Origin: an uncultured Bacteroides sp. | Lineage (GTDB): Bacteria > Bacillota > Clostridia > Lachnospirales > Lachnospiraceae | NCBI GenBank assembly: GCA_964635615.1 | Contig: CAZWNL010000011.1 | Coordinates: forward strand, 13,314 to 77,313 | Direction: 5' to 3' | Length of the DNA stretch: 64,000 bases | Part shown: piece by piece, positions 1-64,000 of the stretch | How positions within the stretch are numbered: the stretch's first letter is position 1 | Layout: every line of letters starts with the position of its first letter | Made by a program: the position numbers and the translations under genes | Notes under the pieces: generated by a model | The model's input: only the letters and a program-made list of their open reading frames with translations | What the model was told of the DNA's origin: nothing | Databases searched by the model: none

Positions 1-740
1 CTGAATATTTTATGGAGAGTGCGGCAGAGTGCGGACATCGCTCCTTTGTCATAATGGCAGGTGCACTTGATGAAAGGGCTGTGGAGGCAGAGCGGCTTTC
101 ATATGAGGGACCGTTTGGCGTTGGTTATGGTATATGCACATATGAGCCCAAGGGGCAGGATAGCGGACGAAGCTTTAAGCAGCAATTTGAAAATGTACTG
201 CAAACAAAGCTTACTGAGCAAAGAAAAAATGAAGATGCCTATGTAAGTCTTGCAAGGAGGACGATTGAGGAATATGTAACCATGGGTAAAACGCCCGATA
301 TGTCAAGTGAGCTCCCGGAAGAAATGCTGGGTAAACAGGCAGGGGTTTTTGTTTCCATAAAAAAGGACGGGAGACTTAGGGGCTGCATCGGAACCATAGA
401 AGCAACACAAAGCTCCATAGCAAAGGAAATTGTTGCAAATGCCATAAGCGCATCTACCCGTGACCCAAGATTTTCGCCTATAAAGCAGGCTGAGCTTCCG
501 TGGCTTACGATAAGCGTGGACGTTTTGGGAGACACGGAAAAAATATCCTCCACAAATGAGCTTGATGTAAAACGCTACGGTGTTATAGTTACAAGGGGAA
601 GAAGGAGAGGGCTTCTTCTTCCTAATCTTGAAGGTGTAGATACTGTGGAGGAACAACTCGCCATTGCAAAGCAGAAGGCGGGTATTGCAGAGGATGAGCC
701 GGTGGAAATGGAACGATTTGAGGTAGTGAGACACTATTAA
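1..740 (+). CDS. amrA: AmmeMemoRadiSam system protein A (AMMECR1 domain), preceded by the end of a Memo/LigB-like domain; 5' partial
   Basis: Frame is open back to the window start. AMMECR1 motifs GVFVSIKKDGRLRGCIGT, DPRF and RRGLLLPNL are present; radical SAM gene follows. Confidence 0.85.
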   Translation, partial: EYFMESAAECGHRSFVIMAGALDERAVEAERLSYEGPFGVGYGICTYEPKGQDSGRSFKQQFENVLQTKLTEQRKNEDAYVSLARRTIEEYVTMGKTPDMSSELPEEMLGKQAGVFVSIKKDGRLRGCIGTIEATQSSIAKEIVANAISASTRDPRFSPIKQAELPWLTISVDVLGDTEKISSTNELDVKRYGVIVTRGRRRGLLLPNLEGVDTVEEQLAIAKQKAGIAEDEPVEMERFEVVRHY

Positions 741-765
741 TGTTCCCTGTATAAAGGAGGAAAAT

Positions 766-1593
766 ATGGAAGCAACCTGTGATGTATGTTTTCATCATTG
801 CAAGCTGAAAAATGGAGCGTGGGGACTTTGCAGGGCAAGGAAAAATGAGGACAGAGAAATAGTCTGTAAAAATTACGGACACATAACCTCCATGGCGCTT
901 GACCCTATTGAAAAAAAGCCTCTTAAAATGTTTTGTCAGGGAAGCAAAATTTTATCCGTAGGAAGCTACGGCTGCAACCTGCGGTGCCCCTTTTGTCAAA
1001 ATCATGAAATCTCAATGGCAGGGCAGGAGGATATAGGAATAAAATATATTTCACCCAGGGAGCTTGTGAACGAGGCTCTTTATTATGAAAAAATGGGGAA
1101 TGTCGGAATTGCTTTTACCTACAACGAGCCTCTTATAAGCTGGGAGTATGTCCTTGACACATCAAGGCTTTTACATGAGCAAAATATGAAATCGGTGCTT
1201 GTAACAAATGGTACTGTTTCGCTTCCAATCATGGAAAAGCTTTTACCATACATTGATGCAATGAATATAGATTTAAAGGGCTTTCGTGATGAATATTACA
1301 AAAAGCTTGGTGGAAGCCTAGATGCAGTTAAGGATGTTATTAAATGTGCGGCAGCGGCATGTCACGTGGAGCTTACAACTCTTATTGTACCAGATGAAAA
1401 TGATGCTTTAGAGGAAATGGAAGAGGAAGCAAAATGGATTGCTTCGGTGAATGACAGCATTTCGCTTCATATTACACGCTTCTTCCCGAGATATAATATG
1501 CAGGACAGGGAGGCCACGGATGTGAAAAGGATACATGAGCTTAAGGCTGTTGCAGATAGATACTTGAAAAATGTTTTTGTAGGAAACTGTTAG
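766..1593 (+). CDS. amrS: AmmeMemoRadiSam system radical SAM enzyme
   Basis: CNLRCPFC (CxxxCxxC) motif, N-terminal CDVCFHHC...CRAR cluster, DPIEKKPL signature; RBS AAGGAGG. Confidence 0.9.
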   Translation: MEATCDVCFHHCKLKNGAWGLCRARKNEDREIVCKNYGHITSMALDPIEKKPLKMFCQGSKILSVGSYGCNLRCPFCQNHEISMAGQEDIGIKYISPRELVNEALYYEKMGNVGIAFTYNEPLISWEYVLDTSRLLHEQNMKSVLVTNGTVSLPIMEKLLPYIDAMNIDLKGFRDEYYKKLGGSLDAVKDVIKCAAAACHVELTTLIVPDENDALEEMEEEAKWIASVNDSISLHITRFFPRYNMQDREATDVKRIHELKAVADRYLKNVFVGNC

Positions 1594-1611
1594 AAAAGAA
1601 AGGATTATGTT

Positions 1612-3825
1612 ATGAGAATTTTATTATTGTTGCGTGGCTCTGCCGGCTGCGGTAAGTCTACGTGGATTGAAAAAAATGGATTAAAGCCCTATGCATTGTC
1701 TGCTGATGATATAAGGCTTTTATGTCAAAGTCCTGTTATGCAGGTGGATGGAACAAAAAGTATAAGTCAGGACAATGAGAGCGTTGTCTGGAAAACTCTT
1801 TACAGTCTGCTTGAGACAAGGCTGCAGCGTGGGGAGTTTACTGTAATTGATGCGACAAACTCAAAAAGAACTGAAATGAACAAATACAAGGAACTGTGCA
1901 CTACATACAGATACAGAATTTTCTGTGTTGACTTTACGGACATTCCAATTGAGGAGGTAAAGAGAAGAAATGCAGAAAGAGACGTATATAAAAGAGTTTC
2001 CGAGGATGTTATTGACAGGATGTATTCAAGATTTGCAACTCAGAAAATTCCCGCAGGTATTACCGTTATCAGACCTGATGAATTAGATAAAATCTGGTTA
2101 AAAATGATTGATTTGTCGGAATATAAAAAAATACACCATATCGGAGACATTCATGGCTGCAATACTGCACTGCAAAAATATTTTTCCGATAATGGCGGTA
2201 TAAAGGAAGATGAGTTTTACATATTTGTGGGAGACTACATTGACAGAGGTGTAGAAAATGTTGAGGTGTTGGAATTTCTGCTTTCCATTAAGGACAGGAA
2301 AAATGTACTGTTGCTTGAAGGAAACCACGAAAGATGGCTTTGGTATTGGGCTAATGGAAGCACAGGCAGGTCAAGGGAATTTGAAATGGTTACACGTCCG
2401 GTTCTTGAGGCTTCAAATATCGACAAAAAGGATATAAGACAGCTTTACAGAAGATTCGGACAGTGTGCATATTACAAATACGGAGAAAATGTATATTTGG
2501 TAACTCATGCAGGACTTAGCACTATACCTGAAAATTTATCACTTGTAGCTACGGAGCAGATGATAAAGGGTGTTGGCAGCTATAACGATTTTGAGAGGAT
2601 TGCCGAAACCTTTTACGATACAACTCCGGAAAATTATTATCAGATACACGGACACAGAAACACGAAACAGTTGCCTGTTTTGGTTAATGACAGGGTATTC
2701 AACCTGGAGGGGCAGGTTGAATTTGGCGGACATTTAAGATGCGTGCAGATTGATAAGGATGGAGCTCATACATTTGAAATTAAAAATGATGTGTATAAAA
2801 AGCCTGAAAAAAATAAGGTGCAGGAGGCAGGAACCATTGCTGATATTATTGCGGCAATGAGAAGCAATGAGTATATTCAGGAAAAGAAATTTGGAAATAT
2901 ATCCTCCTTTAATTTTACAAGCAAGGCATTTTATGAAAAGGTTTGGAATGAGCAGACTACAAAAGCTCGTGGCTTGTATCTTGATACTGCTAAGGAAAAG
3001 GTTGCCGCAAGGGCATATGACAAATTTTTCAATGTAAATGAGCGTGAGGAAACAAGATTTGAAATGCTTCAGCACAGATTACAATTTCCTGTTACCGCAT
3101 ATGTAAAGGAAAATGGATTTTTGGGAATCGTAAGCTATAACGAGTATGAGGACGACCTTTTTATTGCCACAAAGTCTACCATTGGAGGCGCCTATGCAGA
3201 ATGGTTAAGGAAAATGCTCTATGAAAAGGTATCAGAGGAAAACCTTAACAAAATGAAGAATTATATTAAGGAGCATGATGTATCCTTTGTATTCGAGTGT
3301 GTTGATATGGAGCATGACCCACATATAATTGAGTACCCTGAAAATCATTTGTTTTTGCTTGATATTATTTACAATCAAATGAATTTTGCAAAGTATGAGT
3401 ATGAGGATATGTGCCATGCCGCAGAGCAGTTTGGACTTGAACACAAGGAACGGGCAGTCTGTCTTGAAAGCTGGCAGGAATTTTATGATTGGTACTATGA
3501 GATTTTGGAGGAGGATTATGAGTATAAGGGCAGGAAAATTGAGGGCTTTGTAATTGAGGATGTCACAGGCTACATGACAAAGCTTAAGCTTACCTATTAT
3601 AATTTTTGGAAGTTTATGAGAAACGTGTCCCATGAGGCAATCAGAAAGGGCTATATAATGAAAACTTCCGCACTTATAACTCCGCTTGCAAATGAATATT
3701 ATGCATGGGTGAGAACGCTGCATGATGTTGAGGATATTGAGAGCGTGCCAAAGGATATTTGTACCCTTAGAAATATGTTTTACAGTCAGAAATGCAGTGA
3801 CAATCGGAGCATGACGGAGGTATGA
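1612..3825 (+). CDS. Trifunctional polynucleotide kinase / metallophosphoesterase / RNA ligase (Pnkp-like, with Rnl1-type ligase domain)
   Basis: Kinase P-loop GSAGCGKS and DATN. Calcineurin-like motifs DIHG, GDYIDRG, GNHE, HGH. Nucleotidyltransferase motifs KENG, EGFV, KLK. Confidence 0.85.
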   Translation: MRILLLLRGSAGCGKSTWIEKNGLKPYALSADDIRLLCQSPVMQVDGTKSISQDNESVVWKTLYSLLETRLQRGEFTVIDATNSKRTEMNKYKELCTTYRYRIFCVDFTDIPIEEVKRRNAERDVYKRVSEDVIDRMYSRFATQKIPAGITVIRPDELDKIWLKMIDLSEYKKIHHIGDIHGCNTALQKYFSDNGGIKEDEFYIFVGDYIDRGVENVEVLEFLLSIKDRKNVLLLEGNHERWLWYWANGSTGRSREFEMVTRPVLEASNIDKKDIRQLYRRFGQCAYYKYGENVYLVTHAGLSTIPENLSLVATEQMIKGVGSYNDFERIAETFYDTTPENYYQIHGHRNTKQLPVLVNDRVFNLEGQVEFGGHLRCVQIDKDGAHTFEIKNDVYKKPEKNKVQEAGTIADIIAAMRSNEYIQEKKFGNISSFNFTSKAFYEKVWNEQTTKARGLYLDTAKEKVAARAYDKFFNVNEREETRFEMLQHRLQFPVTAYVKENGFLGIVSYNEYEDDLFIATKSTIGGAYAEWLRKMLYEKVSEENLNKMKNYIKEHDVSFVFECVDMEHDPHIIEYPENHLFLLDIIYNQMNFAKYEYEDMCHAAEQFGLEHKERAVCLESWQEFYDWYYEILEEDYEYKGRKIEGFVIEDVTGYMTKLKLTYYNFWKFMRNVSHEAIRKGYIMKTSALITPLANEYYAWVRTLHDVEDIESVPKDICTLRNMFYSQKCSDNRSMTEV

Positions 3826-3828
3826 TAA

Positions 3829-4500
3829 ATGGATATAGAAAAGCAGTTTAATTTGATTGCAGAGGAATATGACGGTAACCGAAGGAAGTTTATTACCTGC
3901 TTTGATGATTTCTACCAGAATACAACAAAATTCATTGTTTCAAATATAAATGAGCCAAAACGAATTATTGATTTAGGTGCGGGAACGGGGCTATTAACTT
4001 ATTTTTGGTATCAGCAATGTCCAAATTCTGAATATGTGCTTGTGGACATTGCTGATGAAATGCTGAATGTTGCCCGAAAAAGATTTGAAAGCATTGGAAA
4101 TGTATCGTATCAAATAGAAAATTATATTGATAAACTGCCCGATGGTTTTTTTGATACGGTTATTTCTGCTTTATCTATCCACCATTTGGAAGATGAGGAT
4201 AAGGCAAAATTATTTACAAGAATATATAACAGTCTGCTAAGTGGTGGATTGTTCATCAATTATGACCAGTTTTGTGCAGGTCAGGCAGAAATCAATAATT
4301 GGTTTAATTCCTATTGGGAAAATCATTTAGCAACTAGCGGATTAACGGATAAGGATATAGAATTATGGAAAGAACGCAGAAAATTAGACAAAGAATGTTC
4401 TGTTGAACAAGAAGTAGATATGTTAAAAAATGCTGGATTTAATATAGTTAAATGTGTCTATTCATATCAAAAATTTTCTGTAATTGTGGCAATAAAATAA
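3829..4500 (+). CDS. Class I SAM-dependent methyltransferase (CmoA/Methyltransf_25-like)
   Basis: IIDLGAGTG SAM-binding motif and SALSIHHL; visibly AT-richer than its neighbours. Confidence 0.8.
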   Translation: MDIEKQFNLIAEEYDGNRRKFITCFDDFYQNTTKFIVSNINEPKRIIDLGAGTGLLTYFWYQQCPNSEYVLVDIADEMLNVARKRFESIGNVSYQIENYIDKLPDGFFDTVISALSIHHLEDEDKAKLFTRIYNSLLSGGLFINYDQFCAGQAEINNWFNSYWENHLATSGLTDKDIELWKERRKLDKECSVEQEVDMLKNAGFNIVKCVYSYQKFSVIVAIK

Positions 4501-4535
4501 TGCTATATTTTCAAAAATAAAATATTAATAAAACA

Positions 4536-4588
4536 GCGCAAAAAAGGCGCATGGAACAGTAAACTGTAAACCATGCGTTTTTTTGCGT
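4536..4588. terminator. Bidirectional terminator-like hairpin between the methyltransferase and glnA
   Basis: Inverted repeat GCGCAAAAAAGGCGCATGG ... CCATGCGTTTTTTTGCG between convergent genes. Confidence 0.65.
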
Positions 4589-4654
4589 TCAAAAGAAAGA
4601 ACATGAGCGATAACATTCAGACCACTGCTATAGGTTGTTTGGTAAGTTTACATC

Positions 4655-6754
4655 TTACAAATAAAATAACAATTCCTCATAAGTCGGATATGGCAGGAAG
4701 TCATTTGGTATGGCAGCTTCTGCATCATCTGCAATGGTGCGGATTTCATTCATCGTAACAATAATCTTGTCTCGGCAGTAGTCTGCCGCTCCCTGCATGC
4801 TGCTTATGCCTCCAAGCTGGGTAAGCTCATGCTTTAGCTTGTCAATAAGATTCGTCATGTCCGTGTAATCAGATGTGAGCCGTCTTATGAGAGCGTCCTG
4901 TGCTGTGCAGGATATGTTAGGAAGATATGCTTTTGTTTCTGCTGCTTCCCTTGCAGTTGTGGCGGCAAAGGAATTTATGGCAGGAAGCAAATCTTTGGAA
5001 ATTATGTCAACCATTGTTCTTGCTTCGATGACAATCGTCTTTACATATGTTTCAAGCTGAATTTCATATCTTGAAAGGATTTCCTCTTTGGTAAAAATGT
5101 GATGCTTCGTAAATAGGTTTATATTTTTCTCACTTATAAAATAAGGCATACAGTCGGGCGTTGTCGGAAGGTTGTATAAGCCTCTTGCCTCTGCCTCTTT
5201 CACCCATTCATCCGTATATCCGTTTCCGTCAAATATAACCTTTTTATGCTTTCTTATGGCACGCTTTATAAGCTCATGAACTGCATGCTCCATGTCCTCC
5301 GGCTCTGTTCCATCAAGCTCAGTGTAGAACTGTGCAAGAGATTCGGCCACGGCAGTATTAAGTATAATGTTAGGTCCCGAAACGGAAGCAGCGGAGCCAA
5401 CCATACGGAACTCAAATTTATTTCCGGTAAATGCAAATGGTGACGTGCGGTTTCTGTCAGTTGTATCCCTGAAAAAGTGAGGAAGTACATTTGCACCTAT
5501 GTTCATTTCTATTTTTTCCTGCTTGCCGAAATATGTATCATTCTCAATCGACTTTAATACGGCATTTAATTCATCACCGAGGAAAATGGATACTATGGCA
5601 GGAGGCGCTTCATTTCCACCGAGACGGTGGTCGTTTCCTGCACTGGCAGCAGAAACACGCATTAAATCTGCGTAGTCATCTACAGCTTTAATTACAGCCA
5701 TAAGAAATACAAGAAACTGTATGTTCTGTGCAGGTGTACGTCCCGGTTTTAAAAGGTTTACACCATCACTTGTACTTATGGACCAATTGTTATGTTTTCC
5801 GCTTCCATTTATACCGGCAAATGGCTTTTCATGAAGTAAGCAGATAAGATTATGCTTGTCAGCAATTCTCCTCATAATCTCCATTGTAAGCTGGTTATGG
5901 TCTGTGGCAATGTTTACATTTTCAAATATAGGAGCCATCTCATGCTGCGCAGGAGCCACCTCGTTGTGCTTTGTCTTGGAAGGAATGCCAAGCTTCCAAA
6001 GCTCCTCGTCAAGCTCATGCATAAATGCGGAAACACGAGGCTTTAATATTCCGAAGTAGTGGTCATCCATTTCCTGTCCCTTTGGCGCAGGGGCACCTAT
6101 AAGGGTTCTTCCGCAGAAAATCAAATCCTTACGTTTTTTGTACATATCTTTGTCTATCAGGAAATATTCCTGTTCAGGACCGACAGTTATATTTACTCCG
6201 GTAACCGTTTTATTTCCAAGTAAATGAAGCATTTTAACAGCCTGCTCGTTTAATGCCTCCATGGAACGGAGCAACGGAGTCTTTTTGTCCAATGCCTCCC
6301 CACTGTAAGAGCAGAAGGCTGTAGGGATATATAGTGTTTTATCCTTTATAAATGCAGGGGAGGTAGGGTCCCATGCGGTGTAGCCTCTCGCCTCAAATGT
6401 AGCTCTTAATCCGCCTGACGGAAAGCTCGATGCGTCCGGCTCACCCTTTACAAGCTCCTTGCCCGAAAACTCCATGATTACATGTCCGTCTCCGGCTATA
6501 TTTATAAAGCTGTCATGCTTTTCGGCTGTGAAACCTGTCATAGGCTGGAACCAGTGAGAATAATGGGTTGCGCCTAATTCTACAGCCCATTCCTTCATTG
6601 CAACTGCAACTGAATTTGCAACATCAAGCTCAAGGTGGGTTCCGTTTTGTATGGTTTTCTTAAGTGCCTTGTAAATATCATTTGGAAGCTTATTTCGCAT
6701 AACCTCGTCATTAAATACAAGACTTCCGAAAAGCTTTGGAATTTCTGTTGACAT
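4655..6754 (-). CDS. glnA: Glutamine synthetase type III
   Basis: 699 aa; GSIII motifs HWFQPMTG, EPDASSFPSGG, GPEQEYFL, HNEVAPAQHE, DRNRTSPFAFTGNKFEFR. Confidence 0.95.
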   Translation of the reverse strand: MSTEIPKLFGSLVFNDEVMRNKLPNDIYKALKKTIQNGTHLELDVANSVAVAMKEWAVELGATHYSHWFQPMTGFTAEKHDSFINIAGDGHVIMEFSGKELVKGEPDASSFPSGGLRATFEARGYTAWDPTSPAFIKDKTLYIPTAFCSYSGEALDKKTPLLRSMEALNEQAVKMLHLLGNKTVTGVNITVGPEQEYFLIDKDMYKKRKDLIFCGRTLIGAPAPKGQEMDDHYFGILKPRVSAFMHELDEELWKLGIPSKTKHNEVAPAQHEMAPIFENVNIATDHNQLTMEIMRRIADKHNLICLLHEKPFAGINGSGKHNNWSISTSDGVNLLKPGRTPAQNIQFLVFLMAVIKAVDDYADLMRVSAASAGNDHRLGGNEAPPAIVSIFLGDELNAVLKSIENDTYFGKQEKIEMNIGANVLPHFFRDTTDRNRTSPFAFTGNKFEFRMVGSAASVSGPNIILNTAVAESLAQFYTELDGTEPEDMEHAVHELIKRAIRKHKKVIFDGNGYTDEWVKEAEARGLYNLPTTPDCMPYFISEKNINLFTKHHIFTKEEILSRYEIQLETYVKTIVIEARTMVDIISKDLLPAINSFAATTAREAAETKAYLPNISCTAQDALIRRLTSDYTDMTNLIDKLKHELTQLGGISSMQGAADYCRDKIIVTMNEIRTIADDAEAAIPNDFLPYPTYEELLFYL

Positions 6755-7155
6755 ATGAATACCTCTTTCCCTGATTCTGTTTTTTATATTATGCGTTCAG
6801 ATGCATTAATTATAAGTTTAGGGTATAAAAAGTCAATAAAATAATGTAAAAACGACGGAAAAACAAGTGAATGTCATGTTTTACAGTTGAAAAACAATAA
6901 AAACGCTTATAAGAAAAACCTTGCGGATGAGTATTATTTATGGTAGTATAAGCATTGAGGTTGATATTATGTTTTGGAAAAATCGCAATTTACAACTGAA
7001 GAAAGGTTATACTTTTTCCCCTATATGGGGATAGTGCGCCTTTTTTTAGACAGATTGTTAAAGCATATTGAGTCAATCCGTTTCTAAAAATTTAAATAAG
7101 GATATTGCATTATCTTCTTAACAGTTATGAAATTTAAAGTTAAGGAGATTTTTTT

Positions 7156-8265
7156 ATGTTTAAAATTAAAAAACAAATATCAAGATTATATACTGCCTCC
7201 GTTCTCGGAAATCTGTCGCTTACGGGAGCGTGGGTTGCAATTTTAGCGTCAAGAGGCTACAGCTTGGTGGAAATAGGAATTGCGGAAACCATTTTCCACA
7301 TCACAAGCCTTATATTTGAAATTCCGTCAGGAATATTTGCTGATGTGTTTGGTAGAAAGAAAATGCTGATTGTAAGCATGATTATGAGAATGCTTGGAAG
7401 CCTTGTAATGATTTTATCATACAATTTATTTATGGTGTGTCTTTCTATTGCATTTTTTGCACTCAGCTATAATTTTTCATCAGGTACGGGAGATGCGCTG
7501 GCGTATGACTCGCTCAAAATAGCAAATATGGAAAATGAATTTGAACGCTACGAGGCAAACTCTCTTGTTATTTATCGCCTTTGTAGCGGAATTTCAACCT
7601 TGTGTGCAGGCTTTGCACTTTTTATCGGTCATAAAATTGCATACGGCACAAACCTTGTGGCGGGCGTGGTACAGATTTTTATTTTGAAATCTCTGTGTGA
7701 GGTTTATGTGGGTAAAAGAGAGGAAAGAGCAAAAGGTGCAAATGTAACCTATATAGGACATGAACTGCTTGGATGCTTTCGTGAGAGCCTTTTGTTTTTA
7801 AAGAGCGCAGGAAAAAAGGTAATGAAATTAATGCTTTGCAATTCCTTTGTGGGAGCAGTTGACATTTTACTTCTGTTTTTCCTGCAGGCAAAGCTTCCAC
7901 AAACAGGAATCTCCCGGTGGGGGCTCGGCTTTGCCCTGTTCTTTATGGAGATGGGCGGAATAGTTGGCTCCAAGCTTATATTGAAGCTTCCAAAGCTCAG
8001 GTATAGGAATGTATTTGCCATGTCGGTGCTTCTTGTATTGGCGGGTGTTTTTGTGGAGCATTCGGGAATTTATCTGATTATGACGTTGGGAGGCTTTTTG
8101 GCTGCAATCGGTGACGATGCTTTACAGGTCCGCACCAATGCAATTTTGCAGGATATGTTTCCGTCAGAGCAGAGGGCAACGCTCACCTCGGTGGAGTCGT
8201 TTTCCTTCTCCATAATTATGATATTTTTATCGCCTCTTGCAGGTGTTGTATTTTCTTATTGGTAG
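7156..8265 (+). CDS. MFS transporter
   Basis: Many hydrophobic helices; EIPSGIFADVFGRKK matches MFS motif A. Confidence 0.85.
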   Translation: MFKIKKQISRLYTASVLGNLSLTGAWVAILASRGYSLVEIGIAETIFHITSLIFEIPSGIFADVFGRKKMLIVSMIMRMLGSLVMILSYNLFMVCLSIAFFALSYNFSSGTGDALAYDSLKIANMENEFERYEANSLVIYRLCSGISTLCAGFALFIGHKIAYGTNLVAGVVQIFILKSLCEVYVGKREERAKGANVTYIGHELLGCFRESLLFLKSAGKKVMKLMLCNSFVGAVDILLLFFLQAKLPQTGISRWGLGFALFFMEMGGIVGSKLILKLPKLRYRNVFAMSVLLVLAGVFVEHSGIYLIMTLGGFLAAIGDDALQVRTNAILQDMFPSEQRATLTSVESFSFSIIMIFLSPLAGVVFSYW

Positions 8266-8286
8266 GAGAAACACATTATTTCTTTG

Positions 8287-8315
8287 TTGCTAAAATAGAA
8301 AATATATGTTATAAG
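8287..8315 (+). promoter_or_regulatory. Sigma-A-like promoter upstream of the cobalamin riboswitch
   Basis: TTGCTA-17bp-TATAAG with an extended -10 TG. Confidence 0.5.
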
Positions 8316-8328
8316 TTAATGACAAGCA

Positions 8329-8488
8329 AAACAATACATCTCGGAAGCCGGTGTAAGTCCGGCACTGTGTCTCAGCAACCGTGTTGCCTACGAAGGGACG
8401 TGCAAATTTGCAGCCACTGAAGCATAGCATTTGCTTTGGGAAGGTGTCTTAGTAGGATAAAGGCTAAGTCGGGAGACCTGTATTGTTG
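8329..8488 (+). ncRNA. Cobalamin (B12) riboswitch
   Basis: GGAA-GCCGG-TGTAAGT-CCGGC-AC (P4/T-loop), GCAACCGT, GCCACTG...GGGAAGG, B12 box AGTCGGGAGACCTG, closing stem ACAATAC/GTATTGT; lies upstream of DUF4430 and ECF genes. Confidence 0.85.
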
Positions 8489-8687
8489 TTACGAACGGAA
8501 GTCTTCTGAGGTAGGACGGCGTTTTGTGCTTCTTATTTTTGTACGCTTTTTTATCAATTTTGAGGCATAAAATTATCTGATTTTTTATCTTAGTTTGACG
8601 TTTCAGTCGTATTTCAATATTTTACATTTTGCACAGGCTGACATGATATGCGCCTGCTATATAATACACAAGGAGGGAGAAAGCACA

Positions 8688-10202
8688 TTGGAGAATAGGA
8701 AAAAGAAAAGGCTGTACAATGCCCTTATGGTTCTTTTTATTGCAGCTATAGCCCTTTGCGGTGCAATGATAGTTGCTGTTACAAAGGGATATATGGGTCA
8801 TAAGGAGGGCAGCATAGATGTAAATGAAGTCTATGGTGTGGTGAGCATTGAGAAAAATGACATTATATACACCTTGGATGAAAAGTCGAAAATTACGGAA
8901 GGAAATGTAATAACGACAAGAAACGGGGCAAGAGTAAGCTTCGGCGGAGAATACATATTAGGGGAAAATTCTGTAGCGGAAGTAAATAAAATTGATGGAA
9001 AACTGATAGACATCAGGCTTATATCGGGGGATATGCTTGTATGCCTTGGTGAAAATGACATTCCTATACAAATCAGTATAGAAGATACAATAATAACCTG
9101 CGACGGAGGAATATTTTCCGTAAGCGCTCAGACGGGAACGATAACAGTAAGTGTATTTTCGGATGAGGTAACTGTAAGTACGGGAGAGCAGAGCGAGAAA
9201 GTAATATCGGGAGTATATATGTGCGTCCTGAGTGAGGAAACGTATTCAGGTGATATAAGCATAAACTCGTTAAACAGCTTTTACCTGTCGCGCTTATCAA
9301 AGCTTAGCGAAAGCTATATGCTATGCTTTACAAAGGAGGAATTTGAAACCCTTGCCACACAAAGGCAGAGCGAGATACAGGAGCTTCAAAATGGAAGTGG
9401 GAATATAGTTTATTTGAACGGAACTGCTTCTGAGGGGAATAAGGACGGAGCATCGGGAAAAAATGAGGATACATATACGCAGAATTATTCCCAGACAGAT
9501 GTGGCTTATGGTGATGGCAACGATACCTTAACGGAAACGGTAAATGGCGGAGCTTCTGAAAACAATACAGGTCAGGAAAATAAAACGGATAATGGTACAT
9601 CATCTGATAATAATGGGAAGGGAAATACCACAGAGTCGGAAGGCGGAAAAAAGCCGCAGGCAGCCGGTAATGAAAGTGGAAAAAAACCGCAGGCAGCTGG
9701 TGATGAAAGCGGGAAAAAACCGCAGACGGTTACAGAGGAAGGTAAGACAACGGAGCAGGCTCCGACTACTGAGGAGTCGCAGACCGAGGTCAAAGTGATG
9801 ACCTGCACCGTGCAGATAAGGTGTGATACCATATTAAACAATCTTGATGACCTTAAAACCGGAAAGGAAGCATATGTGCCGGAAAGCGGAATTATATTGG
9901 GTACTACCACGGTAGAATTTACGGAAGGCGAAACGGCATTTGACGTGCTGAAAAGAGTATGCTCTTATTACGGCATACAGATAGAATATTCCTATACGCC
10001 CCTTTATGGAAGCTATTATATTGAGGGTATAAATTATTTATATGAGTTTGACTGTGGAAGCCAGTCAGGCTGGATGTATAAGGTAAACGGCTGGTTTCCA
10101 AATTATGGTTGCAGCTCTTACATTTTAGCTGATGGGGACACTATGGTTTGGTGCTACACCTGTAAGGGGCTTGGAGCAGATGTAGGCGGAAGTGTATATT
10201 AA
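8688..10202 (+). CDS. Membrane-anchored protein with a FecR-like beta domain, a low-complexity linker and a C-terminal DUF4430 (transcobalamin-like) domain
   Basis: TTG start 8688 after AAGGAGG; N-terminal TM helix; C-terminal YIEGINYLYEFDCGSQSGWMYKVNGWFPNYGCSSY typical of DUF4430. Confidence 0.75.
   Translation: MENRKKKRLYNALMVLFIAAIALCGAMIVAVTKGYMGHKEGSIDVNEVYGVVSIEKNDIIYTLDEKSKITEGNVITTRNGARVSFGGEYILGENSVAEVNKIDGKLIDIRLISGDMLVCLGENDIPIQISIEDTIITCDGGIFSVSAQTGTITVSVFSDEVTVSTGEQSEKVISGVYMCVLSEETYSGDISINSLNSFYLSRLSKLSESYMLCFTKEEFETLATQRQSEIQELQNGSGNIVYLNGTASEGNKDGASGKNEDTYTQNYSQTDVAYGDGNDTLTETVNGGASENNTGQENKTDNGTSSDNNGKGNTTESEGGKKPQAAGNESGKKPQAAGDESGKKPQTVTEEGKTTEQAPTTEESQTEVKVMTCTVQIRCDTILNNLDDLKTGKEAYVPESGIILGTTTVEFTEGETAFDVLKRVCSYYGIQIEYSYTPLYGSYYIEGINYLYEFDCGSQSGWMYKVNGWFPNYGCSSYILADGDTMVWCYTCKGLGADVGGSVY
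9645..9728 (+). repeat. 33-bp intragenic tandem repeat, about 2.5 copies (GKKPQAAGNES)
   Basis: GGAAAAAAGCCGCAGGCAGCCGGTAATGAAAGT / GGAAAAAAACCGCAGGCAGCTGGTGATGAAAGC / GGGAAAAAACCGCAGACG. Confidence 0.85.
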
Positions 10203-10212
10203 GGAGGAGAAA

Positions 10213-13200
10213 ATGATTACAGAATACAAAAAACAAGGTAAGAGGATTATAGCTGCCTTTTTAGCAATATGTATGATACTTGTTATGCCGTTAAATGTCA
10301 GTGCGGCAGAGCTGGCTGACGGTATATATGAGGCGGAGGTAAACGAGGGTACTCCGACGGATGCCGATAAAGCCGTGAAGGAAGATGCAGATGTAAATAC
10401 GGATGAAGCTGTGATGGAAGACGCAGATGTAAATGCGAATGAAGCCGTGAGTATAGCTGCAGATGCCTCTGGCATGTATGCAGCAAGTGAGGAGGGACTT
10501 GAGTCTCTTATCATATCCACTGCATACTCGCCGGGCTCGGCAAATGTAATATTGAGAAATGAAACGGATACGTCATATGCCACCTCAAATGTTTTTTCCA
10601 CGGGGATAAGAAACTATAATCTTGGCTCCGTAAATGATAATTATACGACCCTTTATTTCAGGGCGAAGCCGTGTGAAGGATATGACACTGTAACTCTTAA
10701 ATATGGTGATGGCGATGAGAAAGACATAAAAATGACAAACAGCTCGCCAAAAAATGCACAGTGCATTTTGCCCGGAAAAAATACATTTACAATAGAGGTT
10801 TCAGGCTCGGGAAAAAGTACGGTTGTTTATACTTTCAATTTGAACCTTATACCTACATTGACGGGGCTTACGTTTGATACAGGGGAATATGAGCAGTTTA
10901 CAGATAAAGTCTTTGTATTTGGTACCTTTGAGTATACCCTTACGATTCCTGACGGTGCAGGCAGCGTAACCTTTAATGCTGTACCGAGAAAGGATAATTA
11001 CACGGTAACCTACAATGACTCTCCTTCACCTGATGTTGCAATGCAGGGTGTTGACAAGGTACTCGTTAAGGTATCTGTGGGAGAAGGCTCAGATAAGCTT
11101 GAAAATATATATACGGTTAATATTGATAAAAAGAAATCCTCTATATTTAAGGTAAACACCGTACCGGAGGATGCAGTTGTAATGGTATATGATAAAAACG
11201 GTCTTTCTCTCAAAAAAAAGAACGGAGGATATGAGGGACTGTTTTCAACGGGTGATTATTTATATACTGTTACAAAAACAGGTTACATAGGTGTATCGGG
11301 AAGTGTTCCTGCTGCTGGGGGAGAAATAAATGTTACACTGAATAAAGCACCTGAAAATCAGCCACAGGAGGTGGATGCTCAATGGAAGAACTTTAGGGAC
11401 AGCGATGTCAACATGGGTTTTACCGATGCTGAAACTCCTATAAATGCTGATGAGACGGAGCTTTTATGGGCTAAAAAGCTGGGCAGTGGTTGGGCTAATG
11501 CTCCAAGCGTACAGATAATTGTGGATGATGCTCTGATTGTTATGGCAGGAACAAGTCTGTATAAGCTTGATTTAAAGACGGGAGAGATACTTGCTCAAGC
11601 AACTATGGCAGCAGCGCCTGATTGGGGATATACACCTCCTGCATATGGAAACGGAATGATATTTTGTCCGCTTACAGGTGGAGTTATACAGGCATTTGAC
11701 GCAAAAACACTTGCCTCTCTGTGGGTTTACAGGGATGGATTAAAGGGACAGTCATTATCCCCTATTACATATGCTGACGGATATATATATACAGGCTTTT
11801 GGAACGGTGAGACACAGAATGCCAATTATGTATGTATAAGCGTAACTGATGAGGACACGACAAGGGCAGATGAAGAAAAGCTGGCGACATGGAAGCATAA
11901 GCAGACCGGCGGCTTTTATTGGGCAGGCTCGGTGGCTGTAGGAGATTATGTTATAGTTGGAACCGATGACGGAGCAAGTGGAACAAGCGGAAGCTCAACT
12001 CTGTATTCCTTCAAGAAGGAAACAGGAGAGATAGTGTCGAAGCTTGCGCTTGAGGGCTTGGGGGATCAAAGATCCTCAATGGCATATGACAGTACTACGG
12101 GAAGGGTATATTTTACAACAAAGGGTGGACATCTGTGCAGTGCTAAGGTGGATGCTTCAGGAACATTGTCCCAGCTTAAAAACGTTAATTATAATGCACA
12201 GAGCACAAGCACCCCTATTGTATATAAGGGAAAGGTTTATTTTGCAACTGGAAGCGGAATATCTACAACAGGCTCCAGCGGAAATGTAGTCGTTGCAGAT
12301 GCAGAAACGCTTGAGATGTATTATGCTGTAGGATTAAAGGGGTATCCACAGTGCTCACTTCTTCTTTCAACGGCATATGAGAAGTCAACGGGATATATAT
12401 ATCTTTATTCCTCCTATAACAACCAGCCCGGCGGAATATCCATGATAAAGGTTAAGCCGGAGGCAACCACGGCAGAGGAGGCGGAGCTTATTGAGCTATA
12501 TGATGCCAAGGGATATGAGCAGTACTGTATAACAAGCATCATATGCGACAGGGACGGAACGCTTTACTATAAAAATGACAGTGCAAATGTTTTGGCAGTG
12601 GGTATGCTTGCCTATCTCAAGGTAATAAACAAAATTATAAATTTAGCGGATGTAAATCTTGAAAGCGAGGCATATCTTGATGCGGCAGAGGCAGCATATG
12701 AGCGCCTTGATGAGGAGGAAAAAGCAAAGGTTACAAATTATGGCGACCTTATCAATGCCAGACAGGTATTTGAAAAGCTGAAGGCAGAAAAAAATGCAGG
12801 TGATACGGATGAGCTTATAAATGCAATTGGAAGCGTGACACTTGAAAGTGAGGCTGCAATTATCAAGGCTGAGAAGGCATATGCGAAGCTTACGGCTGCT
12901 GAGAAGGAGCTTGTGACGGCTTATGATATTCTGAAGGCTGCAAGAAAAGAGTATGATAGACTTAAGGAGGAGGAAAAGAATAAACCTTCTGTACCGGAGC
13001 CTCCGACAACAGAGGAGCAGAAACCTACGGAGGAGCAGAAACCTACGGAGGAGCAGAAGCCTACGACAGAGGAGAAAAATCCTATGGAGGAGAAGCCGGC
13101 AACAGAGGAAATTCCTAAGGTGGAGGACGATACCAAGGTGCCTTCTGATACCAATGGAGGTTCTGACATAAAAAGACCAGGAGGAATTACCGTAGGCGGA

Positions 13201-14025
13201 AACCTTGTAAAAGCAGACCATAAGGCAGATAAAAAATCGGATAATAAAAACGAAGAAAGCACACAAAAGATCGATGCTGCTGTCAGTGGGGTAGTCTCTG
13301 AAAGCAGGGGTGTACTATTTAATAGCAAAGCAATGTCCTGCTTAAGAAACGAATTAAAGAGAATTGCACAAGGTGAAGCCTTGGAGGAAATAATCTCCGA
13401 TGAAATGAACAAGGCGATAGAGCTTTATAACGAATATATAACATTGTCGGAGGAGGAAAAGGCAGAGGTAGAAAACTACGAAGAACTGGCACAGGTATTT
13501 GAAACAATAGGAAATATAAATCATAGGGATGCATCATCTGACATTGATATTGACGGACTTGAATGGTATTATAAGTTAAATGTATATGAAAGGATATTAG
13601 ACAATTCGGTGATTGGCAGACTGGAGCAAATACCGGAAAAGGATTTGAAGGAGCTTTGCTCATACAGCATAAGCATTACAGACCTGATAAAGGACGAAAG
13701 CTATGAACCTGTTTGGGGCATTACGGTCCGTATACCAAAGCCTGATATGGAGGGATACTCAAATGTATTTATAGTATGTCACGGTGATGGTAAGGAAACC
13801 GCTATCATTAAATGTGATGATATAGACGGATATCTTACATTTACGGCATATGAAAATGCCGATTATACTGTTATTGGCACAAATGCCGATTATGAACAGC
13901 TTATAAATGGAGCGGCTGCTGACACCGGAAATGGAATTATATGGGTGTGGATTGCCATAGGAGCGCTTTCAGTGGCAGGTCTTATACTTGTTATAATTAA
14001 AAGAAGAAAATCGGAAAATGAGTAG
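10213..14025 (+). CDS. Large cell-surface protein: signal peptide, cadherin-like beta-sandwich domains, PQQ-like beta-propeller, helical repeats, C-terminal TM anchor
   Basis: ATG 10213 after AAGGAGGAG; signal peptide ending ...LNVSA; propeller-type repeats (LYKLDLKTGEILA, IQAFDAKTLASLW, LYSFKKETGEIV); C-terminal TM plus KRRK. Confidence 0.7.
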   Translation: MITEYKKQGKRIIAAFLAICMILVMPLNVSAAELADGIYEAEVNEGTPTDADKAVKEDADVNTDEAVMEDADVNANEAVSIAADASGMYAASEEGLESLIISTAYSPGSANVILRNETDTSYATSNVFSTGIRNYNLGSVNDNYTTLYFRAKPCEGYDTVTLKYGDGDEKDIKMTNSSPKNAQCILPGKNTFTIEVSGSGKSTVVYTFNLNLIPTLTGLTFDTGEYEQFTDKVFVFGTFEYTLTIPDGAGSVTFNAVPRKDNYTVTYNDSPSPDVAMQGVDKVLVKVSVGEGSDKLENIYTVNIDKKKSSIFKVNTVPEDAVVMVYDKNGLSLKKKNGGYEGLFSTGDYLYTVTKTGYIGVSGSVPAAGGEINVTLNKAPENQPQEVDAQWKNFRDSDVNMGFTDAETPINADETELLWAKKLGSGWANAPSVQIIVDDALIVMAGTSLYKLDLKTGEILAQATMAAAPDWGYTPPAYGNGMIFCPLTGGVIQAFDAKTLASLWVYRDGLKGQSLSPITYADGYIYTGFWNGETQNANYVCISVTDEDTTRADEEKLATWKHKQTGGFYWAGSVAVGDYVIVGTDDGASGTSGSSTLYSFKKETGEIVSKLALEGLGDQRSSMAYDSTTGRVYFTTKGGHLCSAKVDASGTLSQLKNVNYNAQSTSTPIVYKGKVYFATGSGISTTGSSGNVVVADAETLEMYYAVGLKGYPQCSLLLSTAYEKSTGYIYLYSSYNNQPGGISMIKVKPEATTAEEAELIELYDAKGYEQYCITSIICDRDGTLYYKNDSANVLAVGMLAYLKVINKIINLADVNLESEAYLDAAEAAYERLDEEEKAKVTNYGDLINARQVFEKLKAEKNAGDTDELINAIGSVTLESEAAIIKAEKAYAKLTAAEKELVTAYDILKAARKEYDRLKEEEKNKPSVPEPPTTEEQKPTEEQKPTEEQKPTTEEKNPMEEKPATEEIPKVEDDTKVPSDTNGGSDIKRPGGITVGGNLVKADHKADKKSDNKNEESTQKIDAAVSGVVSESRGVLFNSKAMSCLRNELKRIAQGEALEEIISDEMNKAIELYNEYITLSEEEKAEVENYEELAQVFETIGNINHRDASSDIDIDGLEWYYKLNVYERILDNSVIGRLEQIPEKDLKELCSYSISITDLIKDESYEPVWGITVRIPKPDMEGYSNVFIVCHGDGKETAIIKCDDIDGYLTFTAYENADYTVIGTNADYEQLINGAAADTGNGIIWVWIAIGALSVAGLILVIIKRRKSENE
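10366..10449 (+). repeat. 36-bp intragenic tandem repeat, about 2.3 copies (DEAVMEDADVNA)
   Basis: GATAAAGCCGTGAAGGAAGATGCAGATGTAAATACG / GATGAAGCTGTGATGGAAGACGCAGATGTAAATGCG / AATGAAGCCGTG. Confidence 0.8.
13009..13062 (+). repeat. 18-bp intragenic tandem repeat x3 (TEEQKP linker)
   Basis: AC(A/G)GAGGAGCAGAA(A/G)CCT three times, with degenerate copies continuing. Confidence 0.85.
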
Positions 14026-14899
14026 AGAAAAGAAATTTGCAACTTTTAATCCCATCGTTTGCTTTGTATATTTTGTAGGGACAATAGTAATCAGTATGCT
14101 TACCATGCACCCTGCGCCTGCTCTTTCTTCACTTGTCATGGCTGCCGTATGTTATATAAATATACATGGAAGGGATGCATTTAAGCTTATTGGAGTTATG
14201 CTTCCGATATATGTTTTGCTTGCACTGGCGAACCCTGTATTTAATACAAGGGGAGACACGGTACTGTTTACTTATATCGGAGGACGTATGTTTACGCTGG
14301 AGGCACTATACTACGGTATAGTGCTTGCAGCTATGTTTGTTTCTGTCATTATATGGTTTTTTGTTTATCATAAGGTAATGACGGCTGATAAGCTGTTATA
14401 TATATTTGGAGGACTTGTGCCGACAGTGGGACTTATCCTTTCCATGATACTCAGGCTTGTGCCTTATTACGGAAATCATATTAAAAATATATCCGCCGTA
14501 AGAAAAGCGATGTCATGTGGCAGTGAAGATAAGACCATGGAGACTGCAAATATTATGCTGGCAATGCTTTCGTGGTCGCTTGAGGAGGGCATAGTCACTT
14601 CGGACAGTATGAAATGCAGGGGATATGGCTGTGGGAAACGGAGCCGTTTTTCGGTATATTCATTTAAAGCAGGGGACATCCTTTTTATGCTGTGGATTAT
14701 TGTGCTGATTTTATGTATAATCATGTGTAAGGCAAAAAAGGGGCTTGAGGCGGTATTTCTGCCCCACATAAATATAAGCGGAGTGGATAATGGCTATTTT
14801 GTCATGGGGCTTGTGGCTATGGTATTATATTTTTCAACACCGATTTTGATAAATGTTACGGAGGCAGTAAAATGGCACTTTTTGAAATCAAGGATTTAA
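14018..14899 (+). CDS. ECF transporter transmembrane T component (CbiQ/CbrV-like)
   Basis: FNPIVCFVYF N-terminus; SMKCRGYG X-Arg-X motif. Confidence 0.85.
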   Translation: MSREKKFATFNPIVCFVYFVGTIVISMLTMHPAPALSSLVMAAVCYINIHGRDAFKLIGVMLPIYVLLALANPVFNTRGDTVLFTYIGGRMFTLEALYYGIVLAAMFVSVIIWFFVYHKVMTADKLLYIFGGLVPTVGLILSMILRLVPYYGNHIKNISAVRKAMSCGSEDKTMETANIMLAMLSWSLEEGIVTSDSMKCRGYGCGKRSRFSVYSFKAGDILFMLWIIVLILCIIMCKAKKGLEAVFLPHINISGVDNGYFVMGLVAMVLYFSTPILINVTEAVKWHFLKSRI

Positions 14900-16530
14900 C
14901 CTTCTGCTATCCCGTCAGGGAGCGTGAGGCATTAACCGGTATTAATCTCACAATTGAGCAGGGAGAGTATATAACAATATGCGGAAAAAGCGGAAGTGGG
15001 AAAACTACATTGCTAAGACATTTAAAGCCTCCTGTAACTCCCAAAGGAAAGAAATCCGGAGAGGTACTGTTTGAGGAAACTCCTGTGGAAGATTTGGATT
15101 TGAGAACACAGGCGGCAAGTATAGGATATGTAATGCAAAATCCTGACAACCAGGTAGTGACGGACAAGGTATGGCATGAGCTTGCATTTGGTCTTGAAAG
15201 TCTTGGATATGATACGAGGACAATACGGCTTAAGGTGGCTGAAATGGCAAGCTATTTCGGAATACAGGATTGGTTTTATAAAAATGTAAACGAGCTTTCA
15301 GGGGGACAGAAGCAGCTCCTTAATCTTGCGTCTATTATGGCAATGCAGCCTAAGGTGCTCATATGCGATGAGCCCACATCACAGCTGGACCCTATTGCGG
15401 CATCGGACTTTTTGCAGACGATAAAGAAAATAAATCTTGAGCTTGGCACCACTATAATAATGACGGAGCATAGGCTTGAGGAGGTGTTTCATGCCTCGGA
15501 TAGGGTTGTTGTCATGGAGAAGGGTAAAATTGTTGCATGCGGCGCTCCAAGACTTGTGGGAGACATGCTGAAAAAGGAAAACAGCGATATGGCTGCAGCA
15601 CTGCCAGCACCTATGCAGATATATTACGGAGTGGGAAGCAGACTTGAATGTCCTCTTACCGTGAGAGAAGGAAGAAGCTGGCTTGAAAGGGAGCTTAAGA
15701 CGGAGGGTAAAGCTTTAAAAAGGGACAGGCTTGAGGAGTCTGACATGCCTGAGGAGTCTGAAAAGCCTGCAATTAAGGCAAAGGAGCTATGGTACAGATA
15801 CAGTAAGGAGGGGGCGGATGTCCTAAAGGGAGCTTCAATTTCCGTGCCAAAAGGGAGTCTTTATGCCATTGTTGGTGGAAACGGCACGGGAAAGTCAACC
15901 TTTTTAAAATCAATATGCGGAATATTAAAGCCCTACAATGGAAAGGTAATCATAGATGGAAAGCCTCTTAGTAAATATAAAAAGGGTGAGCTGTTTCAGG
16001 GGCATTTAGCTATGCTGCCCCAGGACCCTCAAAGCCTGTTCGTTAAGAAAACGATCAGGGAGGAACTGCTTGAGATGGTTCATGGCGGTGTGTCGGAAAA
16101 TGAAGTGGATGCCATGGCGGAAAAATGTTTTATCAGTCATCTTTTGGATAAGCACCCATATGACATATCAGGAGGCGAACAGCAAAGGACAGCGCTTGCA
16201 AAGGTTCTTTTGACAAAGCCATCAATACTTCTTATGGATGAGCCTACAAAGGGTATGGATAATTATTTTAAGCAGAGTCTTGTGAGTATATTAAGGGAGC
16301 TTGAGGACCTTACAATATTGATGGTTTCACACGATATAGAATTCTGTGCAAAATATGCAGATATCGTGAGTATGTTTTTTGACGGCGGAGTTATAACGAC
16401 AAATACGGCAAGGAGATTTTTTTCGGGTAACAGCTTTTATACAACATCGGCAAACCGCATGAGCAGACACATATTTGCAAATGCCGTAACTGAGGAGGAT
16501 GTGATAACACTATGCAGGGAAAATCAGTAA
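14872..16530 (+). CDS. ECF transporter duplicated ATPase (A-A' fusion, CbrU-like)
   Basis: Two Walker A motifs (GKSGSGKT, GGNGTGKS), LSGGQ/ISGGE signatures, two DEPT motifs. Confidence 0.9.
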   Translation: MALFEIKDLTFCYPVREREALTGINLTIEQGEYITICGKSGSGKTTLLRHLKPPVTPKGKKSGEVLFEETPVEDLDLRTQAASIGYVMQNPDNQVVTDKVWHELAFGLESLGYDTRTIRLKVAEMASYFGIQDWFYKNVNELSGGQKQLLNLASIMAMQPKVLICDEPTSQLDPIAASDFLQTIKKINLELGTTIIMTEHRLEEVFHASDRVVVMEKGKIVACGAPRLVGDMLKKENSDMAAALPAPMQIYYGVGSRLECPLTVREGRSWLERELKTEGKALKRDRLEESDMPEESEKPAIKAKELWYRYSKEGADVLKGASISVPKGSLYAIVGGNGTGKSTFLKSICGILKPYNGKVIIDGKPLSKYKKGELFQGHLAMLPQDPQSLFVKKTIREELLEMVHGGVSENEVDAMAEKCFISHLLDKHPYDISGGEQQRTALAKVLLTKPSILLMDEPTKGMDNYFKQSLVSILRELEDLTILMVSHDIEFCAKYADIVSMFFDGGVITTNTARRFFSGNSFYTTSANRMSRHIFANAVTEEDVITLCRENQ

Positions 16531-17210
16531 AAAGACGAGTTGGATATATAGTTATGTTGCTATTCACAATTATTGTTTTGCTTACTTTTTGGAGGCTTGG
16601 CAACGGACGGTATTATTTATTTGCAACATTGCTCATTATAGGCGGAATGCTGCCTTTTATATTGGGCTTTGAAAAGAAAAAGCCACAGGCAGGAGAGATT
16701 GTTCTTGTGTCAGTTATGAGTGCGTTTGCCGTTGTGGCGAGAATGGCATTTTCTTTTGTTCCGCATTTTAAGCCATTGGCAGGAATTGTCATGATAATAG
16801 GAATGGCGTTTGGTCCGACGGCAGGATTTATTTCGGGAATGCTGTCGCTTTTTGTAAGCAATCTTGCCTTTGGTCAGGGACCGTGGACACCATGGCAGAT
16901 GTTTGCCTTTGGAATTGCGGGGTTTATGGCAGGAATTATGTATGAGGAAAAAATAATGAATGAAAATAAGAGAGTTGTAACTGCACTGTTTGGTTTTTTA
17001 ATTGTATTGCTTATAGTGGGGCCGTTGTTAGATACATCAACCTTTTTCCTTATGGATGGAATGATGGGAGATATAACGCCGTGGGCCATATATTTATCAG
17101 GACTGCCTGTAAATGCCGTAGACGGTGCGGCTACTGCAATAACGTTGCTTATACTGTGCAAGCCATTTATGGAAAGAATAAACCGAATTAAGCTTAAGTA
17201 TGACATTTAG
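16512..17210 (+). CDS. ECF transporter S component (CbrT-like, probably cobalamin)
   Basis: PHFKPLAGIVMIIGMAFGP and GQGPWTPWQM motifs; downstream of a B12 riboswitch. Confidence 0.8.
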   Translation: MQGKSVKRRVGYIVMLLFTIIVLLTFWRLGNGRYYLFATLLIIGGMLPFILGFEKKKPQAGEIVLVSVMSAFAVVARMAFSFVPHFKPLAGIVMIIGMAFGPTAGFISGMLSLFVSNLAFGQGPWTPWQMFAFGIAGFMAGIMYEEKIMNENKRVVTALFGFLIVLLIVGPLLDTSTFFLMDGMMGDITPWAIYLSGLPVNAVDGAATAITLLILCKPFMERINRIKLKYDI

Positions 17211-17240
17211 TGATAATGTAACCTTATATGAGGAATATGC

Positions 17241-18143
17241 ATGAAATTTGAAAATTATCATCCGGGTATTAATTTCATATTTTTTTTATTTTCCATGATA
17301 TTTATATTTTATTTTAATCACCCTGTTTATGTTGTTATAGCTTTTTTATCCTACTTTGCCTACTCGATAAAACTAAATGGGAAGCGGGAGATAATATTTA
17401 ATAGTATATTAGTTTTATTTGTCGTAATATATTGCTTGTGGTATTCCTATTATAATCATTTTGGAATAACAAATATAAGAAAAAATTTTATAGGGAATAA
17501 TATTACGGTGGAGGCGCTTTTTTATGGACTGGTGCGGGGAATGCAGGCAGCGGCATTCATTATGAATTTTGCCTGTATGCTTGCGGTTTTTTCCACGGAT
17601 AAGGTAATATACCTTGCAGGTAGGCTTTTCCCAAAGCTCTCACTTTTCATTTCCATATTTCTGAGAAGCTTTTCACGCATAAAAGAAAGAAATGCAGATG
17701 TAAATATCTCGAGAAAAGGAATAGGGATGGGCAAGGGACAAAGCAAAGTAATAGGCGAGATAAGAAACAGGCTGCGCATACTGTCAATAATTATTACGTG
17801 GACATTGGAGGATTACATAGAAAGCTCTCTGTCAATGAAATGCAGGGGCTATACGTTAAAGCACAGGACGTCCTTTTCAATATACCGCTTTGACAACAGG
17901 GACAGAAGTCTTGTGATAATGTTTTTCATAGGCATAACCTTGACGTTTATGGCTGTTGCACTCAATCAGACAAATATCTTGTATGACCCTGAAATAATTA
18001 TGTACAGGCCTAAGGGCTGGTCCTATATTTTTTATGTGTCGTATGCCTGCTTCTGCCTTCTGCCTATGGGAATAGAAATAGTAAATTCAATAAAATATAA
18101 GAAAAGGCATGGGGAGGAAAACGCTTATGGAGAACTCCTATAA
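17241..18143 (+). CDS. Second ECF T component (CbiQ-like)
   Basis: YHPGINFIFF N-terminus, SMKCRGY, RFDNRD; parallels the gene at 14018..14899. Confidence 0.8.
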   Translation: MKFENYHPGINFIFFLFSMIFIFYFNHPVYVVIAFLSYFAYSIKLNGKREIIFNSILVLFVVIYCLWYSYYNHFGITNIRKNFIGNNITVEALFYGLVRGMQAAAFIMNFACMLAVFSTDKVIYLAGRLFPKLSLFISIFLRSFSRIKERNADVNISRKGIGMGKGQSKVIGEIRNRLRILSIIITWTLEDYIESSLSMKCRGYTLKHRTSFSIYRFDNRDRSLVIMFFIGITLTFMAVALNQTNILYDPEIIMYRPKGWSYIFYVSYACFCLLPMGIEIVNSIKYKKRHGEENAYGELL

Positions 18144-18363
18144 ATATTTTCAAAACAGGGACTGCCAATATTATCCCTGCCATAAGGAATTGGAAGACTT
18201 GAACTGTTTATTTTGTTATTGTCCTCTATATTTAAGGGAGCATTGTCCCGGGAATCCTTCATATATAGAAAAGGATGGGAGAAAGATAAAAGTTTGTACA
18301 AACTGTACTTTTCCTCACAGGGCAGAAAATTATGATGTGGTAATTCAAATGTTGAAAGAGTAA
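18127..18363 (+). CDS. Cysteine-rich small domain protein (zf-like, cobalamin-associated)
   Basis: MENSYKYFQNRDCQYYPCH...NCLFCYCPLY...KVCTNCTFPH; likely start ATG 18127. Confidence 0.8.
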   Translation: MENSYKYFQNRDCQYYPCHKELEDLNCLFCYCPLYLREHCPGNPSYIEKDGRKIKVCTNCTFPHRAENYDVVIQMLKE

Positions 18364-18367
18364 AGAA

Positions 18368-18409
18368 AACTGCACCTTCCCCCACAAGGCAGAAAATTAC
18401 GAGGCGGTT
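18368..18409 (+). pseudogene. Diverged duplicate 3' end of the Cys-rich gene
   Basis: Encodes NCTFPHKAENYEAV, versus NCTFPHRAENYDVV at 18301..18342; 33 of 42 nt identical. Confidence 0.75.
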
Positions 18410-18428
18410 TTAGAAAGGAAAACTCTGC

Positions 18429-18809
18429 ATGAAAAAAATGATACTTCTTTACAGCTATCCCAATGACATTAACAAAAAAATTTCAGACATATGTCTTGCG
18501 TGTGAAATAGAGTGCAAAAAGATACCGAAAAAGAGATTTTTGCAGCCAATAGGAAATCACACAGGGGCACCGGGGTATGAGGGTACAGGTGAAATATATG
18601 AGGGAAATGCCCTTGACGAGCCTGTCATGCTGCTTGCAGGCTTGAGCGGCAGGGAGCTTGATAGTATACTTGATACCTTCAAAAATTTAGGCGTACCATC
18701 CGTGGGCTTCAAGGCTATTGTTACAAGCCATAACATAAATTGGACGATTTTTGATTTGTATGAGGAGCTTGCAAGAGAGAGAGAAGCCATACAAAAAAGA
18801 CAGGGCTAA
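18429..18809 (+). CDS. DUF3783-like protein
   Basis: EPVMLLAGLSGRELDSIL...KAIVTSHNINWTIFDLYEELAREREA pattern. Confidence 0.75.
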   Translation: MKKMILLYSYPNDINKKISDICLACEIECKKIPKKRFLQPIGNHTGAPGYEGTGEIYEGNALDEPVMLLAGLSGRELDSILDTFKNLGVPSVGFKAIVTSHNINWTIFDLYEELAREREAIQKRQG

Positions 18810-18915
18810 CGATTGATATAACAAATACTAAGCGGAACATTAAAAGTGTAATATAACGTATTTTCTGATTTAAAAGCTGATATACTATGCATGTCAACCT
18901 GTTTAATATAAACAA

Positions 18916-18944
18916 TTGCACATTTTTCCATTTCGTATTATAAT
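18916..18944 (+). promoter_or_regulatory. Sigma-A-like promoter for the SbcD-like operon
   Basis: TTGCAC-17bp-TATAAT. Confidence 0.6.
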
Positions 18945-19025
18945 GAAATTTAATGATGTCAAAAGGCAATATGCAGGAAGGCATGGTTGCAGGAAAACAA
19001 TCACTTAAAATGAGGAGCTTTTGAA

Positions 19026-20093
19026 ATGAAATTTATACACATATCTGACGTTCATTTAGGCTTGAAGCCTGACAGGACAAAAATATGGAGTGATGAAAGA
19101 GCAGATGAATTATGGGACAGCTTTAAAAACATTGTAAAGCTCTGCGAGGAAAAAAAGGTGGAGCTGCTTCTTGTTTCAGGCAATCTTTTTCATGCATCAC
19201 CAACCCTGCAGGAGCTTAAGAACCTTGATTTGCAGCTTAACAGGCTTTCGGTGACTAAAACCGTCATCATAGCAGGCTCCTGTGATTATATTGAGGAGAA
19301 CTCGGTCTGGGAGCGGTATGATTTTAATTCAAACACGCTTGTCATGCCGAGGGATAAGGCTGCAAATGTATATTTTGAGGATATAAATGTATGTATTACA
19401 GGCTACAGCTACGGAAAGCCTGAGTACACTGCCAAAATACTTGAGAAATTAAAACCCGGCAGAGAGGGTGCATATAATATTCTTCTGGGACATGGAGGAG
19501 ACAAAAACCATATGCCCTTTTCAAAAGACAGGCTTGCAAAAACAGGCTTTGATTATATTGCACTTGGCTACATCCGAAAGCCAACGCATATCCTTAAAAA
19601 TAAAATGGCATTTCCAGGTTGTCTTGAGCCTCTTGATTACACTGATACAGGGCGCAGGGGGTACATTTATGGAGAGGTTGACGAGGAAAAAAATACGACC
19701 ATTTCATGGGTGGCAAGCAATAAGAGAAGCTATATTAACATGACGCTGGAGCTTCAGCCTGACACCACAAATGCTGACATTTTAGATATTGTGGAAGCCG
19801 AGATAAAAAACCGTGGTAAGGAAAATATATACAGAATACTTCTCAAGGGAACGATTGACAGCAGCCTTGAGATTAATTTAAGTGGAATTGTACGAAGATA
19901 TAATATAAATGAGGTTATCGACAGGACAGAGTATGATTACAGTGTGGACGAGCTGTATCATGGCAACGAGAATAACCTTTTGGGTAGATTTATAAGCAGG
20001 ATGAAGGATGAGGAAAGCGAAGAAGCTGAGGAAATAAGACAAAAGGCACTTGAATACGGAATAAGTGCGCTGTTGGGAGTTGGAGACAGATAA
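19026..20093 (+). CDS. SbcD/Mre11/YhaO-like metallophosphoesterase with degenerate metal-binding motifs
   Basis: SDVHLG retained; GNLFH, GSCD and LGYIR replace the canonical GDLFD, GNHD and LGHIH; FPGCLEPLDY, G.RGY. Confidence 0.8.
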   Translation: MKFIHISDVHLGLKPDRTKIWSDERADELWDSFKNIVKLCEEKKVELLLVSGNLFHASPTLQELKNLDLQLNRLSVTKTVIIAGSCDYIEENSVWERYDFNSNTLVMPRDKAANVYFEDINVCITGYSYGKPEYTAKILEKLKPGREGAYNILLGHGGDKNHMPFSKDRLAKTGFDYIALGYIRKPTHILKNKMAFPGCLEPLDYTDTGRRGYIYGEVDEEKNTTISWVASNKRSYINMTLELQPDTTNADILDIVEAEIKNRGKENIYRILLKGTIDSSLEINLSGIVRRYNINEVIDRTEYDYSVDELYHGNENNLLGRFISRMKDEESEEAEEIRQKALEYGISALLGVGDR

Positions 20094-21782
20094 ATGTATC
20101 TTAATAAGCTATCACTTAAGGATTTTGGAAAATTTAATAACAATGAAATAGACCTTAAGGAGGGCATCAATCTTATCTGTGTGGACAGTGAGGCAAAGAG
20201 GTTTAGCCTTAAGGAATTTGTCGTTGGTATGTTTTACGGAATAAATCGTTTCAAGGGCATTGAGAAAAATGATGATAACTACGAGCGTTTAAAATCAATC
20301 AGTGGGAGAAATTCTTCAGGCAGAGTATATGTAAAAAAGGATGAAAATTCATATTTTCTTGAGAGAAATTTTCAAAAACGCGGCGATAAGGTAAATGTTC
20401 TTGACATTAAAACAGGACGTGAGCTTATGCTGAAAAACAGCAATAATCTCTATGAGACATTTTTTGATACGGACAGGAGTACATATGCAGGCAGCTTATG
20501 TATTTCAAAACCAAAGGCAGAAAATGCAAAGGAACTGTCAAACGAACTTACGGAATATGCAGGTAACATGACACTGTGCGGTGTGGCAGATATAAATAAG
20601 ACAGAAATAGTGGAAGCTCTGAAGGATGAAAAAAGACAGTATGAGACAAGGTCGCTGGAACGTGAGGTCGAGGGCATACGTGAGCAGATAGGACGTTACG
20701 ATGGAGTGGAGGATAAGCTTAAGGCGGTAAGGGATGAAATAAGGGAAGTTGAAGAAGAATTTGCAATGGAAACTGCCAAGAGAAAGCGTGAGGCAAGAAA
20801 ACTTATTGAGACTGACAAGGGCGTAACCTATGAGGAGGACGACACTTTAACTGATAATCTTGATGAGCTTACAATGAACAGTACATTTACGGATGAGGAA
20901 GATGACGATGAGAATAAGGAGGAAAAAATAACTGATAAGCTATGGTTCATTTTTCTTACCGGCTTATTTGTCATTGCCGTTATAACGACTATGGTATATA
21001 TTCTTCCTTTTGAGAAGGGTGTAAGGCAGCTCTTTGTTGTTTGTACGGTATTATTTGTAATCATAACGATAGTGGAGGGCTTATATGCCAAGGGTGTATT
21101 TGATGGTGATGTCACAACACCCTCGGAGGAGGACTTTAAACGTGTTATACAGGAGCTTGAGAAAAAGAAGGCAGAGGAGGATGACGTTAAGATAGACATG
21201 TCTTTTGCCGAGGAATTTATGGAAAAGAAAACGGAGCTTAAGGCAGAGGAGCATGATTTGCTTGAGGATAAAAGGAGAAAGCAGGAACTTCTCGATGAGC
21301 TTGGCATTGTGGAGGCAGAACTTCAGAAAATGCAGAAGGAAATTCATGCGATTAATCTTGCAATAAATACGATAAACGAACTGTCAACAAACGAACAGGA
21401 GGAAATGAAAAACCTGTTTACAGCGTCAGGAGACTTTATATCGCCACTTACAAACGGCAGATATGACGATGTGCGTTTTGAGATAAATGGACGGGTAGCA
21501 GTTGGCAAAAACGGAATCTATGACGGCATTGACAGACTCTCCTATGATGACCTTAAAATGGTATATATGTCAATGAAGCTTTCGGCGGCAAAGTTGCTGA
21601 ATAAGGACAACATGCCTATTGTAGTTGAGGATTGGTTTACGGAGAACGAAGGCTTTGCACCGGAGCTTATACGTTGCATGGGAAAGGTCGGTGCAGATCA
21701 GATAATACTTCTCACAGCGAATCAGAATGCAAAACAGAAGCTTGACAATGCAGGAATAGAGTACGAGTATGTCGCCATGTAA
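20094..21782 (+). CDS. YhaN/SbcC-like coiled-coil protein with two central TM helices and degenerate ABC-ATPase motifs
   Basis: MYLNKLSLKDFGKF N-terminus, long coiled coils, TM pair. No GxxxxGK(S/T); signature region reads LSYDD; Walker B region reads IVVEDWF. Confidence 0.7.
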   Translation: MYLNKLSLKDFGKFNNNEIDLKEGINLICVDSEAKRFSLKEFVVGMFYGINRFKGIEKNDDNYERLKSISGRNSSGRVYVKKDENSYFLERNFQKRGDKVNVLDIKTGRELMLKNSNNLYETFFDTDRSTYAGSLCISKPKAENAKELSNELTEYAGNMTLCGVADINKTEIVEALKDEKRQYETRSLEREVEGIREQIGRYDGVEDKLKAVRDEIREVEEEFAMETAKRKREARKLIETDKGVTYEEDDTLTDNLDELTMNSTFTDEEDDDENKEEKITDKLWFIFLTGLFVIAVITTMVYILPFEKGVRQLFVVCTVLFVIITIVEGLYAKGVFDGDVTTPSEEDFKRVIQELEKKKAEEDDVKIDMSFAEEFMEKKTELKAEEHDLLEDKRRKQELLDELGIVEAELQKMQKEIHAINLAINTINELSTNEQEEMKNLFTASGDFISPLTNGRYDDVRFEINGRVAVGKNGIYDGIDRLSYDDLKMVYMSMKLSAAKLLNKDNMPIVVEDWFTENEGFAPELIRCMGKVGADQIILLTANQNAKQKLDNAGIEYEYVAM

Positions 21783-21789
21783 GTAAACC

Positions 21790-22076
21790 GATTGCACGAA
21801 GGCACACTTACAACATAAGCCTTGGCTTCGATGCATATAAAGTATACCATATAAAAACTCGCTTTCGCTCGTCTCATATGTCCTGAGGTGTCTGCGAAGC
21901 AGACGGAGTCCTGAGGACAATAACGTAGCGGTACTAAAAATTGCCGGTTTAAGAATCCTATTATATAAGGGTATCTTAGACCGGCAATTTAAGTACCGAC
22001 GTCTTCAAACGGTTTTTAATATGGTATACTTATATGCATTGAAGACAAGGCATTGTAAATTCGCCTTCGTGCAATC
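21790..22076. repeat. 287-bp nested palindromic element (copy A)
   Basis: Perfect 14-bp outer IR GATTGCACGAAGGC/GCCTTCGTGCAATC; core CGCTTTCGCTCGTCTC...CAAACG shared with 39655..39825 and 58887..58994; two inner hairpin modules. Confidence 0.85.
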
Positions 22077-22080
22077 GCTT

Positions 22081-23289
22081 TTAGTCAAGCTCCGGCGCCT
22101 TATAATTCGGCGTAATTGTTCCGCACTCCTTGTACTCCTGAATACGTGCCTGAATACGCTCGGACTGGTCAAGGAGACCGCTTATTGAAGCGTTATGGTT
22201 AAGGTGATCAATAAGTGTTGCAATATATTTGCTGAGGTCAGCGGAACCGTACCATGGTCTTTCAAAAAGCTCAGGCATCTGATAGGTCAGGTTTGTGGTA
22301 ATAACCTTCTCAATGATACCCTCTTTATGACATTCATCAAATACCGCCAGGCCGCTTGTAAATAATCCGAAGGTTGCAAGTGCGTAAACACGTCTTGCTT
22401 TGCGGCGCTTAAGCTCCCTTGCAACGTCGAGCATACTCTCACCGGAGGCAATCATATCATCTACGACAATTACGTCCTTGCCTTCAACGGAATCACCGAG
22501 AAATTCATGCGCTACAATAGGGTTTTTGCCGTTTACGATAGTGGTGTAATCACGTCTCTTATAAAACATTCCAACATCAACGCCAAGATGGTTTGCAAAA
22601 TAAATTGCCCTGTTCATGGCACCCTCATCAGGACTTATAACCATCATATGGTCACTGTCAAGCTTAAGGTCAGGGGTGGATAAAAGCAGTGTCTTAATAA
22701 ACTGGTAGGTAGGCATAATATTTTCAAAGCCGCTTCTCGGAATGGCATTTTGTACTCTCGGGTCGTGGGCATCAAATGTAATGATATTGTCAACACCCAT
22801 TCCTACAAGCTCCTGAAGGGCTATTGCACAGTCTAAGGATTCCCTGTTGTTTCTTTTGTGCTGTCTGCTCTCATATAAAAACGGCATAATAACCGTTATT
22901 TTGTTTGATTTGCCGCCTATAGCCGCAATTATACGCTTCAAATCAGAATAATGGTCATCAGGTGACATCATATTTTTCTTGCCGCAGATGGAATATTCGA
23001 TATTGTGATTCACAACATCCACTAAAAGGTAAAGATCCGTTCCACGGACGGATTCTGAAAGTGTTCCCTTGGCTTCGCCTGAACCGAAACGCGGGCAGGC
23101 AGATTTTAAAATATAGGATTCCTTTTCATATCCTGTAAATGTAAGATGATCCTTGTGCTCGTTGTGCCGTTGGGCTCTCCATTTTGCAATGTAGCTGTCA
23201 ACCTTTTCTCCTAAGGTCTTGCAGCTTTGCAGAGGGATTATACCCAGCTTTCCTACAGGTATGTTAATTAGTTTACTTGAATCCGGCAT
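22081..23289 (-). CDS. prs: Ribose-phosphate pyrophosphokinase
   Basis: RFGSGE, PFLYESRQHKR, DAHDPRVQ, VSPDEG, VDDMIASG motifs. Confidence 0.92.
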   Translation of the reverse strand: MPDSSKLINIPVGKLGIIPLQSCKTLGEKVDSYIAKWRAQRHNEHKDHLTFTGYEKESYILKSACPRFGSGEAKGTLSESVRGTDLYLLVDVVNHNIEYSICGKKNMMSPDDHYSDLKRIIAAIGGKSNKITVIMPFLYESRQHKRNNRESLDCAIALQELVGMGVDNIITFDAHDPRVQNAIPRSGFENIMPTYQFIKTLLLSTPDLKLDSDHMMVISPDEGAMNRAIYFANHLGVDVGMFYKRRDYTTIVNGKNPIVAHEFLGDSVEGKDVIVVDDMIASGESMLDVARELKRRKARRVYALATFGLFTSGLAVFDECHKEGIIEKVITTNLTYQMPELFERPWYGSADLSKYIATLIDHLNHNASISGLLDQSERIQARIQEYKECGTITPNYKAPELD

Positions 23290-23306
23290 GATTTTTCCTC
23301 CATAGC

Positions 23307-24353
23307 TTATGTAATTGAATTGATTGCATTTTTTCTCTTTTGGTATCTTATATTATCACCGTACATATAAAATACGGTGTAATCTGCTATTATTCTTGAC
23401 ATTATCCTCTCAGAATAGCGTTCACTTAACTGTGGCATTGTAAGGTTAGTTGAAACAAGAGTAGACTTACCGCACACACCACGTTGGTTAATTATCTCAA
23501 ACAGGGAGGAAAGTACAAAATTGTTTGTAAGCTCTGTGCCTAAATCGTCTATAATAAGAAGCTCACAGGTGTAAGTATACTTATACAGCTCCTCCAATTC
23601 CTTTTTATGATTCATAACATAATCTGCAATCAGCTTTTCAAACAACTCAGTTGCTGAAAGATATAAAACAGAGTGTCCCGTATCTAAAAGCTCTTTTGCA
23701 ATACAATTAGTGAGGAAGGTTTTTCCCATACCCGTTTCACCGTATATCAGTATATTTCCACGCTCGGTTTTACTTTGCTGAAAGCCCTCTGTAAATTCAT
23801 GGGCGCATTTTAGTATATTTTTCATATTTTCCTTAGGAGAATACTGCTGGCTGCCTCGTTCATTACTATAGTATTCCAAATTAAACGTATCAAAATTCTC
23901 TTTTTGAAGCACATTTTTAAGATTGGACTGAATGTAAAGGCAATCTATAATCTGTCTCGTATAGCAGTTACATTTTCTGATAAGGGGCAATGTGCCATGC
24001 TCATCATCCGTAACCTCGATATACCCTGTATCCATGCATTTCATGCAGTTGTAGACAGGCTCTAAATAATCAGAGGGATAGCCGGCATCAAGTAAAAGAT
24101 GCTTCTTTTCAGCATTGATTCTGTGGATTTTTTCCTTTGTGGAATTGGTGACGGTCTTGTCATTATCCAAACCAAGCGCACGTCTTTTAGCGGCTTCTAT
24201 ATGATAGTTTGTAGCCTGCTCATCAAGCTCCTCAATGCGTGGAATCTTGATATAAACAGCCAAACGTCTCTCCTGAAGAAGCCGCTTATTGTTTAATCTT
24301 GTTTTTTCATATCCGCGAATAATATCTTCTGTGCTTAGTGCAAAGTAACTCAT
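23307..24353 (-). CDS. dnaC: DnaC/IstB-like AAA+ ATPase (helicase loader)
   Basis: CMKCMDTG zinc-finger-like motif, Walker A GETGMGKT, LLIIDDLGTE, STNL, ERIMSR; 4-bp overlap with the dnaD-like gene. Confidence 0.75.
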   Translation of the reverse strand: MSYFALSTEDIIRGYEKTRLNNKRLLQERRLAVYIKIPRIEELDEQATNYHIEAAKRRALGLDNDKTVTNSTKEKIHRINAEKKHLLLDAGYPSDYLEPVYNCMKCMDTGYIEVTDDEHGTLPLIRKCNCYTRQIIDCLYIQSNLKNVLQKENFDTFNLEYYSNERGSQQYSPKENMKNILKCAHEFTEGFQQSKTERGNILIYGETGMGKTFLTNCIAKELLDTGHSVLYLSATELFEKLIADYVMNHKKELEELYKYTYTCELLIIDDLGTELTNNFVLSSLFEIINQRGVCGKSTLVSTNLTMPQLSERYSERIMSRIIADYTVFYMYGDNIRYQKRKNAINSIT

Positions 24354-25492
24354 TTGTTATTTACCTCTTTTAGAAATAATTCTTCCATTTCGGTAAGCTC
24401 GTTATCAAGCTTTGTCTGCTTAAAGTTATTAAAGCCGCTTCTGTTTGAAGAACTCGGCCTGCGACTTGTTTTTGCAACGAATTCCCTGTCTAATCGGTCA
24501 ATATCCTCAAATGTTTTTACATTATTTTTATTCCAGTTTTCCAAAATTCCGTTTATGTATGCAAAGTTAGCCGAGCTTGGCTTTGCCTCTATGGCACGCT
24601 CACATGCCTTTTCTATCATCTCCGTCGAAAAACCGAAGTCCCTACTCCATGTGGAAATGTATGCAAGCTCTATATTGGTTGGATTGGCACGTCTTATTCC
24701 CAGTGTCTTAAATACAATACGTGTTATTCCGTTTGTTACGCTTGACTGTTCCCTGGCCTGCTGTCTTGTGGTGATTCCGTCATTGTACCACGCAATGGCG
24801 ACAGCCTCCATGTAACGGCAGTTCTTTTTGTTCATTGTCGTACAGTATTCAATAAGGTACTCAAACAAGTCAACGCTAAATTTAAGAACATCATATATGT
24901 AAATAAGTGTTTCGGCATCCCGTGTTGAAATCTGTTTGCCAAAAAGCGTTTCCACCTGATACACTATGTCGGACCAATCATCATCAGACATTTTTTCGTC
25001 AATATCCTTTGGTGTAAGCTTTGGTTTAGGCGGAGCAGTAAGGTCTACCGACTTTTTGGCTGCCTTAGGCTTGGTAAAATTATGTACATGTTCCTCAGGC
25101 TCAGCCGGTTCCTCAATATCAATATCCATGTCATCCGGTCTTAAAATAGACACTGCATCGGAGGTCATCTTAAGACTGTCCTCTGAAGGGTGGAGTGGTA
25201 AGAGAACGATACCGCTTAACTGTCCTTTTCCGTTATAGTTTAGCTTAAGTACACTTTTGCTTATCCAATATTTTATTGCACGGCATATGTCATTTTCCGT
25301 AAGATTAAAATGGTCTGCAATTTCTGCTACGGTGATGGCTGTATTGTTGCTTAGCAATCGTACCAAATAAAGGTATACCTTCACAAATTCCCCATTTGCA
25401 TCCGTCATGTAGTAGTCAATAAAAAAGTTTGAAATTGAAGAATACGTTTCACTATTTTCTGTTGAAATTGTAATATTTTTCATACATTTCAT
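24350..25492 (-). CDS. dnaD: DnaD/DnaB domain replication protein
   Basis: SISNFFIDYYM..ANGEFVKVYL winged-helix region; YMEAVAIAW and YINGILENW DnaD_C motifs. Confidence 0.8.
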   Translation of the reverse strand: MKCMKNITISTENSETYSSISNFFIDYYMTDANGEFVKVYLYLVRLLSNNTAITVAEIADHFNLTENDICRAIKYWISKSVLKLNYNGKGQLSGIVLLPLHPSEDSLKMTSDAVSILRPDDMDIDIEEPAEPEEHVHNFTKPKAAKKSVDLTAPPKPKLTPKDIDEKMSDDDWSDIVYQVETLFGKQISTRDAETLIYIYDVLKFSVDLFEYLIEYCTTMNKKNCRYMEAVAIAWYNDGITTRQQAREQSSVTNGITRIVFKTLGIRRANPTNIELAYISTWSRDFGFSTEMIEKACERAIEAKPSSANFAYINGILENWNKNNVKTFEDIDRLDREFVAKTSRRPSSSNRSGFNNFKQTKLDNELTEMEELFLKEVNNK

Positions 25493-25588
25493 TCCCCTTT
25501 GACCTTCGTCATGTGAATTATAACATAGGAATTTTTAAATACAAGAGAACGTCTTTTCGATGGGAGAAAAAAGGAAAAATGTTAATAA

Positions 25589-25739
25589 TGTGGATAATGT
25601 TGATTGTATGTTACCATAATTTTGTTACTAGAAGTTATGGGCTTGAAATAGTGTATTTTTATTTTTAGTTATGTAAACACAAATTGAAAGGGCTATTACC
25701 CTAAAATATGGTAAATAGCCCTGTGGATAATGTGGATAA
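25589..25739 (-). promoter_or_regulatory. Three perfect DnaA boxes upstream of dnaD-dnaC
   Basis: TGTGGATAA (TTATCCACA on the minus strand) at 25589-25597, 25722-25730 and 25731-25739. Confidence 0.75.
25690..25721 (-). terminator. Terminator-like hairpin after murC
   Basis: GGGCTATTACC-N9-GGTAAATAGCCC, followed on the minus strand by TTTCAATTT. Confidence 0.55.
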
Positions 25740-27122
25740 CTATTTTTTTAAGAGAGTATTTCCAATTGAATCGACATTTCCGGCACCCATAGTTATCAAC
25801 AAATCATTTTTTTTACAATTTTTTTCGACATAGTCCTCTATTTTATCAAATCCGCCTAAATAAACCGCATTGCCGCCCATTTTGTTTATGCCGTCACAGA
25901 GATTTTTTGATGAAACCATACCCGTGTCCTTTTCTCTTGCGGCATATATGTCTGCAAGAAGAACATGGTCACATACGGAAAGCGCTTTGGAAAATTCATC
26001 TAAAAGAGCATAGGTTCTTGTATATGTATGTGGTTGGAAGACACACCAAAGCTCATTGTGAGGCGTGTTTTTTGCAGCGGCAAGTGTTGCAGCTATCTCT
26101 GTAGGGTGATGTGCGTAATCGTCAACTACAATGACACCATTTTTTGTTATACCCTTGTGTTCAAACCGCCTTTTGGCGCTGCTACACGAATATAAGCCTG
26201 CTTTTATGTGCTCCATGGAAATGCCGAGCCTCGTGGCAACCGCAATAACCGACAGGGAATTTGTAACATTGTGGATTCCTGTCGCATGTAATGATATTGT
26301 GTCCTTCTTCTCGCCGTTTACAACAAGGGTGTATGTCGGGTGGCCCTCCTCGTCAAAGGTTATGTCCGAAGCGGAGTACATATTTCCCTCCTTAAGCCCG
26401 AAGGTGTTAATGTCGCATTTTAAATCCTTACATATATAATCCGTATATTCCATGTCACCATTTACCACAAGAAGTCCGTCATCAGGAAGCTTTTCGGCAA
26501 AGGTTTTAAAGGAGGCTGCGATTTCCTCTATACCGCTGAAAAAGTCAAGATGGTCTGCATCAACATTTAATATGATGCTTATGTATGGGTTAAATGCGTG
26601 ATAGCTGTTTGTGTACTCACATGCCTCCGTCACAAAATATTCGGAGCTTCCCACACGGATATTTCCGCCAATGACATCAAGTATTCCTCCGATTGAAACA
26701 GTAGGGTCGGTATCTGCCGCAAGCAGCACATGGGACATCATGGAGGTTGTTGTTGTTTTTCCGTGAGTTCCGCTTACTGCAATGGAGTATTTGTAGTTGT
26801 TCATAATCTGTCCCAACAGCTGTGCCCGTGTGAGCATCGGTATATTTTTTTCACATGCAGCAATGTATTCGGGGTTATCCTTTCCGATTGCGGCGGTGTA
26901 CACAACCAAATCTATATTATCCTTTATATTTTCTGCCACCTGACCTATTACGACCTCTGCTCCAAGTCCTTTAAGCTTATTTGTCATATCTGATTCCTTC
27001 ATGTCGGAGCCTGATACGTTAAATCCCTCCTTGAGAAGAATTTCTGCAAGTCCGCTCATGCTTATGCCGCCTATACCCATAAAATAAACGTGGCAGGGCT
27101 TATTAAAATCTACCTTATACAT
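25740..27122 (-). CDS. murC: UDP-N-acetylmuramate--L-alanine ligase
   Basis: GIGGISMSGLA, GTHGKTTT, EACEY, DDYAHHPTE, FQPHTYTRT. Confidence 0.95.
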   Translation of the reverse strand: MYKVDFNKPCHVYFMGIGGISMSGLAEILLKEGFNVSGSDMKESDMTNKLKGLGAEVVIGQVAENIKDNIDLVVYTAAIGKDNPEYIAACEKNIPMLTRAQLLGQIMNNYKYSIAVSGTHGKTTTTSMMSHVLLAADTDPTVSIGGILDVIGGNIRVGSSEYFVTEACEYTNSYHAFNPYISIILNVDADHLDFFSGIEEIAASFKTFAEKLPDDGLLVVNGDMEYTDYICKDLKCDINTFGLKEGNMYSASDITFDEEGHPTYTLVVNGEKKDTISLHATGIHNVTNSLSVIAVATRLGISMEHIKAGLYSCSSAKRRFEHKGITKNGVIVVDDYAHHPTEIAATLAAAKNTPHNELWCVFQPHTYTRTYALLDEFSKALSVCDHVLLADIYAAREKDTGMVSSKNLCDGINKMGGNAVYLGGFDKIEDYVEKNCKKNDLLITMGAGNVDSIGNTLLKK

Positions 27123-27138
27123 AATGTTCGCCTTTCAT

Positions 27139-27271
27139 TAAATCTAAAATAGGCGATTGCGAAACGTAAGTTTTTGCAATCGTCTAAATCTAAAATGCTA
27201 CGCCGGTCCCCCTGCTGCGAGGGTCGGTCCTAAGGAATCCACCAGCTACGCTGGTCCCCCCTTAGGACATA
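27139..27271. repeat. Composite hairpin/direct-repeat element in the murC 5' region (copy D, shares a module with copy A)
   Basis: TAAATCTAAAAT direct repeat (27139-27150, 27185-27196) flanking a hairpin; GCTACGC(C/T)GGTCCCCCT twice; GTCCTAAGG...CCTTAGGAC inverted repeat. Confidence 0.7.
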
Positions 27272-27353
27272 TAATACCACATTTTATTGACATTATAAAC
27301 ACTTTATGCCATTATTACTTAGTATAATTTAAAGTAAAAAGAGGAACGGTACA

Positions 27354-28655
27354 TTGGATAAATTTGATGTTATTATTGTTGGAACAGGAGTGGCAGGTCT
27401 TTTTACGGCATTGTCCGTATCTCCGAAATATAAGCTGCTGATGATATCAAAGGATAAAATTGAAAACAGCGATTCATATTTGGCACAGGGAGGTATTTGT
27501 ACGTTAAAGGAGCCTGCGGATTTTGACAGCTTTCTTGAGGATACCTTAAGGGCAGGCAGATATGAGAACAATCAGGACTCAGTAAAGGTCATGATTGAAA
27601 ACTCACCTATGATTATGGACAGGCTTGTAGAGTATGGAGTCAAGTTCGACATAAATGAGGACGGCACCTATGAGTATACAAGGGAGGGAGCCCACTCCAC
27701 ATACCGAATACTGCACCATAAGGACGTCACGGGCAAGGAAATCACAAATAAGCTTCTCAATAACGTAAGGGAACGTGAAAACATTACCTTGAAGGAATAC
27801 ACAAAAATGCTTGACTTTATTATAGAGGATAATGTGTGCCATGGTGTTGTCATAAAGGAAAAGGATACGGTAAGGGCAGTGTATGCAAAACAGATTGTGC
27901 TTGCAACGGGAGGCATAGGAGGACTGTTTGCGCACTCCACAAATTTCAGGCACATAACGGGAGACAGCTTTGCCCTTGCCTTAAGACACGGGGTTAAGCT
28001 TCAAAATATTAACTATATACAGATTCATCCTACAACCCTTTATGAGGAGGCAAAAAACAGAAAGTTTCTCATTTCCGAATCCGTGAGAGGAGAGGGAGGA
28101 ATTCTTCTTAATAAGAAAGGAGAGCGTTTTGTGGATGAGCTTCTTCCACGCGATGTTGTCACGGAGGCAATAAGAAAGCAGATGGATGAGGATGGACGTC
28201 CCTTTGTAATGCTGTCTATAAAGCATATGCCAAAGGAGGAAATTACAAGGCGGTTTCCTAATATATATAGACACTGCCTTGAGGTGGGATATGACCTTAG
28301 CAAAGAGGACATTCCGGTAACCCCTGCACAGCATTACCTTATGGGAGGCATACTTGCAGATACATATGGAAGAACCTCGGTAAAGCATCTTTTTGCGGTA
28401 GGCGAAACGGCATGCAACGGCGTCCACGGAGCGAATCGTCTGGCAAGCAATTCACTTTTGGAAAGCCTTGTATTTTCAGAGCGGGCAGGGTGGATTATAA
28501 GTGAGGAGACGGAGGACATAGAATACAGTGAGCCTCATGTTTCATTGGAAGAATACAAGGACATTGATGCGTGGGATGAGAAAAACAGGCAGATTATTAT
28601 GGATGAAATAAAAAGAAGGGACAGGAAATTTTATGATAAATGGTGTGACAAATAG
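27354..28655 (+). CDS. nadB: L-aspartate oxidase
   Basis: GTGVAG FAD motif, SYLAQGGI, EGAHS, QIHPT, LISESVRGEG, HGANRLASNSLLE; TTG start. Confidence 0.92.
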   Translation: MDKFDVIIVGTGVAGLFTALSVSPKYKLLMISKDKIENSDSYLAQGGICTLKEPADFDSFLEDTLRAGRYENNQDSVKVMIENSPMIMDRLVEYGVKFDINEDGTYEYTREGAHSTYRILHHKDVTGKEITNKLLNNVRERENITLKEYTKMLDFIIEDNVCHGVVIKEKDTVRAVYAKQIVLATGGIGGLFAHSTNFRHITGDSFALALRHGVKLQNINYIQIHPTTLYEEAKNRKFLISESVRGEGGILLNKKGERFVDELLPRDVVTEAIRKQMDEDGRPFVMLSIKHMPKEEITRRFPNIYRHCLEVGYDLSKEDIPVTPAQHYLMGGILADTYGRTSVKHLFAVGETACNGVHGANRLASNSLLESLVFSERAGWIISEETEDIEYSEPHVSLEEYKDIDAWDEKNRQIIMDEIKRRDRKFYDKWCDK

Positions 28656-29487
28656 GGTAAATATTGACAGGTACATATTAAATGCATTAAGAGAGGACAT
28701 AACAAGCGAGGATGTAACAACAAATGCAATTATGAGAGATGCCGTTTTGGGAAGTGCCCAGCTTATATGTAAACAGGACGGTATTATATGTGGGCTTGAG
28801 GTGTTTAAGAGAACCTTTGAATTATTGGATGATAAAGCAGTGTTTGAAACGGATGTCAAGGATGGGGAATTCGTAAAAAATGGACAGGTAATAGGTGTGA
28901 TAAAGGGAGATATCAGGGCACTACTTTCCGGTGAGAGGACGGGACTTAACTATTTACAGCGCATGAGCGGAATCGCAACATTTACAAATAGTCTTGTAAA
29001 GGAGCTTGAGGGAAAAAAGACAAAGCTGTTAGATACGAGAAAAACTACCCCTAACATGCGCCCTTTTGAAAAATATGCGGTGAAGGTGGGTGGTGGAACA
29101 AACCACAGATACAATCTTTCCGATGGCATACTCATAAAGGACAATCATATAGGAGCTGCAGGAAGTATTACAAAGGCAGTAAGCATGGCGAAAGAGTATG
29201 CTCCGTTTGTCCGTAAAATAGAGGTAGAGGTTGAAACCTTAGAGCAGCTTGATGAAGCATTAGATGCAGGTGCAGATATAATCATGCTGGATAACATGGA
29301 TAACGACACAATGAGAGAGGCAGTCAGACGTGTTGCAGGAAAAGCCGAGACCGAGTGTTCCGGAAATGTGACAAAGGAACGTCTGGCGGAGATAGCTGAT
29401 ATAGGTGTTGATTTTGTATCCGCAGGTGCCCTTACCCACTCGGCACCGATTATGGATATCAGTCTTAAAAATATGAAACCACTGTAG
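28633..29487 (+). CDS. nadC: Nicotinate-nucleotide pyrophosphorylase (carboxylating)
   Basis: ERTGLNYLQRMSGIAT, DTRKTTP, NHRYNLSD, KDNH, IMLDNM. Confidence 0.95.
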   Translation: MINGVTNRVNIDRYILNALREDITSEDVTTNAIMRDAVLGSAQLICKQDGIICGLEVFKRTFELLDDKAVFETDVKDGEFVKNGQVIGVIKGDIRALLSGERTGLNYLQRMSGIATFTNSLVKELEGKKTKLLDTRKTTPNMRPFEKYAVKVGGGTNHRYNLSDGILIKDNHIGAAGSITKAVSMAKEYAPFVRKIEVEVETLEQLDEALDAGADIIMLDNMDNDTMREAVRRVAGKAETECSGNVTKERLAEIADIGVDFVSAGALTHSAPIMDISLKNMKPL

Positions 29488-29551
29488 TATATCCGATGGC
29501 AAAGCCACCGAGACACGGTAATTGCTGATGATCAAAGAGGAGGTACATTTT

Positions 29552-30490
29552 ATGAAATTCCGAAAATTGGTCTGCCTTATAGCTGTTTGCTGCCTGTTGG
29601 CAGGCTGTGAGAAAAAGAATAATGATACACAGACTGTATCAGATACAAGTGCTACGGATAATGTCATAGATACCATAACTACAACAGAGATGACCTCCGA
29701 AAATACCGAAGCTGCCATAGAAAATACTAATATCCCCGTTTTGAAAATTACAGAAACTACCTACAAGGATGGTGAAGTGTGGCTAACTTGTGTAAAATAT
29801 CGAAATGCTCATGATGATGTTGTGTTTGTGGCAAATATCAGCTCCGATGGCGAGGAGGTATTTTCGAGGCACGACGAATATGAATACGATGAAAGCGGCA
29901 AAAAAATCTATGTCAAGACTATATGGGAAGCAGGGGAATATGCCGAAATTGAGTATTTGAGTGACAATACTGAAAAGGGAAAACATTATGATAAGAGGGG
30001 CAGACTTGAAGATGAAACTGAAAGCACCTATGATGAATATGGTAATCTTATCATGTCATATACTATTGTTTACGATGGGGACGGAGAGGTGGCACTTGAG
30101 ATTATAAAGGACTATTCCGACTGTGACTATGGCAAAAATGGTAAAATCCTCGTTTGCAGAGAGCGTTCTGAATCAGGTGGAATTATATCCACTACCACCA
30201 ATACCTACGATGACAACGGTAATATACTCTCGTCCGAAAAATTATATACTGACAGTGAAAAATACGGTTGCCACAGCGTATCTCAAAGCTATGAATATGA
30301 CGATAAAAATAATCTTATATCTGAAGAAGAGATAACGAAATTAAATGCGGATAATGTTTACTGTACAATAAACTATGAATATCAGTATGATGAGAATGGT
30401 CGAAAGATACGTGAGGATTACAGCGAAGTCTATACCGATTATGACAGGAATATATCCGGATATACGATTTACGAATATACACAACTATAA
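29552..30490 (+). CDS. Lipoprotein with YD/RHS-like repeats
   Basis: ATG 29552 after GAGGAGG; lipobox LLAGC; repeated YEYDESG, STYDEYGN, TYDDNGN, YEYDDKNN, YQYDENG. Confidence 0.7.
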   Translation: MKFRKLVCLIAVCCLLAGCEKKNNDTQTVSDTSATDNVIDTITTTEMTSENTEAAIENTNIPVLKITETTYKDGEVWLTCVKYRNAHDDVVFVANISSDGEEVFSRHDEYEYDESGKKIYVKTIWEAGEYAEIEYLSDNTEKGKHYDKRGRLEDETESTYDEYGNLIMSYTIVYDGDGEVALEIIKDYSDCDYGKNGKILVCRERSESGGIISTTTNTYDDNGNILSSEKLYTDSEKYGCHSVSQSYEYDDKNNLISEEEITKLNADNVYCTINYEYQYDENGRKIREDYSEVYTDYDRNISGYTIYEYTQL

Positions 30491-30549
30491 ATAATAATAT
30501 TGAAGCGTGTGCCAGGAAAAGCTGACGTTCAATGTAAGGGAGATATATT

Positions 30550-31509
30550 ATGAAAATTGTTGTTTTGGATTATGAGACGGTAACAAGGGACGGCGATGTT
30601 TCTCTTAAGGAAATAGCTTCTTTGGGTGAACTGACGGTTTTTGGGTTCACACCTGATGATATGGTTGCCGAGAGAATTGGAGATGCGGATGCTGTTATTT
30701 GTAACAAATGTCCCATAACGGAGGCTGTGTTTGAAAAATGTCCTAAACTTAAATATGTGGGACTTTTTGCCACAGGTTACAATAACGTTGATATTGAAGC
30801 AGCAGACAGAAATGGAATAACAGTATGCAATGTTCCTGCATATTCTGCAAATTCTGTAGCACAGCACACCTTTGCCCTTATTTTAAATCATTTTAATAAA
30901 ATAAGTGAATATGCAGACTTGGTTGAAAATGGTGTATGGATAAGGGATAAGGTTTTTAATCGCTTTTACATTCCGACCTATGAGCTTACGGATATGACGA
31001 TAGGCATTATAGGTTATGGTGATATTGGAAGGAGAGTGGCGGAGCTTTCTGTTGCGTTTGGCATGAATGTATTTGCCTATACACGTTCACCTGAAAAAAT
31101 AAAGCCTCCCGTAAAATCGGTAAGCCTTTTTGAATTGTTGAAAAATTCGGATATTGTAACAATACATTGCCCACTTACCAATACCACAAAGGAAATGATA
31201 AATAAGGACACGATTGCAATGATGAAAAAAAATGCTTATTTTGTGAATACTGCAAGAGGCGGAATTGTGAATGAACAGCATTTAGCCGATGCGTTAAACA
31301 ATGATGTTATTGCAGGTGCGGGGGTAGATGTGCTTACATTAGAGCCAATGCGTGAGGATTGTCCGTTAAAAAATGCAAAAAACTGCACCATAACACCCCA
31401 TATAGCGTGGGCGCCAAAACAGACCAGGGAAAATTTGTTTGCTGTTGTTGCCGATAACCTTTTAAAGTGGCTCACAGGACATCCTCAAAATGTTGTAAAT
31501 AATCTATAA
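30550..31509 (+). CDS. D-2-hydroxyacid dehydrogenase (glycerate dehydrogenase-like)
   Basis: ATGYNNVD, GIIGYGDIG, HCPL, NTARG, DVLTLEP, TPHIAW. Confidence 0.9.
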   Translation: MKIVVLDYETVTRDGDVSLKEIASLGELTVFGFTPDDMVAERIGDADAVICNKCPITEAVFEKCPKLKYVGLFATGYNNVDIEAADRNGITVCNVPAYSANSVAQHTFALILNHFNKISEYADLVENGVWIRDKVFNRFYIPTYELTDMTIGIIGYGDIGRRVAELSVAFGMNVFAYTRSPEKIKPPVKSVSLFELLKNSDIVTIHCPLTNTTKEMINKDTIAMMKKNAYFVNTARGGIVNEQHLADALNNDVIAGAGVDVLTLEPMREDCPLKNAKNCTITPHIAWAPKQTRENLFAVVADNLLKWLTGHPQNVVNNL

Positions 31510-31514
31510 AGCCT

Positions 31515-32018
31515 TTAGTGTGAGAATGTTATTGAATCAGCCCATGAAAGGATTTTATCCTCAAGGCGGTCATAGTGCTTTGATTTGCATGCGAACTCGC
31601 AAATCCAGTAGGAATCTGCAAATGTAAACATACAATGGACATATGTGTAGTTTGCTCCGTCAACCGTCTTGGAGTTTGTAAAATAATAATAATTGTTTCT
31701 GCTTATAAGCTTATCCTTCGGTGTGTTGTTAAGCGAAAGAATTTCCTGACAATAATCATTTAATGAGTTGATTTCGTAGCCTGCAAGCTCAAGCTCCTGG
31801 GATGATTCCTGAACAGCGGAGAAAACAACATTTTCACTAGCTAAATATACATCAAAGCCATTTCTTTTTTCTAATCTAAAATCGTCTGTCAGGGTAATGG
31901 TAAGCTCCTGCTGTGTAAAGGTTTTAGGATTAGCACCGCAGCCTGACAGTGTACCCATTATAAAGGCTGACACCAGTATAAACAGTATATATTTTTTTTG
32001 TTTATTTTTATTATTCAT
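31515..32018 (-). CDS. Hypothetical lipoprotein
   Basis: Basic N-terminus, hydrophobic stretch, lipobox LSGC. Confidence 0.65.
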   Translation of the reverse strand: MNNKNKQKKYILFILVSAFIMGTLSGCGANPKTFTQQELTITLTDDFRLEKRNGFDVYLASENVVFSAVQESSQELELAGYEINSLNDYCQEILSLNNTPKDKLISRNNYYYFTNSKTVDGANYTYVHCMFTFADSYWICEFACKSKHYDRLEDKILSWADSITFSH

Positions 32019-32032
32019 ACGCTTCTCCTCAT

Positions 32033-32653
32033 TTAATTATTATTAGAATACTCAGGGTTCTGATGTGCCCTGCCTTCTTCAATATATTGTGAAATATCAA
32101 CCTTGTTTGAACGCATAATTTCTTCTAATCGTTCTTTTTCTGCGGCAGCCTGCTTTGCCTTGTCTATCTCTGCCTGTTTTTTTGCCTCATCCTCGGCAGC
32201 TTCCCTTGCAAGACGTTCCATTATTTCCTTTGCAAGGTCAACGGATTCATTTGACATACCTGAGGTGTCAACCGAGTCATCCCAGCCGTTTATTGCCGTG
32301 GAGGAATCATCCGAAGCAGTGCTCTCGTTTTGAACAGGTGTAATTGGCTCAGATGCTGCACTTTGTGTACTTGCCGTATTTATCTGATTGGATATTGTTT
32401 CGTTTACGGTATCCTGTTTCTCATGCATAATTTGCTCTGCCATCTGTGCGGCAAAGTCAGAGGTTGCATCATCCTTTTTAGGAGGTACATAACCCGGCTC
32501 TTTTTCCTCGGGCCAATTGCCATGATGTACAAGCTTGTATACCGGTTTATAAATAACACACCACCACTTGTAAACTGTCTGCCTTACACGTGTGAAGAAA
32601 AACCCCTTGTAAATGTCACCATTATCATATGGAGCTTGTCGGTTATTGCTCAT
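32033..32653 (-). CDS. Hypothetical protein with an aromatic N-terminal domain and a low-complexity/coiled-coil C-terminus
   Basis: 206-aa ORF with RBS (GAAGGGAGG on the minus strand); co-oriented with its neighbours. Confidence 0.65.
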   Translation of the reverse strand: MSNNRQAPYDNGDIYKGFFFTRVRQTVYKWWCVIYKPVYKLVHHGNWPEEKEPGYVPPKKDDATSDFAAQMAEQIMHEKQDTVNETISNQINTASTQSAASEPITPVQNESTASDDSSTAINGWDDSVDTSGMSNESVDLAKEIMERLAREAAEDEAKKQAEIDKAKQAAAEKERLEEIMRSNKVDISQYIEEGRAHQNPEYSNNN

Positions 32654-32784
32654 GGTGGCTGCCTCCCTTCCATTTAATAAAATTATATTTTAATTAAGAT
32701 TATATTGCAAAAACACGTTATTTATTTAATAATAACATTTTTACATTATTATGAAAAGAAAAAGTTAAGGCGATTCTATAGAAT

Positions 32785-34263
32785 CTAATAATGTATCCTG
32801 TTATTTTCGTACTTGGATTCCATTGTAAGCTGTATGGAAAGTCGCTTTAGCTGTTTTATATCAACTAAGGACAGCATAACCGATGTGTGAACCTGACAGC
32901 CTGCAAGCTTTGGAAGCTGTTCAAGCGCAAGTGCCGCATCCTTGTGGTTGGCAGCACTTATGGATAGGGCAACAAGAACTTCATCCGTGTGAAGTCTTGG
33001 ATTGCGGCTTCCTAAGTATGCCGTCTTAAGCCTCTGTATAGGCTCAAGGGATTCAGGCGCAAGTATATATAAATCATCGTCAAGACCTGCAAGTGCTTTA
33101 AGTGCATTCAGGAGCATGGCTGATGTGGCACCCAGCATGGATGAAGTTTTTCCCGTGATAATTCTTCCGTCAGGAAGCTCTATTGCCGCTGCGGGACCAT
33201 TCGTAAGCTCTGCCTTCCTTCTTGCGGCAGGAACAACTGCCCTGTCGGTAGGCTCTATTTTCGCCTGCTTCATAATAAGCTCAAGCTTAAATATCTCATC
33301 CTCTGCATTGTGTCCCTCCAACAGCCTGTTCAATGTGTTGAAATATCTTCTTATAATTTCCTGCTTGGATGCTTCCTTGCAAACCTCGTCGTCACATATA
33401 CAGTTTCCCGCCATGTTTACACCCATGTCAGTTGGTGACTGGTATGGGCTTTCACCATATATTTTTTCAAACATTGCCTTCAGTACAGGGAAAATCTCCA
33501 CATCACGGTTGTAATTTACCGTTGTAAGACCATAAGCTTCCAGATGAAAGGGGTCAATCATATTTATATCATTCAAATCAGCAGTAGCTGCCTCATATGC
33601 AAGGTTAATAGGGTGCTTAAGTGGTATGTTCCATATAGGAAACGTCTCAAATTTTGCATAGCCTGCCTTGATGCCGCGCTTGTTTTCATGGTAGAGCTGT
33701 GAAAGGCAGGTAGCCATTTTTCCGCTTCCGGGACCCGGTGCAGTGATAACGATAAGAGGTCTTGAGGTTTCTATATAGTCATTTTTTCCAAAGCCCTCGT
33801 CACTTACTATCTGCGAAACATTGTTTGGATATCCCGGAATAACATAGTGGGTGTAAACCTTTATTCCGAGCTTACCTAAACGCTGCTTAAATAAATCGGC
33901 ACTTGCCTGACCTGTGTATTGTGTAATACATACACTGCCTACGAAAAGTCCCTTTGCTTCAAATTCACTTATAAGGCGAAGCACATCGGTATCGTATGTG
34001 ATACCTAAATCCCCTCGTATCTTATTTTTTTCAATATCCGCTGCATTTATAACTATAACAAGCTCAGTCTGATCTGAAAGCTGCATGAGAAGTTGAAGCT
34101 TTGAGTCTGGGTGAAATCCCGGGAGAACTCTAGATGCATGATAATCGTCAAAAAGCTTTCCGCCAAACTCCAAATAGAGCTTGTCCCCAAATTTACCTAT
34201 TCTTTCCCTTATGTGACTTGACTGTGTAGCAAGATATTTGTCATTATCGAAACCTGTTTTCAA
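32785..34263 (-). CDS. DUF1846 family protein
   Basis: MKTGFDNDKYL...KLYLEFGGKLFDDYHASRVLPGF; P-loop GPGSGKMATC. Confidence 0.9.
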   Translation of the reverse strand: MKTGFDNDKYLATQSSHIRERIGKFGDKLYLEFGGKLFDDYHASRVLPGFHPDSKLQLLMQLSDQTELVIVINAADIEKNKIRGDLGITYDTDVLRLISEFEAKGLFVGSVCITQYTGQASADLFKQRLGKLGIKVYTHYVIPGYPNNVSQIVSDEGFGKNDYIETSRPLIVITAPGPGSGKMATCLSQLYHENKRGIKAGYAKFETFPIWNIPLKHPINLAYEAATADLNDINMIDPFHLEAYGLTTVNYNRDVEIFPVLKAMFEKIYGESPYQSPTDMGVNMAGNCICDDEVCKEASKQEIIRRYFNTLNRLLEGHNAEDEIFKLELIMKQAKIEPTDRAVVPAARRKAELTNGPAAAIELPDGRIITGKTSSMLGATSAMLLNALKALAGLDDDLYILAPESLEPIQRLKTAYLGSRNPRLHTDEVLVALSISAANHKDAALALEQLPKLAGCQVHTSVMLSLVDIKQLKRLSIQLTMESKYENNRIHY

Positions 34264-34525
34264 TTTTACATTCCTCTCTTAAGTAAATTTTATCTATAAG
34301 CAAAACTCAATTTTTGCCGACATCCGTTGTACAATAAATAAAATACCCTATAAATATATCACAGATTATAAGGAAAAAGAAGTAAAAATGAAAGCTTTGG
34401 TAAAAAAACATGTGTGACTGCCGCTTATCGTAGGTTTATGTAGCTTTATTAAGCGTATAGTCTGATATATAATTATTATAATATGAGTCTTGAGGTATAA
34501 GGAAAAATTTTTTAAAAACAACAAT

Positions 34526-34554
34526 TTGACATAATTGCCACAATGTAATAATAT
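34526..34554 (+). promoter_or_regulatory. Consensus sigma-A promoter
   Basis: TTGACA-17bp-TATAAT upstream of the small HTH gene. Confidence 0.75.
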
Positions 34555-34596
34555 TTAAGAAATAAAACTGTTTGCTAAAGAGGGAGGTTATTTATT

Positions 34597-34800
34597 ATGG
34601 CAAGAACAACAGGTAAGGAAGAATTAATTGATTTAAGGGAATCAACAGGTATGAATAGAAGAGAATTCTGTGAGTATTTTGGTATCCCATATCGTACTGT
34701 TCAGGATTGGGAGCTTGGAAACAGAAAAATGCCAGACTACCTGCTGCGTCTTATGGCTTATAAGATAAAAACAGAAAAGCTCGATAAGGTAAAGAAGTAA
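34597..34800 (+). CDS. Small XRE-family helix-turn-helix protein
   Basis: LRESTGMNRREFCEYFGIPYRTVQDWELGNRKMP. Confidence 0.85.
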   Translation: MARTTGKEELIDLRESTGMNRREFCEYFGIPYRTVQDWELGNRKMPDYLLRLMAYKIKTEKLDKVKK

Positions 34801-34816
34801 CAGGAGGCTTAGGATA

Positions 34817-35044
34817 ATGAATCCTATGGGATTTATGAAAATAAAGGGGCTTATGGACAGATTTAAGGTTAATCATCCGAAGGTTCCAATGTTTTTTGAG
34901 GCGGCGTCAAAAAGTATAGGTGTTGACAGCATAATCGAGATAAACGTAACTACTGCTGAGGGCAAAAGCTTATGTACAAATATGAAGGTTACTGCTGACG
35001 ACATGGAGCTTGTAAGCCAGCTTTCGGAAACTATAAAAAAATAG
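34817..35044 (+). CDS. Conserved hypothetical protein
   Basis: 75-aa ORF with RBS GGAGG; NHPKVPMFF pattern. Confidence 0.7.
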   Translation: MNPMGFMKIKGLMDRFKVNHPKVPMFFEAASKSIGVDSIIEINVTTAEGKSLCTNMKVTADDMELVSQLSETIKK

Positions 35045-35112
35045 AGCCGGCTATATGGGAAGATTAATTTAAATATTAATCTGCATGGCGTGATTTATAA
35101 GGAGGAATTTAT

Positions 35113-35652
35113 ATGCCGATTGTAATTGGAGCTTTAGTGGTTGTTTTTATTATTTTTATATGGTATGTTTCAACCTATAACGGAATAAAAGCATTGGGAA
35201 TTAAGGTTGATGAAGGGCTTTCAGGAATTGATGTTGCACTTACAAAAAGATATGACACGCTCACAAAGCTTCTGGATGTTGTAAAGGGATATCAGAAGCA
35301 TGAGAAGGAAATACTGCTTGAGGTAATAAAGCTGAGAAGCGGTATGTCCATGGCAGAGAGAAATGCTGCAAATACACAGATGGATCAGGCAGCCAAGCAG
35401 ATTAATGTCCTTGCGGAGGCATATCCGGAGCTTAAGTCAAGCAACAACTTTATTCAGCTTCAGAATTCAATTGCTGATGTGGAGGAGCATCTTCAGGCTG
35501 CAAGACGTTTATATAATTCAAATGTATCCGCTTACAACACTAAGATAGTTATGTTCCCGAACACGATAGTTGCAAATGCAATGGGAGCAAAGGAAAAGGA
35601 GTTCTTTGAGGCTGAGGAAGCTAAGCGTTCTGATGTACAGATGAGTTTCTAA
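35113..35652 (+). CDS. lemA: LemA family protein
   Basis: N-terminal TM; YNGIK...IDVALTKRYD, EAYPELKS, ARRLYNSNV..YN...FP. Confidence 0.9.
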   Translation: MPIVIGALVVVFIIFIWYVSTYNGIKALGIKVDEGLSGIDVALTKRYDTLTKLLDVVKGYQKHEKEILLEVIKLRSGMSMAERNAANTQMDQAAKQINVLAEAYPELKSSNNFIQLQNSIADVEEHLQAARRLYNSNVSAYNTKIVMFPNTIVANAMGAKEKEFFEAEEAKRSDVQMSF

Positions 35653-35653
35653 A

Positions 35654-36094
35654 ATGAAGGTTAAATTAGAGATAGATAAACAGTATACTGAGCCTGAGAT
35701 ACATGTGTGCAACCATATATGTGACGAGGAGACGATACAGCTTAAGCAGGCTGTTTGTGAGCTTGTTGATGGAAATGTTGTCGCATATGACGGTGACAGC
35801 TCCGTGCTGTTAAGATATGCCGACATTGTAAGAATATTTTCGGCAAATAAAAATGTATATGTATCCACAGAGGAGAGCCAGTACCGCATAAGGGAAAGGC
35901 TTTACGAGATGGAAGGAAGACTTGACGTAAAGAGATATGTGCGCATTTCTAATTCAGAGATAATAAATGTACAAAAGCTTATAAAGCTGGATACAAGCCT
36001 TACAGGCACAATAAAAATGTACCTTAAGGGCAATCAGGAGACATATGTGTCAAGAAGATATGTTTCCAAAATAAAAAAAACATTGGGAATATAA
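35654..36094 (+). CDS. LytTR-family DNA-binding regulator (no receiver domain)
   Basis: RLYEMEGRL...YVRISNSEIINV...YVSRRY; MKVKLEID N-terminus of the stand-alone LytTR type. Confidence 0.85.
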   Translation: MKVKLEIDKQYTEPEIHVCNHICDEETIQLKQAVCELVDGNVVAYDGDSSVLLRYADIVRIFSANKNVYVSTEESQYRIRERLYEMEGRLDVKRYVRISNSEIINVQKLIKLDTSLTGTIKMYLKGNQETYVSRRYVSKIKKTLGI

Positions 36095-36203
36095 AAAAAT
36101 ACAAATAAAAAAGCATGTTTATAAGGCTGTCGTTCATGGATTTAATTCTGTGTGCGGCAGCCTTATTTTGTCGGTTTTTGTGTGCGCTGTGAGCAGAAGG
36201 AAG

Positions 36204-36236
36204 TACCACTTGTCCTTTGCTTTTTACCACATATCC
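36204..36236 (+). promoter_or_regulatory. Candidate LytTR-binding direct repeats
   Basis: TACCACTTGTCC and TACCACATATCC with a 21-bp period, upstream of a TATAAA -10 (36268-36273) that lacks a good -35. Confidence 0.45.
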
Positions 36237-36329
36237 GAAAGCTCTTTTATTTTCAAAATACTTGTTGTATAAATAGTTTATGTAATAAAAGATGCTTTAT
36301 AGGGATGAGCAAAACAGGGAGGCGGATAT

Positions 36330-36794
36330 ATGTTAAAAAGCGCATTAATAAGAATGATAAACAGTTTTATGTATGCCATAGGCATTACAACTGTGGTATA
36401 TTTTTTCATAACTGCAGGAAGGGATTTTGTTCCCTTGCTGCCTGAGTACAGGGTGCGGTTTGACAATGACACACAGGCACTGATTGTACAGCTTGTGCTT
36501 ATCGGCTGCATGAGTGCAGCTCTTGGCGGGGGCTCTGTGATTATGGAAATGGAAAGGCTTAGCCTTTTGGCGCAGAGCATAATATATTTTGTACTTGCCT
36601 CTGTGGTGTGGATTTCAGTAGGCTGCTACTGCTGGTGCATATATAAATATCCACAGGCGCTTGCGTCAACTCTTATAAGCTATGTTGTGTCATATGTTAT
36701 CTGCTGGGTAATACAGTATAAGCTGTGTAAGAAGAATATTGAGGAAATAAACAGGCATCTTCGAGACCTTGAAAATGAAAAGAGAGTTGCATAA
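36330..36794 (+). CDS. DUF3021 family membrane protein
   Basis: Four TM segments; SLLAQSIIYF; IEEINRHL tail; next to the LytTR gene. Confidence 0.75.
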   Translation: MLKSALIRMINSFMYAIGITTVVYFFITAGRDFVPLLPEYRVRFDNDTQALIVQLVLIGCMSAALGGGSVIMEMERLSLLAQSIIYFVLASVVWISVGCYCWCIYKYPQALASTLISYVVSYVICWVIQYKLCKKNIEEINRHLRDLENEKRVA

Positions 36795-36849
36795 AAATGA
36801 AAAAAGTCTGTGAATGCTATTAATAAAGTAGAAACAACGGGAGGGCAGT

Positions 36850-37620
36850 ATGGAAGAACAATTTGCAATAGTATTAAAGGATTTAAGAAAGGAATTTGGC
36901 AGTAAGGTCGCAGTAAACAATGTAAATCTCAATATTGAGAAGGGAAAGCTTTTCTCGCTTCTCGGTGTAAACGGAGCAGGAAAGACAACAACAATAAGAA
37001 TGCTCATGGGGCTGTCAAAGCCTACATCAGGCGAGGCGTGGGTTATGGGACACAGCATTTTGAGCGACCTTGGGGCTGTGAAGCAGGTATCTAATTTTTC
37101 GCCACAGGAAACATCGGTTGCTCCTAACCTTACGGTACGTGAAAATCTAGAATTTTTTGCAAAAATATATGGCGCAGACAAGGAACAGGCATATAAGCTT
37201 GTTGATGACATGATAGAAAAATTTTCATTGCAGGAGGTTGCGGAAAGCAGGGCGAAAACATTGTCAGGCGGATGGCAGCGGAAGCTCAGTATTGCAATGG
37301 CAATTATATCAAAGCCGCAGGTTTTATTCCTTGATGAGCCGACATTGGGGCTTGACGTGTTGGCAAGGAGAGAGCTGTGGAAGGTTATTGAACGGCTTAA
37401 GAAAGAGATGACCATTGTCCTTACAAGCCACTATATGGAGGAGGCAGAACAGCTTTCTGACAGCATAGCCGTTATGGTGGGTGGAGAGATAAAGGCATTG
37501 GGAACACTTGAGGAAATAAAAAGGCTTACGGGCAAAGACAGCCTTGAGGATGCATTTATATCAATTGCTGAAAGCAAATTTGGAATGGGTGATGCTCAGG
37601 GAAAGGAGGTAACAAAATGA
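36850..37620 (+). CDS. ABC transporter ATP-binding protein
   Basis: GVNGAGKT, LSGGWQRK, LDEPT. Confidence 0.92.
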   Translation: MEEQFAIVLKDLRKEFGSKVAVNNVNLNIEKGKLFSLLGVNGAGKTTTIRMLMGLSKPTSGEAWVMGHSILSDLGAVKQVSNFSPQETSVAPNLTVRENLEFFAKIYGADKEQAYKLVDDMIEKFSLQEVAESRAKTLSGGWQRKLSIAMAIISKPQVLFLDEPTLGLDVLARRELWKVIERLKKEMTIVLTSHYMEEAEQLSDSIAVMVGGEIKALGTLEEIKRLTGKDSLEDAFISIAESKFGMGDAQGKEVTK

Positions 37621-38378
37621 GAAGTATAGAATTTAGCAAAAGAACGACAAAGGAGATATTAAGGGACCCGTTAAGCTACGTATTTTGTATTGGCTTTCCG
37701 GTTGTAATGCTTGTTATAATGACTGCTGTTGACAGAAGCATACCAAAGGAGGCACAGCTTAATATATTTAAGATTGATTATCTTGCACCGGGTATGGCGG
37801 CATTCGGACTTACATTTGTAATGCTTTTTTCCTGTTTGCAGCTTTCAAAGGACCGCTCGACGGCATTTCTAATAAGGCTTTATGCTTCGCCGATGAAATC
37901 TGCCGATTATATAATTGGCTACACGCTTCCGTCAATTATACTTGCTCTTATTCAGATGGCTGTTACATTTACGGCATCATTTATAGTGGCAGCTGTAATA
38001 GGAGGAAAGCTAAATATTATCAATGTACTTATTTCCATATTGTGCCTTCTCCCTTCTGCCCTTATGTATATTGGCTTTGGACTTTTATTTGGAGCACTGT
38101 TAAATGATAAGGCATCACCGGGAATATGTTCAATTGTCATTACACTTTCCTGTATGATTGGCGGAATATGGATGGACGTTGATTCAATCGGCGGTGGAAT
38201 AAAAGATTTAAGCCATGCACTTCCCTTTTATCACGGCGTGAAGGCGGCAAGGATGGCGGTGAATGGCCAGCTGGCAGACATAGCAAAACCATTGATTATT
38301 ACCCTGGCTTATGCTACAGTAATATATATACTTGCAGTGCTTGTCATGCAGGGAAAAATGAAAAAGGATGTAAGATAA
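37617..38378 (+). CDS. ABC-2 type transporter permease
   Basis: RDPLSYVF, six TM segments, LPFYHGV. Confidence 0.88.
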   Translation: MRSIEFSKRTTKEILRDPLSYVFCIGFPVVMLVIMTAVDRSIPKEAQLNIFKIDYLAPGMAAFGLTFVMLFSCLQLSKDRSTAFLIRLYASPMKSADYIIGYTLPSIILALIQMAVTFTASFIVAAVIGGKLNIINVLISILCLLPSALMYIGFGLLFGALLNDKASPGICSIVITLSCMIGGIWMDVDSIGGGIKDLSHALPFYHGVKAARMAVNGQLADIAKPLIITLAYATVIYILAVLVMQGKMKKDVR

Positions 38379-38381
38379 TGC

Positions 38382-39155
38382 ATGGGTTTTTTGAGATTAG
38401 ATAAATATCTGGCTGACGCAGGCAGGGGAACAAGAAGTGAGGTAAAACTTCTTATAAAATACGGCAGGGTAAGGATAGGCGACAGAGTAGTAAAAAAGCC
38501 TGAGGAAAAGGTTGATACCGATAAGGACAGCGTGTTTGTTGACGGACAGCCCGTGTGTTACTCGGAATTTGAATATTATATGCTGAATAAGCCTGCGGGA
38601 GTTGTTTCTGCCGTTACCGATAAAAAGGATAAAACGGTAGTGCAGCTTATCGACACGGAAAAAAGACGTGATTTGTTCCCTGTTGGGAGGCTTGACAAGG
38701 ATACGGAGGGGCTTATTATCATAACGAATGATGGTAAGCTTGCAAATGAACTTCTGTCACCCAATAAGCATGTGGAAAAAACGTATTATGCCATAGTCCG
38801 TGGAACTGTTACGGACGATATTATTTTGCGGTTTCAGGAAGGGCTTGACATAGGCGATGACCGCATTACTAAGCTGGCAGGGCTTAAATTGGTTGACTCC
38901 ATAATATGCGAAGGGGCAGTAAAGAAATTGAATAATGAAGCTGTGGCAGGTGGCAAGCTTTGCCACGTGGAAATTACCATTACCGAGGGCAGGTTTCATC
39001 AGATAAAGAGAATGTTTAAGGCTGTAGGCATGGAGGTTATATATTTAAAACGCCTTTCCATGGGAGGGCTTGTGCTTGATAAAGTGCTGCCTTGTGGCTC
39101 ATGGAGGCGGCTTAGTGAGGATGAGCTTAAGCTGTTGAAGAGACTGCCGCACTGA
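38382..39155 (+). CDS. RsuA-family pseudouridine synthase
   Basis: S4 domain RLDKYL; LNKPAG; GRLDKDTEG; EGRFHQIKRMF. Confidence 0.9.
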   Translation: MGFLRLDKYLADAGRGTRSEVKLLIKYGRVRIGDRVVKKPEEKVDTDKDSVFVDGQPVCYSEFEYYMLNKPAGVVSAVTDKKDKTVVQLIDTEKRRDLFPVGRLDKDTEGLIIITNDGKLANELLSPNKHVEKTYYAIVRGTVTDDIILRFQEGLDIGDDRITKLAGLKLVDSIICEGAVKKLNNEAVAGGKLCHVEITITEGRFHQIKRMFKAVGMEVIYLKRLSMGGLVLDKVLPCGSWRRLSEDELKLLKRLPH

Positions 39156-39225
39156 GAATATCTATACTATGATATTCTTAGTGTGGCAGCCCCTTAGAAA
39201 TATTTATGTATTATCGGGAGGCTTT

Positions 39226-39639
39226 ATGGAGGAAAACAGGGATGAACAACTTAAAAAAGTGCTTGAGATTCTGCATCAGTGGACGATAAATCTAGGCAGG
39301 TATTCCTTTAAGACGGATGAGGAGATTGAAGAATTTTGGAAAAGGCTTTCGTCTGATATGGGGCTTTTGGCAGAATATGCATATTACCATGATAATGGAA
39401 AATTTTTGTGCAGGTATAACATAGACGGTTATACAATCGCAGATATTGCAGTGTGGCAGATGGACCATTTCAGGGCACATATGAACAGACCTGACAGCAT
39501 ATACCGCTATGACAGCGACCGCCTTGTATATGTGGCATTTGAAACAATGCTTAAAATGAAGGAAAATCCTGAGGAAGTAAAGCTTGTAATGTCCCAGGAA
39601 TCGGGAACGGATGTATCAGGGGGCTGGTATATACATTAA
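39226..39639 (+). CDS. Conserved hypothetical protein
   Basis: ATG 39226 after GGGAGG; 137 aa; no motif recognised. Confidence 0.65.
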   Translation: MEENRDEQLKKVLEILHQWTINLGRYSFKTDEEIEEFWKRLSSDMGLLAEYAYYHDNGKFLCRYNIDGYTIADIAVWQMDHFRAHMNRPDSIYRYDSDRLVYVAFETMLKMKENPEEVKLVMSQESGTDVSGGWYIH

Positions 39640-39654
39640 ATGAAAACAAAAAAT

Positions 39655-39825
39655 AAGGTGGGACGTTCCATTAAGAATATTTACATCATAATAACAAAAA
39701 TACGCTTTCGCTCGTCTCCGACGTAACGGTACTAAGGTGCCAAAATACGTCACCTAAGTACCGACGTCTTCAAACGATTTTTTTATATTATGATGTAAAT
39801 ATTCTTAGTGAAACAGTCCCACCTT
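39655..39825. repeat. 171-bp nested palindromic element (copy B)
   Basis: Outer IR AAGGTGGGAC/GTCCCACCTT; arms AAGAATATTTACATCATAATA/TATTATGATGTAAATATTCTT; core CGCTTTCGCTCGTCTC + 52-bp insert + CAAACG. Confidence 0.85.
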
Positions 39826-39850
39826 TTTTGTTCTTTAATATAGGAAAAAA

Positions 39851-41110
39851 TTATGCGTAATTGTTATACATAAGCCCGCTGTACAAGGATTGTGTGTACG
39901 GCGTATTGGATTTGTTAGCCGTATTCGGATATGTCACAATAAGCTTGTTTATATATGCCATAGGGTCAAGGGTAAGTCTGTTAGTGGCACTTTCAACATC
40001 GTCCTTAAAAGAGGAAACCTTGCCAAACAGCTTTGCAAAATCACCATTTCTGATATTCTCAGTGAGAACCTTTTCATTCTTTACAATGTGATTTGCGTCA
40101 TCTACATTTAAGCCTGCATCCTCAAGCTCGGTTTTATGCTTGAAAACTAAACCTGAAATATCGTTAAATAAATTTCTTGTGCCGATTCGGTTGCTGCCCT
40201 TATCTGAAAGGTCTACTAAGCTGTTGTATGCATCCACAAACATGTTTATATGTCCCATTGCATTATTAATGTCGGGAACAAGATCTATTGCAACCGGCTT
40301 GTCAGTAACCTTGTGGAAATCAAGTTCAATCGCTTGATTTATGGATATATGGTTTGATGACGAACTGTGAGGTGTGTCATTTATAAAAAATTGTGAGTTA
40401 GACGGAGCAGTATCTACATTATTAATGCCTAACATGCCGACTATATCACGACTACCCTCTGAAACAAATGAAAAATACAAGCCGTCATCACTGGATGGTT
40501 TACCGGTATCAGCGGACGACAGCATGAGAGAACTGCTGTTACCCTCCGATATAACTGATGCATGAACACCTATGCTTCTGTTGTTTATATATTGGGCAAG
40601 CCTGTTTTGAACCTCAATGTTTGAATCATTGCCCACATGTATATTGAAATGAGACGTTCCATTTATTGTTTCCAAGGAAAATCTGTAATCACCCTGTGTA
40701 AAATCATGATCGCTTGAATTAAGGTAATTACCTATATTAATTTGCTCTGAGGCAAGCGATTCAATCCTGATATTAAGAGTATCAGGAATATCTCCGTAGT
40801 TTGAGGCTCTGATTGAGCCTGATACTGCATCCTCGTCAGCAGAGTGAAGTGACTTCTTTGTATATATGTCACTGTCGGTATTTGAAAAGCTGTCGGAAAC
40901 ATCCTTAAGGGTGATGGCAGCTTCCTTTATGTTTATCATGTAAGATTGCTTCTGCTCCGAAAGTGACAATAAATAAAGAGGTGAATTCTTATTGTACTTA
41001 GCCATGTTGTTGTATACGGCACGGAGCTCTGAGGACTTGTGAGTGACATTGCGCTTTTTAGGCACAAGTGCAGTGCTTAAATGATTATAGATATTTTGAT
41101 TAATACGCAT
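39851..41110 (-). CDS. Flagellar cap FliD-like protein (stand-alone)
   Basis: LNIRIESLASEQIN.G (FliD-like), NSQFFINDTPHSSSSNHI, FVDAYNSL; no other flagellar genes in the window. Confidence 0.55.
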   Translation of the reverse strand: MRINQNIYNHLSTALVPKKRNVTHKSSELRAVYNNMAKYNKNSPLYLLSLSEQKQSYMINIKEAAITLKDVSDSFSNTDSDIYTKKSLHSADEDAVSGSIRASNYGDIPDTLNIRIESLASEQINIGNYLNSSDHDFTQGDYRFSLETINGTSHFNIHVGNDSNIEVQNRLAQYINNRSIGVHASVISEGNSSSLMLSSADTGKPSSDDGLYFSFVSEGSRDIVGMLGINNVDTAPSNSQFFINDTPHSSSSNHISINQAIELDFHKVTDKPVAIDLVPDINNAMGHINMFVDAYNSLVDLSDKGSNRIGTRNLFNDISGLVFKHKTELEDAGLNVDDANHIVKNEKVLTENIRNGDFAKLFGKVSSFKDDVESATNRLTLDPMAYINKLIVTYPNTANKSNTPYTQSLYSGLMYNNYA

Positions 41111-41503
41111 ATTACCACTCCCTTCCTTGGATTAAAAATGCGTTATAGGAAAATCCGTTTCCTAATTGCCTGATTAATGTTTTGGCATCATGCAAAGATA
41201 CCAATGACATCATACTAAATATAATTAATGTAATTATATACCATATTTATGAATATGTCCATAAAAATAATTGCTTTTTTAAAAAAAAATTGAAAATGTA
41301 TCTTCGAAGCATGGGCTTTGATTCGAGCCGGAATTTGGGCTTTTATCTGACTAATGGGTAATCAGATGATGTGGAAACAGAAATATTATTTTGAATCAAA
41401 AATATGATATTTTTGATTTGTAATTTATATATTTAATCTTCATCAAAACATATAATTACAATTAGAGATAACTCGTAATTTATTATTGAAGGAGGTAGAA
41501 GTT

Positions 41504-44500
41504 ATGCTTTTTAGAATTTTAAGAAAAGCAAGATGGTCTTTGGCACTGTCGGCGGCGTTTATATGCTGTCTTGGCTCTGCCGTGCCGGTATTGGCAGAGG
41601 AAAGTTCTGCGGATGAGCCGGAAGTTTCCATATCGACGGATAAAGCAGAATATTCTGATGGCGAGACAATCACGGAAACGGTTACAGTGCGAAATACAAC
41701 GGATAATGACATAACGGATGTGGCAATCAGTGGCAGCATTCCGGAAGGCTATGTTACAAGCGATGGCAAGACTTCTCCAGAGCGTTGGACAAGCAGCGTG
41801 GAAAGTGTTGCGGCAGGTGAAAGCACGGAGGTTGTGATTACATTTACGAAGAAAGCGGCTGAGGGAACAACCGAAGCAGGCCCGCCTGAGGTGGAAAAAC
41901 CGGGAAACAATACATCAAATGCTCCTAAGACAGGAGATGACACTCCGGTAGCTCTGATTATGATTATCGGAGCGTTAAGTCTGACAGCAATGATTTTGCT
42001 GATGAGAAAAAAGAGGAAAAATACTATAGCTATGCTGTTGACTGTCGCAATGGCAGGCTCACTGCTTGGTGTGGGTGCGATTACGGCTGATGCGGCGAAT
42101 ACCGTTGAAAAGACGATTTCCGCAACAAAGGATATTACGGTTGGCGGAAATAAGGTGACACTGGACGTGGACGTTACCTATAAGACTGAAACACCAACGA
42201 TGTTGTCCTACGATGGATATACGCTGATGTGGAGCGACGAGTTTGACGGCGACACGTTAAACAGGAATGATTGGAATGTTGAGCTGCATGCTCCGGGCTG
42301 GGTAAATGCGGAGCTTCAGGAATATGTGGATTCCACGGATAATATTTATCTGAAGGATGGAAAGCTTGTGATTAAGCCGAAGAAGACGGTAAATCCGGAT
42401 GGAACCGTATCCTATACTTCCGGCAGACTCAACACGCAGGGTAAACGTGATTTTACATACGGATTATTTGAAGCAAGAGTTAAGGTACCTGAAGGCAAGG
42501 GCTATCTCCCTGCGTTCTGGCTGATGGCATCGGATGAAAATCTGTACGGTCAGTGGCCAAGATGTGGCGAGATTGATATTATGGAGGTACATGGAAGCGT
42601 TACGGATAAATCATACGGAACGATTCATTTCGGCAATCCGCACAAGGAGACACAGAACTCATATACCTTATCCGACGGCAGCTTTTCCGCAGGATATCAT
42701 ACCTTTGCCGTGGAGTGGGAGCCGGGCATGATTAAATGGTATGTGGACGGCAAATTATTCCACACCGCAGACGATTGGTATTCCGTGACGGAGGGACAGG
42801 GAGAAATTACCTATCCGGCACCGTTTGACCAACCGTTTTATATGATTTTGAATCTTGCTGTCGGCGGAAGCTGGGTCGGCTATCCTGACGATACCACGGA
42901 TTTTGATAATGCTGCATACGAGGTTGATTATGTTAGGGTATATCAGAAAGACAGCTATGATGAAAATGTTAAAAAGCCGGAAAGGGAAGTGGTACTCAGA
43001 GACCCTGACGCAAACGGTAACTATGTTATAAACGGAGATTTTTCTGTTGCCGAAGATTTAAGCGACGATAAGGATTGGATTTTCCTCAATGCCGCAGGCG
43101 GAAAAGGAACGGCAACAATCAGTAACGGACAGATGAGTATTGCAACCACTAATCCGGGAACGGAGGTCTATGGTGTGCAGCTTGTGCAGCCGAACATTCC
43201 GATGAAGAAGGGGGCAACCTATACGCTTACCTTCGATGCATATGCGGATGAGGCGAGAACCATGGTTGTCGATGTGTCGGCACCGGACCGTTCATGGATA
43301 CGTTACATGCCTGATACGACTGTCAATCTTACAACGACAAAGCAGACTTACACATATACCTTTAAGATGACAGGCGAGGATGATGCCAACGGACGTCTGG
43401 AATTTAATTTAGGTAAAACGGCATCTACGGCGGGCGTTAAGCTCAGCAATGTTTCTATCAAGATGACGGATTATGAGGAAATCGTTGAGAGCACGGATAA
43501 GACTGCACGTGCAGATGGAAACTATGTGTATAACGGAAGTTTCCAGGAGGGTGCGGACCGCAAGGAATTCTGGGATATAGATAACAAGGCGGGAGCCGAA
43601 ATTTCGGTTACTCCTCTGAGCGACGGCAGAAGGTTAAAGATAGTGGCACCTGCGGGTACGTCTTCTTCCAAGCCGGTTATTATCTCTCAGAGCGGACTTG
43701 CCATGACCGACGGCGCAGACTATATATTGAGCTTTGATGTACAGGGCGAGGCAGGAAAAACGATAGCTGCCGAGGTTGCCGGACAGACGACATCAGTTGC
43801 ACTGACCGGAGCGGCTCAGAAGGGCAACAGCTTTAAGTTTTCTCCGGCTGCAGGCAGCCAAAAGAATCTTAAGCTGATTATAAGTGAGCCGGGAACCTAT
43901 TATCTGGATAATGTCAGAATTGATGAGGACAGTCTTATCAAGAACGGAAGCTTTTCGGCAGGCCTGGCAGGATATGAGCCATATGTCGATGGCTCCGCAA
44001 ATGCAACCTATGTGGTTGACAGTCTTACCGAGGATAATGCGGTAGACTTTACAATTAACGATACGGGAGATGCAGCATGGAAGATTCAGCTTAAGCAGAA
44101 TAACGATGAACTGGAGAAGGGACAGTGGTATCGTTTATCTTTGGATGCAAAATCAGATATGGCGAGAAAATTGATGTTTGCAATTCAGAGAGACGGAAGC
44201 AGCGATGATAATTGGGATCCATATTCTGGTGAAAAGATTGTGGATCTCAGCTCGGATTATCAAACGTACACTCTTGAGTTTGAGATGAAGAAGGATACCG
44301 ATTTGAAATCCATATTAAGCATTTCAATGGGTGCTGTCGGTGGAACGCAAATTACAACTCAGCACAGAATATGCATCGATAATATCGTGCTGGAAAAGAT
44401 AGATGCGCCGGAGATTACACCGCCTGTAACAGGTGATAATATGCTTAACAACCCAACGTTTGACAACGGCACTGACGGCTGGTACGCCGGCACATGGGGT

Positions 44501-45370
44501 GACGGACAGGCGAGCGTGAGAGTAGATGAGGGTAAGGTAACATTTGATATTACGAATGTAGGAGCAGAGGATTCTCAGGTACAGCTCAAGCAGAGTGGTC
44601 TTACACTCGAAACAGGAGCGACGTATGAGGTCAGCTTTACGGCGAAATCTACTAAGGCAAGAACGATAAAATCGGCATTTCTGGATGAAAATAATGGTTA
44701 TGCTTGGTATGGTGGACAGGATGTAGAGCTTGGTCAGGATGTTGAGGAAAAAGTGTCCTACACATTTACGGTGGGTGCTGACAATGAGACATGTGAGGAT
44801 ATCACGTTCCAGGTGAGCATGGGAAAGATAGACGGTGAATCTACGCCTGCATCTGCGATTACTTTATCGGATTTTAGCGTGAAAAAGATTGGTGAATCGT
44901 CTGCAGCAGGTGATAATATGCTTAGCAACCCAACGTTTGACGGTGACAGCATGGGGGCTTGGGTAAATGGCTCATGGGGAGGAGAAAGCACCGTGAGCGT
45001 AAGCGGGGGCAAGGTTATCTATGTGATTACGGATGTGGGAGCAGAGGATTCTCACATACAGCTCAAGCAGAGCGGACTTACGCTTGAAACAGGAGCGACG
45101 TATAAGGTAAGCTTTACGGCGAAATCTACCGAGGCAAGAACGATAAGAACAGCGTTTTTGGATGCAAATAATGGTTATGCCTGGTATGGCGGACAGGATA
45201 CAGTACTTGGTCAGGATGTTGAGGAAAAAGTGTCCTACGAATTTACGGTAGGCGATGACAAGGTTACGTGCGAGGATATCACGTTCCAGGTGAGCATGGG
45301 AAAGATAGATGATCCGACACCTGCATCCACGATTACCTTATCTGACTTTAGTATTACAAAGGTCCAGTAA
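41504..45370 (+). CDS. GH16 beta-glucanase (laminarinase-like) with five CBM4/9-like modules; N-terminal region carries a sortase-like signal and a second signal peptide
   Basis: ATG 41504 after GAAGGAGGT; WSDEFDG, PAFWL, catalytic GEIDIME; five NGxF/NPTF-initiated CBM modules. Confidence 0.85.
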   Translation: MLFRILRKARWSLALSAAFICCLGSAVPVLAEESSADEPEVSISTDKAEYSDGETITETVTVRNTTDNDITDVAISGSIPEGYVTSDGKTSPERWTSSVESVAAGESTEVVITFTKKAAEGTTEAGPPEVEKPGNNTSNAPKTGDDTPVALIMIIGALSLTAMILLMRKKRKNTIAMLLTVAMAGSLLGVGAITADAANTVEKTISATKDITVGGNKVTLDVDVTYKTETPTMLSYDGYTLMWSDEFDGDTLNRNDWNVELHAPGWVNAELQEYVDSTDNIYLKDGKLVIKPKKTVNPDGTVSYTSGRLNTQGKRDFTYGLFEARVKVPEGKGYLPAFWLMASDENLYGQWPRCGEIDIMEVHGSVTDKSYGTIHFGNPHKETQNSYTLSDGSFSAGYHTFAVEWEPGMIKWYVDGKLFHTADDWYSVTEGQGEITYPAPFDQPFYMILNLAVGGSWVGYPDDTTDFDNAAYEVDYVRVYQKDSYDENVKKPEREVVLRDPDANGNYVINGDFSVAEDLSDDKDWIFLNAAGGKGTATISNGQMSIATTNPGTEVYGVQLVQPNIPMKKGATYTLTFDAYADEARTMVVDVSAPDRSWIRYMPDTTVNLTTTKQTYTYTFKMTGEDDANGRLEFNLGKTASTAGVKLSNVSIKMTDYEEIVESTDKTARADGNYVYNGSFQEGADRKEFWDIDNKAGAEISVTPLSDGRRLKIVAPAGTSSSKPVIISQSGLAMTDGADYILSFDVQGEAGKTIAAEVAGQTTSVALTGAAQKGNSFKFSPAAGSQKNLKLIISEPGTYYLDNVRIDEDSLIKNGSFSAGLAGYEPYVDGSANATYVVDSLTEDNAVDFTINDTGDAAWKIQLKQNNDELEKGQWYRLSLDAKSDMARKLMFAIQRDGSSDDNWDPYSGEKIVDLSSDYQTYTLEFEMKKDTDLKSILSISMGAVGGTQITTQHRICIDNIVLEKIDAPEITPPVTGDNMLNNPTFDNGTDGWYAGTWGDGQASVRVDEGKVTFDITNVGAEDSQVQLKQSGLTLETGATYEVSFTAKSTKARTIKSAFLDENNGYAWYGGQDVELGQDVEEKVSYTFTVGADNETCEDITFQVSMGKIDGESTPASAITLSDFSVKKIGESSAAGDNMLSNPTFDGDSMGAWVNGSWGGESTVSVSGGKVIYVITDVGAEDSHIQLKQSGLTLETGATYKVSFTAKSTEARTIRTAFLDANNGYAWYGGQDTVLGQDVEEKVSYEFTVGDDKVTCEDITFQVSMGKIDDPTPASTITLSDFSITKVQ
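44430..45367 (+). repeat. Tandem duplication of the last two CBM modules (offset 477 bp)
   Basis: CAGGTGATAATATGCTTA(A/G)CAACCCAACGTTTGAC at 44430 and 44907, with long near-identical stretches after each. Confidence 0.85.
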
Positions 45371-45394
45371 TATTTATAAATGAAGAACCATCCC

Positions 45395-45429
45395 AAAAGG
45401 GGCACTTCGCATAAGGAAGTGCCCCTTTT
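45395..45429. terminator. Bidirectional terminator between the GH16 and AraC genes
   Basis: AAAAGGGGCACTTC-GCATAAG-GAAGTGCCCCTTTT. Confidence 0.85.
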
Positions 45430-45466
45430 AACGTTTGAGAGAATTTGTAAAGACAGTTGGCTCTCT

Positions 45467-46234
45467 CTATCCCTTCTCTGTGATGTTATGTCCTGAGTAG
45501 TAATAAAGATCGCGGTATCTTTTCGGTGTCATTCCCACAAGCTTCTTAAAGGTCTGAATAAAATGACTCTGTGAGGAAAAGGACAGATATGTGGCAATCT
45601 CAATCATGCTGTAATCGCAATATTTCAGAAGGTTTTGTGCTTTTTCAATTTTCTTTTCCCGTATATAGTCGTTTACCGTCATGCCTGTTTCCTTTTTGAA
45701 AAGACGCGAGAGATGACTGGGCGACAACTGCACATGTTCTGCCAATGCTTCTATAGTAATGCGTTCTTTAATATGAGAGTAGATATAATCAATACATGTG
45801 GTAACCGGCTTGGAGACGCCTCTTTTTTGCATAAATAGCATTTTTTCCGTAAAGTCCAAAACCATTTTAGAGTGAAGAGAGGTAAGTGCAGAAAGGCTGT
45901 GGATTGTATCAAGCTTTAGAATATAGAAATCACTCAGGCGGTATGCCTGCTCCATCTCCATACCTGCATGCATGCAGGAGCGCGCAATCATGGCAGCGGT
46001 AATAACAAAATGATATTTCATATTCGTCAGCATGTCCTTGGAGAGCACACCTATTCCGTTTGGATCCGTAAACCTTTTCATTTCGAAATTATGGCGCACA
46101 GCATCAATGTCTCCGCGGCTGACGGCGTCATAAAAGGCATATTCCTCATTGATAAAGCGATGAAAAGCATCATTATTATTATCTTTGGACTCCTGCGTAT
46201 ACCATTCGTTTTTAAAATCCATATAAATCTCCAT
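45467..46234 (-). CDS. AraC family transcriptional regulator
   Basis: LSPSHLSRLFKKETG, IATYLSFSSQSHFIQTFKKLVGMTPKRYR. Confidence 0.9.
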   Translation of the reverse strand: MEIYMDFKNEWYTQESKDNNNDAFHRFINEEYAFYDAVSRGDIDAVRHNFEMKRFTDPNGIGVLSKDMLTNMKYHFVITAAMIARSCMHAGMEMEQAYRLSDFYILKLDTIHSLSALTSLHSKMVLDFTEKMLFMQKRGVSKPVTTCIDYIYSHIKERITIEALAEHVQLSPSHLSRLFKKETGMTVNDYIREKKIEKAQNLLKYCDYSMIEIATYLSFSSQSHFIQTFKKLVGMTPKRYRDLYYYSGHNITEKG

Positions 46235-46391
46235 AAGTGGTCAATTGTTTACATAAAATTCATGTTTGTTATAAAAAAATTATAACATGAATTAGATTTA
46301 CCTGTAAACAAAAGAAGCTAATAAATAAAAAAGCATTTTTGATAAATTTATATTTTTTTTTGAAATTTTTCTTTATTTTACAAGATTTTTC

Positions 46392-46420
46392 TTGACTTTA
46401 GCAAGGGCATTTGTTATTCT
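46392..46420 (+). promoter_or_regulatory. Sigma-A promoter of rpmG-secE-nusG
   Basis: TTGACT-17bp-TATTCT with an extended -10 TG. Confidence 0.65.
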
Positions 46421-46522
46421 ATAGCTTGCGATGGAAGAAGGTCTTTTTTTTATGCCTTAAAATGAACAAAGCGGATTTCCCGCTGTTGTTTGAAACAAAA
46501 AATAATATGGAGGTGGAAAGTT

Positions 46523-46672
46523 GTGCGTGTTAAGATAACATTGGCATGTCAGGATTGTAAACAGCGTAATTACAATATGACAAAGGATAAGAAAACACAT
46601 CCGGACAGAATGGAAACAAAAAAGTATTGTAAGTTCTGCAGAACTCATACAATGCATAAGGAAACCAAGTAG
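46523..46672 (+). CDS. rpmG: 50S ribosomal protein L33 (zinc-binding C+ form)
   Basis: GTG start after GGAGG; [17 protein letters not shown]...KKYCKFC...HKETK. Confidence 0.95.
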
Positions 46673-46703
46673 TTGGCATTTAGTGATGTGAAGGAGTATG
46701 TAT

Positions 46704-46910
46704 ATGTCAAAAAACAAAGAAACGTCACCTGCCCTTAAGAGAAGCTGGTTTCAGGAGCTCAAGGCTGAGTTTGCTAAAATAGTTTGGCCTACTAAGGATT
46801 CACTTGCCAAGCAGTCTGTTGTCGTATTTATTGTGGCAATCGTTTTGGGCTGTCTTATAAAAGGCGTAGATGTACTGTTAGAGCTTGGCTTGAATCAGAT
46901 TATAGGTTAA
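46704..46910 (+). CDS. secE: Preprotein translocase subunit SecE
   Basis: ELKAEFAKIVWP plus one TM; between rpmG and nusG. Confidence 0.9.
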   Translation: MSKNKETSPALKRSWFQELKAEFAKIVWPTKDSLAKQSVVVFIVAIVLGCLIKGVDVLLELGLNQIIG

Positions 46911-46923
46911 GGTAGGTGGGAAT

Positions 46924-47505
46924 ATGTCAGAGATGGTAGCAAATGAAACTACTTCAAGCGGATCTGCCGGTCCTGAGAGAACTCCGACCAGCAATGAAGC
47001 AAGGTGGTATGTAGTTCATACCTACTCAGGTTACGAAAACAAGGTAAAAAGCGATATCGAGAAGACAATCGAAAACAGAAAGCTTCACGACCAGATACTT
47101 GAGGTGGCTGTGCCGGTTCGGGATGTTATGGAAATGAAAAATGGAGTGAAGAAAAATGTTTCCAGAAAGCTTTTTCCGGGATATGTTCTTATAAACATGT
47201 TTATGAATGACGCTACATGGTACATCGTCCGTAATACAAGAGGTGTTACGGGATTTGTAGGACCTGAATCCAAGCCGGTTCCTCTCACAGAGGCAGAGAT
47301 GAGAACCCTTGGAATCAATGTAAAGGAAATACAGATTGATGTGGAAGTGGGCGACATGATAAAGGTTGTAACAGGAGCATGGGAAGGCAATGGAGGCGAA
47401 ATCAAAGCTATCAACGAAGGAAAACAGACTGTCACCATCGAGGTTGATATCTTTGGTAGAGCAACACCTGTAGAGATAGGCTTCACTGATATTCAAAAGA
47501 TGTAA
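46924..47505 (+). CDS. nusG: Transcription termination/antitermination factor NusG
   Basis: [34 protein letters not shown] domain, IFGRATPVE. Confidence 0.97.
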
Positions 47506-47514
47506 GTTATTTAA

Positions 47515-47541
47515 GTGGAAGGGTATCCCCCGTTATCACCA
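47515..47541 (+). promoter_or_regulatory. L1-binding leader motif upstream of rplK
   Basis: GTGGAAG-GGTATCCCC-GTTATCACCAC just before the RBS; same form as the copy before rplA. Confidence 0.6.
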
Positions 47542-47566
47542 CAATATTTTTAGGAGGTACGCTATA

Positions 47567-47992
47567 ATGGCGAAGAAAGTAGAAGGATACATTAAATTAC
47601 AGATACCTGCAGGCAAGGCAACACCTGCACCACCTGTTGGTCCTGCACTTGGACAGCACGGTGTAAATATCGTTCAGTTCACTAAGGAGTTTAATGCGAG
47701 AACTGCTGATCAGGGAGATTTGATTATTCCTGTAGTAATCACAGTTTATGCAGATAAGAGCTTCAGCTTTGTAACTAAGACTCCTCCGGCAGCAGTACTG
47801 CTTAAGAAAGCGTGCGGCATTAAGTCAGGCTCTGCTGTACCGAACAAGACTAAGGTTGCAAAGATTTCAAAGGCTAAGCTTCAGGAGATTGCTGAGCTTA
47901 AGATGCCTGATTTAAATGCTGCTTCAGTTGAGGCTGCAATGAGCATGATAGCAGGCACTGCCCGTTCAATGGGTATAACTGTTGAGGATTAG
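47567..47992 (+). CDS. rplK: 50S ribosomal protein L11
   Basis: [23 protein letters not shown]...GTARSMG. Confidence 0.98.
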
Positions 47993-48023
47993 TATGCTTG
48001 CGTATGTGATGAATCACATATAG

Positions 48024-48051
48024 GTGGGAGGGTCGCTCCCGATAATACCAC
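48024..48051 (+). promoter_or_regulatory. L1-binding leader motif upstream of rplA
   Basis: GTGGGAG-GGTCGCTCCC-GATAATACCAC immediately 5' of AGGAGG. Confidence 0.65.
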
Positions 48052-48067
48052 AGGAGGTTTTTATTAA

Positions 48068-48757
48068 ATGAAAAAGGGTAAAAGATATACAGAGGCTGCA
48101 AAGCTTATTGAAAAAACAAATGTTTATGACTTAAACGAGGCTGTAGCTTTAGTTAAAAAGTCAGCAAGCGCAAAGTTTGATGAGACTATTGAAGCTCATC
48201 TCCGACTTGGCGTTGACGGACGTCATGCAGATCAGCAGGTTCGTGGTGCGGTAGTTCTTCCTCACGGAACAGGAAAATCTGTAAAGGTTTTGGTTTTTGC
48301 TAAGGGAGATAAGGTTGACGAGGCTTTAGCTGCCGGTGCTGATTTTGCAGGTGGAGACGAGATCGTTCCTAAGATTCAGAACGAGGGCTGGCTTGATTTT
48401 GATGTTGTTGTTGCCACACCTGATATGATGGGTGTTGTAGGACGTCTTGGACGTGTGCTTGGACCTAAGGGCTTAATGCCAAATCCAAAGGCAGGTACGG
48501 TTACTATGGACGTTACTAAGGCTGTCAATGATATTAAAGCAGGTAAGATTGAGTACAGACTTGATAAGTCAAATATTATCCATGTGCCAATTGGAAAGGC
48601 TTCTTTTACAGAGGAGCAGTTATCAGACAACTTCCAGACTTTAATAGATGCTGTTATTAAGGCTAAGCCGTCAGCAGCTAAGGGTCAGTATTTAAGAAGC
48701 GTGGTAATCGCTTCAACTATGGGCCCGGGCGTAAAGCTTAATACTGCTAAGTTCTAA
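48068..48757 (+). CDS. rplA: 50S ribosomal protein L1
   Basis: [36 protein letters not shown]. Confidence 0.98.
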
Positions 48758-48770
48758 TAACGGACAAATA

Positions 48771-48822
48771 AAAGGGCGTGTCACAGTAAGGTAAAAGCCT
48801 TGGTGTGACACACCCTTTTTTT
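48771..48822 (+). terminator. Terminator after rplA
   Basis: AAAGGGCGTGTCACA...TGTGACACACCCTTTTTT. Confidence 0.8.
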
Positions 48823-48871
48823 AAATAACGAAGTCAGTATGCAAGGCTTTTGTATAAATTGCATAATATTC

Positions 48872-48900
48872 TTGATTTTTATTATAAAGAATAGTAAAAT
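48872..48900 (+). promoter_or_regulatory. Sigma-A-like promoter for the ACP operon
   Basis: TTGATT-17bp-TAAAAT. Confidence 0.5.
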
Positions 48901-48995
48901 ATTTTTGTATTGAAACAAGGTGGTTCTGCCGCCAAAGTTCGGTTATTTAGGAAACAAAGTTTTCTATTATAAATTATTGTCAGGGGGTACATATA

Positions 48996-49244
48996 ATGGA
49001 CAAAGAACAGATTAATAAAAAGCTTGAAGAAGTTATCAACGACGTTATGCCGGACATTGAAGATATAAACATGACATCTTCAATTGTAGATATTTACGGG
49101 GTGAATTCCGTATCGCTCATAAGACTTATTGTTGCGGCGGAAAGTAAATTTGACGTATCTTTTTCTGATTATGAGCTTGCTCTTTCTGCATATGATACAT
49201 TTGGAGACATAGCGGCTGTTATAGCAGAAAAATTAGCGCAGTAG
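48996..49244 (+). CDS. Acyl/peptidyl carrier protein
   Basis: 82 aa, acidic; GVNSVSLIRL phosphopantetheine-attachment-like motif; E..FDV. Confidence 0.8.
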   Translation: MDKEQINKKLEEVINDVMPDIEDINMTSSIVDIYGVNSVSLIRLIVAAESKFDVSFSDYELALSAYDTFGDIAAVIAEKLAQ

Positions 49245-49268
49245 TTTGATGATTGGAGGAATTATAAT

Positions 49269-50324
49269 ATGGCAGATATGAAAAAATTACCTGTAACTTA
49301 CCCGACTATTACATCATGGCAGTGGCATGCAACACTTTTTTCTATTCTTTCAGATGATGAAAATGCAAAGAAGTGGATTTTCAGTAATTACATCCAGCTT
49401 CGCTGCTATAACATACAGGAGATATTTACGGGAGATGAGATGCTCCTTACGGATATGATGCCTGGAAGCAGTTCACTTAAGCAGTGCCCATATCTTGTGT
49501 TCTCGCTTCTTACAAAGGCTCAGATTGAGAGCTATTGCGGCAATATCATAGATTTTATCATTAAGACCATTGACCTTAATGGATATGTATACGGCGTATT
49601 TGACGAGGCAAAGATTCTCTGTGATGCAGAGGTGGATTATAAATTCCCTCATGAGCTGTTTATATACGGCTATGACAGGGACAAGGAAATTTTCCATGTT
49701 GGTGATTTTACGTTCCAGGATCATTATTCATACAATACGGTTTCCTTCTCAGATATTGAGAGAGGCTACGAGGTTATTACAGAGAAGGATGATCATGTGT
49801 TTAAGGATGACTATAAGGGCGGCAGAGGTCTTTATGTAGTTATGAAGAACAGCGATACTGTTTGTTACGATGTTGATTTGGAGCTTATTAAGACTACCTT
49901 AAGAGAGTATCTTAATTCTATGGATACAAAAAATCATTTCCGTATGATGAGAAACAGATTTAATGATACTACATTTGGCATTAAGGTTTATGACAAGACT
50001 CTTGCTCAGATTGAAAAGCAGGTTCATGCAGAGGAGCCAGATTTTGATATCAGGGCGCTTCATGTTATGTATGACCACAAGGTACTTATGCTTGAGAGAA
50101 TTAAATACCTTATGGAGCATGGATATCTGAAATACAATCAGGATACGATTGATGAGTATGAGACGGTTGTTACAAATATGCTTACGGCAAGAAACCTTCT
50201 TGTAAGAATTTCAATTACAGGTGAGGTTGAAGCTGCTTCAAGATTTAAGAAGTATTTTGACGCAGCCAAGGAAAAAGAAGTATGCGTATTGTTTAGAATT
50301 CTTGCGGAGCTTGAAGATAAGTAA
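49269..50324 (+). CDS. BtrH-like / papain-fold-like hypothetical protein
   Basis: HELFIYGYD...FHVGD resembles the His/GYD strand of BtrH and C39-like folds; sits between the ACP and PPTase genes. Confidence 0.5.
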   Translation: MADMKKLPVTYPTITSWQWHATLFSILSDDENAKKWIFSNYIQLRCYNIQEIFTGDEMLLTDMMPGSSSLKQCPYLVFSLLTKAQIESYCGNIIDFIIKTIDLNGYVYGVFDEAKILCDAEVDYKFPHELFIYGYDRDKEIFHVGDFTFQDHYSYNTVSFSDIERGYEVITEKDDHVFKDDYKGGRGLYVVMKNSDTVCYDVDLELIKTTLREYLNSMDTKNHFRMMRNRFNDTTFGIKVYDKTLAQIEKQVHAEEPDFDIRALHVMYDHKVLMLERIKYLMEHGYLKYNQDTIDEYETVVTNMLTARNLLVRISITGEVEAASRFKKYFDAAKEKEVCVLFRILAELEDK

Positions 50325-50365
50325 GGTTGAAGTCGCTGACTTAAGATAATAAAAAATGATTTAGG

Positions 50366-50398
50366 ATGGGGCTGTAGTTGTTAGTGCGACAGCCCCAT
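50366..50398. terminator. Hairpin terminator of the GGCTGTCGCA family
   Basis: ATGGGGCTGT...AGTGCGACAGCCCCAT; right arm is the exact reverse complement of 58887-58900. Confidence 0.7.
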
Positions 50399-50427
50399 TA
50401 ATTGATTTGATACAACGGAGCTGAAAA

Positions 50428-51123
50428 ATGAAAATAAACGTAGTATTCAAAAGAGTTGATGCCGAGTACCTTGAAAAAAACTTTGACAGTGTAATAAACA
50501 TGCTTCACCCTGCGAGAAGGGAAAAGGTTGCAAAGCTTAAAAATAAAAAGGCGGCATATGTTTCTATGACTGCAGGGCTGCTTTTGCAGGAGGTTGTGGA
50601 ACGAGAATTTGGTTTAAAGCCGGAGGACATTCTTATTGGAAAGGGCGAAAACGGAAAGCCGTATTTAAAGGAATATCCTGAATATAAATACAACATATCA
50701 CATTCGGGGGATATGGTTATGATGGCATATTCCAAGCAGGAGCTTGGTGTGGATATAGAGGAGCTCAGGGTTAAGGATACGAAGGTCGCCAAGAGATGCT
50801 TTGTTCCGCATGAGTATTTGTATGTATTAAATGGAAATGATGACGGTGATGAGACGGTATATGATGAGCCTGCGTTTGACGGGTGTGGGGAAGATAAAAT
50901 GAATGCCGAAAGGAGCAGGCGTTTCTTTGAAATCTGGACACTCAAGGAAGCATATTTAAAGCTGAGTGGTAAAGGGATAAGCGTCCCGCTATCATCGTTT
51001 GAGGTTGATGTTGTAAATAAATGTGTGAAGAATGAGGCTTTAAAATATTATACCGGCGAAGTGGATAATTATATATATGCAATTTGCGCTGAGGATGTTT
51101 CAGATGTCCGCATAGAAAATTAG
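50428..51123 (+). CDS. Sfp-type 4'-phosphopantetheinyl transferase
   Basis: GKP, NISHSG, GVDIE, WTLKEAYLK. Confidence 0.92.
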   Translation: MKINVVFKRVDAEYLEKNFDSVINMLHPARREKVAKLKNKKAAYVSMTAGLLLQEVVEREFGLKPEDILIGKGENGKPYLKEYPEYKYNISHSGDMVMMAYSKQELGVDIEELRVKDTKVAKRCFVPHEYLYVLNGNDDGDETVYDEPAFDGCGEDKMNAERSRRFFEIWTLKEAYLKLSGKGISVPLSSFEVDVVNKCVKNEALKYYTGEVDNYIYAICAEDVSDVRIEN

Positions 51124-51153
51124 TAAATTTTTTATGCGGATTTTTAATTTAAA

Positions 51154-51182
51154 GCAAACCTTTCAGCGCTTTTTTTTGTCTA
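51154..51182 (+). promoter_or_regulatory. ECF-sigma-type promoter upstream of the membrane-fused sigma factor
   Basis: GCAAAC-17bp-TGTCTA resembles the AAAC/CGTC consensus of Bacillus-type ECF promoters. Confidence 0.5.
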
Positions 51183-51240
51183 TATAGTGTATAGGTATTT
51201 GCCAAAATGCTAGAATAAATAATTGAGAGGAGAATCTAAA

Positions 51241-52947
51241 ATGGATTACGGAACACTTGTGGAGCAGGCACTATCAGGAAATCAGGATGCATGGAACAGT
51301 CTTTACCAGATGACTTATCAAAAAATATATTATACATGCATTTGCCTTGTTAAAAAGGAACAGGATGCACTTGATATGGTTCAAGAGGCATATACCTCGG
51401 CGTGGGAGCATTTGGGGGAACTTAAGGACAGACAACAGTTTGAAGCGTGGCTTATAAGAATTGCAGTAAATAAATGTAAAAACTTTTTAAAGAAAATCAA
51501 TATGTTTTATTTGAATGATGCTGATGCCATGGAGGACTGTGAGGAGGAAAATGAAAATTTTCTTCCTGAAAGCTATGCGGCACAGCAGGAAAAACGGCAG
51601 CTTGTATTTCGTATTATGAGCAATGTTTTATCGGAAACACTGTACAGAACAGTTATCCTGTTTTATTTTGATGAAATGACAATACAGGAAATTGCAGAGC
51701 TTATGGAGTGTCCGGTTGGTACGGTTAAATACCGCCTAAATGCAGCCCGCAGAAAAATAAAGGAGGGTGTGCTTGCCTATGAACAGCAAAGCGGAGAGAA
51801 AATCTACTCTGTTGCAGGTATACCATTTCTTGCGCTGCTTTTTCACTATCAGGTATACGGAATCCCACCTATGGTAAAGGCAGCAGTGGCAGCTTCTGTT
51901 GCGGGCAGTGTGACTACGGAAACAGCAATGGCAACGGCAGGGCAGACAGCGACAGCGGGAGCAGTTGGAGGACAGGCAGCAGCGGGCACGGCAGCGGGAG
52001 CAGTTGGAGAACAGGCGGCAGCGGGCACGGCAGCGAAAATAGGAGGATATGCTATGACAAAGGCTTTAAAGACAAAAATAATAGCAGGAATAGCGGCACT
52101 TGCTGTACTGGGAGGTGCAGCGGGCTTTATAATTGCAAACAATGACAAGGATGATAATAAAGTGGATAATGGATCAACACAGCTTGAAAGCGTGACAAAG
52201 GGCGGAGATTCTCGTATTGTGTTTGAATATAATGCTTACAACCATGTATCAAATGAATTTAATGAAACGGTATCTGATGATATGTTTAAACGGTATAATC
52301 TCAGTTATCTTGAAAGTCAGGTTTGGGATAAAAAGGCATACAATTTCCTTATTCCATTGGAGTTTGATGGGCAAAGATTAGATAATCAAGCATGGGATTA
52401 TCACACACGGAAGCTGGAGGACGTAACGAATATAAAAAATGTACAGCTTGGTTATGGCACTCGTTCATTGGCATATGTTGATGACGAGTACTTCCCTGAT
52501 TCTGAGGCTTTGGATATCGGATTATATATAAATGATACGAGCAGCACCCAGCCATGGGAGGAGGAGTATAGCGATGAGGGGCTGCGGACTAGTCTTGGCG
52601 GAAGCTACGGAGGATACAGTAAATATAGGCTTAGCGACATTCAGAGTCTGACGCGAAGCGTTGCAAACACCGATGAGGGAGTCAATCCTTTTGGATTTTC
52701 CTATACTTTGGAGAAGGGTACAATGACCGTTGAGGAGAAAGAGTTTATCTCGGGTGAGATAATCATTCGAGAAATTCCTTACAACCTTATAAGATTTTCC
52801 GGACTTACGGAGGATAGCATTAACGATTGGGGCTTTTTGTATTTCGATGTTTCAGAAGATGCATCCAAGCAGGCTGTCATGGATGATTTGTCCCAGGCAC
52901 TGATAGATTCCTTCAAGGCTGTTGAGTGGGAAGTGATTTTTAAATAA
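51241..52947 (+). CDS. ECF sigma-70 factor fused to an Ala/Gly linker, a TM helix and an extracytoplasmic domain
   Basis: Region 2 DALDMVQEAY...FEAWLIRIAVNKC; region 4 EIAELMECPVGTVKYRLNAAR; TM IIAGIAALAVLGGAAGFII. Confidence 0.85.
   Translation: MDYGTLVEQALSGNQDAWNSLYQMTYQKIYYTCICLVKKEQDALDMVQEAYTSAWEHLGELKDRQQFEAWLIRIAVNKCKNFLKKINMFYLNDADAMEDCEEENENFLPESYAAQQEKRQLVFRIMSNVLSETLYRTVILFYFDEMTIQEIAELMECPVGTVKYRLNAARRKIKEGVLAYEQQSGEKIYSVAGIPFLALLFHYQVYGIPPMVKAAVAASVAGSVTTETAMATAGQTATAGAVGGQAAAGTAAGAVGEQAAAGTAAKIGGYAMTKALKTKIIAGIAALAVLGGAAGFIIANNDKDDNKVDNGSTQLESVTKGGDSRIVFEYNAYNHVSNEFNETVSDDMFKRYNLSYLESQVWDKKAYNFLIPLEFDGQRLDNQAWDYHTRKLEDVTNIKNVQLGYGTRSLAYVDDEYFPDSEALDIGLYINDTSSTQPWEEEYSDEGLRTSLGGSYGGYSKYRLSDIQSLTRSVANTDEGVNPFGFSYTLEKGTMTVEEKEFISGEIIIREIPYNLIRFSGLTEDSINDWGFLYFDVSEDASKQAVMDDLSQALIDSFKAVEWEVIFK
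51955..52035 (+). repeat. 39-bp tandem repeat x2 (AGAVG(G/E)QAAAGTA) in the sigma linker
   Basis: GCGGGAGCAGTTGGAG(G/A)ACAGGC(A/G)GCAGCGGGCACGGCA repeated. Confidence 0.8.
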
Positions 52948-52986
52948 ATATTGTATGATGGACACAGTGGTTATTTTAATTGCACC

Positions 52987-53015
52987 TTGACAAAGAATTG
53001 TGCTTATTGTAAAAT
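52987..53015 (+). promoter_or_regulatory. Sigma-A promoter of tRNA-Arg
   Basis: TTGACA-17bp-TAAAAT. Confidence 0.7.
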
Positions 53016-53046
53016 AACCACTGTTGTAGTATTAAAGAAATATTAT

Positions 53047-53120
53047 GCGGTTGTAGCTCAGCTGGATAGAGCACTTGGCTACGGACCAAGGTGTCGGGAG
53101 TTCGAATCTTCTCAGCCGCG
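53047..53120 (+). tRNA. tRNA-Arg(ACG)
   Basis: Acceptor GCGGTTG/CAGCCGC, D arm GCTC..GAGC, anticodon arm CTTGG-CTACGGA-CCAAG, TTCGAAT; CCA not encoded. Confidence 0.95.
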
Positions 53121-53126
53121 CGAATA

Positions 53127-53186
53127 AGAGGCTGTCGCAGTAGGAATTATAAGGTGTAATTTACCTGCCTGTGACAAGCCTTTTTT
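53127..53186 (+). terminator. Terminator after tRNA-Arg (GGCTGTCGCA family)
   Basis: AGGCTGTCGCAG...CTGTGACAAGCCT followed by a T run. Confidence 0.65.
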
Positions 53187-53223
53187 ATTTTATAGGACTG
53201 CAACGTTTGAGATATTAGTTTAG

Positions 53224-53379
53224 ATTCAGAGGATAGCAGAGTATGCGCCTGAAACCGGAGTTGTAAGACTCTTGCGGTTGACGGAAAAGCAATATAATAA
53301 TATTTATATGGTGTCGGGAGAGCCGGATTATCAGGAAAAAACAGTTGGCGTGAATGCACATATTATGCTACAATATTAA
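53224..53379 (+). pseudogene. cas2: 3' remnant of a Cas2-like gene (type II-like Cas2 C-terminal half)
   Basis: Start-less frame IQRIAEYAPETGVVRLLRLTEKQYNNIYMVSGEPDYQEKTVGVNAHIMLQY*. The P..G.VR.L.LTEKQY pattern is the C-terminal signature I recognise from type II Cas2; an in-frame TAG lies at 53221. Confidence 0.55.
53345..53374 (+). promoter_or_regulatory. Candidate promoter reading into the repeat array
   Basis: TTGGCG-18bp-TACAAT with an extended -10 (TGcTACAAT) at the end of the cas2 remnant. Confidence 0.35.
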
Positions 53380-53478
53380 TAGCGATAAATATAAATTACT
53401 ATATTTAGATGTATAACAAAGGATTAATACTAAATGCCGTAGTTGAATGACCCGCCCAAAATGGTGCATCGTTCAACA

Positions 53479-53610
53479 AATATAGAAACTAATTATGATG
53501 ATAAAGAAAATAAAAGATTTAATAAATATGATATAATATATTCAGCAGGTGAAGTAGCTCAACTAAAAATGAATAAAGAATTTGGTTGTATAAACTTTGA
53601 AGACAAATAG
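53479..53610 (+). pseudogene. Start-less 3' gene fragment directly after repeat 1
   Basis: Open frame NIETNYDDKENKRFNKYDIIYSAGEVAQLKMNKEFGCINFEDK* begins at the repeat edge; very AT-rich. Confidence 0.45.
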
Positions 53611-53638
53611 TAATTTGTTGAATAGATTTGGAGATAAT

Positions 53639-54283
53639 ATGAAAGATTTTTTTAATAATATACGAACACCTAATAAAACCTTAAAAATGAATAAAAAAAT
53701 TATAAATACAATTCTAATATTTTTATTAGGAATAATGTTAGGGGTATTTTCTAAATGGTTAGATAATTTAGGGATTAATGATGCGATATGGTGGCAACAT
53801 ATACTAGGAATATTAGATTTAGGAAATGTTTTTTCTGATTTTGGAATATGGATATTCCTAGCAATCACTATTTCGGTGTTTAGTACAACACCATTAAAAG
53901 CAAGTTTAAATGTATTTTTATTTTTTATAGGTATGACAGTAAGTTACCATTTATATACAATTATGTTCAGTGGTTTTAATCCTAAAAGTTATATGATGAT
54001 TTGGTATGGAATAACTGCTATAACTCCAATACTTGCATTTATTTGTTGGTATGCAAAAGGAAATAATAAAATTTCAATTATAATTTCTAGTGTAATATTA
54101 GCAGTAATGTTATTGTTTTCTTTTAGTATTGGTATTTGGTATTTTTATTTTAAAAGTATAATAGACACATTATTATTTTTAGGGACAATGCTTGTTTTAT
54201 ATGTGAAGCCAAAAAATAGTGCTTATAGTTTATTATTTGCAGTAGTGTTAGCATTAACATATTGTTTAAGATTATATATATAA
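53639..54283 (+). CDS. Multi-pass membrane protein (DUF6518-like), AT-rich
   Basis: ATG 53639 after GGAG; LGVFSKWLD, IWIFLAITISVFS.TP..ASLNVFLFFIGM; several TM segments. Confidence 0.65.
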   Translation: MKDFFNNIRTPNKTLKMNKKIINTILIFLLGIMLGVFSKWLDNLGINDAIWWQHILGILDLGNVFSDFGIWIFLAITISVFSTTPLKASLNVFLFFIGMTVSYHLYTIMFSGFNPKSYMMIWYGITAITPILAFICWYAKGNNKISIIISSVILAVMLLFSFSIGIWYFYFKSIIDTLLFLGTMLVLYVKPKNSAYSLLFAVVLALTYCLRLYI

Positions 54284-54319
54284 CAACAACTTACAATTTA
54301 ACGATTAGAGGTGTAATTA

Positions 54320-54386
54320 TGGATTATGAAAAATTAGAAATTTATCAACTAAAGCCAAAAGTCTAGTAATAATATTGGAAGATTTA
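54320..54386 (+). pseudogene. 5' gene fragment truncated at repeat 2
   Basis: RBS GAGGTG then ATG: MDYEKLEIYQLKPK, continuing as SLVIILEDL in the shifted frame up to the repeat. Confidence 0.4.
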
Positions 54387-54422
54387 GCTGAATGACCCGC
54401 CCAAAATGGTGCATCGTTCAAC

Positions 54423-54584
54423 CAAAACGTTTTTGTGATGATGTTCTTTATTGTGTTGATGCCGCCTTTATACTATGTTTTTATAGGGCTTTGGTGGAAC
54501 AACATAATACTGACGGTCACGGGCGGAATATTTTTGATCGTTCATTTTGTTTATGTTATGGGTAATCTGAGGTTGGAAAATTAG
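54423..54584 (+). pseudogene. Start-less 3' fragment of a membrane-protein gene directly after repeat 2
   Basis: Frame QNVFVMMFFIVLMPPLYYVFIGLWWNNIILTVTGGIFLIVHFVYVMGNLRLEN* begins at the repeat edge; no RBS. Confidence 0.5.
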
Positions 54585-54647
54585 CTGCGGCTTGTCGCGT
54601 AAATTGAGAGATACAAGAATAATAGTGTAAGCAGGAGGAGCGTTACA

Positions 54648-55220
54648 GTGGTTCATTCATACGAAAAAGAAATGGAAGCGGCATTGAGTGAATATTTCGG
54701 CAAAATAAAAGATTACAGCGATTTTGCTGGATACTATTCAGATACAGATCCCGAGTATATAAACGAAATTCGTAACGGTAATTTTGTTATTCATCGGAGC
54801 AGCGCACTTGATTATTCGTTTTTTAAGCGGAATTACGGATATGAAATGCCGGAAGTTTTAAAAGCGTATTATTCTTACGCTCATCCGCCAGTTATAGGCC
54901 ATCATAGGCTCAACCCCTTTGAAAGGGAGGCTATAATACTTTATTCCTCTATTAATCGGGAACGTTTTGCTGGATTGATCTCGGCGGCGGATTATTGGAA
55001 AAAGTACGGTATAGAGAAGTATATTCCAATCGGTTACGTTACATACAATGGATCAGCTGTTGTTCTGGAACGGGATACGGGAAGGGTTTTCGTGGAGTTT
55101 GGCTTCGCGGAGGATCCTGCGGACGACGAGGACGGGAAATTATATCCCACTCCGCTTGCGGAGGATCTGATGACCTTTATACGGGAAACAGAGCCTTACG
55201 GTTTGGGGGTAAGCGAATGA
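54648..55220 (+). CDS. SMI1/KNR4 (SUKH)-like immunity protein
   Basis: GTG start after AGGAGG; YGYEMPEVLKAYY, YIPIG, DTGRVF, LAEDLMTFI pattern. Confidence 0.6.
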   Translation: MVHSYEKEMEAALSEYFGKIKDYSDFAGYYSDTDPEYINEIRNGNFVIHRSSALDYSFFKRNYGYEMPEVLKAYYSYAHPPVIGHHRLNPFEREAIILYSSINRERFAGLISAADYWKKYGIEKYIPIGYVTYNGSAVVLERDTGRVFVEFGFAEDPADDEDGKLYPTPLAEDLMTFIRETEPYGLGVSE

Positions 55221-55284
55221 AAAGAGAGCTTTGCTGCAGTACGTGTATCGGCGGCGGAGAAGGACATATCTTTTGGGAGACTGA

Positions 55285-55752
55285 GTGATAATGGATATTA
55301 AAGATTTTTTATTTGGTGAGCGATTTACAAATGAAGATTTTGCTCTTTTTTCAGAAACTGAATTATCAGAAATAGAGGTGTTATCTGAGAAAGAAGCAAG
55401 TAATATATGGTATGATTACTGTGATGATGAAATATTGCCCAAAAGTTCATTTGCTATTAAAAACGGACTTGGTAAGTTGCTGCTTATTACGAATGATTGC
55501 GGTTGGGGCGAGGAAAAAGAAGAGAATGATACAAGATTATTAATTAAAAACACTTTGAGTAAATATATTGATGGTCATATTAACGTATGCTATTATAGTG
55601 ATTGTGCATTAAGAGTTTCTACGAGATTATTTTGTGAAAAATGGTCTGATTTTTGTTATCCATCAGATTATTTGATAATTGATTTTGGCGAAAAAGCACT
55701 TTTATACTATGAAGATAGGCTCTTTTATCTCGATAAAATAGATAAAACATGA
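55285..55752 (+). CDS. DUF2947-like hypothetical protein, AT-rich
   Basis: LSEKEASNIW...WSDFCYPSD pattern; abrupt shift to AT-rich DNA near 55280. Confidence 0.5.
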   Translation: MIMDIKDFLFGERFTNEDFALFSETELSEIEVLSEKEASNIWYDYCDDEILPKSSFAIKNGLGKLLLITNDCGWGEEKEENDTRLLIKNTLSKYIDGHINVCYYSDCALRVSTRLFCEKWSDFCYPSDYLIIDFGEKALLYYEDRLFYLDKIDKT

Positions 55753-55800
55753 ATATTCTGAGTTGAATGACTAATTTCGCATCAAATAGCTCCATAAAAT

Positions 55801-55829
55801 AAAAAAACGGCCTCACCGAGGTCGCTTTT
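55801..55829 (-). terminator. Terminator after tRNA-Gln
   Basis: CGGCCTC-ACC-GAGGTCG hairpin with an A run on the left (T run on the minus strand). Confidence 0.65.
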
Positions 55830-55831
55830 AG

Positions 55832-55903
55832 CTGGGCTACAAGGATTCGAACCTTGAAATGCTGGAGTCAGAGTCCAGTGCCTTACCATTTGGCGATAGC
55901 CCA
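55832..55903 (-). tRNA. tRNA-Gln(CTG)
   Basis: Minus strand TGGGCTATCGCCAAATGGTAAGGCACTGGACTCTGACTCCAGCATTTCAAGGTTCGAATCCTTGTAGCCCAG; anticodon arm CTGGA-CTCTGAC-TCCAG. Confidence 0.95.
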
Positions 55904-55915
55904 TTACGAGTTAAC

Positions 55916-55944
55916 ATTATAAAACAACAGGAGAGAAAATGCAA
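55916..55944 (-). promoter_or_regulatory. Sigma-A promoter of tRNA-Gln
   Basis: Minus strand TTGCAT-17bp-TATAAT. Confidence 0.7.
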
Positions 55945-56011
55945 GTATTTTTTTAAAATTTTTTATAACTATTTTATGACATTAGAATTTTAAACATTTT
56001 TACTAAAATAT

Positions 56012-56040
56012 TTGACAAACAGCAATTCATGGTTTAGAAT
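56012..56040 (+). promoter_or_regulatory. Sigma-A promoter
   Basis: TTGACA-17bp-TAGAAT. Confidence 0.7.
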
Positions 56041-56072
56041 TTCACATGTCATAAACGGTTAGGAGGATTGCT

Positions 56073-56414
56073 ATGAGCAGCATAATTTACGTTGTACCAT
56101 GGGCTATATGTGATACGGACAGTGTATATGTGAAAAAGGTTCCAAGCGATGAGGTCACGGAATTAGAAGCCGGTACCCCTGTATGGGACTGGTGTATAAA
56201 AAAAGTAGTTCCTAATCCGGATAGGAGAAGTAAGGATAAGTATGCAATTATAGATGTTTATAATGGTTATGATACACAGAAAAATGAAAAGGGAGTTTCA
56301 TTTTTCTCTTTAAGCAATTCAGCAGATAAGCTTATGGAGTGCGGTTTTGAAAAGGCATCAGATACAGAGGCAGCTTATATTAAACAAAAGGTATTGAAGG
56401 CTGCAAAAAAATAA
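56073..56414 (+). CDS. Hypothetical protein
   Basis: 113-aa ORF with RBS AGGAGG, its own promoter and a terminator-like hairpin (56443-56465). Confidence 0.7.
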   Translation: MSSIIYVVPWAICDTDSVYVKKVPSDEVTELEAGTPVWDWCIKKVVPNPDRRSKDKYAIIDVYNGYDTQKNEKGVSFFSLSNSADKLMECGFEKASDTEAAYIKQKVLKAAKK

Positions 56415-56518
56415 ATGTACAGGTTGTATGTGAAGTAATAAGGAGCTGAAAATCGGCTCTTTTTTACCTTGAAAATGTATTTGCCATATGTATGGTTTTA
56501 CAGGAAATGGAGTTTGAC

Positions 56519-57361
56519 ATGATAGAAATAGGGAAATGGAATACCTTAAAGGTAGTGAGAGAAAAGGAATTTGGCATATATTTGGCAGAGGAAGGCGGCG
56601 ATGCAAGAGATGCCGTACTGCTTCCTAAAAGACAGGTGCCTGAACATACAAAAAAGGGTGATGCCTTAAATGTATTTATATACAGGGATTCTGCCGATAG
56701 GCTTATCGCAACCGTAAATGAGCCGTACATTACAATAGGTGAGATAAAAAGGCTTGCTGTGAATGGGGTGACAAATATAGGCGCATTTATGGACTGGGGT
56801 CTTGAGAAGGACATTTTTCTTCCCTTTAAGGAGCAGACTACTAAGGTCAAGGTGGGAAAAGAGTACCTTGTGAGAATGTATGCGGATAAATCCGACAGGC
56901 TTTGTGTTTCCATGAAGCTGTATAATTATCTTCTGCCTATAGAGGGCTATGAGAAGGGGCAGGGCTTTAAGGGAATCATATACGAGTACAAGCAGGGAAT
57001 GGGAGCATTTGTCGCCATAGATGACAAGTATGGAGGACTTATCCATGAAAATGAGATTTATAACAATGTCTATGTTGGAGATGAGATAGAGGGACGAATC
57101 GTAAACATAAGAGAGGATGGAAGAGCGGATCTTGCGCTTAAGGATGTGGCATATAAGCAGATGATTTCAGACAGTGAAATGGTATACGATGTCATAAGAA
57201 GCTACAAGGGGGTGCTTCCTTTTAACGATAAAGCAGACAAAGAGATTATAAAAAGAGAAATGGGACTCAGTAAAAATGCCTTTAAGCGTGCTGTCGGAAA
57301 GCTGCTTAAGGAGGGCAAAATAAAAATTACGGAAAAAACCATTGAAATAAGGAGGAAATAA
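56519..57361 (+). CDS. cvfB: CvfB-family S1 RNA-binding protein
   Basis: MIEIGKWNTLKV...FGIYL; VFIYRDSADRLIAT; GAFMDWGLEKD; GLSKNAFKRAVGKL winged helix. Confidence 0.85.
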   Translation: MIEIGKWNTLKVVREKEFGIYLAEEGGDARDAVLLPKRQVPEHTKKGDALNVFIYRDSADRLIATVNEPYITIGEIKRLAVNGVTNIGAFMDWGLEKDIFLPFKEQTTKVKVGKEYLVRMYADKSDRLCVSMKLYNYLLPIEGYEKGQGFKGIIYEYKQGMGAFVAIDDKYGGLIHENEIYNNVYVGDEIEGRIVNIREDGRADLALKDVAYKQMISDSEMVYDVIRSYKGVLPFNDKADKEIIKREMGLSKNAFKRAVGKLLKEGKIKITEKTIEIRRK

Positions 57362-57363
57362 AA

Positions 57364-57747
57364 ATGAAGGAGATAATTTCAACAAAAAAGGCACCTGCGG
57401 CAATAGGACCGTATTCACAGGCGGTTGTTGTGGGGGATATGATTTACACATCGGGTATGATACCGATTATACCTGAGACAGGAGAACTTGAAAGCGGTGA
57501 TATTACTGCACAGGCACGTCAGGCAATATCAAATCTTATTGCACTTCTTGAGGAGGCAGGGTCAGATGCACAGTCAGTTGTAAAAACTACAGTATTTATA
57601 AAGGATATGAATGATTTTGCAAAGATAAATGAGGTTTATGCAACATTTTTTACTGACAATTACCCTGCACGTTCATGTGTTGAGGTGGCAAGGCTTCCGA
57701 AGGATGTGCTTATAGAGATTGAGGCAGTTGCAATAAAAAATAAGTAA
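57364..57747 (+). CDS. ridA: RidA family enamine/imine deaminase
   Basis: APAAIGPYSQA, PARSCVEVARLPK...IEIEAVA. Confidence 0.92.
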   Translation: MKEIISTKKAPAAIGPYSQAVVVGDMIYTSGMIPIIPETGELESGDITAQARQAISNLIALLEEAGSDAQSVVKTTVFIKDMNDFAKINEVYATFFTDNYPARSCVEVARLPKDVLIEIEAVAIKNK

Positions 57748-57791
57748 AATTTCTAAGATGTTTGTTATCACATTATTTGCAGGGAAAAATC

Positions 57792-57820
57792 TTGCGTAAT
57801 TAACATTAGGGTGGTAAACT
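57792..57820 (+). promoter_or_regulatory. Sigma-A promoter of ilvE
   Basis: TTGCGT-17bp-TAAACT with an extended TG. Confidence 0.6.
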
Positions 57821-57848
57821 AGATTGGGTAGAAAGGAAGTATACTATT

Positions 57849-58871
57849 ATGAGTAAAAATATTGATTGGTCAAATTTAGGTTTTGGATACATTGAAACAG
57901 ATAAGAGATATGTATCAAATTATAAGGACGGAGCATGGGATGAAGGAGCGCTTGTTGATGATCCGATGGTTACAATAAGTGAATGTGCCTGTGTTCTTCA
58001 GTATGCGCAGACCTGTTTTGAGGGACTGAAGGCATATACCACTGAGGACGGACGTATTGTATGCTTCAGACCTGATCTTAATGCACAGAGAATGGCAGAT
58101 ACATGTAAGAGACTTGAGATGCCTGTATTTCCTGAGGATAGATTTGTACAGGCTGTTGTTGATACCGTAAAGGCAAATGCGGACTATGTTCCGCCGTTTG
58201 GTTCAGGTGCAACACTCTACATAAGGCCATACATGTTTGGAAGCAATGCGGTTATCGGTGTAAAGCCGGCAGATGAGTATCAGTTCCGCGTATTTACAAC
58301 ACCTGTAGGTCCTTATTTTAAGGGAGGCGCAAAGCCTATTGTTATTCGTGTGAGTGATTTTGACAGAGCGGCACCTCATGGAACGGGACATATCAAAGCG
58401 GGACTTAACTATGCAATGAGCCTTCATGCAATCGTTGATGCACATGATAAGGGTTATGCTGAGAATATGTATCTTGACGCTGCTACACGTACTAAGGTTG
58501 AGGAGACAGGCGGAGCAAACTTTATTTTCATAACAAAGGACGGCAAGCTTGTAACTCCTAAGTCAGACAGCATACTTCCTTCAATTACAAGACGCTCTCT
58601 TATGGTTGTTGCTGAGAAATATCTCGGTATGACTGTTGAGCACAGAGAGGTATATTTTGATGAGGTTAAGGATTTTGCTGAGTGTGGCCTTTGCGGAACG
58701 GCAGCGGTAATTTCACCTGTAGGAAGGATAGATGACCACGGAAAGGAAATCTGCTTCCCAAGCGGCATGGATGATATGGGACCTGTAACAAAGAAGCTTT
58801 ATGATACTCTTACAGGTATTCAGATGGGCAAAATCGAGGCACCTGAAGGATGGATTAAAGAAATCAAATAA
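57849..58871 (+). CDS. ilvE: Branched-chain amino acid aminotransferase
   Basis: LQYAQTCFEGLKAY, FRPDLNAQR, LYIRP, IKAGLNYA, ILPSITR. Confidence 0.95.
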   Translation: MSKNIDWSNLGFGYIETDKRYVSNYKDGAWDEGALVDDPMVTISECACVLQYAQTCFEGLKAYTTEDGRIVCFRPDLNAQRMADTCKRLEMPVFPEDRFVQAVVDTVKANADYVPPFGSGATLYIRPYMFGSNAVIGVKPADEYQFRVFTTPVGPYFKGGAKPIVIRVSDFDRAAPHGTGHIKAGLNYAMSLHAIVDAHDKGYAENMYLDAATRTKVEETGGANFIFITKDGKLVTPKSDSILPSITRRSLMVVAEKYLGMTVEHREVYFDEVKDFAECGLCGTAAVISPVGRIDDHGKEICFPSGMDDMGPVTKKLYDTLTGIQMGKIEAPEGWIKEIK

Positions 58872-58886
58872 CAGTGGATTTATAAA

Positions 58887-58994
58887 GGGGCTGTCGCACT
58901 AGGAGTATTTATATCATAATATAAAAATCGTTTGGAGACGAGCGAAAGCGTATTTTTGATATTATGATATAAATACGCTTAGTGTGACAACCCC
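58887..58994. repeat. 108-bp palindromic element (copy C, empty form, opposite orientation)
   Basis: Outer arms GGGGCTGTCGCACT/AGTGTGACAACCCC; centre reads CGCTTTCGCTCGTCTC|CAAACG on the minus strand, with no insert. Confidence 0.85.
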
Positions 58995-59029
58995 GTTTTT
59001 AATATATACACATGTAAAGGCGGTAAAAT

Positions 59030-59731
59030 ATGAGTTATGTAAGATTTAAGGATGTATGCAAAACCTATCATAGCGGAGACGTTAAGGTTGAGGCGCTTAA
59101 GGATGCAAGCTTTGAGGTTGAAAAGGGCGAGATATGTGTTATCGTGGGACAATCAGGGGCAGGAAAGACAACGCTGTTAAATATATTAGGCGGTATGGAT
59201 AAACTGACAAGCGGAGAAATATATCTTGAGGATAAGAAGGTGTCTGAGCTTAGCAAAAAACAGCTTGCCACCTACAGAAGGCAGGATATAGGATTTGTAT
59301 TTCAGTTTTACAACCTGATACCCAATCTTACGGCAATAGAAAATATAGAGATTGCCACACAGCTTTCAAAGGACCCTATGGACCCTGAGGATGTTCTCAG
59401 GCTTGTGGGTCTTAAGGATAGGCGTGACAATTTCCCTGCACAGCTTTCAGGTGGAGAACAGCAGAGGGTGTCAATTGCAAGAGCCCTTGCCAAAAACCCT
59501 AAGCTTCTTTTATGCGATGAGCCTACGGGTGCCCTTGACTATGAAACGGGTAAGGCTGTACTAAAGCTTTTGCAGGATTGCAGTAGAAAAAATAAAATGA
59601 CAGTTATTATCATTACACATAATCAGGCTCTGACCGCCATGGCAGACAGAGTTATAAAGGTTAAAAACGGACACATTTCCTCCGTAAAAATAAATGAAAA
59701 TGTTATTCCAGTGGAAAATATTGAATGGTAA
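59030..59731 (+). CDS. MacB/LolD-like ABC transporter ATP-binding protein
   Basis: [35 protein letters not shown]. Confidence 0.92.
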
Positions 59732-59750
59732 AATTGATAGGGGATAAAAA

Positions 59751-62384
59751 TTGAAGAATGCATATGGTAAAAACATTACCCGTACCATAGGAAGAAGCTT
59801 TGGAAGGTATCTTGCCATTATGGCGATTATAGCTTTGGGAGTAGGATTTTTTTCAGGCCTGAAGGTGACAAAGCCTGCCATGGTAACTACGGGAAACAAT
59901 TACATAAGGGAACACAGCCTGTATGATTTTAAGCTTCTTTCCACATACGGCTTTACTGATGACGAGGTGGAAAAAATGTCCGAAATGGCAATGGTTGCCG
60001 AGGGAGCCTACAGCCAGGATTTTATTTATGTGGATTCCGAGGGATATGAGTCTGTCATTAAGGCAAATTCCATTACTGAAAATATAAATAAATTAAATCT
60101 TGTGTCGGGATGTCTGCCAAAGGATGAAAGCGAATGCGTGCTTGACGCTTATTCCTACGGCGAGGATATGATAGGTCGGGAAATTTCCATTGATGAAAGC
60201 AATTCGGATGAAATAAAGGATGCTTTTTCAAGGGATACATATACTGTTGTGGGTACTGTTTATTCCCCTGTATATCTGAATTATGAAAGGGGAACCACAA
60301 GTCTTGGAAACGGAAGGCTTGGAGGCTTTGTCTACATGCTGCCCGGTGCATTTTCCTCAGAATATTATACGGAAATGTATCTGAAATGTCAGGACAGCTA
60401 TGACATATATACAGATGAATATGATGATTTTATTGATGAGAGGACCTTTTACATTGAGGAGCATTTAAAGGAGACTGCAAATGCAAGATATGAGGATTTG
60501 CTTGACGAAATAAACTCCGAGTATGACAAGGCTGTTGAAGAAATTAAGGTTAAGGTTACTGATGCCTACAGACAAGCCTTTTATGAGCAGATGATGGCAC
60601 AGGGCTTTACGGAGTCCATTATAGATGCCTTTTTTGCCGACGGAACATTAACGCTTCCTCAGGAGGATATAGATAAGGAAATAGACAGGCTTGTAGGTGA
60701 AATCGAGCTGCCAGAGCTCTCTGAGCCTGAAACCTTTGTGCTTGACAGAAATTCAAATATCGGGTATGTGTGTTTTAAAAATGATTCTGCAATCGTTGAG
60801 GGTATTGCAAGGGTATTTCCGGTATTTTTCTTTCTTATAGCTGCACTTGTGTGCTCAACAACAATGACGAGGATGATTGATGATGAAAGAGGGCAGATAG
60901 GAACCTTTCGTGCGCTTGGCTACAGTAATTCTTCTATAATTGCAAAATACATCATTTATTCGGGAAGCGCAGCAGGTATAGGCGGACTTGCAGGCTTTTT
61001 CGGAGGTACGTTTTTGTTCCCTTACGTCATATGGTCTACCTATGATTTGCTGTACGGCTTTGCGGAAATTAAATATTATTTTTCTGGATTGATGCTTGTT
61101 CTTTCTCTTATTGTGGCTTTCCTTTGCTCTGCGGGCACAACATATCTTGCCTGCAAAAATGAGCTTAGATGTATGCCGGCTGAGCTTATAAGACCGAAGG
61201 CTCCTGCTGCGGGAAAAAGAATACTGCTTGAAAAGATTAATTTCATTTGGAAGCATATGAAATTTCTTCACAAGGTTACCGCAAGAAATGTATTCAGATT
61301 TAAAAAGCGTATGTTTATGATGATTATAGGAATAGCAGGGTGTACGGCTCTTGTTATGACGGGACTTGGTCTAAAGGATTCCATTTCAAACATTGCAGCT
61401 TTTCAGTATGATGAGATAGAGGTTTTTGACATAGATGCAACATTTTCCAAGACAGTGGACGATGCCTCAAAAAAGGAAATAGAAAAGCAGCTTGGAGATG
61501 TAATAATGTCTTCGACGGAGATATATAAAACCTCAATGGAATACCGAACAGATGATGTGTCTAAGACGGTATATCTTACTGCCGCTGACGGGGACAGTCT
61601 TGAGGATTTTGTTGATTTTCACAGAAACGGGGAAAAGGTGGAATATCCGGAATATGGAGAGGTGCTGCTTTCTAAGGGGCTTGCGGAGACGGCAGGCGTA
61701 AAGGATGGAGATGTATTTACACTTACGGATAATGACGGAAGGGAGACTGAACTTAAGGTTTCCGGCATATTTGAAAATTATGTATGGCATTATGCATATG
61801 TAACACCTGAAACCTATAGGGACTTTTTTGATGCAGAATATGAGCCGAATTCAATGTTTATAAATCTATCGGAGGCGGCGGACCCATATGAGGCAGGTGC
61901 AACGCTTACGGATATAGACGGAGTTATGAATGTGAATGTCGTTGCCGCATTAAAGGACAGAATAGCTAATATGATGAAGATGCTTGATTCGGTTGTATGG
62001 CTTGTAATAGGCTGTGCCGCTGCACTTGCATTCATAGTACTTATTAATTTGAGCAACATTAACATAACGGAGCGTGTAAGGGAAATTGCAACAATAAAGG
62101 TGCTGGGCTTTTACGCGGGAGAGACGGGCTCGTATGTTTTCAGGGAAAACCTTGTCCTGACCATACTTGGAATAATCGTGGGACTGCCTCTTGGAAAATG
62201 GCTTCACGCATTTGTGATGTCCCAGATTAAAATTGACCTTATTTCCTTCAAGATAACCATACTTCCTGTAAGCTATATAATAGGTGTAATAACAGTGCTT
62301 ATGTTTTTGGTAATAGTGGATATTATTATGAGAAGGAAGCTTGAAGCTATTGATATGGCGGAATCTCTTAAATCCATAGAATAA
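59751..62384 (+). CDS. FtsX/MacB-like ABC transporter permease (duplicated)
   Basis: TTG start; two FtsX halves (ERGQIGTFRALGY, ERVREIATIKVLGF) with large extracellular loops. Confidence 0.88.
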   Translation: MKNAYGKNITRTIGRSFGRYLAIMAIIALGVGFFSGLKVTKPAMVTTGNNYIREHSLYDFKLLSTYGFTDDEVEKMSEMAMVAEGAYSQDFIYVDSEGYESVIKANSITENINKLNLVSGCLPKDESECVLDAYSYGEDMIGREISIDESNSDEIKDAFSRDTYTVVGTVYSPVYLNYERGTTSLGNGRLGGFVYMLPGAFSSEYYTEMYLKCQDSYDIYTDEYDDFIDERTFYIEEHLKETANARYEDLLDEINSEYDKAVEEIKVKVTDAYRQAFYEQMMAQGFTESIIDAFFADGTLTLPQEDIDKEIDRLVGEIELPELSEPETFVLDRNSNIGYVCFKNDSAIVEGIARVFPVFFFLIAALVCSTTMTRMIDDERGQIGTFRALGYSNSSIIAKYIIYSGSAAGIGGLAGFFGGTFLFPYVIWSTYDLLYGFAEIKYYFSGLMLVLSLIVAFLCSAGTTYLACKNELRCMPAELIRPKAPAAGKRILLEKINFIWKHMKFLHKVTARNVFRFKKRMFMMIIGIAGCTALVMTGLGLKDSISNIAAFQYDEIEVFDIDATFSKTVDDASKKEIEKQLGDVIMSSTEIYKTSMEYRTDDVSKTVYLTAADGDSLEDFVDFHRNGEKVEYPEYGEVLLSKGLAETAGVKDGDVFTLTDNDGRETELKVSGIFENYVWHYAYVTPETYRDFFDAEYEPNSMFINLSEAADPYEAGATLTDIDGVMNVNVVAALKDRIANMMKMLDSVVWLVIGCAAALAFIVLINLSNINITERVREIATIKVLGFYAGETGSYVFRENLVLTILGIIVGLPLGKWLHAFVMSQIKIDLISFKITILPVSYIIGVITVLMFLVIVDIIMRRKLEAIDMAESLKSIE

Positions 62385-62407
62385 AATTATTGAAAAGGAA
62401 AGTTATA

Positions 62408-64000
62408 ATGAGTGAAAAAAGAATATTAAAAAATAAAATGTTTTTATACCTTACGGAATTTTTTGCAGGAATGTCCGTGATGGCTGTGGAGCTTGGAGCA
62501 AGCAGACTTCTTGCTCCATATTTCAGCTCATCCCAAATAGTTTGGACAATCATTATTGGAACAATAATGATTGCAATGGCGCTTGGAAATATATACGGAG
62601 GAAGAAGTGCGGACAAAAATCCAAATCCCGATAAGCTTTATGGCAGAATTTTAATTGCAGCCGTATGGATAGCGCTTATTCCTGTTCTGGGAAAATATAT
62701 TATTCTGGGTATTTCGGCGCTTCTTGTTTTTACGGTTAATAACAACTTTCTCATATGGGCGGCATTTTCTGCCTGTATGGTTATATTTGTGTTCCCGCTC
62801 TTTCTTCTTGGGACGGTCACACCATCGCTTGCAAAATATTCAGTGGAAAGCCTTGAGGAAAGCGGAAAGGTTGTGGGTAACCTTGGGGCGTTTAACACAA
62901 TAGGAAGTATAATCGGAACATTCCTGCCTACATTTGTAACCATACCTGCGGTGGGAACGTCCATTACATTTCTTATATTTGCAGGGGTGCTTATGCTCCT
63001 TGGAATTATATATTTTGTAAGCTGCAGGACTGGTAAGATTAAGTCTACCGTTTCGATTGTAATTCTTATTATAAGCTGCATTTTTGGCTCGTCGGACAGC
63101 TTTGCATTTTGGGAAAAGGATTTGACCTATGAGGGTGAGTCCGTATACAACTACCTTCAGATTAAAGAAAATGATGAGAAGGTTTACCTTTCCACAAATG
63201 TCCTTTTCGGCGTACAGTCTGTTTATGTCAAGGAGGAGAGGCTTACGGGTATGTATTATGATTATGCAATGGCCGCACCCCTTATGGCAGGGCTGTCAAA
63301 AAAGGACAGTATGAATATTCTTATACTTGGTATGGGGACGGGAACCTATGCAACCCAGTGCAGCAGGTACTATGATAATGTTGTCTGTACAGGAGTTGAG
63401 ATTGATGAAAAAATAACAAAGCTTGCAAGAGAATATTTTGAGCTGCCTGAGAATGTGAAGGTTACAACCTATGATGGAAGGGCATACTTAAATGCAATAG
63501 ATGAGAAATATGACGTTATAATGGTGGACGCTTATCAGGATATAACAATCCCATTTCAGATGTCATCCGTTGAATTTTTTACCCTAGTAAAGGAGCATCT
63601 TACACCTGACGGGGTTATGGTTGTCAATATGAATATGAGGGGCAACAGTGAGGGCGATATAAATCAGCATCTTGCAGATACCATTTCACAGGTGTTTGAT
63701 GAGGTTTATACTGTTGATGGTGAACACTCCACAAACCGTCAGCTTTTTGCATCTAATAACAAAACTATGATGGAAACCTTTTACGCTGAAGTGGAGGCGT
63801 TATCATCGGATAATGCATTGCAGGGTGAATTGAAGAATTTTATGGAACAAAAGCTAGAGGGACATCTCATGGCATATGAGGCGGGTAACTATGTTATGAC
63901 CGATGATAAGGCACCGGTGGAGCTTCTTGGAATGCAGGTCATAGATGAGCTTATTAAAGAAGATGTTATGTATTACAAGAAAATATATGAGGAGGAAGGG
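62408..64000 (+). CDS. Fused MFS-like membrane domain / spermidine synthase-like methyltransferase; 3' partial
   Basis: ATG 62408; VELGASRLLAPYFSSS, LILGMGTGT, GVEID, YDGR, DVIMVDAY; no stop before the window end. Confidence 0.85.
   Translation, partial: MSEKRILKNKMFLYLTEFFAGMSVMAVELGASRLLAPYFSSSQIVWTIIIGTIMIAMALGNIYGGRSADKNPNPDKLYGRILIAAVWIALIPVLGKYIILGISALLVFTVNNNFLIWAAFSACMVIFVFPLFLLGTVTPSLAKYSVESLEESGKVVGNLGAFNTIGSIIGTFLPTFVTIPAVGTSITFLIFAGVLMLLGIIYFVSCRTGKIKSTVSIVILIISCIFGSSDSFAFWEKDLTYEGESVYNYLQIKENDEKVYLSTNVLFGVQSVYVKEERLTGMYYDYAMAAPLMAGLSKKDSMNILILGMGTGTYATQCSRYYDNVVCTGVEIDEKITKLAREYFELPENVKVTTYDGRAYLNAIDEKYDVIMVDAYQDITIPFQMSSVEFFTLVKEHLTPDGVMVVNMNMRGNSEGDINQHLADTISQVFDEVYTVDGEHSTNRQLFASNNKTMMETFYAEVEALSSDNALQGELKNFMEQKLEGHLMAYEAGNYVMTDDKAPVELLGMQVIDELIKEDVMYYKKIYEEEG

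Follow-up and report, generated by a model that had tools for sequence, protein, structure and literature searches.

The palindromic intergenic elements found in the 64-kb stretch of DNA analyzed here (the window) are members of a large, lineage-specific and apparently unpublished family of nested foldback repeats. With moderate confidence, we interpret the family as non-autonomous repeats that are palindromic over their whole length, lie at gene 3′ ends, acquire their different states largely in place, and spread in trans. The initial annotation had described three elements, here called copies A, B, and C, that share a 16-mer core followed by CAAACG, and had read them as a palindrome family caught in three states. 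The core CGCTTTCGCTCGTCTC was indeed exact at all three sites (21860-21875 and 39703-39718 on the plus strand, 58935-58950 on the minus strand), compared to 0.18 exact occurrences expected by chance in the window and to at least three matches in 0 of 100 shuffles. The distance from core to CAAACG was 0 nt in copy C, 52 nt in copy B (39719-39770), and 130 nt in copy A (21876-22005), and the GGTACT...AGTACC stem, the GTCCTGAGG...GTCCTGAGGAC module, and the CGTCTCC/CGTCTTC direct repeat were present as described. Empty, one-module, and two-module forms exist as the annotation had it, but A, B, and C belong to a large family as separate members and do not represent one locus in three states; the empty junction is unique to copy C among the 47 cores of the genome.

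Copy A (21790-22076) occupies the space between convergent stop codons at 21782 and 22081. It is a single-junction element with a large AATTGCCGG payload hairpin, an extra 45-nt module, and "middle"-type arms homologous to the middle arms of the double-junction form described below. The long side of its junction (21860-21935, plus strand) begins at the core, ends with ACGTAGC-GGTACT (21923-21935), and is broken up by the GTCCTGAGG-hairpin-GTCCTGAGGAC module (21880-21918, plus strand), which was found at four loci genome-wide, three times at this same position within a long side and once inside a payload hairpin. The payload hairpin itself (aaaaattgccgg...ccggcaattta, 21936-21991) forms the innermost layer, and the short side of the junction, AGTACCGACGTCTTCAAACG (21992-22011, plus strand), is a 20-mer with 24 exact occurrences genome-wide (reversed control, 0). 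Copy B (39655-39825) represents the commonest single-junction form, termed alpha, and carries a small 23-nt payload hairpin between a long side, CGCTTTCGCTCGTCTC-C-GACGT-AA-CGGTACT (39703-39733), and a short side (39757-39776), both on the plus strand. Copy C (58887-58994) has alpha arms around a collapsed junction on the minus strand (58929-58950; read on the plus strand, CGTTTG at 58929-58934 and then GAGACGAGCGAAAGCG at 58935-58950), where the core abuts CAAACG, the GGTACT stem and payload are missing, and a 7-bp direct repeat, CGTCTCC/CGTCTTC, bounds the junction. Folded as single-stranded DNA, copies A, B, and C reached −84.9 kcal/mol (z = −15.6), −48.0 kcal/mol (z = −11.6), and −25.6 kcal/mol (z = −9.1), respectively.

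Several smaller observations concern the same window. In the left arm of copy A (21790-21800), GGGCTGTTG has been lost between TTG repeats, and CAATCG at the end of the right arm (22066-22076) mirrors CGATTG in the left flank; one arm of copy A may have been recopied from the other, with the palindrome thereby extended into unique flanking sequence. The genes directly upstream of copy A (19026-21782) encode a protein weakly assigned to Metallophos (SbcD-like) and a 562-aa protein without a Pfam match. Two shorter relatives are also present. A decayed member at 39142-39191 keeps the outer stem GACTGCCGCAC/GTGTGGCAGCC and an alpha-arm remnant and has no junction, and a mini hairpin at 36125-36162 consists of the family outer stem GGCTGTCGTTC...GTGCGGCAGCC with T-rich sequence after it.

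To describe the family as a whole, we searched the genome that contains the window (G000; 2.83 Mb in 41 contigs, 99.3% complete). Allowing up to two mismatches, the core occurred 47 times (reversed pattern, 0), and seven of these cores lie at contig ends; the repeats break short-read assemblies. The family occupies about 99 loci, and short hairpins of the outermost stem only (S0) numbered 47 (controls, 0 to 2), two of them in the window; many keep alpha-arm remnants such as TAAGAATATTCTTA. Across the listing of all copies, S0 is GGGCTGTCGCAC...GTGCGACAGCCC. Inside it lie arm pairs of several families, namely, alpha (copies B and C), beta, and middle (copy A), and between successive helices lies a lopsided junction, J, with the long strand CGCTTTCGCTCGTCTC-N-GACGT-AA-CGGTACT and the short strand AGTACCG-ACGTC-TT-CAAACG. 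Payload hairpins enclosed by the GGTACT and AGTACC stems vary widely. Copies A, B, and C each contain a single J, whereas the commonest large form, of about 390 bp, contains two in opposite polarity, one long side per strand, and in 9 of 10 adjacent core pairs the long sides are on opposite arms. Elements measure about 100 to 390 nt, are palindromic throughout, and contain no open reading frames.

The distribution of the core is narrow. It was detected in 5 of 24 other species of the genus and in 0 of 16 other genera of the order, and 300 other genera of the family yielded 0 to 2 cores per genome, which is the control level. A close relative, Lachnospiraceae bacterium Mgla_MAG_2-bin_10 (G041), carries 54 cores, and G006 carries 15; G350 has 10 outer-stem hairpins but only two cores. 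A 31-mer from the long side of J was found in 0 viral contigs and in two metagenome contigs, a plasmid database gave no match to the elements, and a scan of genome contigs with the 16-mer returned mostly chance matches. Nothing in Rfam matched the elements at gathering scores; ranked by E value, the hits were generic plant microRNA hairpin models and Enterococcus sRNA_1300, all below threshold. Literature searches by topic and by sequence returned no description of this repeat family. The proposal of an undescribed element was upheld by the lack of an Rfam match at threshold, of a literature description, and of plasmid or viral matches; the element is also modular, non-coding, and multicopy, with presence-absence polymorphism between close species.

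Family members are concentrated where genes end. Elements were found in 33 of 159 convergent intergenic regions (21%), 42 of 1,210 tandem regions, and 4 of 211 divergent regions (2%), so that about one in five convergent gene pairs of this gut bacterium ends in a giant hairpin. They begin 8 to 16 nt past stop codons, in agreement with the placement first reported for the window; for copies B and C the distance from the stop codon is 16 nt. Of 61 S0 stems, 33 are followed by a T-run and 39 are preceded by an A-run, against a background of 13% per side. With its G+C-rich stem and its A-run and T-run flanks, the outermost stem looks like a bidirectional intrinsic terminator, and the elements probably affect where transcription stops and how stable mRNA ends are. 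The orientation of the junction relative to the upstream gene showed no bias (8 against 5). At one locus (C4:28640-28960), the palindrome continues for about another 21 bp, overlapping the 3′ ends of both flanking genes (GCAGTAATGTAACAGAGCATATG and its complement), as it does in G041.

We then compared conservation within the elements to that of the surrounding DNA. Between G000 and G041 orthologs, non-flipped J differs at about 2 of 408 positions (~0.5%), whereas flanks differ by 6.7%; arms and payloads show a bimodal divergence of either 0 to 2% or 14 to 34%. Copy B and its G041 ortholog have no differences in 164 nt (flanks, 7.3%), and four alpha orthologs pooled have 10 differences in 656 positions, compared to 7.1% in the flanks, which are mostly coding. 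Whole alpha copies are accordingly four to five times more conserved than flanking DNA, a degree unusual for decaying selfish DNA, which points to a function at the level of the host. The near-invariant junction between fast-changing and still-paired arms offers a natural experiment in the survival of long palindromes.

Pairing is maintained by compensating change, as the initial annotation had suggested from the arms of the three copies. In 14 alpha copies (the type of B and C), 95.7% of cells are paired, and both partners had changed in 21 of 61 pairs, compared to 8.5 ± 1.9 in shuffled alignments and 4 to 9 when the partner was slid; all of these two-sided changes fall in the outer helix. 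For the helices of J across lineages (G000, G041, G006, G350, and two other MAGs), 9 of 18 pairs changed on both sides (3.7 ± 1.3 shuffled, 0 to 2 slid), a count to be taken with caution because the alignment rows were built by hand. The 16-mer core and CAAACG were invariant across these lineages. On its long side, J has extra bases that are able to fold into a mini hairpin, GC[TTTC]GC, for which one compensated variant (CACTTTCGT) was found. Read on the complementary strand, 43 of the 47 cores contain GCGNNAGC, and 40 of these read GCGAAAGC. DNA mini hairpins of the GCGAAAGC type (consensus GCGNNAGC) are extremely stable and exclude SSB at the priming site of phage G4 (PMC13037366). Unlike that priming site, the motif here is the bulge of a junction within long chromosomal hairpins. 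Mismatches of the G:U type (18) and the A:C type (16) are about equally frequent, favoring neither strand. Together with the absent orientation preference, this speaks against a role tied to a single RNA strand.

To see how the different states are related, we compared orthologous sites between species. Presence-absence polymorphism of elements was found between close species, and S0-only hairpins stood against full elements in both directions (C21:30811, C6:79604, and C13:66742). Asymmetric deletions at the short direct repeats GCC, GTG, and CGTCT leave unpaired remnants of one arm (C11:77488, C9:71735, and C15:68711), and the retention of such remnants identifies several of the shorter orthologous states as deletions. 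Interiors also change orientation. At C7:33853 the whole interior is inverted between species (compared to L158), and the G041 ortholog of copy A is the right half of a double-junction element that holds the same 56-nt inner hairpin, inverted yet identical at 56 of 56 positions. At the copy A site, G001 has the mini hairpin GGGGCTGTGACAGCCCC alone. At the copy C site, G041 has S0 with short arms and no core, and G001 has the GGGGTTGTCGCGGCAACCCC mini hairpin alone. The half-site at C1:39427 is long in G000 and short in G041, a difference that is arm-to-arm copying across an asymmetric loop. At C6:57838, the same S0 encloses an alpha interior in G000 and a beta interior in G041.

At C10:108442, a full alpha element is confined to G000, and five relatives share mini hairpins instead. 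Compensated differences in the outer stem make the locus look like a recent replacement of the whole hairpin rather than a loop insertion. The flanks of this locus (G000 C10:108100-108900) are 97% identical to those of G001 and G020, compared to about 91% at other loci, and given this unusual similarity an allele may have been imported by recombination. Because alleles appear to move between species in this way, gain and loss are not safely polarized. The sole junction resembling a clean insertion, at C8:61334, has a target duplication of at most 1 bp and may instead be ancestral, since an 18-nt remnant is kept in G001 and G020. The comparison of orthologous sites revealed no clean self-insertion. 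Growth by insertion of the element into its own loop, as first proposed, was not demonstrated: the empty junction is a singleton with a 7-bp repeat, and several short states retain remnants. One locus, C10:108442, does suggest a recent gain or replacement at a mini hairpin already in place, so that layered growth stands as a less likely alternative. As judged from these sequences, decay and rearrangement appear abundant and replacement possible, with no proven case of self-insertion, which is less probable than decay, flipping, or replacement.

We also searched for genes that could mobilize the elements. Mobilization by an HUH transposase (RAYT or IS200/605) had been proposed at the outset and found no support: the Y1 HUH family (PF01797) had 0 matches in G000, G041, G015, G020, G006, and G001, with controls positive in 6 of 14 genomes, and five element-bearing genomes had 0 matches to TnpB (PF07282) and 0 to Y2 (PF04986), the Y2 control being silent. 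A genuine IS110 match was detected in G041 only. In G000, we found no multicopy transposase, no pairs of terminal repeats 1 to 3 kb apart, and no related autonomous insertion sequence with the same ends as the elements. The only multicopy, mobile-like genes of that genome are PD-(D/E)XK "transposase" genes (PF12784, PDDEXK_2, Rpn-like) in two families of seven and five copies, the first represented by C13:66855-67745 with paralogs on C1, C2, C3, and C18 and the second located on C6, C7, C9, C1, and C16. One PF12784 copy adjoins a mini hairpin of the family and is missing from the G041 ortholog. These genes were rejected as the mobilizer because their copy number does not track that of the elements (G350 has three close homologs and two cores; G006 has a 39%-identical homolog and 15 cores). 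Loss of SbcD was likewise rejected as the reason that palindromes are tolerated. By the NCBIfam cutoff, canonical SbcD is absent from G000 and G041 but also from the element-free G008, and it is present in the element-bearing G001.

A sister subfamily, delta, provides evidence of movement. Delta is a second MITE family, 212 bp long, with terminal inverted repeats TAGNNATGAGCAAAAC and about 15 to 20 copies in G000 (among them C6:113149-113359, C2:191121-191331, C10:59304-59514, C1:180368-180603, and C26:13691-13767); a partial delta end lies in the window near 34300-34336. Its copies are flanked by 8-bp target duplications (e.g., ACAAATAA and AATATrTA), its center is a diverged copy of the J-payload unit, and internal-deletion derivatives reach down to 37 bp. 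A G041-specific delta insertion lies ten bases from the ortholog of copy C. The repeats, the target duplications, and this insertion indicate classical MITE movement for at least some of the superfamily. At orthologous sites of the alpha and beta forms, no target duplication was seen.

These observations bear on four alternatives to our interpretation. Growth in the manner of a Russian doll, with J-bounded palindromic modules inserting into hairpin apices (terminators, mini hairpins, or earlier modules) so that layers are added from the inside, would account for the constant outer-to-inner polarity of J in every layer, for the many unrelated payload hairpins between constant J sides, and for the occurrence of the same J-payload center within three arm families (alpha, beta, and delta). 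The wider distribution of outer-stem hairpins than of J, as in G350, and the contrast between the mini hairpins of five relatives and the full element of G000 at C10:108442 also fit. However, the model requires every inserted layer to arrive with mutually pairing arms, the single empty core is bounded by a direct repeat, the compensated outer stem at C10:108442 suggests that the hairpin was replaced in its entirety, several short states can be shown to be deletions, and neither a target duplication nor an enzyme was found. We consider this layered growth unlikely. A related proposal is that J is a three-way junction with a GCGAAAGC-type mini hairpin and serves as the site of a non-HUH, structure-specific enzyme that inserts, flips, or exchanges modules at the apices of terminator hairpins. 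This is more doubtful still; if true, it would amount to a novel mode of DNA movement operating on folded palindromes and would account for the different interiors found within unchanged outer stems.

A further alternative places the function in RNA, with the elements acting as transcribed 3′-end structures (terminators or mRNA stabilizers) or as a multicopy small RNA, J serving as the site of an RNA-binding protein, and DNA mobility being secondary. Starts shortly past stop codons, terminator-like flanks, and internal loops conserved while helices covary, the usual signature of a folded nucleic acid, agree with it, and the loop variants GAAA, GAGA, and GGGA fit GNRA on one strand. These variants also fit the DNA mini-hairpin consensus GCGNNAGC, though (PMC13037366), and the unbiased junction orientation, the interiors flipped between orthologs, the even mismatch types, and the subthreshold Rfam scores all weigh against an RNA role, to which we give as little credence as to the junction-specific enzyme. 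By far the least probable is a REP/REPIN-like element mobilized as single-stranded DNA hairpins by a Y1 HUH transposase (RAYT or the TnpA of IS200/IS605). Extragenic palindromes, a conserved unpaired motif, covarying stems, and alpha and beta forms without visible target duplication are what such an element would show, but the searches for PF01797 (with positive controls), TnpB, and Y2 (with its silent control) were negative, the GTAG head is absent, and the elements measure 100 to 390 nt rather than 20 to 40 nt.

We therefore return to in-place change of non-autonomous foldback repeats as the favored account. The different states largely arise in place through four processes seen at orthologous sites: deletions at direct repeats, inversion of the interior, arm-to-arm copying, and exchange of the interior while the outer stem stays the same. 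Self-complementary motifs create short direct repeats on the two arms, between which the deletions occur. Copy C would then most simply be a copy-B-type element that lost its payload between CGTCTCC and CGTCTTC; with these motifs flanking the junction, slippage across the payload hairpin is its simplest origin, and the 7-bp repeat would be the residue of a slipped-strand deletion. Spread would occur in trans by an enzyme that G000 does not encode, for which the behavior of delta as a classical MITE provides support. J might persist through a putative protein that recognizes its folded form or through a stabilizing effect on long palindromes. A protein that reads the junction, if found, could reveal a new structure-specific DNA or RNA enzyme.

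Known repeat systems share some of these features. The REP, BIME, and REPIN elements of proteobacteria, associated with RAYT, are likewise extragenic palindromes at gene ends with mosaic and inverted arrangements, a maintained hairpin, and roles in termination or at mRNA ends (PMC2817692). Unlike them, the present family comes with no detected RAYT or Y1 gene and no GTAG, is built of nested units of 100 to 390 nt instead of side-by-side units of 20 to 40 nt, and conserves an internal lopsided junction rather than the base of the stem (PMC2817692). MITEs such as Correia in Neisseria, RUP and BOX in S. pneumoniae, and those of Coxiella are also short, non-coding, multicopy intergenic sequences that form long hairpins and can supply terminators, and BOX is modular, as are the elements here (PMC3184786, PMC10969869, PMC5896051). 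The terminal inverted repeats and 8-bp target duplication of delta match a classical MITE; in contrast, alpha and beta have no visible target duplication or matching insertion sequence, and their arms vary around an invariant internal junction that is reused in nested layers of opposite polarity. PATEs derived from IS200/IS605 differ in that neither TnpA (Y1) nor TnpB was found in the element-bearing genomes. Integron attC sites also follow stop codons and are imperfect palindromes that conserve structure and extrahelical bases over stem sequence, with a central part of variable length, but the R″/R′ boxes (RYYYAAC/GTTRRRY) are absent here, the conserved part is internal rather than terminal, and the elements are scattered without a cassette array. 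The terminal hairpins of parvoviruses exist in flip and flop orientations, and large palindromes undergo arm-to-arm gene conversion. Although the elements described here are chromosomal bacterial repeats and not replicon ends, they may be analogous to these systems in presenting an asymmetric interior in both orientations between arms that copying would keep complementary.

Follow-up and report, generated by a model that had tools for sequence, protein, structure and literature searches.

In the type II-A CRISPR systems studied, spacer acquisition requires Cas9 and Csn2, and pairing with a tracrRNA is the norm for type II repeats. Integrons are composed of an IntI tyrosine recombinase, an attI site, a Pc promoter and promoterless cassettes bounded by attC sites; to our knowledge they are not found in Firmicutes. 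We also know of no Cas1-Cas2 shown biochemically or in vivo to make full-site integrations of kilobase DNA. Single gene-sized inserts are on record in otherwise ordinary CRISPR arrays: erm(N) lies inside a type II-C array of Campylobacter coli (PMC11823653), and the 2-kb ‘pseudo-spacer’ SiL-E1 is present in Sulfolobus islandicus LAL14/1 (PMC3718332). Here, we describe a repeat array within a 64,000-nt stretch of DNA (the whole of which is referred to as the window) and its relatives in other gut Clostridia. We consider it reasonably probable that this array was built by Cas1-Cas2 as an integron-like gene array and survives in the window as an inactive relic. The sequence-only reading from which the analysis started knew of no described system with such a layout, and a full-text search of the searchable literature likewise returned no description of a Cas1-Cas2 array system with kilobase units.

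The locus between tRNA-Arg and tRNA-Gln

The two tRNA genes that border the locus (Table 1) were upheld by ARAGORN and Rfam, and they are the sole matches in the Rfam scan. The pair lies 64-182 nt apart with nothing inserted in 11 of 12 further genomes of the genus, and the whole module is therefore an insertion. The three occupied genomes, from three species of the genus, carry different inserts at this site, as the sequence-only reading had anticipated for different strains. The filler that separates the tRNA-Arg terminator from the cas2 remnant is shared by the window and both sister genomes, L013 and L014, as their alignment shows, and is missing at empty sites; searches with this left-junction filler (35-45 nt) matched nothing elsewhere.

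Table 1. Features of the locus, in window coordinates
Feature	Position	Strand	Remarks
tRNA-Arg (ACG)	53047..53121	+	left border of insertion site; ARAGORN, Rfam tRNA 58 bits
Filler of unknown origin	53192..53226	.	tRNA-Arg terminator to cas2 remnant
cas2 3' remnant	53227..53379	+	Cas2 residues 54-101 plus stop
Promoter-like site TTGGCG-N18-(TG)TACAAT	53345..53374	+	inside cas2 3' end, array-directed; consensus scan, putative function
Leader, 62 nt	53380..53441	+	repeat-proximal conserved motif ...ACTAAATGCCGTA
Repeat R1, GTTGAATGACCCGCCCAAAATGGTGCATCGTTCAAC	53442..53477	+	exact consensus copy
Insert 1, 909 bp	53478..54386	+	holds complete 214-aa multi-pass membrane protein gene, 53639-54283
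Repeat R2	54387..54422	+	one mismatch, T2>C
Insert 2, 1339 bp	54423..55761	+	three ORFs
49-aa membrane peptide, insert 2	54435-54584	+	
190-aa ORF, insert 2	54648-55220	+	no family match
153-aa DUF2947 ORF, insert 2	55291-55752	+	Pfam PF11163, E 3e-7
R3, degenerate terminal repeat	55762..55793	+	GTTGAATGAC + diverged 3' half
tRNA-Gln (CTG)	55831..55903	-	right border of insertion site; ARAGORN/Rfam

The 51-codon frame taken at first sight for the 3' end of cas2 is indeed such a remnant: it is 79% identical to the intact 101-aa Cas2 of a related locus (blastp E 5e-28), a TIGR01573 Cas2, and is recovered by a tblastn search of the whole genome (E 7e-22). A Pfam scan of the 51 residues returned nothing at E up to 10, a false negative due to the shortness of the remnant that is settled by the comparison with intact Cas2. 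The window locus has lost cas1 and the 5' half of cas2 by deletion, and no cognate cas1 was found anywhere in the window's genome. In intact loci, the place of the promoter-like site is taken by TTGGCA-N18-TGnTATAAT, which overlaps the cas2 stop codon. The 62-nt leader, also proposed from the sequence, agrees with the leader that intact loci have in common (CTATATTTRG...ACTAAAT..GT(A/G)); it is kept in L013 as well, and L014, in which cas2 is gone, retains its last 22 nt.

The exact copy R1 and the one-mismatch copy R2 were both borne out, with edges that are sharp at the proposed 36 nt. No further copy of the 36-mer exists in the window or elsewhere in the 2.83-Mb assembly, where chance would give none. 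That the 36-mer might be a dispersed IS end, MITE or REP, which would have spoken against a capture array, is ruled out by this count and by the shared orientation of the two copies. Seven of 58 congeners have the 36-mer, in 1-4 co-oriented copies each that form one or two clusters. Centred on AA, the repeat forms an imperfect dyad and is self-complementary end to end; R1 folds on the + strand into a full-length hairpin (-14.7 kcal/mol, z -4.4). It resembles Cas13b/Cas13d repeats (GTTG...CAAC, internal A/T run); the cas genes found with it are of type II. Variation at repeat positions 1-2 was considered as acquisition-derived and the idea rejected, as the variation is lineage-specific. The claim of a third, degenerate repeat (R3) stood in part: R3 was not picked up by the repeat HMM, yet it has the exact 11-mer AGTTGAATGAC in common with the repeat, plus a displaced GCATC, and the same element recurs at the corresponding position of the sister genome G057, where the tRNA-Gln terminator immediately follows it. 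Its sequence thus fits a decayed terminal repeat.

All four ORFs between the repeats lie on the + strand and lead away from the leader, as had been noted. Insert 1 has a GC content of ~23%, compared with ~40% in the flanks, and its membrane protein has 1522 homologues (75-91% identity) from metagenome contigs of ~25% GC, in unrelated gene clusters; judged by its sequence, the gene is of foreign origin. Homology to the nearest DNA (93%) covers the gene, 36 bp upstream and 16 bp downstream only, so the donor sequence at the cut points is unreadable. For a 44-codon open frame at the left edge of this insert, relatives were sought and none was detectable. An NCBIfam scan of the insert 2 ORFs gave no match. 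The GC content of insert 2 falls from ~45% to ~30% near 55250, and the insert may therefore be two fused ones; unit fusion through repeat loss is seen elsewhere (L046 compared with L122).

Related arrays in gut Clostridia

At least 240 public contigs from gut Clostridia (120 genome and 120 metagenome contigs) contain this repeat, with up to 10 copies per locus. The copies are co-oriented in 237 of 240 loci, and opposite-strand copies occur in the other three, as judged with the repeat HMM, which a weakly complementary anti-repeat would escape. Repeats are identical inside one array, differ from lineage to lineage and end in a decayed last copy. The 215 repeat spacings range from about 100 nt to 8 kb (medians 760 and 680 nt), few inserts are shorter than 200 nt (5th percentile 238-278 nt) and the shortest true spacer measures 68 nt. 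Homologous loci with ordinary short spacers, which the sequence-only reading had named as evidence against itself, did not turn up: a CRISPR period of ~66 nt is found in none of the 215 spacings. Almost no insert is common to different arrays. Whatever the mechanism, this layout of kilobase units holds and recurs in more than 240 contigs.

Intact loci of the predicted kind, effector-less with cas1-cas2 ahead of kilobase-spaced repeats, were found. An intact type II-family cas1-cas2 pair and leader lie directly upstream of the array in 17 loci (10 of 120 genome and 7 of 120 metagenome contigs), the genes ~65 nt upstream of the first repeat, and two further loci reached from Cas1 alone have an identical layout. 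Cas1 of the intact loci scores 241 bits against TIGR03639 (type II; cut-off 120), keeps the catalytic E/H/E residues across its clade and has II-A Cas1 (5xvn, 4zkj) as best solved relatives. The Cas1 proteins of kilobase arrays form one clade (support 98/99), and the nearest other Cas1 found, at 35% identity, comes from ordinary cas9-cas1-cas2 loci with 66-nt arrays. No effector gene was found beside the intact modules; Cas9 (TIGR01865) is above cut-off in 3 of 12 genomes with intact modules, on other contigs, and is absent in G000. Copies of cas1-cas2-leader that are at least 99.75% identical are followed by five different first inserts. In the cultured Lachnospira eligens ATCC 27750, cas2, the leader and two repeats lie on the 627-kb replicon NC_012780.1. 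Annotation pipelines label the genes of these arrays merely ‘type II Cas1/Cas2’.

About half of the informative loci (42) have repeats and no cas sequence within at least 1.5 kb. One such orphan, a repeat-gene-repeat unit in G054, occupies a site at which six relatives have no repeat, and alignment of its junctions revealed no clean target site. Some modules ride a Tn4451-like element, a subset of arrays is neighboured by XRE, Mob_Pre and serine recombinase genes, and one module is located on a conjugative Campylobacter coli plasmid, where its repeats flank aph(2'')-Ii. The transposon-borne near-identical copies belong to a protein cluster (90% identity) with 1007 member sequences. Together with the Campylobacter plasmid, these copies show that the module is mobile. 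Resistance-type cargo includes a gene of the ABC-F ribosomal-protection family, a catA fragment and GNAT together with aph(2'')-Ii.

A proposed mechanism and its rivals

In the model we favour, a cas1-cas2-leader-array module would have inserted between tRNA-Arg and tRNA-Gln in the ancestor of three species of the genus Wujia (Lachnospiraceae). The module would belong to a lineage that is widespread, lacks an effector and stems from the adaptation genes of type II CRISPR; the units of this lineage are 0.07-8 kb of arbitrary DNA, mostly one to three complete genes, and not ~30-nt spacers. Cas1-Cas2 would attach the two 3' ends of a long linear DNA on opposite sides of the repeat nearest the leader, and gap repair would duplicate the repeat, like ordinary spacer acquisition minus the length ruler. 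Genomic linkage and array anatomy point to Cas1-Cas2 itself as the enzyme that inserts long DNA, and to this extent the gene-capture reading offered from the sequence is supported. A conserved promoter at the cas2 3' end would transcribe the array, and co-oriented promoterless genes would therefore be expressed and kept by selection; array expression is suggested by the conserved TTGGCA-N18-TGnTATAAT site and by gene orientation. In the window genome, later loss of cas1 and half of cas2 would have frozen the array with two (perhaps three) inserts, R1, R2 and the decayed terminal repeat.

The strongest rival, unlikely in our estimate, casts the 36-bp near-palindrome as the target of a site-specific recombinase that inserts and excises circular cassettes, be it an integron-like enzyme or the large serine recombinase encoded by the carrier transposon, with cas1-cas2 as a linked passenger or relic. 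The dyad about the central AA resembles serine-recombinase sites, genes for large serine recombinases (Resolvase + Recombinase + Zn ribbon) adjoin transposon-borne modules and are also present in L144, inserts are mostly whole, co-oriented genes, and many units are cas-less, one of them at a site without a repeat in relatives. However, the chromosomal intact loci L022, L045, L051, L095 and L143 have no recombinase gene nearby, the arrays have cas1, cas2 and the leader as their only conserved neighbours, and the Cas1 catalytic residues are kept across the clade. Truncated genes at insert edges also argue against cassettes, including a catA without about 50 N-terminal residues and, at another edge, a DEDD-exonuclease fragment. 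Finally, the insert ends just inside both junctions are mirror images of each other, with A at +3/+4 in 62%/54% and T at -4/-3 in 57%/59%, a bias that is not a product of crossover within the repeat and is expected from an integrase of two-fold symmetry that acts on 3' ends.

We see only a small chance that the long units are secondary, produced by homologous recombination of short spacers already in place with matching mobile DNA, by fusion of units through repeat loss or by transposon landing in spacers, with Cas1-Cas2 having inserted short spacers only. This is one of the two scenarios put forward for the 2-kb ‘pseudo-spacer’ of Sulfolobus islandicus (PMC3718332), and both the unit fusion by repeat loss mentioned above and an IS256 that landed inside one insert of L026 show features that it calls for. 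Set against it are the spacings, with neither a ~66-nt period nor a true spacer below 68 nt, the single transposase-bearing insert among 101 ORFs scanned, and the completely different arrays that near-identical cas genes precede.

It is very unlikely, in our view, that the units are cDNA copies of mRNAs, integrated by Cas1-Cas2 after reverse transcription by an RT acting in trans. Such an origin would accommodate the co-orientation of the longest ORF in 85 of 104 inserts (82%, p 4e-11), insert sizes that resemble mono- to tricistronic mRNAs, the many starts just upstream of a ribosome-binding site, and the 11 of 109 inserts (10%) that end exactly at a hairpin plus T-run, compared with 1.5% at internal positions. 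Yet no RT gene was seen in loci whose genes were examined, the first base is a purine in 59% only and the base bias is mirror-symmetric at both ends, and antisense as well as truncated genes are found at insert edges. The last rival, an ordinary decaying type II CRISPR array with two unrelated later insertions and a coincidental wider pattern, is hardly credible, for although the window by itself presents two good repeats and a cas2 fragment, the architecture recurs in hundreds of contigs, also behind intact cas genes, and the comparative data contradict it.

Capture of long DNA by Cas1-Cas2 has points against it as well. One is the dependence of acquisition on Cas9 and Csn2 in the type II-A systems studied. 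A ruler-less enzyme acting on cellular fragments should yield many short inserts, and their rarity counts against it. Insert edges cut open frames in 37-43% of cases, compared with 78% for random fragments, and together with the terminator ends this calls for selection or a defined substrate as explanation. The 42 loci with repeats and no cas sequence nearby also count against it, and for the orphan unit in G054 the model would require that an entire module inserted and then lost all of its cas genes.

For gut Clostridia at large, we tentatively propose, as a possibility rather short of probable, that an active, horizontally mobile and effector-less Cas1-Cas2 writes arbitrary kilobase DNA, complete genes among it, at the leader-proximal repeat, that the promoter at the cas2 end expresses it, and that this amounts to a Gram-positive, CRISPR-derived counterpart of integrons, which already carries resistance-type genes and is present on a Campylobacter coli plasmid. 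Should Cas1-Cas2 of this clade indeed insert gene-sized DNA, the machinery of CRISPR adaptation would have passed from immune memory to the role of a gene-acquisition platform, so far assigned to integrons, and gut commensals would have an unrecognised route for gathering accessory and resistance genes and handing them on. Genome engineers, too, would take an interest in an enzyme of two proteins that needs no homology to place kilobase DNA at a defined 36-bp site.

Comparison with described systems

Kilobase arrays share with type II CRISPR adaptation loci (II-A of Enterococcus faecalis and Streptococcus pyogenes; II-C-like loci of Lachnospiraceae) the gene order cas1-cas2-leader-array, a TIGR03639 Cas1 and a TIGR01573 Cas2, and 36-nt repeats with GTT...AAC ends in homogeneous arrays with a decayed terminal repeat. 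They differ in that cas9 and csn2 are not adjacent and 9 of 12 host genomes are without any Cas9, in units of 0.07-8 kb as opposed to 30 nt, in a repeat that is self-complementary end to end, whereas tracrRNA pairing is usual for type II repeats, and in Cas1, for which the nearest Cas9-linked Cas1 found has only ~35% identity. Measured against the canonical definition of a CRISPR array, the near-identical direct repeats of 36 nt fall within the 23-50 nt range, and adjacent cas1-cas2 with an AT-rich leader is present (as a remnant in the window, intact in relatives), whereas the window units of 909 and 1339 bp are not the short, similar spacers of about 26-72 nt.

The likeness to integrons lies in one-directional, mostly promoterless genes of miscellaneous or resistance type downstream of a conserved promoter by the integrase genes, in carriage on mobile elements, and in decayed integrase-less arrays, which are common and comparable to CALINs. 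In contrast to integrons, the integrase genes are cas1-cas2 and not intI, and no Phage_integrase match was obtained among the genes scanned beside the arrays. attC sites are variable, 57-141 bp long and organised as R''-L''...L'-R', whereas the unit of kilobase arrays is fixed at 36 bp, is identical within an array and bounds inserts on both sides; its GTTGAA/TTCAAC arms, read by eye, stand in the opposite order to the attC cores. Some units are fragments or antisense and the composition bias of their ends is symmetric, which also sets them apart from integron cassettes. Both attC and dif/Xer-type sites were dropped as explanations of the palindrome, as arm order and length are unfit and no tyrosine recombinase is linked.

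Casposons, the Cas1-solo transposons, likewise combine a Cas1-family integrase, kilobase DNA and target duplication. They are self-mobilising, with Cas1 and PolB enclosed by terminal inverted repeats, whereas in kilobase loci Cas1-Cas2 is encoded outside the array, Cas2 and a leader are present, and unrelated cargoes pile up in tandem at one site; no PolB was present among the genes called in the loci examined. The erm(N) and SiL-E1 inserts come close in that two perfect repeats enclose DNA with a gene, and cas genes adjoin. These are isolated exceptions among 30-40-nt spacers in effector-bearing systems, whereas in kilobase arrays every unit is long and the effector absent, and the layout, unlike those single inserts, defines a whole Cas1 clade.

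The tRNA-Arg/tRNA-Gln locus

The 36-mer GTTGAATGACCCGCCCAAAATGGTGCATCGTTCAAC occurs twice in the window, where chance would give no copy, and these two copies (R1 and R2) are the only ones in the whole 2.83-Mb assembly, so that the repeat is not an element dispersed throughout the genome. The flanking tRNA-Arg (+) and tRNA-Gln (-) genes named in the sequence-only reading are both real, and the ORFs of the second interval all lie on the + strand, in keeping with the single direction described there. Within this interval the GC content falls near 55250, which suggests that it consists of two units (the DNA between successive repeats) fused through repeat loss; elsewhere, the 3239-nt unit of one locus (L122) has the 461-nt unit of another (L046) as its first part.

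The 51-aa frame previously taken for a Cas2-like remnant has no match in a Pfam scan; it aligns with residues 54-101 of an intact 101-aa Cas2 (79% identity, E 5e-28), which itself passes the Cas2 model TIGR01573, and is the sole match to intact Cas2 in the window's genome (E 7e-22). The 62 nt from the cas2 stop to R1 match the conserved leader of intact loci, as had been supposed. No cognate cas1 for the remnant was found in this genome, whose single further Cas1, encoded on contig C8, is part of an unrelated locus. At intact loci, the final cas2 codons form a predicted promoter (TTGGCA-N18-TGnTATAAT) whose -10 box spans the stop codon, and the window has kept a counterpart, TTGGCG-N18-TACAAT with an upstream TG. 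On the strand that this promoter would transcribe, the repeat folds into a complete hairpin (-14.7 kcal/mol, z -4.4); the hairpin is weaker on the opposite strand.

Among the genomes of the genus compared, the module (cas1-cas2-leader-array in its intact form) is found at this tRNA site only in the window's genome and two congeners, G054 and G057, and the inserts are different in all three, as anticipated. The gap between the tRNA genes is 64-182 nt and free of repeat and cas sequence in 11 of 12 other congeneric genomes, the remaining one having an unrelated 3.8-kb insert. G054 retains the same cas2 remnant and leader as the window, and in G057 cas2 is wholly gone and only the final 22 leader nucleotides remain. 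A second cas2 3' end at the G054 site suggests two tandem modules or a rearrangement. The proposed third repeat, R3, has no match to the repeat HMM, but the same degenerate element lies directly before the tRNA-Gln terminator in the window and in G057 (GTTGAATGACTAATTTCGCATC... versus GCTGAATGCCTAATTTCACAT...), and R3 is therefore best read as a decayed terminal repeat of an array in their common ancestor.

Positions and content of features in the window and at related loci (L-numbers denote individual repeat-bearing loci)
Feature	Position	Observation
ECF sigma-factor-type gene	window 51223-52947	574-aa protein; ECF sigma-factor N-terminus, long C-terminal extension including an Ala/Gly/Thr-rich repeat stretch (local GC peak 0.575); directly upstream of tRNA-Arg; conserved in G057
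R1	window 53442-53477	exact copy of the 36-mer
R1-R2 interval		909 bp; ~23% GC versus ~40% around; single complete gene, 214-aa membrane protein
R2	window 54387-54422	copy with one mismatch
Interval after R2		1339 bp; 49-aa peptide, 190-aa ORF without family, 153-aa DUF2947 ORF
Class 1 CRISPR-Cas locus, window's genome	C8:7240-15560 (outside window)	separate locus with its own array, unrelated to the 36-mer; ORFs by eye cas1, cas4, cas3, cas5, cas7-like; I-B-like cascade
Second cas2 3' end, G054 tRNA site	L013:11060-11148	…VGVNAHIML*, shortened leader and badly decayed repeat inside the array
Orphan unit, G054 contig C2	L012:7825-8689	repeat-lipoprotein gene-repeat, without leader or cas sequence
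Most widespread module copy	L075:1311-6453 (also L104, L069, L031, L153)	adjoins genes for XRE regulator, Mob_Pre relaxase and large DUF4368-type serine recombinase, resembling a mobilisable Tn4451-type transposon; Cas1 in 1007-member 90%-identity cluster
Conjugative C. coli plasmid p13786	L158:12013-15306 (NZ_OQ553946.1, 46450-49743)	tet(O), truncated cas1, cas2, leader, repeat, [GNAT + aph(2'')-Ii, 1458 nt], repeat, aph(3')-IIIa
Lachnospira eligens ATCC 27750, cultured type strain	L159:4986-6143 (NC_012780.1)	annotated cas2, leader, two repeats 712 nt apart; 627-kb second replicon
Repeat before 5'-truncated cas1	L152:9189-10310 (same genome as L086)	full repeat upstream, so that truncated cas1, cas2 and leader themselves lie between two repeats; adjoins phage-like tail and lysin genes
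Convergent arrays	L144:11286-16147	three + then three - copies, downstream of cas1-cas2 and three serine recombinase genes; phage scaffold and Prp-like genes in some inserts

Kilobase-spaced arrays and their Cas1-Cas2

Of 58 further congeneric genomes, 7 carry the repeat, with kilobase spacing and co-orientation in every case; it is absent from all 42 genomes sampled from other genera. Wider scans with a degenerate core pattern gave at least 120 loci with 230 copies in one genome per species (Lachnospiraceae, Saccharofermentans, Flavonifractor, Intestinimonas and others; uniform orientation in 119/120, spacing 37-3303 nt, median 760) and at least 120 loci with 227 copies in metagenome contigs (118/120, median 680 nt). 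None of the 215 spacings among the matches listed from both samples shows the ~66-nt periodicity of type II arrays, which speaks against ordinary 30-40 nt spacers at homologous loci; the two smallest spacings represent abutting repeats. Repeats are identical inside an array, and separate lineages each have their own variants. The repeat also occurs at kilobase spacing in eight stretches of predicted viral contigs (L173-L180, IMG/VR, e.g. IMGVR_UViG_3300028570_000015), with at most seven copies on one contig and no cas gene within the stretches examined.

When all ORFs of the loci were clustered, the commonest array neighbour was a 301-aa Cas1 with a 101-aa Cas2, encoded ~65 nt before the first repeat and reading toward it. 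Both genes are intact before kilobase-spaced repeats, as the sequence-only reading would have it, in 10 genome and 7 metagenome loci (among at least 120 each); cas remnants are found in 28 further genome loci (among the at least 120 listed) and some cas match in 52 of the 120 metagenome loci among the matches listed. Cas1 scores well above the cut-off of the type II model TIGR03639 (241 versus 120 bits), retains the catalytic Glu/His/Glu and has as its nearest structures the II-A Cas1 of E. faecalis and S. pyogenes. A search starting from Cas1 gave 1642 homologues at E <=1e-20, and one 90% cluster has 1007 members; on two long contigs kilobase-spaced repeats immediately follow cas2, and on three others the contig ends at the first repeat. 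No effector-like gene adjoins cas1-cas2 at any of these loci, and just 3 of 12 host genomes have a Cas9 hit that exceeds the cut-off. Across 400 Lachnospiraceae genera, the next closest Cas1 (35% identity) belongs to ordinary cas9-cas1-cas2 loci with 66-nt arrays. In a tree from a small, hand-picked sample, the kilobase-array Cas1 group together with 98/99 support on a long stem, and their sister is a single sequence, 46% identical and of unknown context.

Turnover and mobile carriers

The cas1-cas2-leader segment is at least 99.75% identical in six records (L075, L153, L104, L026, L077 and the Campylobacter plasmid); L153 ends at the leader, and the other five have four different first inserts, that of L026 being the L104 insert with IS256 inside. 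At several near-identical loci the module comes after genes for an XRE regulator, a Mob_Pre relaxase and a large DUF4368-bearing serine recombinase, surroundings that we take to resemble the mobilisable transposon family Tn4451. The cas genes of p13786 share 99.9% identity with the copy carried by the Clostridial transposon, and the plasmid's arrangement was found in no other plasmid of a collection of 72,556. Among the matches listed, 42 informative loci hold repeat units without nearby cas sequence. The intergenic spot of the L012 orphan is hypervariable (83 nt to 2.7 kb across six relatives, none with the repeat) and also contains long nested palindromes.

Insert anatomy and origin of the units

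The 113 unique units analysed are 68-3267 nt long (5th percentile 238 nt), and in 85 of 104 the longest ORF runs in the direction of the repeat (p 4e-11). Their content is mixed and includes chemoreceptors, LemA/DUF3137, PLP enzymes, hisD, AbiEii, Fic, an IS256 transposase, a ribosomal-protection-type ABC-F and a Nim-like protein below its cut-off. Insert ends are mirror images, with A enriched at +3/+4 (62%, 54%) and T at -4/-3 (57%, 59%), so that both 3' ends read ...TTNN. A long open frame is cut at the unit edge in 37-43% of cases, compared with 78% for random fragments of the window's genome. Some cuts fall within genes: one unit ends inside an antisense catA, which lacks ~50 N-terminal residues, and another starts within a DEDD-exonuclease gene.

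An array that adjoins the leader, repeats that are duplicated at full length and are homogeneous and lineage-specific, a decayed last copy and symmetry of the insert ends are all features of Cas1-Cas2 integration; the departure from usual integration is the length of the inserted DNA. We therefore favour a model in which a lineage of Cas1-Cas2 would integrate long DNA and selection would afterwards keep co-oriented intact genes, the array in the window probably being an inactive relic of it. This model is weakened by the scarcity of inserts below 200 nt, by unit ends that coincide with terminators above chance (exactly at a hairpin and T-run in 11/109 units versus 1.5% of internal positions), and by the cas-free loci and the L012 orphan at a site free of the repeat in relatives. 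The main rival is that a recombinase uses the palindromic repeat as its site; production of units by secondary recombination, or by cDNA capture, is a lesser alternative.

A full-text literature search found no description of a Cas1-Cas2 system with kilobase units such as the one favoured here. The closest published parallels are isolated exceptions within otherwise normal arrays, among them erm(N), which lies between repeats of the C. coli type II-C array (PMC11823653).

Follow-up and report, generated by a model that had tools for sequence, protein, structure and literature searches.

A 909-bp foreign insert at spacer position in a decayed type II-derived CRISPR locus of Lachnospiraceae, and the case for its capture by Cas1-Cas2

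How does a 909-bp piece of very AT-rich DNA come to abut, on either side, a copy of one and the same 36-nt repeat in a Lachnospiraceae genome? The piece, termed here interval 1, belongs to a 64,000-nt stretch of DNA (the window) from contig CAZWNL010000011.1 of assembly GCA_964635615.1, the genome referred to below as G000. A sequence-only reading had taken it for a randomly cut, length-selected fragment of foreign DNA, captured as in spacer acquisition. Much of that proposal has stood, two details of it have not, and what has to be weighed is whether the integrase of a CRISPR adaptation module, Cas1-Cas2, joined the fragment to its repeats or whether recombination of some other kind brought it there.

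Layout of the locus and identity of its repeats

Flanked by genes for tRNA-Arg and tRNA-Gln, the locus runs from a cas2 remnant through a leader, R1, 909 bp, R2 and 1339 bp to a degenerate R3'. Its features are as follows, in window coordinates.

53047..53121, + strand: tRNA-Arg(ACG), conserved left landmark (ARAGORN and Rfam; the same tRNA is 5' of the orthologous locus in the relatives G046 and G047)
53224..53379, + strand: 3' remnant of a type II cas2, start-less, 51 codons and stop (PDB matches, TIGR01573, cas2 of locus L013)
53380..53441, + strand: AT-rich leader, its end being the conserved motif TACTAAATRYRGT (conserved leader end in other arrays)
53442..53477, + strand: R1, CRISPR-type repeat of 36 nt, GTTGAATGACCCGCCCAAAATGGTGCATCGTTCAAC (direct repeat, hairpin fold)
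53478..54386, + strand: interval 1, foreign insert at spacer position, 909 bp, 23.2% GC
54387..54422, + strand: R2, second repeat copy, with GCTG... where R1 has GTTG...
54423..55761, + strand: interval 2, 1339 bp, with two small accessory genes
55762..55793, + strand: R3', degenerate terminal repeat, GTTGAATGAC and then diverged (homology with the G047 locus begins here)
55831..55903, - strand: tRNA-Gln(CTG), conserved right landmark (tRNA prediction and Rfam)

R1 and R2 are identical at 35 of 36 positions, with 34 nt exact and one mismatch, and they are the only full copies of the repeat both within the window and in the 2.83-Mb genome. As it stands in R1, the repeat is computed to form a strong hairpin whose outer stem is 9 bp long (-16.2 kcal/mol, z -5.6); Rfam holds no family for the 36-nt sequence. 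In interval 2 one part has 42% GC and the other 30%, and one of its two genes matches DUF2947.

The frame at 53224-53379, which leads up to the leader, has four PDB matches, each of them to a Cas2 C-terminus (best 5xvn_E, E 0.026). It is also matched by TIGR01573 (E 0.0037), and its identity to the complete Cas2 of L013, where cas2 precedes the same repeat, is 83% over residues 61-108. The leader end TACTAAATRYRGT is conserved 5' of the first repeat in six other arrays (L013, L073, L041, L042, L075 and L020). Hexamers resembling promoters occur at 53345-53405, their number in the region being not above shuffle expectation. Set beside the customary description of a CRISPR array, the locus has identical direct repeats in the range of 23-50 nt (two 36-nt copies and a degenerate third), a degenerate terminal repeat at the leader-distal end (R3' at 55762, kept in G047) and an adjoining cas gene with a leader, and it departs from that description in having 909 and 1339 bp in place of short unique spacers of similar length (~26-72 bp). 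Since a cas2 remnant and a conserved leader precede R1 and a degenerate repeat ends the array, the window has here a decayed CRISPR locus of type II derivation, and R1 and R2 are its repeats.

Is the arrangement an accident of assembly? An independent Logan unitig, from three samples, runs at 100% identity from inside R1 through interval 1 to inside R2, and a second independent unitig covers R2 to tRNA-Gln; because both intervals are thus reproduced, the structure is not an assembly artefact. Though many of the carrier genomes are metagenome-assembled, a chimera formed at a short repeated sequence is left with next to no probability when these unitigs match exactly, the kilobase-interval pattern recurs in many independent assemblies, and a canonical array in the window genome, with 132 repeats of another type, is correctly assembled, which shows that ordinary CRISPR arrays assemble normally in these data. 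A search for other strains via the flanking and cargo proteins returned only unitigs that break at repeats or tRNAs.

Composition, contents and edges of interval 1

With 23.2% GC against 40.2% for the window, interval 1 is the lowest 909-bp stretch in the 64 kb and lies 4.8 sd under the average for stretches of this length, of which none that does not overlap it goes below 32.2%; sliding windows thus bear out the first impression that it is much AT-richer than the host genes. GC jumps at R1 and again at R2, and this abrupt change, in homology as in GC, at each repeat rules out the insertion of a mobile 36-bp hairpin into contiguous DNA. BLAST of plasmid and phage collections yielded no match for interval 1. 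It holds one whole gene and parts of two others.

53478..53610, + strand: 3' fragment of a P0124-like gene, last 43 codons and stop, cut at the R1 edge (phmmer, blastn)
53639..54283, + strand: P0001, intact gene for a 214-aa multi-helix membrane protein, with its own ribosome-binding site
54319..54366, + strand: gene start of 15 codons, MDYEKLEIYQLKPKV and then stop (like the N-terminus of four-helix-bundle proteins of 23S rRNA IVS type)

The left frame might have been a chance one, and it is the end of a real gene. In a phmmer search of 1.84 billion representatives its 43 codons to 53610 showed 77% protein identity to residues 37-79 of P0124, a protein of 79 aa (E 2.6e-12), and the blastn match of the DNA (84.6%, to L080-L083) starts at 53478, the first base after R1. 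Because homology begins at that base, the P0124-like gene is cut mid-gene exactly at the R1 edge, as had been read from the letters. The full gene is found in contigs of 24-25% GC, behind a tyrosine integrase, a Mob_Pre relaxase and a DUF6809 gene, and these contigs are small mobilizable elements. The membrane-protein gene had been called intact, and at 214 aa its product is indeed as long as most of the 1522 homologs, among which the best is 91% identical. Its DNA is 93% identical to L023 and L078 over 53603-54299 only, and the relatives are in contigs of 24-26% GC. P0001 matches no Pfam, NCBIfam or PHROG family; its AlphaFold model is all-helical, with a mean pLDDT of only 48.

At the right edge a gene start cut at R2 had been proposed. 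A gene start is what is there, with a good ribosome-binding site 5' of the MDYEKLEIYQLKPKV frame at 54319, but that frame has its own stop at 54364-54366, 20 nt short of R2. In its first 11 residues the frame matches the typical beginning of four-helix-bundle (TIGR02436) proteins, which are ~110-120 aa long. The degenerate pattern YEKLE[IV]YQL finds the N-termini of four-helix-bundle proteins in five metagenome contigs (L086, L091, L093, L094 and L095), the protein of L093 matching TIGR02436 at E 3.5e-17; the pattern MDYEKLEIYQL had no match in metagenomes, and the looser one gave family-level N-termini only, without a donor. A second frame, from 54346, runs on into R2, and it is possible that a frameshifted gene start reaches the repeat. 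Whichever frame is taken, the right end of interval 1 holds just a stub of a four-helix-bundle-type gene.

A donor locus, it had been suggested, would carry on both flanking fragments as full genes and be free of the repeat. The left fragment does continue as a full gene with no repeat present. Among the contigs read, however, no single donor has all three genes adjacent, and the P0124-like gene and the membrane-protein gene stand in different contexts in every one. Nor do the donor-type loci read already bear the repeat, the best chance match being 17-19 of 36 positions. Interval 1 is foreign, and its edges support the view that it was cut with no heed to where genes begin and end.

Some familiar vehicles can be set aside. 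A tRNA-linked island with att repeats is ruled out, the repeat not being part of a tRNA and an integrase being absent. An att-bounded integrated element fares no better: interval 1 encodes no recombinase, and relatives show other intervals, not an empty site. As to a casposon, the ends of interval 1 share an inverted repeat of at most about 4 nt (by eye), and there is neither a polymerase nor a cas1 inside.

The repeat family and the origin of its intervals

The exact core of the repeat is present in 12 other species genomes, mostly of Lachnospiraceae, and the repeat in 10 of the 59 genomes of the window's genus and in 24 of 401 genomes, nearly all of different genera, sampled across the family. 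Intact type II Cas1 and Cas2 precede it at locus L073 of G177, a 100%-complete genome: Cas1 is full length (TIGR03639, 241 bits for a cut-off of 120; PDB 5xvn_A, 3.9e-33), and cas2 comes next (TIGR01573, 47 bits). The neighbours of this pair include an HTH regulator, a Mob_Pre relaxase and a large serine recombinase 2 kb from cas1, and intact cas1-cas2 and array are there on a mobilizable element. In G368 cas2 is followed by nine repeats, cas1 itself being cut at another repeat. The window retains the Cas2 remnant only, and the cognate Cas1 of the clade is absent from its genome.

The Cas9 effector and tracrRNA of a type II system were not found. TIGR01865 had nothing over its cut-off in G000, G177, G368, G243 and G011, four of which are 99-100% complete, and the window has no anti-repeat copy besides the repeat's own palindrome. 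The nearest other Cas1 proteins in Lachnospiraceae are only 33-37% identical, and five of the six loci examined for these relatives have canonical arrays with a 66-bp period. In its carrier genomes the repeat family adjoins Cas1-Cas2 genes of a type II clade of its own, with no Cas9.

Long intervals are the rule in this family. The 43 examined, from more than 20 genomes, range from 240 to 4015 bp, not one of them being close to 30 bp; with a 17-fold range, the earlier idea of a length-selected fragment has to be given up. Their cargo includes a phage CHAP lysin, a Fic-HicB pair, a transposase fragment, a GH28 enzyme, an AAA ATPase and SMI1/KNR4 proteins. At L018 domains are cut at repeat edges (N6_N4_Mtase Pfam 181-217 of 221, HicA 8-53 of 58, HicB 1-33 of 51) and neighbouring intervals carry overlapping pieces of one gene. 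In G368 a donor can be named for part of one interval, its last 263 bp being 96.6% identical to a segment of the same contig ~19 kb upstream of the array. Homology breaks off at the very edge of the repeat while the source, which has no repeat, runs on into unrelated sequence, and the junction of donor and array in this sister array is a flush one.

Mismatches between repeats average 1.4 within arrays and 4.3 between them (0 of 2000 permutations as extreme), and such array-specific repeats are what one would expect if every insertion copied the repeat already in place, not if cassettes brought their own site. The sequence-only reading had discounted integron cassettes, and rightly. In place of a variable attC and a complete ORF for each cassette there are identical repeats within an array and gene fragments at ragged edges, and no integrase came up when the 20 largest ORFs between 39.8 and 64 kb were scanned with Pfam. 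Cargo ORFs are co-oriented with the array in 39 cases as against 17 (p 0.005) and many intervals have complete genes, neither of which is predicted by blind capture alone; either selection for expression or some directional step is suggested by this. A preference for T at the third position from the interval end is possible: 23 of 33 intervals have it there (p 3e-6), as do 6 of 10 held out (p 0.055). An A-rich interval start, with A at +3 in 20 of the 33, fell to 3 of 10 in the hold-out and was dropped as unreplicated.

How, then, was interval 1 joined to its repeats? We lean, at little better than even odds, to its being a mega-spacer from a mobile element of ~25% GC in an orphaned, Cas9-less, type II-derived array, Cas1-Cas2 most likely having done the joining. 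The integrase of this distinct clade would have linked each 3' end of an untrimmed double-stranded fragment to one end of the repeat, and gap repair would then have duplicated the repeat, much as in ordinary spacer acquisition with the length ruler left out. With the cognate cas1 and most of cas2 gone from the window lineage, the array is now probably a fossil, though the membrane-protein gene of interval 1 might still be read from the leader side. It is from association and anatomy that we infer capture by Cas1-Cas2, as well as its time and lineage and any function that the array may have at present. The likeness to spacer acquisition claimed at the outset gains from the Cas2 remnant, the leader and the type II Cas1-Cas2 beside the same repeats, and loses its element of length selection. 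Several points count against capture. The window genome has no cognate Cas1, the cargo shows the co-orientation already noted, and relatives with the same site have wholly different intervals, as set out below. The cas1 genes beside arrays are mostly damaged, being truncated or frameshifted (L013, L014, L074, L034 and L037), and the known Cas1-Cas2 complexes measure their substrate.

Did interval 1 perhaps arrive ready-made, by homologous recombination between repeats, Cas1-Cas2 having made it elsewhere? This we consider unlikely, though it has more in its favour than the other alternatives. The vehicle could have been a circle of one repeat and one interval from another array, or the whole array could have been replaced via the leader and terminal flanks. 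G000, G046 and G047, three species of one genus, have the same site, leader, R1 and terminal repeat and yet intervals wholly different from one another. The cas2 truncation is common to G000 and G046, the remnant being deleted in G047, and between G047 and the window homology begins exactly at R3', everything upstream differing. One site with different intervals implies either enzymes acting in trans, or whole-array replacement, or differential loss from a long ancestral array. The want of a cognate Cas1 in G000, the one-base difference between R2 and R1, and the travelling of arrays exemplified by the mobilizable element of G177 would likewise suit a ready-made arrival. Set against these are the array-specific, unmixed character of the repeats, the absence of any interval common to two arrays among the 43, and the shortness of 36 bp of homology for RecA-type exchange.

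Improbable, to our mind, is that some as yet unrecognized site-specific recombinase or HUH enzyme acts at the hairpin repeat, in an integron-like cassette platform to which the cas genes are neighbours or relics. The strength of the hairpin, the mostly co-oriented cargo, the one or two complete accessory genes in many intervals, the inverted repeat copies at L018 and the large serine recombinase near cas1 at L073 could all be enlisted for such a platform. However, no recombinase recurs (there is none in the window, around the L074 array or in L013), Cas1-Cas2 or remnants of them do recur beside the arrays, gene fragments are cut at the repeat edges, and repeats within an array are identical, unlike attC. 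More improbable still is a double crossover of a foreign element with two pre-existing normal spacers matching it, the stretch between being left flush; this needs no special integrase for its flush edges and is one of two scenarios in print for the SiL-E1 pseudo-spacer (PMC3718332), but no array of the repeat family has even one normal-sized spacer as substrate, and it cannot account for a clade-wide trait or for many unrelated sources within one array.

Related systems and what long capture would mean

Set beside the canonical arrays of Lachnospiraceae, the module described here has the same kind of type II adaptation machinery, with a TIGR03639 Cas1, a TIGR01573 Cas2, a 36-nt repeat, an AT-rich conserved leader and a degenerate terminal repeat, and its inserts likewise come from mobile elements and phage. 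It differs in that no Cas9 was found, in the 33-37% identity of its Cas1 and in inserts of 240-4015 bp, not 30 bp. Its repeat is a strong palindrome, and, compared by sequence, the repeats of neighbouring canonical arrays differ from it.

Casposons, the Cas1-solo transposons, offer a second comparison: in these an integrase of the Cas1 family carries kilobases of DNA into a target site, which is duplicated in the process. The integrase family, the size of the inserts and target duplication would be common to both. Unlike casposons, the present loci have Cas2, no polymerase gene in those read and no terminal inverted repeats seen on interval 1, and unrelated fragments pile up at one leader-linked site, where the duplicated target would be the 36-nt CRISPR repeat itself. 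With integron cassette arrays the likeness is in gene-sized units, mostly co-oriented, in a row at one site with a possible promoter at one end; unlike integrons there is no IntI and no cassette-specific attC, and the ragged unit ends cut genes.

The nearest case found in print is the 2-kb pseudo-spacer of an archaeon. In Sulfolobus islandicus LAL14/1 a conjugative-plasmid piece of ~2 kb with five ORFs, SiL-E1, lies flush between two perfect CRISPR repeats, and its authors proposed faulty protospacer processing or recombination with matching spacers (Open Biol 2013, PMC3718332). SiL-E1 occurred once, in an archaeal array that is normal in other respects and has its full cas genes, whereas here a whole repeat and Cas1 lineage has long intervals throughout and the effector is absent. 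Kilobase spacers beside a Cas9-less type II Cas1-Cas2 were not found described in the full-text literature searched.

It is tempting to go further. Tentatively, and with rather less assurance than attaches to the origin of interval 1 itself, one may envisage a living Cas9-less offshoot of type II in gut and rumen Lachnospiraceae, in which a ruler-less Cas1-Cas2 writes 0.2-4 kb of incoming DNA flush between hairpin repeats at one leader-linked site, the module travelling on mobilizable elements and the arrays outliving the enzymes, with interval 1 as one such capture. Such arrays may serve gene capture and expression and not as a guide-RNA library. A platform of that kind would explain the co-orientation of the cargo and the intact accessory and immunity-type genes. 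The question is directly testable, with an intact copy in G177 and a donor-to-array junction in G368.

The mega-spacer reading accounts for an island of 23% GC beside housekeeping genes that would otherwise be baffling. If the Cas1-Cas2 of this clade does insert kilobase DNA, it is a natural, site-specific and sequence-independent writer of long DNA, and would offer a compact two-protein tool for long-DNA insertion; the view of the CRISPR integrase as a molecular ruler would change, and to transposition, integron recombination and phage integration one more way of acquiring genes would be added.

Cargo orientation and interval ends

Across 33 intervals of 17 arrays, the open reading frames carried as cargo favour the direction of the cas genes and leader over the opposite one roughly threefold (6023 versus 2028 codons), and in many of these intervals one complete gene nearly fills the space available. 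The last four bases of intervals tend to TTT(R) directly before the repeat, with T at position −3 in 29 of 43, and in the 97% identical source in genome G368 the cut falls immediately after CCCTTTTG. In interval 2, at 55217-55290 of the window, the GC content falls from 42% to 30%; the change lies near 55280, in the gap separating the two genes, and the interval may combine DNA of two sources.

Surroundings and relatives of the membrane gene

In donor-type contigs of 24-26% GC the membrane gene lies within long runs of small genes that are unrelated to one another and all on one strand, among them YcxB, AAA_21, DUF4275, LOR and DUF5301. The stop codon of the gene ahead of the membrane gene shares bases with a short palindrome, GACAAATAGTAATTTGTC, and homology from one such contig to another both begins and ends at these junctions. 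The sites concerned are:

Window 53600-53620
Donor-type contig L024 3440-3475
Donor-type contig L024 4646-4710
Donor-type contig L023 3960-4000

The small genes of these contigs look as if they formed a different sort of cassette.

A protein distantly paralogous to the captured membrane protein (46% identity) is encoded in the host genome, where the GC content is ordinary (G000:C33:1230-1781, L118), and a sister species has a frameshifted copy of the gene, 77% identical, in an island of 24-27% GC (G001:C13, L004 1517-2171). The latter adjoins a 293-aa gene whose product, judged by eye, resembles a metallo-beta-lactamase-fold hydrolase.

Variant arrays and possible repeated capture

Elsewhere in the host genome there is a large canonical CRISPR array (G000:C8:1-10700, L099) of 132 repeats of ~30 nt with a period of 63-67, and it adjoins a further cas1-cas2 pair that belongs to a different type.

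The G368 array has an additional repeat copy upstream of cas1 (L074 9189-10345, G368:C145), and since cas1 there begins only at about residue 101, immediately after that copy, the stretch of cas1 fragment, cas2 and leader is itself bounded by two repeats, which may reflect either a rearrangement or self-insertion into cas1. Immediately upstream is a prophage lysis module. In G046, of the window's genus, the 3′ end of cas2 and the beginning of the leader recur as a second copy (L021 5058-5117) between the fourth repeat and tRNA-Gln, ~600 bp downstream of the former, a hint that the array of this species is tandem or rearranged.

A further array, L018 (3832-6861), has four direct repeat copies flanked by two inverted ones. 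Three of its intervals hold overlapping fragments of a single large gene (LPD3 domain), 91-95% identical and with differing end points, which suggests that DNA of related elements was captured repeatedly.
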